Position numbers and translations under genes: made by a program
Shown here: positions 1-12,516 of the stretch, in pieces
Position numbering within the stretch: position 1 is the first letter of the stretch
How the letters are laid out: each line of letters begins with the position of its first letter
Notes under the pieces: generated by a model
The model's database searches: none
What the model saw: only the letters and a program-made list of their open reading frames with translations
Told to the model about the DNA's origin: nothing
Source of the DNA: a virus
Taxonomy: Duplodnaviria > Heunggongvirae > Uroviricota > Caudoviricetes > Herelleviridae
Direction: 5' to 3' (one strand)
Virus record (IMG/VR): IMGVR_UViG_3300027628_000013
DNA length: 12,516 nt

Positions 1-20
1 AAGAAGATTGTGAGGACTAT

Positions 21-389
21 ATGTCTGAACATGTACTTGATAAAGGAACAAGCGTAAAGCAGAGTGCCAGTGACCTAACAAAAGAGGTACTGAATGCTGT
101 CAAGAATACAATTGACAATAAGCCACACGGTATCCGCAATCATGTTACTATGATTCCAGCAGGAGAGACAAACGTTCTACGTCAGGTTATAGAGTGTGTG
201 TTTGATGCTTTAAGTAATGGTCACACAGTGAACACTGTATATGTCAACAAGCAAATGATGGAAGAGATAGCTGAGGAGTGTCAGATTGACTTAGCTAATG
301 GACCGATAGGTAAGATAATGGTGTCTGATGTAATGATTAGCTTGAAAGTAGACAACACGCTAGACTACTTGGTAGTGGCTGTAGAATGA
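21..389 (+). CDS. hypothetical phage protein (122 aa)
   Basis: GAGG at 13-16 upstream of ATG; stop overlaps next start (ATGA 386-389); no recognisable motif. Confidence 0.7.
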   Translation: MSEHVLDKGTSVKQSASDLTKEVLNAVKNTIDNKPHGIRNHVTMIPAGETNVLRQVIECVFDALSNGHTVNTVYVNKQMMEEIAEECQIDLANGPIGKIMVSDVMISLKVDNTLDYLVVAVE

Positions 390-619
390 GTGGTCTAGAG
401 CGTTATATCTTCCTAGTTGTACCTATAGGGCATGAGGATAAGGCTGGGGTAGTACTAGGCAAGAGCGATGAGCATGCCATAGAGAAGGCTTCAGAGCATC
501 CAACTATACAGAAGATATTGGAGAAGTCAGACTTACGCTTTGCTGTACGGAATCTAACAGAACAGTTTGAAAAGGAAGGCTATAACGTGTCTGTTACCTT
601 GAAGGGTATATATCATTAG
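386..619 (+). CDS. hypothetical phage protein (77 aa)
   Basis: ATGA overlap with the upstream ORF suggests translational coupling; no recognisable motif. Confidence 0.65.
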   Translation: MSGLERYIFLVVPIGHEDKAGVVLGKSDEHAIEKASEHPTIQKILEKSDLRFAVRNLTEQFEKEGYNVSVTLKGIYH

Positions 620-668
620 ATATATGCTCTTTTTTATTTTTCTCAAAGAAGACAAGGAGGTAATGTAT

Positions 669-1172
669 ATGAGTGATAAAAAGGAGAAAAAGGCGGTTGT
701 TAGTAGCTTTGCTATGAAGTTCTCTAAGGCTGCTAACCTAACGACTGATGTAGAAGAAGCTAAGCACGAACATAGAACGAATATTAAGAGTTTGATGGAT
801 AAATACTTGGAAGATGTTAATAAAGGCAAGGCTGAAGGTATACAGAATGCTAAACAGCTTGCTGACCTTATCAAACTGGATATGCTTTTACTTGGTGAAG
901 CCACTGAGCGTACTGAAAGTACCCTTGATGAAGTTAAGATGACCAAACTATCACAGGTTGTTAGTGCTAATGACCCTGATGTTAAAAAGCTTATGGACAA
1001 TGCTCTGAAAGCTATCAACGGTGTAAATGATGACGCTGAGATTAAGATTGAGCGTAAGGAAGTCGAGAACCCTATGGATCAGCTAGACCAAGAGAAACAA
1101 GACTTACATGATATGATTCGTAAGCAAGCTTTAGGGGAGACAATAGAAAACGAGGAAGAAGAGGAAGGATAA
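669..1172 (+). CDS. probable terminase small subunit (167 aa)
   Basis: Start moved from 624 to ATG 669 because AAGGAGG (654-660) lies 8 nt upstream. Helical, charged protein with LIKLDMLLLGEATER and an acidic tail, directly upstream of terL. The function call is mostly positional. Confidence 0.55.
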   Translation: MSDKKEKKAVVSSFAMKFSKAANLTTDVEEAKHEHRTNIKSLMDKYLEDVNKGKAEGIQNAKQLADLIKLDMLLLGEATERTESTLDEVKMTKLSQVVSANDPDVKKLMDNALKAINGVNDDAEIKIERKEVENPMDQLDQEKQDLHDMIRKQALGETIENEEEEEG

Positions 1173-1195
1173 GGTTACCACCTTATCCTCTTTTT
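1166..1195 (+). terminator. intrinsic terminator-like hairpin between putative terS and terL
   Basis: 9-bp stem AGGATAAGG (1166-1174) / CCTTATCCT (1181-1189), 6-nt loop, followed by CTTTTT. Confidence 0.5.
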
Positions 1196-1211
1196 ATAGG
1201 AGGTTTTAGCT

Positions 1212-2870
1212 ATGGACAACATCAGTAGTAGAGAGCTACAAGCTGTACTGGAAAAGAAAGACCCTGCATTATGGGCGCTTAAGCATAGATTCATTAAAGG
1301 AAACCCAATGACCTTTTTTAGTAATAAAACTGCACTGAAGCATAGACCGTGGCAGATTGACATACTGCGTGACCAACACCCTAACAAAACTGTACGTAAG
1401 TCACGTCAGTTAGGACTATCAGAAATGGCAATTACAGAGTTCATATGGTTCTTAGATACACATAATAACACCAAAGCAATGTACACGTTCCCACGTAAAG
1501 AGCAAATGGAGGATTTTAGTAACACTCGTATTGCTCCTATCTTTGAGGAATCTGAATACTTAATGACCACTCTTGATAAGAAAATGAACAACGTTCGTCT
1601 TAAAAAGATTAGAGATAGTGTACTCTTCCTACGTTCTGCATGGGGTTCGGGTTTAGGGGAGGGTGCCGATATCGACATCCTAGGTCTGGATGAGTATGAC
1701 CGTATGAAAGATAATGTAGAGGTAGCCTTCCAAGAGTCCCTAAAATCCTCTCACTACGGCTTCATGCGCAGATGGTCTACTCCTACTATACCTGGACGTG
1801 GCGTTGACTTCTTATTTCAAAAGTCTGACCAGCGTTTCTACTACCATAAGTGTGATAAATGTGGTCATTGGCAATTCCTAGACCCTGATAGCATCGTGTG
1901 TATTGATGACAAAAAGGTAGACATGATTAATGAAATTATTGATAACGGAGCATACCAGTTCCAGTGTAAGAGATGCCATAGGGAGCTTAACCGCTGGAAT
2001 CAGGGGGAATATGTAGCTCACTACCCAACTCGTAAGGACATCCGTGGTTATCACATTTCTCAGCTAGATGCTGTATGGATTAGTGCAGATGAAGTAATGC
2101 GTAACCAATTTGAGTACAAGTCAAAACAGCTATTCTATAACTACGTTATTGGAATACCTTATGCTTCTGAGGGTTTGATTATCACAGACCAAGATGTATA
2201 TAACTGTATTAAACACCAAGACCCAATTGGACACAGGGACTATTCTAAGTATAAGAGAATCGTAGCTGGGGTTGACTGGGGACATTTCAACTGGATGGTT
2301 GTGCTTGGGCTTACAGAAGATGATAGGGTTGACCTATTGGATTTGCATTGGGCTGAAGACAACCCACATAAACCCCTTGAATCGGTGAACCAGTTTGTTG
2401 CCTTATTAAAGCCTTATGACCCTGACGTTATAGTAGCAGATAATGGTTTCGGTGCTGATAGAAACTCTTACTTACTACAGCAGTTCCCTGCTAAAGTCTT
2501 TGCATGTGATTGGGATACTCCTAAGAACAATATTCCATTAGTAGATGCGTGGAGTGATGGCTCCCAACGTGTTCGTGTAGACAAAACTACTAAGATGAAA
2601 CGTACCCTTTATAATATCAAAGGTAGAGCACTTGGAGTGTTCAACATAAACGGTGAAGGTTCTGAAAAGCTTAAAATGCTTATAAAGCATTTAAAGAACG
2701 TTCGTACCATCGTAGAAGAAGATGAAGGTGAAATCTATGAGCGTGTAACACGTATTGGTGATGACCATTTAGCCTGTGCCCTTACTTATGGATACATTGC
2801 TCTTGACAGAATACTAGGTCTACACCTACCTCAGAACACTGATTTACTTGGAGACTACGAACGAATGTAA
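1212..2870 (+). CDS. terL: terminase large subunit, GpA/Herelleviridae type (552 aa)
   Basis: AGGAGG RBS; Walker A-like VRKSRQLGLSE; MYTFP; Walker B LGLDEYDRM; motif III WSTPT; CxxC...CxxC (CDKC, CKRC); RNase H-like nuclease motifs AGVDWG, VIVADNG and GDDH. Confidence 0.95.
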   Translation: MDNISSRELQAVLEKKDPALWALKHRFIKGNPMTFFSNKTALKHRPWQIDILRDQHPNKTVRKSRQLGLSEMAITEFIWFLDTHNNTKAMYTFPRKEQMEDFSNTRIAPIFEESEYLMTTLDKKMNNVRLKKIRDSVLFLRSAWGSGLGEGADIDILGLDEYDRMKDNVEVAFQESLKSSHYGFMRRWSTPTIPGRGVDFLFQKSDQRFYYHKCDKCGHWQFLDPDSIVCIDDKKVDMINEIIDNGAYQFQCKRCHRELNRWNQGEYVAHYPTRKDIRGYHISQLDAVWISADEVMRNQFEYKSKQLFYNYVIGIPYASEGLIITDQDVYNCIKHQDPIGHRDYSKYKRIVAGVDWGHFNWMVVLGLTEDDRVDLLDLHWAEDNPHKPLESVNQFVALLKPYDPDVIVADNGFGADRNSYLLQQFPAKVFACDWDTPKNNIPLVDAWSDGSQRVRVDKTTKMKRTLYNIKGRALGVFNINGEGSEKLKMLIKHLKNVRTIVEEDEGEIYERVTRIGDDHLACALTYGYIALDRILGLHLPQNTDLLGDYERM

Positions 2871-2886
2871 TATGGAGGTGAGGATT

Positions 2887-4533
2887 TTGGAACTTTATAT
2901 TGATTTAATCAAAGCAGAGCTGAACACAGCGAAGCTTGTTAAGAGAGCAGTACAGGTAAAAGGGAAAAACGGTCAAATGTTCACTAGGATGCAATGGGTT
3001 GACCCTAACGATGCCAGTACTGGTAATGGTACACGTCACATACAAAGCAAACTAGACTTCCAGATTGCTAAAGAGCATGGTATCATGAAACACCCTCATG
3101 CTGTTAAAGCTATGGCTGACCAAGGTGTTAAGATGGAGCACCACGATTGGGATAAACACCCCAGCTTTCATTTACCTGAGACTGAGGAGAGTGCCAAGCA
3201 TGCTAAGACAGAGGGCTTGATAAATCATACTCCTCATGGGGGTAAGGGTAATCAACATGACGACCCTGCTGTGCATAAAATGTTGGTGAAGCATGGTCTT
3301 CACCCACATATCCATGAAGTTGCTAAGGGATTCAATGATGCTATAGCTGGAGCTAAGGCTGACCCTGACTACGAAGAATACTCTCCAGAAACTAAGCATG
3401 AGGTTCTATTAGGGGCTGTAAATAGCCACATTCTAGAGCACTGGGATAAGGTTAGTGGTGCTCTTAAGGAGGAGATTAATGCAGACCCTGATACGGATTC
3501 AGTAATTAAGTTCACTAAGCTAGCGGCACTTAAGAGAACTACTAAGCATGAAGGTGCCATCCTAGCAGGAGTACATCCTCATTTAGCTCATGAAGCTGTA
3601 AACTCTATAGTAGGAGATGTGGACAAAGCCAATGGTTATAGGGGTGCACTAGCAACCTCTAACCTCACCATCAATGCTGACCACAGGGCATTGAAGCCCA
3701 TCATGAAAGAGGGATACAAGGCTTCCACTATGGAGGGGTATATACAGAAGACTATGGGTGATGAAGCGTGGTCACAAATGAATGATTGGTTAGCGGAAAA
3801 GACTACTCCTGAGATTATTGAAGCCATGGAAGATGATACTGAGTATGACTGGAGTGACGTTATAGACCGTATGCATGCGGAATACGACTCTATTGGGCTA
3901 GAAGCAGAGGACAACAAGCCAACATATGTAGCCTACAATGCAGGAGGTCACAAGGAAGGGGGAGCAGAGCACTTTGGTAGTGGTGTTATAAAGGTAGATG
4001 ACTCTATCTTGAAGCACTGTACAGCTACTTATGGTGACAGCTTCTTTGACACTCGTAACATTCCTAGCATTCATAGTATGGATCACCTAAAAGATGCGTT
4101 CCTTCTAAAACAAATAGGCAAAGGTAACCTAGCAGGGGAGTGGACTATGGGTAATGCAGAGGATGCCCTGATAGGTACAACAGCTCAGTCTATTCCAATA
4201 GAGCTTCAGTACCACCATCCTATGATTGAACCGCACCTAATGGAAATAGCTAACTACGGCTTAGGAAGTGTAGATGATGATTTTGCAGGAGAGGACATAG
4301 AGGATGGATTAGGAGACATATCAGACTTATTTGACGATGACGACTTCTCCTTATCAGACGATGACTTAGAGGAGTTAGGTGACTTTGAAGACTATGATGA
4401 CAGTGACGACCTATTTGATCAGTTAGAAGAAGCTGATTCTCCTATAGATGATGGTCTAGGTGACCTAGAGGATGATGACTTCGCAGATTGGGATACCTTA
4501 TTTGATGACCTAGAAGAGGAGGACAAAAAATGA
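2887..4533 (+). CDS. modular protein (548 aa): N-terminal LYIDLIKA motif, 28-aa basic hairpin module, His-rich region, divergent DUF3626-like domain, acidic tail; putative virion internal protein
   Basis: GGAGGTGA (2874-2881) 5 nt before TTG 2887 favours this start over 2848 or 2872. DUF3626-like motifs KPTYVAYN, HFGSG..K...CTATYGDS and IELQYH. 44 D/E in the last 91 residues. Confidence 0.75.
   Translation: MELYIDLIKAELNTAKLVKRAVQVKGKNGQMFTRMQWVDPNDASTGNGTRHIQSKLDFQIAKEHGIMKHPHAVKAMADQGVKMEHHDWDKHPSFHLPETEESAKHAKTEGLINHTPHGGKGNQHDDPAVHKMLVKHGLHPHIHEVAKGFNDAIAGAKADPDYEEYSPETKHEVLLGAVNSHILEHWDKVSGALKEEINADPDTDSVIKFTKLAALKRTTKHEGAILAGVHPHLAHEAVNSIVGDVDKANGYRGALATSNLTINADHRALKPIMKEGYKASTMEGYIQKTMGDEAWSQMNDWLAEKTTPEIIEAMEDDTEYDWSDVIDRMHAEYDSIGLEAEDNKPTYVAYNAGGHKEGGAEHFGSGVIKVDDSILKHCTATYGDSFFDTRNIPSIHSMDHLKDAFLLKQIGKGNLAGEWTMGNAEDALIGTTAQSIPIELQYHHPMIEPHLMEIANYGLGSVDDDFAGEDIEDGLGDISDLFDDDDFSLSDDDLEELGDFEDYDDSDDLFDQLEEADSPIDDGLGDLEDDDFADWDTLFDDLEEEDKK
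2923..3006 (+). repeat. 28-aa module NTAKLVKRAVQVKGKNGQ[MV]FTRMQWVDP, copy 1 (copy 2 at 5469-5552)
   Basis: 27/28 identical residues between the two ORFs. Confidence 0.95.
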
Positions 4534-7500
4534 CTAAGACACACATAGTAGCAGTTAATAGTGAGCGCACTCATGTAATCCTCAAAAGAGGACATCACTA
4601 TGCTTTAGTTAAAAGAAGACATGGTATTACAAGACATACAAAATGGGGAGGTCATAAAGTACTGAGTTCCCTAGTGACCAAGGGCAGTAGCTACAAGAAG
4701 CTTAAGAAGCCTAAGTTATACAAAGGTCATGATTTTGCTAAGTCTCAGGAGCTTACTATTGACTTAGAAAAGGGAAGAAAGTCTACTGGACGTGTAGACA
4801 AACAACCCGAACGTAAGTCTAAGCTAGACAATCTAGCTGAACAAATGAGCCTACAGAACTTTAAGCAAGACCTCATTGTACAGCAAGTTGTAAGCAAATC
4901 AGACGAATTAGTGATTGACTTGGAAAAGGCTGGAAAAGTTCATTTGCCACAAGGAGCGGAGCGTTTTGCCTATAAAGTTCCTAGTGAGCACGGTGTCATT
5001 TACATCCCTGTCAACCGCTTGAAGCAGGTTTATCAGACTGATGGAGCCTTAAACCCTAAGAAGATTAGTGAAAACCGCATGAAAATGCGTCAAGGTATTC
5101 CGTTGGAGCCTGTGGAAATTGGGTACAACTATGATGTACATGATGGTCACCATAGATGGCATGCGGCTATGGGTGAGGGGCATACCCACGTTCCTTGTAA
5201 GGTAAAAGGAACTGACCCTAAGAAACTAGCTGAAGCTAAACTGAACTATAGAGCTATTTGGAAGTCTACTTACGCTGAAGCAATGATGTGCAGAGATGTA
5301 GCAATTGCTAAAAGTTTAAGTAACCGTAATGACTTCTCAGTAGACCCAGCAGAAGAGGTAGAAAAGAAAAATAAGGCTAACTCAGAACATGCTCTTAAGC
5401 AGTTTTTAAGAGATTTAGGTATTGAGAAGTCTATCCCTCTAGTAATTGACATCACTAAAGGTCAGATTAACACAGCTAAACTAGTGAAGCGTGCTGTTCA
5501 GGTTAAAGGTAAGAACGGTCAGGTATTTACTCGTATGCAATGGGTAGACCCACATGACAAGGAAGCTATGGCAAAGACTAAGGCACCTGAGGAAGGTAAC
5601 CACTCTACTTTCTTACACCATGAGAAAGAGGTAAAGGAAATAGAAAGACGTCAGAGTAATAAGTTTCCTGTGCGCCACCATAAGACAGAAGACCTTAAGA
5701 ACACTAACCATAACTACCGTGTTGATAAGGACAAACTAGCTCAGGCAGAGAAGGATTATAAGGCTGGTAAGCACTTAGCTCCTGTCAAGATTAACCATAA
5801 AGGTGAAATCATTGACAACCACCACCTAGTAGACCTTGCTAAGAAGCATAAATTGTCTCATGTACCTGTAATGGTCTTTGGTAACCCTAGCATGAAGAAG
5901 GAGCTAGAGGAGAAGCTAAAAGACAAGGTTACTTATCACGATAAGGAAACTGGTGAAAAAGAGGTACTTGGTAAGCAAGGAAATGGTCACTTCTCACCAT
6001 ATGCATACGACAGAAATACTGAATATGCAACTCAACTTAAAGAGTTTGAGTCTATGGTTAAGCGCTTCCCTAGACAGCACGTAATGGATGAAGCCAAACG
6101 ACAAGGTATTGGGTGGAAATCTGATACAGACACTGGTAAAGAAGCTCCAGCACCTATTCAGTGGATGCGTGCAATGTCAGCTATCAAGAAACATATTACT
6201 ACAGGTGGTACTTTCGAGCTTAAGGAAGACCGCAAATTAATGAAGCAAAGAGCCAAAGAGCTAGGCAAGGGTAATGTTGATGTAGCATTCCAAGACCTTC
6301 TTGCTAAGCACGGTAATGACCGTGGTAAATTAATGGAGTGGGCTGATAGCAACGGTGTAGTTTGGAGACAAAAGAGTGACCCAGCTATTAACTGGATGTA
6401 TGCGGCTACTGCTATTAAGAAGGAATTAGCTAAAGGTAGGATGCTAGATGGAGTACGAACTCGTAACAAAGCTGATATGGCTGAAGCTAACCTTGTGGTC
6501 AGTGATAGTGTTAAAGCAATGGTTAAGAACATTGGTAAGAAGCATGACCGTGCAGACATCATGGAACGTATGATGGAGCTAGGTATCTCTTATGAAAACA
6601 CTAACAAGAAGGGTGAAGCATTACCTCAGAACTCTCCTATACTTTGGATGAGAGCTTCTACAGCTCTACAAAAGTATATAGCTCAGGGTAATCAGTTCCA
6701 TATGAAAGGTGAAGACCCTAATGCAGATGGTATCACTGCAACTCTAGGAAACTATGGTGATGGTAAGGTTTCTAAGTCTTCTGAAGTTGCATTGGACATT
6801 GCTAAGGCTAACAGTAAGAACTTTGAAGCACAGGCTAGTAAATGGGCTAAGAGAGCCTTTATGGTGGACTTTGGTGTAGAAGAAGGTAAGGCTGAAGAAA
6901 TGTACAAGGACTTCATGGAAAAGGCTAGAGGTACCAAGGTAATGGTTCACTTTGACCCACTAGAACAGCTCAAAGGCGGTACTAGTATGATAGACCAAAT
7001 GCTATCAGATGGAGTTATGAAGAATGACTTTGACCTTGATAGAGGGCATGACCAAGAGCATAAAGAGTCTATCGAAGCAGACCTCTACGGTGATGACTAT
7101 AATCCTAAGACTGATAGTGAGAGAGCGGTTTATGGGGTTGCGGATTTATTTAATCATGGAATCAATTCTTCTCCATATGGTGATGCGGCTATCACTCTTA
7201 AAGATGATGTAAGAAAGAGAACAACAGCGACACACTTAGATTCTAATAGCATTCCCTATGGTCAGGAAGGTAAGCAGGTCTACTCTATGGAAGACCCTCA
7301 CCACCTTCTAGTACAGAGATGGCATAGTCGTTGGAAAACTCCTAACAAGCCTGATGCACAGCGTAAACGTGCTATCGAGTCTGTTATCAATGGAACTCCT
7401 TACAAAGATGATAAGCGTTACTTTGAATCTCAAGTACACGGTACTATTGACTTTGCTAAGGACGTGGAGAACATCACTATACCTCAAGAGTGGAAGAATA

Positions 7501-7574
7501 AGGAGCATGCAGATAAGCACAGTAAGATTACTGAATTTGCTAACATGCACAACATTCCAATTAAGTATGAATAA
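4530..7574 (+). CDS. multidomain protein (1014 aa): two ParB/Srx-like domains, three W-M-R helical repeats, C-terminal DUF3626-like domain; putative virion internal polyprotein
   Basis: AGAGGAGG RBS and ATGA overlap. ParB-like DVHDGHHRWHAA...HVPC (4998-5210) and degenerate IIDNHHL...HVPV (5664-5882). DUF3626-like VMVHFDP, RAVYG, PYGDAAITLK..VRKRTTATHLDS and YFESQVHG..DFAKDV (6936-7490). Confidence 0.8.
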   Translation: MTKTHIVAVNSERTHVILKRGHHYALVKRRHGITRHTKWGGHKVLSSLVTKGSSYKKLKKPKLYKGHDFAKSQELTIDLEKGRKSTGRVDKQPERKSKLDNLAEQMSLQNFKQDLIVQQVVSKSDELVIDLEKAGKVHLPQGAERFAYKVPSEHGVIYIPVNRLKQVYQTDGALNPKKISENRMKMRQGIPLEPVEIGYNYDVHDGHHRWHAAMGEGHTHVPCKVKGTDPKKLAEAKLNYRAIWKSTYAEAMMCRDVAIAKSLSNRNDFSVDPAEEVEKKNKANSEHALKQFLRDLGIEKSIPLVIDITKGQINTAKLVKRAVQVKGKNGQVFTRMQWVDPHDKEAMAKTKAPEEGNHSTFLHHEKEVKEIERRQSNKFPVRHHKTEDLKNTNHNYRVDKDKLAQAEKDYKAGKHLAPVKINHKGEIIDNHHLVDLAKKHKLSHVPVMVFGNPSMKKELEEKLKDKVTYHDKETGEKEVLGKQGNGHFSPYAYDRNTEYATQLKEFESMVKRFPRQHVMDEAKRQGIGWKSDTDTGKEAPAPIQWMRAMSAIKKHITTGGTFELKEDRKLMKQRAKELGKGNVDVAFQDLLAKHGNDRGKLMEWADSNGVVWRQKSDPAINWMYAATAIKKELAKGRMLDGVRTRNKADMAEANLVVSDSVKAMVKNIGKKHDRADIMERMMELGISYENTNKKGEALPQNSPILWMRASTALQKYIAQGNQFHMKGEDPNADGITATLGNYGDGKVSKSSEVALDIAKANSKNFEAQASKWAKRAFMVDFGVEEGKAEEMYKDFMEKARGTKVMVHFDPLEQLKGGTSMIDQMLSDGVMKNDFDLDRGHDQEHKESIEADLYGDDYNPKTDSERAVYGVADLFNHGINSSPYGDAAITLKDDVRKRTTATHLDSNSIPYGQEGKQVYSMEDPHHLLVQRWHSRWKTPNKPDAQRKRAIESVINGTPYKDDKRYFESQVHGTIDFAKDVENITIPQEWKNKEHADKHSKITEFANMHNIPIKYE
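4734..6809 (+). repeat. four dispersed 14-aa repeats, hydrophobic-x-KS-xx-[LV]-x-[IL]D[LI]-x-K[AG]
   Basis: FAKSQELTIDLEKG (4734-4775), VSKSDELVIDLEKA (4890-4931), IEKSIPLVIDITKG (5421-5462), VSKSSEVALDIAKA (6768-6809). A half-site ELYIDLIKA lies at 2890-2916. Confidence 0.85.
6072..6698 (+). repeat. three ~45-50-aa helical W-M-R repeats (fourth copy at 9428-9553)
   Basis: Consensus R-x2-[VLI][ML][DE]-x5-G[IV]-x-[WY]...[IV]-x-WM[RY]-x3-A[IL]-x-K-x-[IL] at 6072-6215, 6321-6446 and 6549-6698. Confidence 0.85.
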
Positions 7575-7585
7575 GGAGGATTAGG

Positions 7586-7858
7586 ATGAAGGTACTAGCA
7601 ATCAAGCCTACAGCTGACATATTCTCAGCTAAGGCAATATATGAAAAGAACGGTAAGTTATACTTGAGAAGTGGTAAGGATGGGTTTACGGAGGGTCAGC
7701 CCCTCCAAACCACCTTATCAGGAGCTACAGCAAAGTGGGGTTTTCGTAAGGTAATGAACCCACCTGAGTTTAGGGACGGAAATGAGCTGAAACAGAACAT
7801 CCCTAACTTCAGTATGAACAGTGATGGTAGCATTCAGTTTAATAGCTCTATTCTATAG
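7586..7858 (+). CDS. hypothetical protein (90 aa)
   Basis: AAGGAGG RBS upstream; last gene before a terminator. Confidence 0.8.
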   Translation: MKVLAIKPTADIFSAKAIYEKNGKLYLRSGKDGFTEGQPLQTTLSGATAKWGFRKVMNPPEFRDGNELKQNIPNFSMNSDGSIQFNSSIL

Positions 7859-7891
7859 GGGGTGAAGCTTTCGGGCTTCCCTCCTTTTTTT
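7857..7891 (+). terminator. intrinsic terminator
   Basis: GC-rich stem GAAGCT-TTCG-GGCTTC extended by GGGGG/CCTCC (one bulge), followed by T7. Confidence 0.9.
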
Positions 7892-7924
7892 ATGTCAAGA
7901 AGACGATGAGGGGAGACGGTCAGT

Positions 7925-8848
7925 GTGAGTAATGTTTTGAAAGCACCACCATATAATCCAGACCTAACCATCGAGAACTCTACAAAAGAAGAATTTATGA
8001 TGAACAGCATACGTTTAATATATCATGCAATGAAACGATACCAATGGTTTATAAATAATACATTTATAGAAGAGGGAGACCTTTTCTCTATAGGTTACAT
8101 AGGTCTTGACAAGGCTTATGAAAACTTCGACCCTAGCTATGGAGTTAAGTTTTCCACATATGCAGTTCCTAAGATAATGGGAGAGTTCCAAAGAACTGTA
8201 AGAGACTTTGACCCAGGAGCTAAGTTTCCTAGAATATGTAAAGAGATAGGTGCTTCCATACTGAAGCTTCTAGCTTCTAAGGACTTGGACTTAATGGACG
8301 TTGCCCCTGAATGGATTGCTGAGGAGCTAGAAAAGGATATCAAAGATGTAAAATCATCCTTGGTGTATCTAGAGTACAGAAAGTGCATAAATATAGGGTC
8401 TCCTATGTTTAAAAGTGAAGACAGCAAGACCCTAACTCTTGAAGATATGCTGGAAGACACTAGAATAGAGGATGTTGACAGGTCTGTAATCCTAGACGAC
8501 TTTAAGTCCAATCTAACTGAGAGAGACAGAAGGATACTAGACATGTACTTGACTGGCAGATATACTCAATACGATATTGGTGATATCATTGGCATGTCTC
8601 AGGTGCAGGTTAGTAGAATCCTAACTAAAATAGAGAGACTAGCCAGTAAGTACAACGATGGCTTTAACATTAAACAAAACACTAAATGGTCTAGGGACTC
8701 TAAAGAAGGTACTCCTGAGAAAGAAAAGGCTATTGAAATGCTAAAAGCAGGTAAACATACTATGGCTAGCATTGCAAGAACCTGTAACGTAGCTGAAAGT
8801 ACTGTATCACGTTGGAGGAAAAAATTAGAAGCCCAAGGCTTTATTTAA
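7925..8848 (+). CDS. RNA polymerase sigma factor, SigF/SigG/SigB-like, with extra C-terminal HTH (307 aa)
   Basis: Region 2 DLFSIGYIGLDKAYENFDPSYGVKFSTYAVPKIMGEFQRTVRD; region 4 LTERDRRIL...TQYDIGDIIGMSQVQVSRIL; GTG start with GAGGGGA RBS. Confidence 0.92.
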   Translation: MSNVLKAPPYNPDLTIENSTKEEFMMNSIRLIYHAMKRYQWFINNTFIEEGDLFSIGYIGLDKAYENFDPSYGVKFSTYAVPKIMGEFQRTVRDFDPGAKFPRICKEIGASILKLLASKDLDLMDVAPEWIAEELEKDIKDVKSSLVYLEYRKCINIGSPMFKSEDSKTLTLEDMLEDTRIEDVDRSVILDDFKSNLTERDRRILDMYLTGRYTQYDIGDIIGMSQVQVSRILTKIERLASKYNDGFNIKQNTKWSRDSKEGTPEKEKAIEMLKAGKHTMASIARTCNVAESTVSRWRKKLEAQGFI

Positions 8849-8864
8849 AGTGAACTGCCTGTGA

Positions 8865-8892
8865 TTGACGAGAGTAAGAAATCACCTAGAAT
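8865..8892 (+). promoter_or_regulatory. candidate sigma-A promoter
   Basis: TTGACG (8865-8870), 16 nt spacer, TAGAAT (8887-8892). Confidence 0.45.
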
Positions 8893-8950
8893 TACATAGA
8901 CCCTCTGTAGTCATGGGCAGACTATACTATGAGAAGGTGGAGAAGACAAT

Positions 8951-9322
8951 ATGAATTTTTTAGATTATGCTAGTGCAACGTATGCACACAGAACAGATGA
9001 CAACCACATTATTACAACGTTAGACTTTGTTTCTACTAGAGGTAGCTACAATATCTTTGAGGTACAGTCAGAGGAAGATTATGTAGTAATCTTTGAGAAC
9101 CAACCTAAGCTAATTAACCTAGTTAAGCAATACCCAAATGCTCTGTTTGCTATTAAACTGATTAAAGCAGATGACCGCATTCACAAGTATAAAACTAAGC
9201 TGAGTAACGACAGTGACAAAGTTGATGTATACACTGTAGGATTCATTGGGGTGTTAGCTAACCCTGACGAGGGTGAAGTCATTGGGCTTTCTACTCTAGG
9301 GGCAACCTTCAAGACAGTATAA
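8951..9322 (+). CDS. hypothetical protein (123 aa)
   Basis: Purine-rich RBS (AAGGTGGAG) upstream; followed by a terminator; no recognisable motif. Confidence 0.75.
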   Translation: MNFLDYASATYAHRTDDNHIITTLDFVSTRGSYNIFEVQSEEDYVVIFENQPKLINLVKQYPNALFAIKLIKADDRIHKYKTKLSNDSDKVDVYTVGFIGVLANPDEGEVIGLSTLGATFKTV

Positions 9323-9333
9323 TATTACTCATA

Positions 9334-9366
9334 ACACTCCTGGATATTAAATCTAGGAGTGTTTTT
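9334..9366 (+). terminator. intrinsic terminator
   Basis: 12-bp stem ACACTCCTGGAT / ATCTAGGAGTGT (one G-U pair), 5-nt loop, then TTTT. Confidence 0.7.
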
Positions 9367-9385
9367 ATATGTAAGGAGGGATAAA

Positions 9386-9853
9386 ATGACTAGCCATCAC
9401 TATAAAGTATTAACAAGTGCGTTCAGTCGTACCCATCTGTTAGACCAAGGCACTAAGAATGGGGTACGTTGGGAAGAGAATGGTCATGAGGGTGTTAACT
9501 GGATGAGGTTTAGTAATGCCTTAGACAAACACTTATCTGCTAATCAGCCCTTCCATACTGATGATGCAGACGTACAAACATTAAAGCAAATGCACCAACA
9601 GTATACCCAAATTAGAGAAACTCATAAGAAGACCATGATTCCTCATGTAAGAGGAGCTATGCAACGTCTTAAAGAGAAGGATACAACTGGTATGGGTAGG
9701 CACCATACTGAATACCTGCAACAAGCATATGCTCATCTAGATGCAAATGGTGGTCATCATTGGGCTGAGAAGGTAAGCACCCTACACCATCTTAACAGTA
9801 AGATAAAGGGGTTAACAGAACGACTCTCCGCTAAGGGAGTAGAGATGAAGTAG
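9386..9853 (+). CDS. His-rich protein (155 aa) with one W-M-R repeat
   Basis: Start moved from 9359 to ATG 9386 (AAGGAGGG RBS). RTHLLD..GVRW..GVNWMRFSNALDKHL matches the repeats of the 1014-aa protein. 16 His. Confidence 0.8.
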   Translation: MTSHHYKVLTSAFSRTHLLDQGTKNGVRWEENGHEGVNWMRFSNALDKHLSANQPFHTDDADVQTLKQMHQQYTQIRETHKKTMIPHVRGAMQRLKEKDTTGMGRHHTEYLQQAYAHLDANGGHHWAEKVSTLHHLNSKIKGLTERLSAKGVEMK

Positions 9854-9877
9854 GGGCTAAGGCTCCTACTTATTTTT
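9848..9877 (+). terminator. intrinsic terminator
   Basis: 10-bp stem AAGTAGGGGC-TAAG-GCTCCTACTT followed by ATTTTT. Confidence 0.85.
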
Positions 9878-9894
9878 GTGCCTAGAAATGGGGC

Positions 9895-9923
9895 TTGACA
9901 GAATTCTCCTTTCATGTAATAAT
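9895..9923 (+). promoter_or_regulatory. sigma-A promoter with extended -10
   Basis: TTGACA (9895-9900), 17 nt spacer, AATAAT (9918-9923), with TG at 9915-9916. Confidence 0.7.
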
Positions 9924-9970
9924 TTGGATTGTTCGGAAGAACACATTATGAAGGAGAGGACGATGACTAG

Positions 9971-10615
9971 GTGGAGAAGTCCAAGAAGCAATATGTGGAT
10001 AGTCAAGTTATTAGACAAGAGGAAGCTAAGAGGGAGCAGGAGGAGCACAAGCGTTTTGGTACTACTGGAGCTAAAGAACTTATGAAAGCTGGTGGTATCA
10101 AGGAAGCGGCAGTAGTATTCTCACACGAAGGTATGAATGCCTTTGCTACTATGTTTGCCAACTCTACAGAAGCTAGTGTTCAGAAAGCATTATCTAATCT
10201 AGAGCCTATGATTGAAAGAATAATTGAACAGAAACTTATTGAAATGCTTGAAGGAGCAACCCAAGGCATACAGGAATTTCTAGCAAGTTCTATGCAGGTT
10301 TCCGCTGAAAAGCAGGTTCAAGGTGTTATGGAAGGTTTGCTTGAGAAAACAGAAAAACAGCCCATTAAACGCCCCAAAAAGGACAAGCCTATCAAGGCTA
10401 GAACTAAACTTAAGAACAGTGAGATTATACTTTCTGTATTGCAAGAAGCTGGCAAGGAGCTTACTGTAAATGAGATATCTAAGATAGCAGAGGAAAAATA
10501 TGGTAAGAAATGGAATAATCCATCCTCTCCTATACTTTATGCTACTCAAAGGTATCCTGATAATATAATCAACATCAGTTACGGTCTATATATGTATAAG
10601 GGAGAAAATTCTTGA
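9971..10615 (+). CDS. DNA-binding protein with C-terminal Rok-like winged helix (214 aa)
   Basis: Helical N-terminus, basic linker KQPIKRPKKDKPIKARTKLK, and C-terminal EIILSVL..NEISK.AEEKYG..NN..YPD..YGLY..GE that aligns by eye with the B. subtilis Rok DNA-binding domain. The start codon is uncertain. Confidence 0.6.
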   Translation: MEKSKKQYVDSQVIRQEEAKREQEEHKRFGTTGAKELMKAGGIKEAAVVFSHEGMNAFATMFANSTEASVQKALSNLEPMIERIIEQKLIEMLEGATQGIQEFLASSMQVSAEKQVQGVMEGLLEKTEKQPIKRPKKDKPIKARTKLKNSEIILSVLQEAGKELTVNEISKIAEEKYGKKWNNPSSPILYATQRYPDNIINISYGLYMYKGENS

Positions 10616-10633
10616 TTTTGAGTTTTAATTAAA

Positions 10634-11580
10634 GCACAGAGCGGTTGAGACACACCGCTGACGAGTAGAGTTTATCTCTACTCCGTACTGAGGCTCTGCC
10701 CCATACCTGTTCGAGTCAGGGGCTTCGCTTAGGAGTAGCTCTCTTTGGTGAAAGCAGTTATGGCAACTATGGGTAGCATCCCTGAGACCGTAGGTTCGAT
10801 TCCTGCGGAGGGTCTAGCTAACTTCTCCTATCCTTGGAGGGGTCTCAGTATGGAGTAGATTACTACTTCAAATATTATCACCTTGGGTAGTTGTTGGTCA
10901 GGGCAGGATATAGCCCCGAAATATATCTTAAGACTTGGATAGTTGACAGTAACTATCAAAACTACCACAGAGTAGGACGGTGCTCTTTATCCCGCTTGGG
11001 GGACGATAAAAACATACCAAGTGATATCCAGTTCAGGGAGTCTCCTGTTCCAACCGTCACTGTTATACAATACATGAAGGTACCTCTTGGGGTGTGTAGG
11101 TACATATTTAGGGATACGTATCCCTCCTCCTTTGGGAGGAAATCACCCCTTACAATATGGGAGAGTGGCGGAATTTGGTAGACGCACCCACGATGGGAAG
11201 GGGTAATAATTCCTAGGTCTAAATAACTCTGTGTAGGTTCGAGTCCTACTTCTCCCACCACTACTATTGCATAGAGCTTTTAATGAAAGTTGTATGGAGC
11301 AGTAATGTTCTAGGTGTACGGATAATACACCTTGTATTGTGTTGTAAGGTATCTTCGTCCCGAAGAGATGTGGTATAGATGTCGTGGAAAGCATCTATAC
11401 GGAGCGGTAGAGGGCTTGGGAACCCTCTATATTCTGATATATTGCAAACTAAGTATGAAGAGGTTACAGCGTACCTTAGGGAATGAACTCTTTGTGCCTA
11501 GTTTGGAGTATGTGAGATGCTCCACGTCTAATAAATTCATATATTGTCTTCAGCTGGATAGACCTTTCACCTATCCAGCA
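10634..11580 (+). ncRNA. large structured ncRNA, candidate GOLLD/ROOL-like
   Basis: About 950 nt with no credible ORF, more than 15 hairpins, nested long-range helices (10876-10886/11017-11026, 11068-11078/11536-11546, 11148-11158/11339-11349), T-loops and candidate pseudoknots; adjacent to a phage tRNA cluster. Ends and family are uncertain. Confidence 0.6.
11159..11260 (+). ncRNA. tRNA-Leu-like RNA lacking a canonical anticodon arm
   Basis: Acceptor GGGAGAG/TTCTCCC, A73, CCA; Leu-type D arm GCG-GAATTTGGTAGA-CGC; T arm GTAGG-TTCGAGT-CCTAC; three small hairpins replace the anticodon and variable arms. Confidence 0.75.
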
Positions 11581-11585
11581 CTCCT

Positions 11586-11661
11586 TGTCCATTAGCTCAG
11601 TTGGTAGAGCGCTTGACTGTTAATCAAGATGTCACTGGTTCGAGCCCAGTATGGACAGCCA
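11586..11661 (+). tRNA. trnN: tRNA-Asn(GTT)
   Basis: TGTCCAT/ATGGACA acceptor; anticodon arm CTTGA-CTGTTAA-TCAAG; T loop TTCGAGC; G73; encoded CCA. Confidence 0.97.
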
Positions 11662-11664
11662 TAT

Positions 11665-11752
11665 GGAGAGTTACTCAAGCGGCTTAAGAGGACAGGTTGC
11701 TACCTTGTTAGGCGCTTTATAGCGTGCATGGGTTCGAATCCCATACTCTCCT
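11665..11752 (+). tRNA. trnS: tRNA-Ser(GCT)
   Basis: GGAGAGT/ACTCTCC acceptor; ACAGG-TTGCTAC-CTTGT; long variable arm; ATGGG-TTCGAAT-CCCAT; no encoded CCA. Confidence 0.92.
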
Positions 11753-11754
11753 TT

Positions 11755-11825
11755 ATCCCTATAGTGTAGCGGTAGCACTACAGTCTCCAAAACTGTCAGG
11801 CTAGGTTCGAACCCTAGTAGGGGTG
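11755..11825 (+). tRNA. trnW: tRNA-Trp(CCA)
   Basis: ATCCCTA/TAGGGGT acceptor; ACAGT-CTCCAAA-ACTGT; CTAGG-TTCGAAC-CCTAG; G73; no encoded CCA. Confidence 0.93.
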
Positions 11826-11828
11826 CTT

Positions 11829-11952
11829 GTTCCGTTAGTGTAAGTGGTGCACACTTTGCCCAATATTAACCGCTTTTATAGGACTGTGCTTGGTCGTATT
11901 CTTGTCGGGTTGAAGGCTGGTAGAGTAGGTTCGATTCCTGCACGGAACACCA
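11829..11952 (+). ncRNA. tRNA-like RNA with a 54-nt insert in place of the anticodon loop
   Basis: GTTCCGT/ACGGAAC acceptor, A73, CCA; D arm GTGT-AAGTGGTGC-ACAC; T arm GTAGG-TTCGATT-CCTGC; weak anticodon stem TTGCC/GGCTG enclosing 11861-11914. Confidence 0.75.
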
Positions 11953-12013
11953 AAATATAATATTTACTCAATCCAGTTAAGGGGTATCTGGTAATAAATA
12001 CCCCACCTATATT

Positions 12014-12089
12014 GGAGCTTTAGCTTAATTGGTAAAGCCCCCTGCTCATAACAGGGTTTATACAGATTCGAGTTCTGTAGGCTCCACCA
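12014..12089 (+). tRNA. tRNA with CAT anticodon, probably Ile2 (elongator Met not excluded)
   Basis: GGAGCTT/AGGCTCC acceptor; CCCTG-CTCATAA-CAGGG; encoded CCA. Paired G1-C72 and no triple G-C anticodon stem exclude an initiator. The GGA.CTT acceptor and CTCATAA loop resemble Bacillus tRNA-Ile2. Confidence 0.85.
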
Positions 12090-12094
12090 ACAAT

Positions 12095-12166
12095 GCCCCT
12101 ATGGTGTAACGGATAGCACAACAGGCTTCTATCCTGTTAGTCTGAGTTCGAGTCTTAGTAGGGGCG
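12095..12166 (+). tRNA. trnR: tRNA-Arg(TCT)
   Basis: GCCCCTA/TAGGGGC acceptor; ACAGG-CTTCTAT-CCTGT; D loop GGATA (A20); no encoded CCA. Confidence 0.94.
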
Positions 12167-12213
12167 TTTCCTTATGCTTTTTAGGGAGAAAATAGAATAC
12201 AGGAGATGATACC

Positions 12214-12516
12214 ATGCAAAACCGTAGTAATACTGACGTTTTTGGTATTGATGTTTCTAATCACCAAGGTGATATTAATTGGGTGGATGTAGCTAAGAGC
12301 GGTGTTAAATTTGTATATCTTAAGCTTACTGAAGGTCAGACTTTCCTAGACAAAAGGGCTTATCAGAACTACTTTGGTGCTAAGAATGCTGGTTTGCGTG
12401 TAGGTTTTTACTGCTTTTCTCACGTTACTAATGACCCTAAGAAAGAAGTAGATTTCTTTTTAAAGAAGTTAGGTGAGATGAAAGCTGACCTGCCACACGT
12501 TCTTGACTTAGAGGAT
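12214..12516 (+). CDS. endolysin, GH25 muramidase (5' partial, runs off the window; missing from the ORF track)
   Basis: AGGAGA RBS; translates as MQNRSNTDVFGIDVSNHQGDINW...FVYLKLTEG...GFYCF...LPHVLDLED, with the GH25 DVS, K.TEG and DxE motifs. Confidence 0.92.
   Translation, partial: MQNRSNTDVFGIDVSNHQGDINWVDVAKSGVKFVYLKLTEGQTFLDKRAYQNYFGAKNAGLRVGFYCFSHVTNDPKKEVDFFLKKLGEMKADLPHVLDLED

Follow-up and report, generated by a model that had tools for sequence, protein, structure and literature searches.

SopF-family ADP-ribosyltransferase proteins encoded beside terL of an SPO1-like phage: candidates for carriage in the phage head

The phage studied here encodes proteins of 548, 1014 and 90 amino acids (p548, p1014 and p90) directly downstream of its terminase large subunit gene (terL) and, farther on, one of 155 (p155), which raises the question of whether they travel in the phage head as effectors or act in the cell in which they are made. 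An earlier note, made from the sequence alone, had proposed that all four are assembled from a shared kit of signals and domains, packaged, cut by the prohead protease and ejected with the DNA. We analyzed the window of 12,516 nucleotides that contains the locus; its source is an SPO1-like myophage (Herelleviridae) with a genome of strictly lytic type.

Gene order around terL

All four open reading frames placed after terL by the earlier note are present, with the lengths it described, and so are two genes that it did not mention, for a sigma factor and an SPO1 gp2.22-like protein:

1166-1189: terminator-like hairpin just upstream of terL
1212..2870, + strand: terL, terminase large subunit, operon gene 1 (PHROG 675, E 3e-185; Pfam GpA_ATPase)
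2887..4533, + strand: p548, 548 aa
4530..7574, + strand: p1014, multidomain ('polyvalent') protein, 1014 aa (PHROG 26588, E 7e-251)
7586..7858, + strand: p90, 90 aa, small conserved partner of p1014
7864..7879, + strand: terminator-like hairpin (weak stem, 6 pairs), 3' end of the terL-p548-p1014-p90 unit
7925-8848: sigma factor gene
8951-9322: SPO1 gp2.22-like gene, 123 aa
9386..9853, + strand: p155, 155 aa (PHROG 22909, E 3e-51)

The first four genes form a single tight operon. The terL stop (2870) is followed at 2887 by the TTG start of p548, with the Shine-Dalgarno sequence GGAGGTGA 6 nt upstream; the p548 stop codon overlaps the p1014 start, p90 begins 12 nt after p1014, and across the unit terminator-like hairpins were found only at its borders (1166-1189 and 7864-7879). 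A search of the window for SPO1-type late and middle promoter consensus sequences was negative, so late expression is presumed from the operon structure. Adjacency to terL is not universal: in phage JL about 35 small genes lie between terL-gp32 and gp68.

Modules and domains of p548, p1014 and p155

BLAST aligned residues 304-343 of p1014 with residues 3-42 of p548, 80% of the 40 positions being identical (E 4e-16). This block comprises a strand ending in Lys and a small residue, followed by a basic hairpin; its two DNA copies are 82% identical, with mainly synonymous differences, indicating a peptide under selection and not a recent copy. The K-motif, K-S-x(2-3)-hydrophobic strand-K-[GA], occurs four times in p1014 (K81, K133, K310 and K759) and once, N-terminally, in p548 (K9). 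W-M-R repeats were recognized by sequence comparison in p1014 (three, at about 513-559, 590-636 and 674-720) and p155 (one, 7-53). The His content is 6.2% in p548, 4.8% in p1014 and 10.3% in p155, compared with 0.7-3.3% in most neighbours, the small neighbour protein p77 (5.2%) being an exception. p90 has no BLAST similarity to the other kit proteins, no His and no K-[SGA] site, and p155 has neither the K-motif nor the hairpin nor a K-[SGA] site. The kit is thus shared pairwise and not, as had been claimed, by all four proteins: p548 and p1014 have in common the 40-aa block, DUF3626-like domains and His-rich segments, p1014 and p155 the W-M-R repeats, and p90 shares nothing.

It is highly improbable that the shared kit arose by chance or merely reflects a composition rich in Lys and His. 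The kit proteins do have this composition, and short K-[SGA] motifs are common, including in neighbours such as a 214-aa Rok-like protein; however, such an origin is contradicted by the strength of the block alignment, by hairpin residues and K310 that are conserved throughout the 34-sequence p1014 family, by domain assignments that are significant at the profile and structure level, and by the rarity of the strict motif (only 7-9 matches per ~55,000 aa, four of the seven in JL lying within kit proteins). The strict motif also occurs in unrelated proteins, 3-7 times per genome.

p548 consists, in order, of a 9-aa leader, the basic hairpin, a His-rich region, a divergent SopF-like ADP-ribosyltransferase (ART) domain and an acidic tail:

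2887..3012, + strand: aa 1-42, leader (M)ELYIDLIK then A, then the basic hairpin; candidate targeting peptide and cut site
3559..4236, + strand: aa ~225-450, DUF3626/SopF-like ART domain with T-I-N263, P-T-Y347 and I-E439-L-Q-Y-H
4249..4530, + strand: aa 455-548, Asp/Glu-rich tail, acidic in most family members

The aa 1-42 region has columns that are invariant across the 11-member p548 family; N263, Y347 and E439 are likewise invariant, and Asp and Glu make up 21% of the whole protein. In p1014 (35 full-length relatives), the ParB/Srx nuclease comes first, then the basic hairpin, a ParB-like domain that is degenerate, three repeats of gp51 type and a SopF-type ART:

4737..4772, + strand: Module 1, aa 70-81, K71 then S ... 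IDLEK81 then G; K81 kept in 24 of 34 relatives
4893..4928, + strand: Module 2, aa 122-133, K123 then S ... VIDLEK133 then A; directly 5' of the nuclease domain
4929..5264, + strand: ParB/Srx nuclease domain, aa 134-245, DGHHR motif (PHROG 26754, E 1e-64)
5424..5558, + strand: Module 3 and basic hairpin, aa 299-343, K300 then S ... VIDITK310 then G
5661..5894, + strand: probable degenerate second ParB/Srx-like domain, aa 378-455, reading DNHHL (PHROG 620, E 8e-5)
6057..6704, + strand: three W-M-R repeats, aa ~510-725, related to SPO1 gp51
6771..6806, + strand: Module 4, aa 748-759, K749 then S ... LDIAK759 then A; directly 5' of the ART domain
6837..7571, + strand: SopF-family (DUF3626) ART domain, aa 770-1014, with H807, R865, Y868 and E966

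Each effector unit is preceded by K-[S], a hydrophobic strand (L-x-I-D-L-x) and K-[G/A/S]. K133, K245 and K310 are kept in 32-34 of the 34 relatives (K133, like K123, in 32; K245 then S, at the nuclease end, in 33; K310 and the small residue after it in all 34). The profile of the nuclease domain matches sulfiredoxin, Noc and ParB (E 0.005-0.02). Residues 378-455, which reach only E 1.1 against Pfam ParBc_2 and whose profile gave no match in a PDB search, probably represent a weakly supported, degenerate second copy. Related architectures include P0040, which has this hairpin together with two W-M-R repeats and, in place of DUF3626, an ART of PARP type, and three proteins in which a p548-like and a p1014-like part seem to be fused (P0014, P0015 and P0017).

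DUF3626 is the family of the Salmonella ART SopF, its profile matching the SopF entries 7DN8/7DN9 with E 1e-26. The DUF3626-like domains seen in the earlier note were confirmed, in p1014 at 36.7 bits (Pfam cut-off 27 bits) and in p548, which scores 26 bits, just under the cut-off, by hhalign of the family profile with that of DUF3626 (96.5% probability, E 8e-10). The AF2 model of the p1014 ART domain had a pLDDT of 96.2, and Foldseek ranked SopF first, followed by DarT, CopC/OspC3 and CteC. R865, Y868 and E966 occupy invariant or nearly invariant columns, and E966 is aligned with the catalytic Glu, which is Asp in the NAD-bound SopF entry. With the catalytic Tyr and Glu retained, the p1014 ART appears, judging by its residues, to be catalytically intact. 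Elsewhere DUF3626 is fused to Phage_Mu_F (P0058) or ADPrib_exo_Tox (P0072), and it is also found in multidomain proteins of very great length (2203-7260 aa), part of which have other toxin-type domains.

The W-M-R repeats aligned with SPO1 gp51, which consists of two copies of this repeat type, at 49% probability and E 1.7e-4 (hhalign); PF26856 (Phage_SPO1_gp51) is recorded for p1014 relatives, and the AF2 model of the repeat is helical (pLDDT 85). gp51 is an early, cytoplasmic host-takeover protein (PMC6873191). p155, a free-standing, His-rich and untagged protein with one gp51-like repeat, is flanked by terminator-like hairpins of its own (9333-9363 and 9848-9871) and is probably a separately transcribed gp51-like paralogue with cytoplasmic action. 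It has no tag and no candidate cut site, and the head-cargo role proposed for it is not supported.

Partner protein, tag and prohead protease

p90 is always encoded directly downstream of p1014 homologues. A predicted complex of p90 with the p1014 ART scored 0.83, a measure of model confidence obtained with a shallow alignment of 8 rows, against 0.01 for the best of three controls; among solved complexes 58 of 80 attain this mark, and among mismatched pairs 2 of 110 do. The model runs agreed in at least 94% of contacts, with a partner pLDDT of at least 89, and the predicted interface included Y868, residues 882-885 and E966. p90 is thus predicted to plug the ART active site, where it would silence the enzyme in the producing cell or chaperone it. 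By its sequence, which has no tag and no candidate cut site, p90 itself would not be cargo, contrary to the earlier proposal.

This prediction, the invariable position of p90 next to p1014 and the presence of DUF3626 in very large multidomain proteins, some with toxin-type domains, would also suit a toxin-immunity or addiction-type pair serving superinfection exclusion or inter-phage competition instead of host takeover by injection. We consider this unlikely: the pair shares its operon with terL and sits in a strictly lytic-type genome, the tagged modules to which the ART is fused are common to portal-proximal proteins, and the second ART-like domain, that of p548, has no adjacent small partner. 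Such a pair would be compatible with packaging and is only a partial rival.

The motif and hairpin together were found in 48 distinct proteins, and the 59 tagged loci in IMG/VR all fall within four orthologous families; the hairpin is limited to four protein families of the SPO1-like phage clade. Two of the tagged families and a small Lys-rich protein (SPO1 gp5.3, JL gp89) are encoded directly upstream of portal-protease-scaffold-MCP. In JL, EalM-132 and one close relative, the scaffold proteins contain 13 hydrophobic-x-K-[SG] sites each, at a density of 4.8 per 100 aa versus 0.42 proteome-wide (~11-fold enrichment), and 11-13 KS dipeptides versus 2-2.7 expected. The prohead protease, of the S78 family, ranks second or third by density of these sites and carries a copy of the module, K-S...L-x-Y-L-Q-L-x-K-G, near its C-terminus. 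Capsid protein N-termini read L-N-K then A-L, and in a Staphylococcus relative the deposited chain 9ROW (439 aa) begins at the homologous position: its first residue is the one that follows V-V-K24 in the capsid protein of 5LII (463 aa). From the enrichment and this one mature chain, we infer that the protease cuts after hydrophobic-x-Lys and before Ser, Gly or Ala, a specificity that the p548 and p1014 tags fit.

A less probable but still plausible account is that p548 and p1014 are unpackaged late enzymes of the cytoplasm. The ParB nuclease would then process concatemers with the terminase or degrade host DNA, the ARTs would have their substrates among the components of host or phage within the infected cell, and the K-motif and hairpin would be a DNA-binding or assembly module and not a capsid tag, any cleavage being incidental. 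ParB-like nucleases often lie beside terminases and may there have a role in packaging DNA and not in attacking the host; SPO1 retains only the nuclease part, gp2.12, at the p1014 position; the strongly basic hairpin and the weak SAP/LEM-like matches of the W-M-R repeats suggest DNA binding; and the repeat relative gp51 acts early in the cytoplasm. However, this account leaves unexplained a tag that occurs on four otherwise unrelated families, two of them beside the portal, that copies the C-terminal segment of the protease and ends in the scaffold-enriched bond, and whose internal copies, with two Lys-small bonds, stand at domain borders. It also offers no explanation for the need of an inhibitor-like partner, and DUF3626 is fused to MuF elsewhere.

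We therefore favour, with a probability of about 0.55, the reading that p548 and p1014 are 'polyvalent' effectors that are packaged into the head, cut by the protease and injected with the DNA, p90 being directed at the ART and p155 acting in the cytoplasm. Of the original proposal, the cargo role is thus kept for p548 and p1014, on several independent but indirect lines: their effector-type enzymes (SopF-family ART, ParB/Srx nuclease), the tight operon with terL, a tag that fits the inferred specificity, resembles the protease C-terminal segment and recurs just upstream of the portal, and the DUF3626-MuF fusion of other phages. Points against it are that adjacency to terL is not universal, that the strict motif is also present in unrelated proteins and that the cut site before the ART (K749/K759) is conserved only among the closest relatives, to which the K-[GAS] form of Module 4 is confined (small residue after Lys kept in 3 of 34).

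In the favoured reading, the hydrophobic strand would direct the proteins to the capsid, as do the CTS of T4 and, in HK97, the C-terminal tail of the protease, and the S78 protease would cut the flanking Lys-small bonds inside the procapsid. Cutting would strip p548 of its 9-aa leader and release two fragments from p1014, one with the nuclease (134-245) and one with hairpin, repeats and ART (311-1014), the latter in this phage probably cut again at 759/760. The fragments would be carried in the head and enter the next host along with the DNA, where, before any phage gene expression, they could ADP-ribosylate a target, either a host protein or a nucleic acid, and also nick DNA or degrade it. 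In the producing cell, p90 would keep the ART silent or chaperone it.

Comparison with known systems

The effector SopF, delivered by type III secretion, depends on ARF GTPases of the host, and its substrate is a subunit of the eukaryotic V-ATPase; we know of no bacterial counterparts of this cofactor and target. The p1014 ART belongs to the same Pfam family, has the same fold and retains the motifs R-P-x-Y, Y-G, D-S and Y-x-E-x-x-I-H-G with the catalytic Glu, although identity in the structural alignment is only ~10-12%. SopF has an I-Y-E triad (PMC10333799), whereas p1014, with H807 at the site of Asn in T-I-N-F of SopF, is nearer to the canonical H-Y-E.

We class the p548/p1014 system with the polyvalent proteins of phages and conjugative elements (Iyer, Burroughs, Anand, de Souza and Aravind 2017, PMC5512222, where T4 Alt is also summarized) and with T4 Alt and the internal proteins. 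The earlier note's statement that it knew of no description of the combination holds only in part: the general idea is published; the signal set and the occurrence of SopF-type ARTs in SPO1-like phages appear, within the literature searched, to be undescribed. Polyvalent proteins are likewise large, carry several effector domains in series (ParB-type nucleases, ARTs) and adjoin packaging and head genes; packaging, processing and delivery along with the DNA have been predicted for them. Unlike them, p548 and p1014 have no detected zincin-like or papain-like self-processing peptidase domain, their candidate cut sites match the prohead protease, and the ART is of SopF/DUF3626 type (PMC5512222 is not among the full-text matches to DUF3626). 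The ParB domain of p1014 is of SPO1 gp2.12 type: gp2.12 is the positional and sequence counterpart of residues 74-246 (60% identity, same N-terminal IDLxK motif), outside which p1014 has no match in SPO1. There gp2.12 and gp51 are small separate genes, gp51 being early and in the terminal redundancy, whereas here repeats and ART are fused in one 1014-aa protein.

In T4, the ART Alt and the other effectors, IPI-III, are late products; they are loaded into the prohead and later injected together with the DNA, and the internal proteins carry an N-terminal peptide of ~10 residues that ends at the cut site of the prohead protease gp21, which cuts after Glu (L/I-x-E). The proposed route resembles this in its effectors, including an ART, and in a leader ending at a candidate cut site. 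The proteins, however, are unrelated in sequence, the ART is of a different family, the candidate bond follows Lys instead of Glu, and the p1014 tag is also internal, between two candidate cut sites and often followed by the basic hairpin.

In HK97, a short C-terminal segment directs encapsidation of gp4 (Peptidase S78), and gp5 is cut at Lys103/Ser104. The SPO1-like phages share the S78-family protease and, as a candidate, the cut after Lys before a small residue; by analogy, the targeting role of their protease segment is putative. We know of no description of such a segment being reused on cargo proteins. MuF-fused polymorphic toxins of temperate phages, reportedly described by Jamet et al. 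in 2017, gain entry to the capsid because their effector domains are fused to a domain that resides inside the head. The likeness lies in the proposed carriage of effector domains in the capsid and in the one DUF3626-Phage_Mu_F fusion; in p548 and p1014, which have no MuF domain, a short peptide tag would take the place of the MuF carrier.

Genes downstream of terL and their relatives

The four ORFs downstream of terL, which the earlier note had described as head-packaged, protease-cut and injected effectors resembling the T4 internal proteins and Alt, are all present as claimed:

2887-4533, + strand: p548 (548 aa), of the family that includes gp32 of phage JL
4530-7574, + strand: p1014 (1014 aa), of the family that includes JL gp68
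7586-7858, + strand: p90 (90 aa)
9386-9853, + strand: p155 (155 aa)

The best database relative of p1014 is found in Exiguobacterium phage vB_EalM-132 (45% identity over the full length), and identity to the proteins of Bacillus phages CP-51, JL, Shanette and S4-1 is 43%; SPO1 and its kin match p1014 over the nuclease part only (60%). These phages all belong to the Herelleviridae, subfamily Spounavirinae. The record nearest to the window is a 13-kb IMG/VR fragment (DNA identity of 82-90%), and a p1014 homologue with 85% identity is encoded on an 86-kb JGI contig; a search of the phage collection for DNA nearly identical to the window gave no match.

The gene order of the window is syntenic with that of SPO1, namely gp2 - terL (2.11) - ParB nuclease (2.12) - sigma (2.21) - 2.22 - 2.31 - tRNAs - lysin in SPO1 and terL - p548 - p1014 - p90 - sigma - p123 - p155 - p214 - five tRNAs - GH25 lysin in the window. 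Compared with SPO1, the window thus has p548, p90, p155 and the larger part of p1014 in addition. Downstream of p90 the window also contains:

7925-8848: sigma-70-family factor that occupies the SPO1 gp2.21 position and has, besides regions 2 and 4, a further HTH_23 domain at its C-terminus
9895-9923: best sigma-A-like promoter of the window, TTGACA-17-AATAAT with TG (11/12), upstream of the 214-aa gene
9971-10615: 214-aa protein that weakly matches the Rok winged helix (Pfam WH_Rok, E 2e-4), its N-terminal part resembling SPO1 gp2.31
10616-11585: approximately 970 nt between the Rok-like gene and the tRNA cluster, no + strand ORF of at least 100 aa (short ORFs of up to 99 aa)
11586-12167: five tRNA genes by ARAGORN (Asn-GTT, Ser-GCT, Trp-CCA, Met-CAT and Arg-TCT)
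12214-12516: start of a GH25-type lysin, whose homologue in the close relative consists of Glyco_hydro_25 and PG_binding_1

In the nearest relative fragment (G001), the DNA that matches the window on either side of the sigma gene is 82-90% identical, but the sigma gene itself is unmatched there. Since the best sigma-A-like promoter precedes it, the 214-aa gene is probably early. Rfam at the gathering threshold found nothing in 10616-11585, and it lists four of the five tRNAs, missing the Met gene at 12014-12089.

Domains and shared parts of the encoded proteins

The Salmonella effector SopF carries the DUF3626 domain (PMC6682159) and is an ADP-ribosyltransferase (ART) with an I-Y-E triad and known structures (7DN8 and 7DN9; PMC10333799). 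The DUF3626-like domains (PF12294) claimed in the earlier note were recovered directly for p1014 (36.7 bits against a cut-off of 27 bits) and through the family profile for p548, which alone scored 26 bits, just under the cut-off. The p548 family profile (11 sequences) aligned to the DUF3626 profile with a probability of 96.5% (E 8e-10). Single-sequence searches of the PDB with p548 and p1014 gave no match. For residues 770-1014 of p1014, a full-library HMMER search found 129 relatives, and a 60-sequence profile of these relatives matched SopF with E 1e-26. In a Foldseek search with the AlphaFold2 (AF2) model of this domain (pLDDT 96.2), SopF was the top match (E 7e-10, TM 0.65), followed by DarT, CopC/OspC3, CteC and Tpt1, all of which are ART-fold enzymes.

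The triad (I/H-Y-E) of p1014 comprises H807, Y868 and E966, of which Tyr and Glu are invariant in the 60 sequences, and R865, Y868, G869 and E966 occupy invariant or nearly invariant columns. H807 is aligned to the Asn of the SopF T-I-N-F sequence, and E966 to the Glu of SopF for which the NAD-bound entry 7DN9 has Asp. In p548, the triad I262/N263, Y347 and E439 is invariant in the family (11 sequences), as are the motifs T-I-N263, P-T-Y347 and I-E439-L-Q-Y-H; Lys replaces Arg before the Tyr. We conclude that both p548 and p1014 carry SopF-type ART domains. The domain of p1014 seems to have everything needed for catalysis; that of p548 has diverged but keeps the key Tyr and Glu. In proteins from outside the clade, DUF3626 occurs as a fusion with the head-internal Phage_Mu_F (database protein P0058) and with a second ART (P0072), an independent precedent for a SopF-type ART as capsid cargo.

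Residues 134-245 of p1014 form a ParB/Srx nuclease domain with a DGHHR (GxxR-type) motif (PHROG 26754, E 1e-64), of which D-G-H-H is invariant in the family alignment. The profile of this segment matches sulfiredoxin, Noc and ParB at E 0.005-0.02, and PF02195 is recorded for 19 p1014 relatives. Weak matches of residues 378-455 (PHROG 620, E 8e-5; Pfam, E 1.1) are consistent with a possible degenerate second ParB-like copy; the motif there is DNHHL, so the Arg is lost. A profile of residues 296-480 found nothing significant in the PDB.

The W-M-R repeats are present in p1014 in three copies, with the consensus K..LM..A...GI.W...P.NS.ILWMRA..AI..HI..G. SPO1 gp51, which is part of the SPO1 host-takeover module and has been implicated in the shut-off of host RNA and DNA synthesis (PMC6873191), appears to consist of two W-M-R-type units, both found by one regular expression. 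The repeat profile aligned to gp51 in hhalign with a probability of 49% (E 1.7e-4); pairwise BLAST of gp51 against p155 and against p1014 was negative. PF26856 ('Phage_SPO1_gp51') is recorded for seven proteins, six p1014 relatives and P0040, in one of them faintly. In the model, the p1014 repeat region folds as helical units (pLDDT 85). It had no match in the PDB at E <= 0.001 by Foldseek and no usable match in an ESM Atlas feature search. A wide VIA-align search gave weak rows (Z <= 4.8) that included SAP and LEM domains and the SAP region of FAN1, a hint that the modeled region may be a helix-extension-helix module. Overall, the ART and nuclease domain identities in p548 and p1014 are near certain.

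The shared kit of parts proposed for the four ORFs is real for p548, p1014 and p155, but it is shared pairwise, and p90 has none of it. In an all-against-all BLAST of the window proteins, p1014 304-343 matched p548 3-42 with 80% identity (E 4e-16), p1014 783-905 weakly matched p548 273-385, three p1014 segments matched p155 6-68, and p90 had no match. At the DNA level, the 40-aa block is 82% identical between its two copies, with mostly synonymous differences; the peptide has therefore been kept by selection and is not the product of a recent copy event. His content is 6.2% in p548, 4.8% in p1014, 10.3% in p155 and 0% in p90. Only the repeat and the His richness place p155 in the kit. This protein lacks the putative capsid-targeting tag described below and its gene lies between two strong terminator-like hairpins; it is best read as a probable free gp51-like paralogue, and its proposed role as head cargo is not supported.

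The putative Lys-small tag and the prohead protease

Each basic hairpin is preceded by a hydrophobic strand ending in Lys and then Gly, Ala or Ser, and internal copies of this tag usually have an extra K-S or K-A approximately 10 residues upstream. The modules and hairpin carriers are as follows:

p548, module: first nine residues
p1014, modules: K71/K81, K123/K133, K300/K310 and K749/K759
JL, hairpin carriers: gp32, gp68, gp86, gp87 and, weakly, gp89
EalM-132, hairpin carriers: gp43, gp44, gp60 and gp61, with a variant form in gp63
SPO1, hairpin carrier: gp5.3

K123, K133, K245 and K310 are conserved in 32-34 of the 34 p1014 family members, and in p1014 the conserved Lys-small bonds lie at both ends of the nuclease domain (134-245) and ahead of the hairpin. 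Among the same 34 members, K749 and K759 occur as K-small only in the closest relatives of p1014. The sequence M-x-L-x-I-D-L-x-K followed by a small residue forms the N-termini of p548, JL gp86, and SPO1 gp2.12 and gp5.3; some p1014 relatives, like gp2.12, begin directly with it. The strict eight-residue motif is rare (7-9 matches per approximately 55,000 aa), and four of its seven matches in JL are located in hairpin proteins and one in the protease. The N-terminal 70 residues of p1014 (window 4530-4739) are basic and rich in His and show little conservation across the family; some relatives and SPO1 gp2.12 are devoid of this extension and start at the first IDLxK motif.

JL gp86-gp89, EalM-132 gp60-gp63 and SPO1 gp5.3 are encoded immediately upstream of portal - protease - scaffold - capsid, and the tag proteins of the window's close relative have the same placement. 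JL gp89 and SPO1 gp5.3 are small and extremely Lys-rich, as expected for DNA-associated internal head proteins. No Pfam families were found in JL gp86, gp87, gp88, gp89 and gp32. A module profile search of IMG/VR (39 sequences) yielded 59 loci with hairpin ORFs all in four families (p548/gp32, p1014/gp68, gp86 and gp87); the module is thus specific to the phage clade and to a small, fixed protein set. Three metagenomic proteins of 1430-1480 aa (P0014, P0015 and P0017) contain two hairpin or K-motif modules each and are apparent fusions of p548-like and p1014-like parts into one polypeptide, whereas P0040 combines the hairpin and two W-M-R repeats with a PARP-type ART where p1014 has DUF3626. 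Modularity is shown by these long proteins and by P0040.

Four observations indicate that the Lys-small bond is probably that of the prohead protease. First, the protease of these phages is a Peptidase S78, and HK97 gp4, a member of this family, cuts its capsid protein at Lys103/Ser104. Second, the scaffold proteins of JL and EalM-132 (genes at 9237-10052 of record L010 and 11064-11873 of L012, respectively; that of L089 is at 19329-20147) have the highest density of hydrophobic-x-K-[SG] among ORFs of at least 100 aa, with 13 sites, or 4.8 per 100 aa, against a proteome mean of 0.42, and with KS counts of 11-13 against 2.5-2.7 expected from composition. The prohead protease ranks second or third in this density in JL and EalM-132, and in the contig closest to the window the scaffold has 13 sites and a KS count of 12 against 2.0 expected. 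Third, the capsid proteins have L-N-K followed by A-L at residues 24-28. In a Staphylococcus relative, the homologous position of the capsid protein (5LII, 463 residues) is V-V-K24, and the 439-residue chain of PDB entry 9ROW begins with the very next residue, which implies that the mature N-terminus is made by a Lys/Ser cut. Fourth, in JL, EalM-132, SPO1 and the close relative, the C-terminus of the protease contains K-S-x(4-5)-L-x-x-Y-L-Q-L-x-K-G, which is laid out like the cargo module; the capsid-targeting element of HK97 is the C-terminal tail of its protease.

An initial guess that the capsid protein carries the full IDLxK motif was rejected, only the minimal hydrophobic-x-K-A form being present. 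The portal N-termini of the JL, EalM-132 and L089 phages contain one or two hydrophobic-x-K-[SG] sites, e.g. T-L-E-K-S-E-R, which suggests that the portal N-terminus may be trimmed too.

Proposed head cargo, the predicted p90 partner and known systems

The genes terL, p548, p1014 and p90 are tightly packed, with overlaps or gaps of at most 16 nt, in a unit bounded by terminator-like hairpins at 1166-1189 and 7864-7879, and the TTG start of p548 at 2887 has the Shine-Dalgarno sequence GGAGGTGA 6 nt upstream. The expected position near terL was found in the window, EalM-132 and SPO1, where p548- or p1014-type genes directly follow terL, but not in JL, where inserted small genes displace the p1014-type gene. 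Co-expression with terL would make p548, p1014 and p90 late proteins, and for an ART and a nuclease made late, by analogy with T4 Alt, an obvious use would exist only in the next cell, to which they would have to be carried. The main rival explanation is cytoplasmic action without packaging, which we consider less likely than packaging. The SPO1-type late (CGTTAGA...GATATT) and middle (AGGAGA...TTTNTTT) promoter patterns had no match in the window. In the JL record KC595512.2 (L008, 1-6105), the annotated terminal repeat is 16.3 kb long and terL and gp32 would fall within it, which would be unusual for a SPO1-like phage; the terminal redundancy of such phages normally contains host-takeover genes.

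The cargo role assigned earlier to p90 was abandoned, as this protein has neither a tag nor a candidate cut site, and a different role is proposed. A p90 homologue comes next after every p1014 homologue examined; a word-based search found only two close relatives, and the more distant homologues were taken from synteny. Co-folding of the p90 family with the ART domain scored 0.83, compared with 0.01 for the best of three controls. The former mark was reached by 58 of 80 solved complexes and two of 110 mismatched pairs, although these counts are only a rough guide because the co-fold used alignments built for this analysis. Three runs agreed in at least 94% of contacts, with a partner pLDDT of at least 89. 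The predicted interface places K50-W51-G52 of p90 against Y868, the catalytic E966 and residues 882-885 of the ART, which supports a model in which p90 would occupy the ART active site as an inhibitor or chaperone. We know of no solved complex of this kind.

Taken together, head packaging, cutting and injection offer the best available explanation for p548 and p1014, to which we assign a probability of about 0.55; this interpretation does not extend to p155 and p90. More tentatively, a portable peptide code may load a defined set of enzymes into SPO1-like heads and cut the cargo free. The code would be a hydrophobic strand between Lys-small bonds, copied from the prohead protease tail and often followed by a basic hairpin. 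The cargo would comprise the two SopF-type ARTs, the ParB nuclease and gp51-like repeat proteins, together with the portal-proximal gp86, gp87 and gp89 families, and p90 would serve as a dedicated plug that closes the active site of the ART up to the moment of loading.

What happens in the first minutes of infection, including host shut-off and escape from defence, is decided by injected phage proteins; outside T4, P1, N4 and phiKZ-type phages, such proteins are hard to recognize by sequence. If the tag works, head cargo would become predictable across the SPO1-like Bacillus and Exiguobacterium phage clade. Bacterial targets would then be added to the SopF ART family, which has so far been represented only by an effector directed at eukaryotes, and gp51, the SPO1 takeover protein that still lacks an explanation, would gain a link to an enzyme. 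The full scheme, if true, would provide a 'cargo manifest' that can be read from sequence, the first for a Gram-positive myophage, as well as the first members of the SopF family with bacterial targets and a simple short peptide tag with which foreign proteins could be packaged into the capsids of Herelleviridae.

As a concept, this falls within the polyvalent class already described in the literature and follows the precedent of T4 Alt and the internal proteins. Literature searches found no earlier account of a SopF-type ART in an SPO1-like phage, of a tag that resembles the protease tail and has two Lys-small bonds, of the gp51 link or of the predicted partner at the active site, and these points are new in that sense. 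Polyvalent proteins (Iyer et al. 2017) combine at least two unrelated effector domains, and p1014 has a nuclease, gp51-like repeats and an ART; their genes lie among packaging and head genes, as does the p1014 gene in the terL unit. An own peptidase (zincin-like MPTase or papain-like) is frequent in that class, though not obligatory, and p548 and p1014 are without one, no peptidase family being matched in Pfam or PHROGs. The p548-type leader fits the putative prohead-protease site and may work like the T4 CTS, a short N-terminal peptide ending at the prohead-protease cut site, to which it has no sequence similarity.

Follow-up and report, generated by a model that had tools for sequence, protein, structure and literature searches.

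Lysine-flanked decapeptide tags most likely let the head-maturation protease of a SPO1-type phage cut a polyvalent protein into separate enzymes inside the capsid

The 12,516-nucleotide stretch of DNA analyzed here (the window) is from a SPO1-type (Herelleviridae) phage of the Bacillus group, and its 1014-aa polyvalent protein, P0001 (4530-7574, on the plus strand, as are its parts, the upstream ORF, and the terminase gene), raises the question of what repeated double-lysine motifs do between the domains of one polypeptide. P0001 matched phrog_26588 (E 7e-251), had 37 homologues, some of which carry a precomputed PF26856 assignment, and combines two or more unrelated conflict/effector domains: ParB/sulfiredoxin (Srx)-like, ADP-ribosyltransferase (ART)-like DUF3626, a hairpin, and helical repeats. 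No peptidase or MuF match was found in it by Pfam and PHROG profile searches. The 14-aa motif h-x-K-S-x2-[LV]-x-[ILV]-D-[LI]-x-K-[AG] (h, hydrophobic) occurred four times, starting at aa 69, 121, 298, and 747, with the sequences FAKSQELTIDLEKG (aa 69-82, 4734-4775), VSKSDELVIDLEKA (aa 121-134, 4890-4931), IEKSIPLVIDITKG (aa 298-311, 5421-5462), and VSKSSEVALDIAKA (aa 747-760, 6768-6809). These four motifs and two single sites, IWKS (5256) and IAKS (5304), had been reported in a first-pass annotation, and all six were located at exactly those residues and bases. The exact spacing claimed for the motifs held within P0001, but the 10-residue spacing was a property of the window lineage only, and in homologues 1-8 or more residues lay between the K↓S (the arrow marks the cut or putative cut) and the tag that follows it.

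The half-motif [LV]x[ILV]D[LI]xK was expected 0.018 times per shuffle of P0001, and four copies arose in 0 of 20,000 shuffles; the strict tag expression has a chance expectation of ~0.35-0.4 per whole proteome of one relative. The four copies used different codons, with 17-25 of 42 bases identical, which implied that the peptide was conserved and ruled out a recent duplication of the motif as DNA. Internal translation starts at the motifs were also ruled out, since the residue aligned to the leader Met of N-terminal copies is Q, D, I, or S and no start codon stands at that position.

The start of P0001 overlaps the stop of the upstream 548-aa ORF (ATGA) and opens a β-rich N-terminal domain (aa 1-63, 4530-4718; AlphaFold strands 4-63, pLDDT ~80), whose release by cuts at K71 and K81 is predicted. 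This domain was absent from SPO1 gp2.12, P0007, and P0032, all three of which, like P0036, begin at tag 1. Motif 1 (FAK↓S plus the tag QELTIDLEK↓G, 4734-4775) is followed by motif 2 (VSK↓S plus DELVIDLEK↓A, 4890-4931), which lies directly before the first ParB/Srx-like domain (4962-5255). That domain contains the sequence DGHHRW, gave Foldseek matches to Srx and ParB, and shared 61% identity with SPO1 gp2.12. The linker behind it carries the single sites IWK↓S (aa 243-246) and IAK↓S (aa 259-262; together 5256-5315), and motif 3 (IEK↓S plus IPLVIDITK↓G, 5421-5462) directly precedes a basic β-hairpin module (QINTAKLVKR...MQWVDP, 5463-5552; AlphaFold strands 317-326 and 332-339). A second, degenerate ParB-like domain (5559-5939; phrog_620 and the AlphaFold fold) and three helical W-M-R repeats (6018-6689; AlphaFold helices 497-718, phrog_22909) come next. 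The phrog_22909 repeat family was also present in the window as a stand-alone 164-aa ORF at 9359-9853. At the C-terminus, the doubtful motif 4 (VSK↓S plus SEVALDIAK↓A, 6768-6809) falls at the start of a confident helix (aa 749-781), and the DUF3626 domain (6774-7571; PF12294, E 3e-9) adopts an ADP-ribosyltransferase-like fold, which matched SopF (7dn8, E 6e-8, TM 0.62) and also DarT by Foldseek. The AlphaFold model thus agreed with the originally proposed placement of the motifs at domain borders.

Motifs 1-3 and the IWKS and IAKS sites fell within the segments of pLDDT<50 (aa 67-95, 116-144, 243-273, and 295-313), a low pLDDT being a prediction of disorder and no proof that these linkers are accessible. 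Eight of the 15 h-x-K[SAG] sites of P0001 lay within the 12% of residues predicted to be disordered (p=1.4e-4); of the 12 linker lysines, 8 belonged to such sites. The pattern is nevertheless short and common, and unrelated ORFs in the window have it at 0.5-1.9 per 100 aa. Conservation was read from 31 distant homologues with 40-50% identity to P0001, whose linkers vary in length and carry insertions while h-x-K↓[SAG] persists at the borders. At the border of motif 1, the site h-E-K↓[SG]RKS was kept in 20 of 27 homologues, and the full tag was restricted to the window clade and to proteins starting at that point. The site at motif 2 was found in 30/30 and its tag in 18, and the site at motif 3 in 31/31 and its tag in 29, with K310 invariant; the conservation of K133-A134 at motif 2 could be part of the ParB fold. 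The single site behind the first ParB/Srx-like domain (VWK↓S) was kept in 29/31, with W244 and K245 nearly invariant. Equal windows in folded parts carried a site in 17% of cases. The proposal that all these sequences are prohead-protease sites with a removable address peptide therefore fared unevenly. Motifs 1-3 and IWKS, which are predicted to be disordered, are conserved, and have the signature of the capsid and scaffold sites, agreed with it. IAKS lies in a predicted-disordered but variable linker, and a site anywhere in the aligned stretch (reference aa 251-290) was kept in fewer than half of the homologues (12/27). Motif 4 is doubtful as a protease site: h-x-K↓[SAG] occurred there in only 1/31 homologues, the others reading LSKxQxxAVDLAKRNS, and the confident helix starts within it.

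The decapeptide enclosed by the two lysines is a portable tag that stands at the N-terminus, internally with an upstream K↓S, or at the C-terminus behind a K↓S. The basic β-hairpin is its usual partner: tag and hairpin were found together in 96 cluster representatives, in which 61 tags adjoined hairpins. An ESM Atlas search for the pair gave no usable match. Of these 61 occurrences, 38 were the N-terminal leader M-E-L-Y-I-D-L-x-K↓A/G/S, and 16 of the 23 internal tags had h-x-K[SAG] within 14 aa upstream, while the N-terminal copies had no upstream K↓S. At the C-termini of twelve HExxH-family proteins the tag took the form RK↓S-x(1-5)-L-x-h-x-L, against a background of 2.5%. The proteins P0011, P0012, and P0014 are fusions of both window genes; at the joint, P0011 has HK↓GLYIDMIK↓G, and P0012 and P0014 have nothing but single h-x-K↓S sites. 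In SPO1 the tagged proteins are gp2.12 and gp5.3. A ~1,090-aa HExxH protein of CP-51, JL, vB_EalM-132, and many metagenomic relatives has a complete double-lysine motif near aa 63 and a C-terminal tag.

Compared with the general scaffold site, the tag has hydrophobic residues at P7 and P5, Asp at P4, and mostly A/G rather than S at P1', which implied that it is more than a minimal cleavage motif. The alternating hydrophobics and the invariant Asp, in excess of the cleavage consensus, would also suit an uncut β-strand element for docking or oligomerization that pairs with the hairpin, the portal, or another cargo module, the adjacent Lys-Ser/Ala/Gly being incidental, and motif 4 is indeed a tag-like sequence within a folded helix. 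We consider this explanation unlikely. The residue after the tag Lys was A, G, or S in 61/61 tags, the tags of P0001 lie in predicted-disordered segments, and the flanking site follows N-terminal tags, precedes C-terminal tags, and stands on both sides of internal ones. This switch of the flanking site with tag position is predicted by excision and not by docking alone.

In the 463-aa capsid precursor of phi812 (5lii), VVK is followed by Ser25, the first residue of the deposited mature chain (9row_B, 439 aa), so that the lysine-type capsid cleavage assumed by the first-pass annotation is backed by structures for phi812 (PDB 5lii versus 9row), and the A511-type Cps sequence DALK↓SFTTGY is consistent with it. 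The phi812 site is VVK↓SFQTGY, and SPO1-type capsids align to it with LNK↓ALEAG. In SPO1, CP-51, JL, and vB_EalM-132, the scaffold was the ORF richest in h-x-KS (p 1e-8 to 1e-13) and the protease ranked second or third; SPO1 gp3.2 is a PF04586 (Peptidase_S78) protein. The head genes of the window phage were read only from a relative, L081, which shares 87% nucleotide identity with the 3' end of the window where the two overlap and extends beyond it in syntenic order; in 268 aa its scaffold holds 15 sites (p=3e-8), and directly upstream of its portal are three genes with tags. The same signature (P3 hydrophobic, P1 Lys, P1' small) recurred in the capsid, scaffold, protease, and portal proteins of the relatives. 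In Listeria Pecentumvirus the capsid site was the same, yet LP-048 had no tag and scaffold enrichment was only weak; the extra proteins detected in Pecentumvirus virions had no tag, and the ~57 kDa candidate linked to the CKA15 virion proteome had no leader.

A different enzyme would be responsible if the motifs were cut by the zincin-type metallopeptidase (MPTase) of a companion polyvalent protein, for which the ~1,090-aa HExxH protein of CP-51, JL, vB_EalM-132, and the metagenomic relatives, itself bearing motif and tag, is a candidate; autoprocessing by an MPTase has been proposed for polyvalent proteins (PMC5512222). This is distinctly improbable in our judgment. The signature of the motifs is that of the substrates of the S78 protease, namely the capsid, the scaffold, and the protease itself. 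With the CP-51 HExxH protein as query, no homologue turned up in SPO1, although SPO1 has the tagged gp2.12 and gp5.3, and L081 had no HExxH protein between the RNR gene and the portal.

The neighboring genes bear on whether P0001 is packaged at all. The large terminase gene (TerL, gpA-type, 1212-2870; PF05876, phrog_675) is the first of the unit, with a terminator-like site upstream of it (1166-1189) and the next strong one only after 7858, and both putative cargo genes lie directly downstream of it in one transcription unit. The upstream 548-aa putative cargo protein (2887-4533; weak DUF3626 match below the Pfam cut-off, phrog_27103/25452) has a TTG start 5 bases behind the ribosome-binding site GGAGGTGA. 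Given the TTG at 2887, it begins with the half-motif, as had been claimed (MELYIDLIK↓A), and the called homologue P0042 starts alike. This N-terminal tag copy (MELYIDLIK, 2887-2913), with a predicted cut after Lys9, is followed by the basic hairpin, a region that weakly resembles DUF3626, and a highly acidic tail of ~100 aa. Among the tag-plus-hairpin loci in IMG/VR, 41/51 lay within 10 kb of a SPO1-type TerL or a portal/protease/capsid set. Public records label the P0001-type protein only as a ParB-like partition nuclease, as would suit a cytoplasmic, non-packaged enzyme processed by a host or other phage protease or by none; to this we assign a low probability, given that the genes of P0001 and its relatives adjoin TerL or the portal, that the site signature is common to head proteins, and that a 437-aa tagged protein of CP-51 matches the minor head protein family phrog_4611. 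Least probable of all is that the internal motifs have no function and merely mark where formerly separate genes, now fused, had their N-termini. Fusion and fission are frequent at the motif points, but homologues at 40-50% identity retain motifs 2 and 3 and VWKS despite linkers that change in length and sequence, the differing codons of the copies point to selection on the peptide, and an upstream K↓S, missing from N-terminal copies, has been gained by the internal ones.

From these comparisons we infer that P0001 is packaged and is cleaved by the prohead protease at h-x-K↓S/A/G; the tags would most likely serve to divide it into individual enzymes within the head. That P0001 and the 548-aa protein are both SPO1-type head cargo, cut after Lys by the prohead serine protease in the procapsid, is the reading we favor with reasonable though limited confidence. 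Both proteins would be made together with the terminase and built into the procapsid, where a Peptidase_S78-type prohead serine protease would cut them after Lys in hydrophobic-x-K↓S/A/G. Each 14-aa motif would then present two cut sites flanking the decapeptide tag (S)-x-E-L-x-I-D-L-x-K. In a module that stands first in its ORF, the tag would act as the N-terminal propeptide M-E-L-Y-I-D-L-x-K↓A/G/S; in fused modules it would stay at the joint and gain an upstream K↓S; and a C-terminal tag would stand behind a K↓S. Since the flanking site is set by position in this way, the tag would always be removable from the cargo. Cuts at motifs 1-3 and IWK↓S would free four main pieces of P0001: the small N-terminal domain, a short basic piece, the first ParB/Srx-like domain, and a piece of ~80 kDa comprising the hairpin, the second ParB-like domain, the repeats, and the ART-like domain. 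The predicted products span aa 1-71/81, 82-123, 134-245, 246-300, and 311-1014. The freed pieces would be delivered with the DNA.

Whether the tag itself does the addressing, beyond being a preferred protease substrate, is a nearly even call on which we lean slightly to the negative. We put forward somewhat more tentatively that the decapeptide E-L-x-I-D-L-x-K is a general, portable capsid loading code of SPO1-type phages, effective at any position and excised by the prohead protease. Such a code may also be common to the protease, which has x-D-I-x-K↓S at its N-terminus and E-L-x-L-Y-L-Q-L-x-K↓G at its C-terminus. If the general code is real, the sequence would directly reveal the injected protein payload, and Bacillus phage heads could be loaded with proteins of foreign origin. 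If the proposed processing is correct, the SPO1 group of Herelleviridae would gain a rule, similar to the capsid-targeting sequence (CTS), for the proteins that travel in the head and for their cut points, and a simple handle for protein loading into laboratory Bacillus phage capsids. The disassembly of polyvalent proteins without a peptidase of their own would be explained, and the "ParB-like partition nuclease" labels would become defined injected enzymes of ParB/Srx-like, ART-like, and small basic gp5.3 type. The idea of the lysine tag is directly testable in SPO1 and CP-51. In the literature searched, no virion proteome or N-terminal data were found for homologues of P0001, the Goe2/Goe3 paper contained no proteomics, and no description of a lysine-type capsid-targeting signal for Herelleviridae turned up.

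Several known systems resemble this arrangement in part. The prohead protease motif of giant phages is of the Glu type, and we know of no common short tag of the P0001 kind in them. In phiKZ, 201phi2-1, and SPN3US, the prohead protease processes many head-internal or ejection proteins as the head matures (PMC7411985, PMC10052503), but these phages belong to another phage group with another protease motif. Polyvalent proteins (Iyer, Burroughs, Anand, de Souza, Aravind 2017, PMC5512222) are likewise large phage proteins in which ParB-like, ART, and other conflict domains are joined in one chain; their genes neighbor those of the head, and their packaging and injection have been predicted. Processing by a built-in MPTase or by fused assemblin-like peptidases is proposed there, whereas P0001 has neither; a peptidase of their own or a MuF/portal anchor is frequent in the class (~36%) and not obligatory (PMC5512222). 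In section 8 and the term-searched text of that paper, no lysine sites, decapeptide tag, or in-trans cutting by a prohead protease were found. Capsid maturation in phi812/K and A511-type phages uses the same protease family and the same site (DALK↓SFTTGY in Pecentumvirus), but in Herelleviridae cleavage is known for the capsid protein only, and the Listeria phage examined had no tag.

The tag of P0001 is probably a lysine-based counterpart of the cargo-loading signal of T4. The T4 CTS is the leader of the internal proteins IPI-III and Alt and is removed by the prohead protease gp21; the cargo is loaded into the scaffold core and is freed by the protease that also trims capsid and scaffold. Both signals are N-terminal leaders of about 10 residues that end in the cut motif of the phage's own prohead protease, and in both systems the cargo, putative for the SPO1 group, includes an ADP-ribosyltransferase or a protein of that fold and small basic proteins, the latter type being resembled by SPO1 gp5.3. 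They differ in that gp21 cuts after Glu (L/I-x-E), whereas the cut here would be made after Lys (h-x-K↓S/A/G) by a serine protease of the S78/HK97 type. The sequence of the tag is also unrelated to the T4 CTS, and, unlike it, the tag stands at internal and C-terminal positions too, where it would divide multi-domain polyproteins.

The double-lysine motifs of P0001, the 1014-aa polyvalent protein (4530-7574), are best read as a lysine-type counterpart of the T4 capsid targeting sequence, extended to polyvalent polyproteins. The four 14-aa motifs (residues 69, 121, 298 and 747), each a K↓S site (general form h-x-K↓[SAG], h being hydrophobic and the arrow the predicted cut) plus a decapeptide tag, (S)-x-E-L-x-I-D-L-x-K, and the single sites IWKS and IAKS after ParB-1 lay exactly where the first-pass annotation had placed them. 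The half-motif [LV]x[ILV]D[LI]xK was expected 0.018 times per P0001 shuffle, four copies were reached in 0 of 20,000 shuffles, and a strict version was expected about 0.35-0.4 times per entire proteome of a relative. Codons differed among the four copies. The 548-aa ORF upstream of P0001 most likely starts at TTG 2887, 5 bases downstream of GGAGGTGA, and so opens with the half-motif as had been claimed, MELYIDLIK↓A, the same as in its homologue P0042. This ORF also encoded an acidic tail of ~100 residues (4200-4533), almost pure Asp/Glu/Leu/Gly/Phe, which was found in the relatives P0039, P0042 and P0054 too.

The window reads as a colinear piece of a SPO1-type myovirus (Herelleviridae, Spounavirinae). 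A small terminase-like ORF was followed by the large terminase (1212-2870), the 548-aa ORF, P0001, a sigma factor (7925-8848) and, after some small ORFs and five tRNAs, the first part of a lysin gene, an order common to SPO1 (gp2.11 terminase, gp2.12 ParB-like protein, gp2.21 sigma factor, tRNAs and lysin-like gene). Full-length relatives of P0001 were found in Exiguobacterium phage vB_EalM-132 and Bacillus phages CP-51, JL and Shanette, and in the partial S4-1 record; the nearest record to the window was a 13-kb fragment encoding a protein of 97% identity. The sigma factor, besides regions 2 and 4, had an additional helix-turn-helix at its C-terminal end (HTH_23, aa 268-305). In the region 10620-12167, the tRNA cluster (Asn, Ser, Trp, Met, Arg; 11586-12167) was preceded by ~950 bases that lacked a convincing ORF.

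The head module was read in L081, a 17.9-kb IMG/VR contig from the same sample as the 97% relative, which overlapped the window's final 354 bases (87% identity) and extended beyond them; this near relative was the closest stand-in for the capsid and scaffold of the window phage. Lysin and RNR were followed by three tagged genes, whose products were a 463-aa protein (N-terminus MELYIDLSK↓G), a 570-aa protein (VEK↓SLGGLYIDLEK↓G) and a basic protein resembling gp5.3 (LLTIDLEK↓G). Next came the portal, the protease (N-terminal MDIAK↓S, and NVNK↓ALEAGY near the C-terminus), the scaffold (268 aa with 15 sites, p=3e-8) and the capsid protein with QLNK↓ALEAGY. The small protein directly upstream of the portal (SPO1 gp5.3, L033:19026-19442, and L081:11703-12347) carried the tag and a hairpin, and its Lys-rich tail was extremely basic; it may be an internal head protein that binds DNA.

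Lysine cleavage signatures were present in the head proteins of other relatives. In 5lii, the 463-aa capsid protein of phi812 at full length, the sequence VVK-SFQTGYGITP was present, and the deposited chain 9row_B, of 439 residues, started two residues ahead of QTGYG, at Ser25, directly after Lys24. The aligned capsid position was LNK↓ALEAG in SPO1, CP-51, JL, vB_EalM-132 and L081, and DALK↓SFTTGY in one Listeria Pecentumvirus. In SPO1, CP-51, JL and vB_EalM-132 no ORF was more enriched in h-x-KS than the scaffold (9-13 sites per ~270 aa, p 1e-8 to 1e-13), and the prohead protease came second or third. The SPO1 protease gp3.2 belongs to Peptidase_S78, a family present in 759 Herelleviridae-type records; the HK97 protease, also a member, cleaves at Lys↓Ser. 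Behind the catalytic domain, the prohead proteases (gp3.2, L009:7158-7928; L081:14086-14859; CP-51, JL and vB_EalM-132) carried a copy of the capsid's mature N-terminal arm, K↓[SA]-LEAGYEVDP..GG.FR.ESL, similar enough that a capsid query matched the protease ORF, and near the C-terminus a tag-like E-L-x-L-Y-L-Q-L-x-K↓G; this may be the protease's route into the procapsid. The main rival is cutting by a zincin MPTase, as proposed for polyvalent proteins (Iyer et al. 2017, PMC5512222). As a general mechanism it is improbable: SPO1 encodes tagged proteins, yet a homologue of the HExxH protein was sought in SPO1 and not found.

The tag behaved as a portable element, which is also consistent with its reading as a capsid-targeting tag. 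With tag and hairpin (P0001 aa 296-346) as the query, a complete HMMER search of 1.84 billion representatives matched 96 clusters. Among hairpin-adjoining tags, 38 of 61 began within the first 12 residues, typically as M-[ED]-[LF]-Y-I-D-L-x-K, the residue directly after the tag was invariably A, G or S (61/61), and 16 of 23 internal tags had h-x-K[SAG] at most 14 residues upstream. A portal-adjoining family of ~1,000-1,100 aa (L025:5970-9239 in CP-51; L019:2206-5502 in vB_EalM-132; P0045-P0057) had a W-[LM]-H-P-E-V element at the N-terminal end, P0001-like helical repeats and a double-lysine tag, and its C-terminal part held an HExxH domain and a further tag; a member may occur elsewhere in the window's phage. 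Twelve members of an HExxH-bearing family ended in RK↓S-x(1-5)-L-x-h-x-L, in which the tag is C-terminal and a site precedes it (background 2.5%). The predicted cut site was always between tag and cargo, at whichever end the tag stood, the pattern expected of a peptide that is cut away. Docking by the tag without cleavage leaves unexplained both the invariant small residue after it and these side-switching sites. Compared with the ordinary scaffold site (n=53: acidic P5, L/I/V P3, K P1, S P1', hydrophobic P2', acidic P3'), the tag had hydrophobic P7 and P5, Asp at P4 and mostly A/G at P1', and these residues suggest a role beyond being cut. Strict tags in complete genomes were almost confined to genes adjoining TerL or directly upstream of the portal, and 41 of 51 IMG/VR tag-hairpin loci had SPO1-type packaging or head genes less than 10 kb away. 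A literature search for virion proteomics of any homologue, or for an account of such a tag, found neither.

The AlphaFold model of P0001 (34 homologues, mean pLDDT 77) began with a small beta domain (aa 1-63), followed by a pair of short helices and then ParB/Srx-like domain 1 (aa 145-242). A helical linker led to a beta-hairpin (aa 317-339), and behind it lay another ParB-like domain, three helical repeats (aa 497-718) and a C-terminal DUF3626 domain, whose best solved look-alikes were the ADP-ribosyltransferase SopF (E 6e-8, TM 0.62) and DarT. The W-M-R helical repeat present three times in P0001 also occurred as a stand-alone 164-aa copy (9359-9853; E 4e-51 to phrog_22909), with a terminator-like hairpin on either side (9333 and 9848). 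Segments with pLDDT <50 were aa 67-95, 116-144, 243-273, 295-313 and 481-496, and the first four contained motifs 1, 2 and 3 and IWKS/IAKS. These segments, 12% of the residues, held 8 of the 15 h-x-K[SAG] sites (p=1.4e-4); 8 of the 12 linker lysines belonged to such sites. Motif 4, unlike motifs 1-3, began a confident helix (749-781).

Conservation was assessed in 31 homologues of 40-50% identity from outside the window's own clade, against a baseline of 17% for h-x-K↓[SAG] in equal-sized windows from folded parts. A site was present after the N-domain in 20/27 (full tag in 1), before ParB-1 in 30/30 (full tag in 18), at the end of ParB-1 as VWK↓S in 29/31 (full tag in none) and before the hairpin in 31/31 (full tag in 29). 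The linkers round these sites were highly variable in length, some with inserted domains. Pure fusion relics do not explain this conservation. The exact spacing that the first-pass annotation attributed to the motifs proved lineage-specific, since the distance from K↓S to tag varied among homologues. Motif 4 is doubtful as a site because its position held one in 1/31 homologues (full tag in none), the others having LSKxQxxAVDLAKRNS.

Modules were reshuffled at the tags. Tag 1 was the starting point of SPO1 gp2.12 and of the related proteins P0007, P0032 and P0036, and in some uncultured relatives (P0011, P0012, P0014) both window genes were fused into a single ORF of 1,430-1,480 aa, with HK↓GLYIDMIK↓G at the joint in P0011 and only single h-x-K↓S sites in P0012 and P0014. 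As we infer from these patterns, the tag would address its cargo to the head, where the cargo would be packaged and cleaved, and polyvalent polyproteins would be cut into modules at the lysine sites. On this reading the tag would resemble the T4 capsid targeting sequence, differing as a lysine-type variant whose use would extend to the division of a polyprotein.
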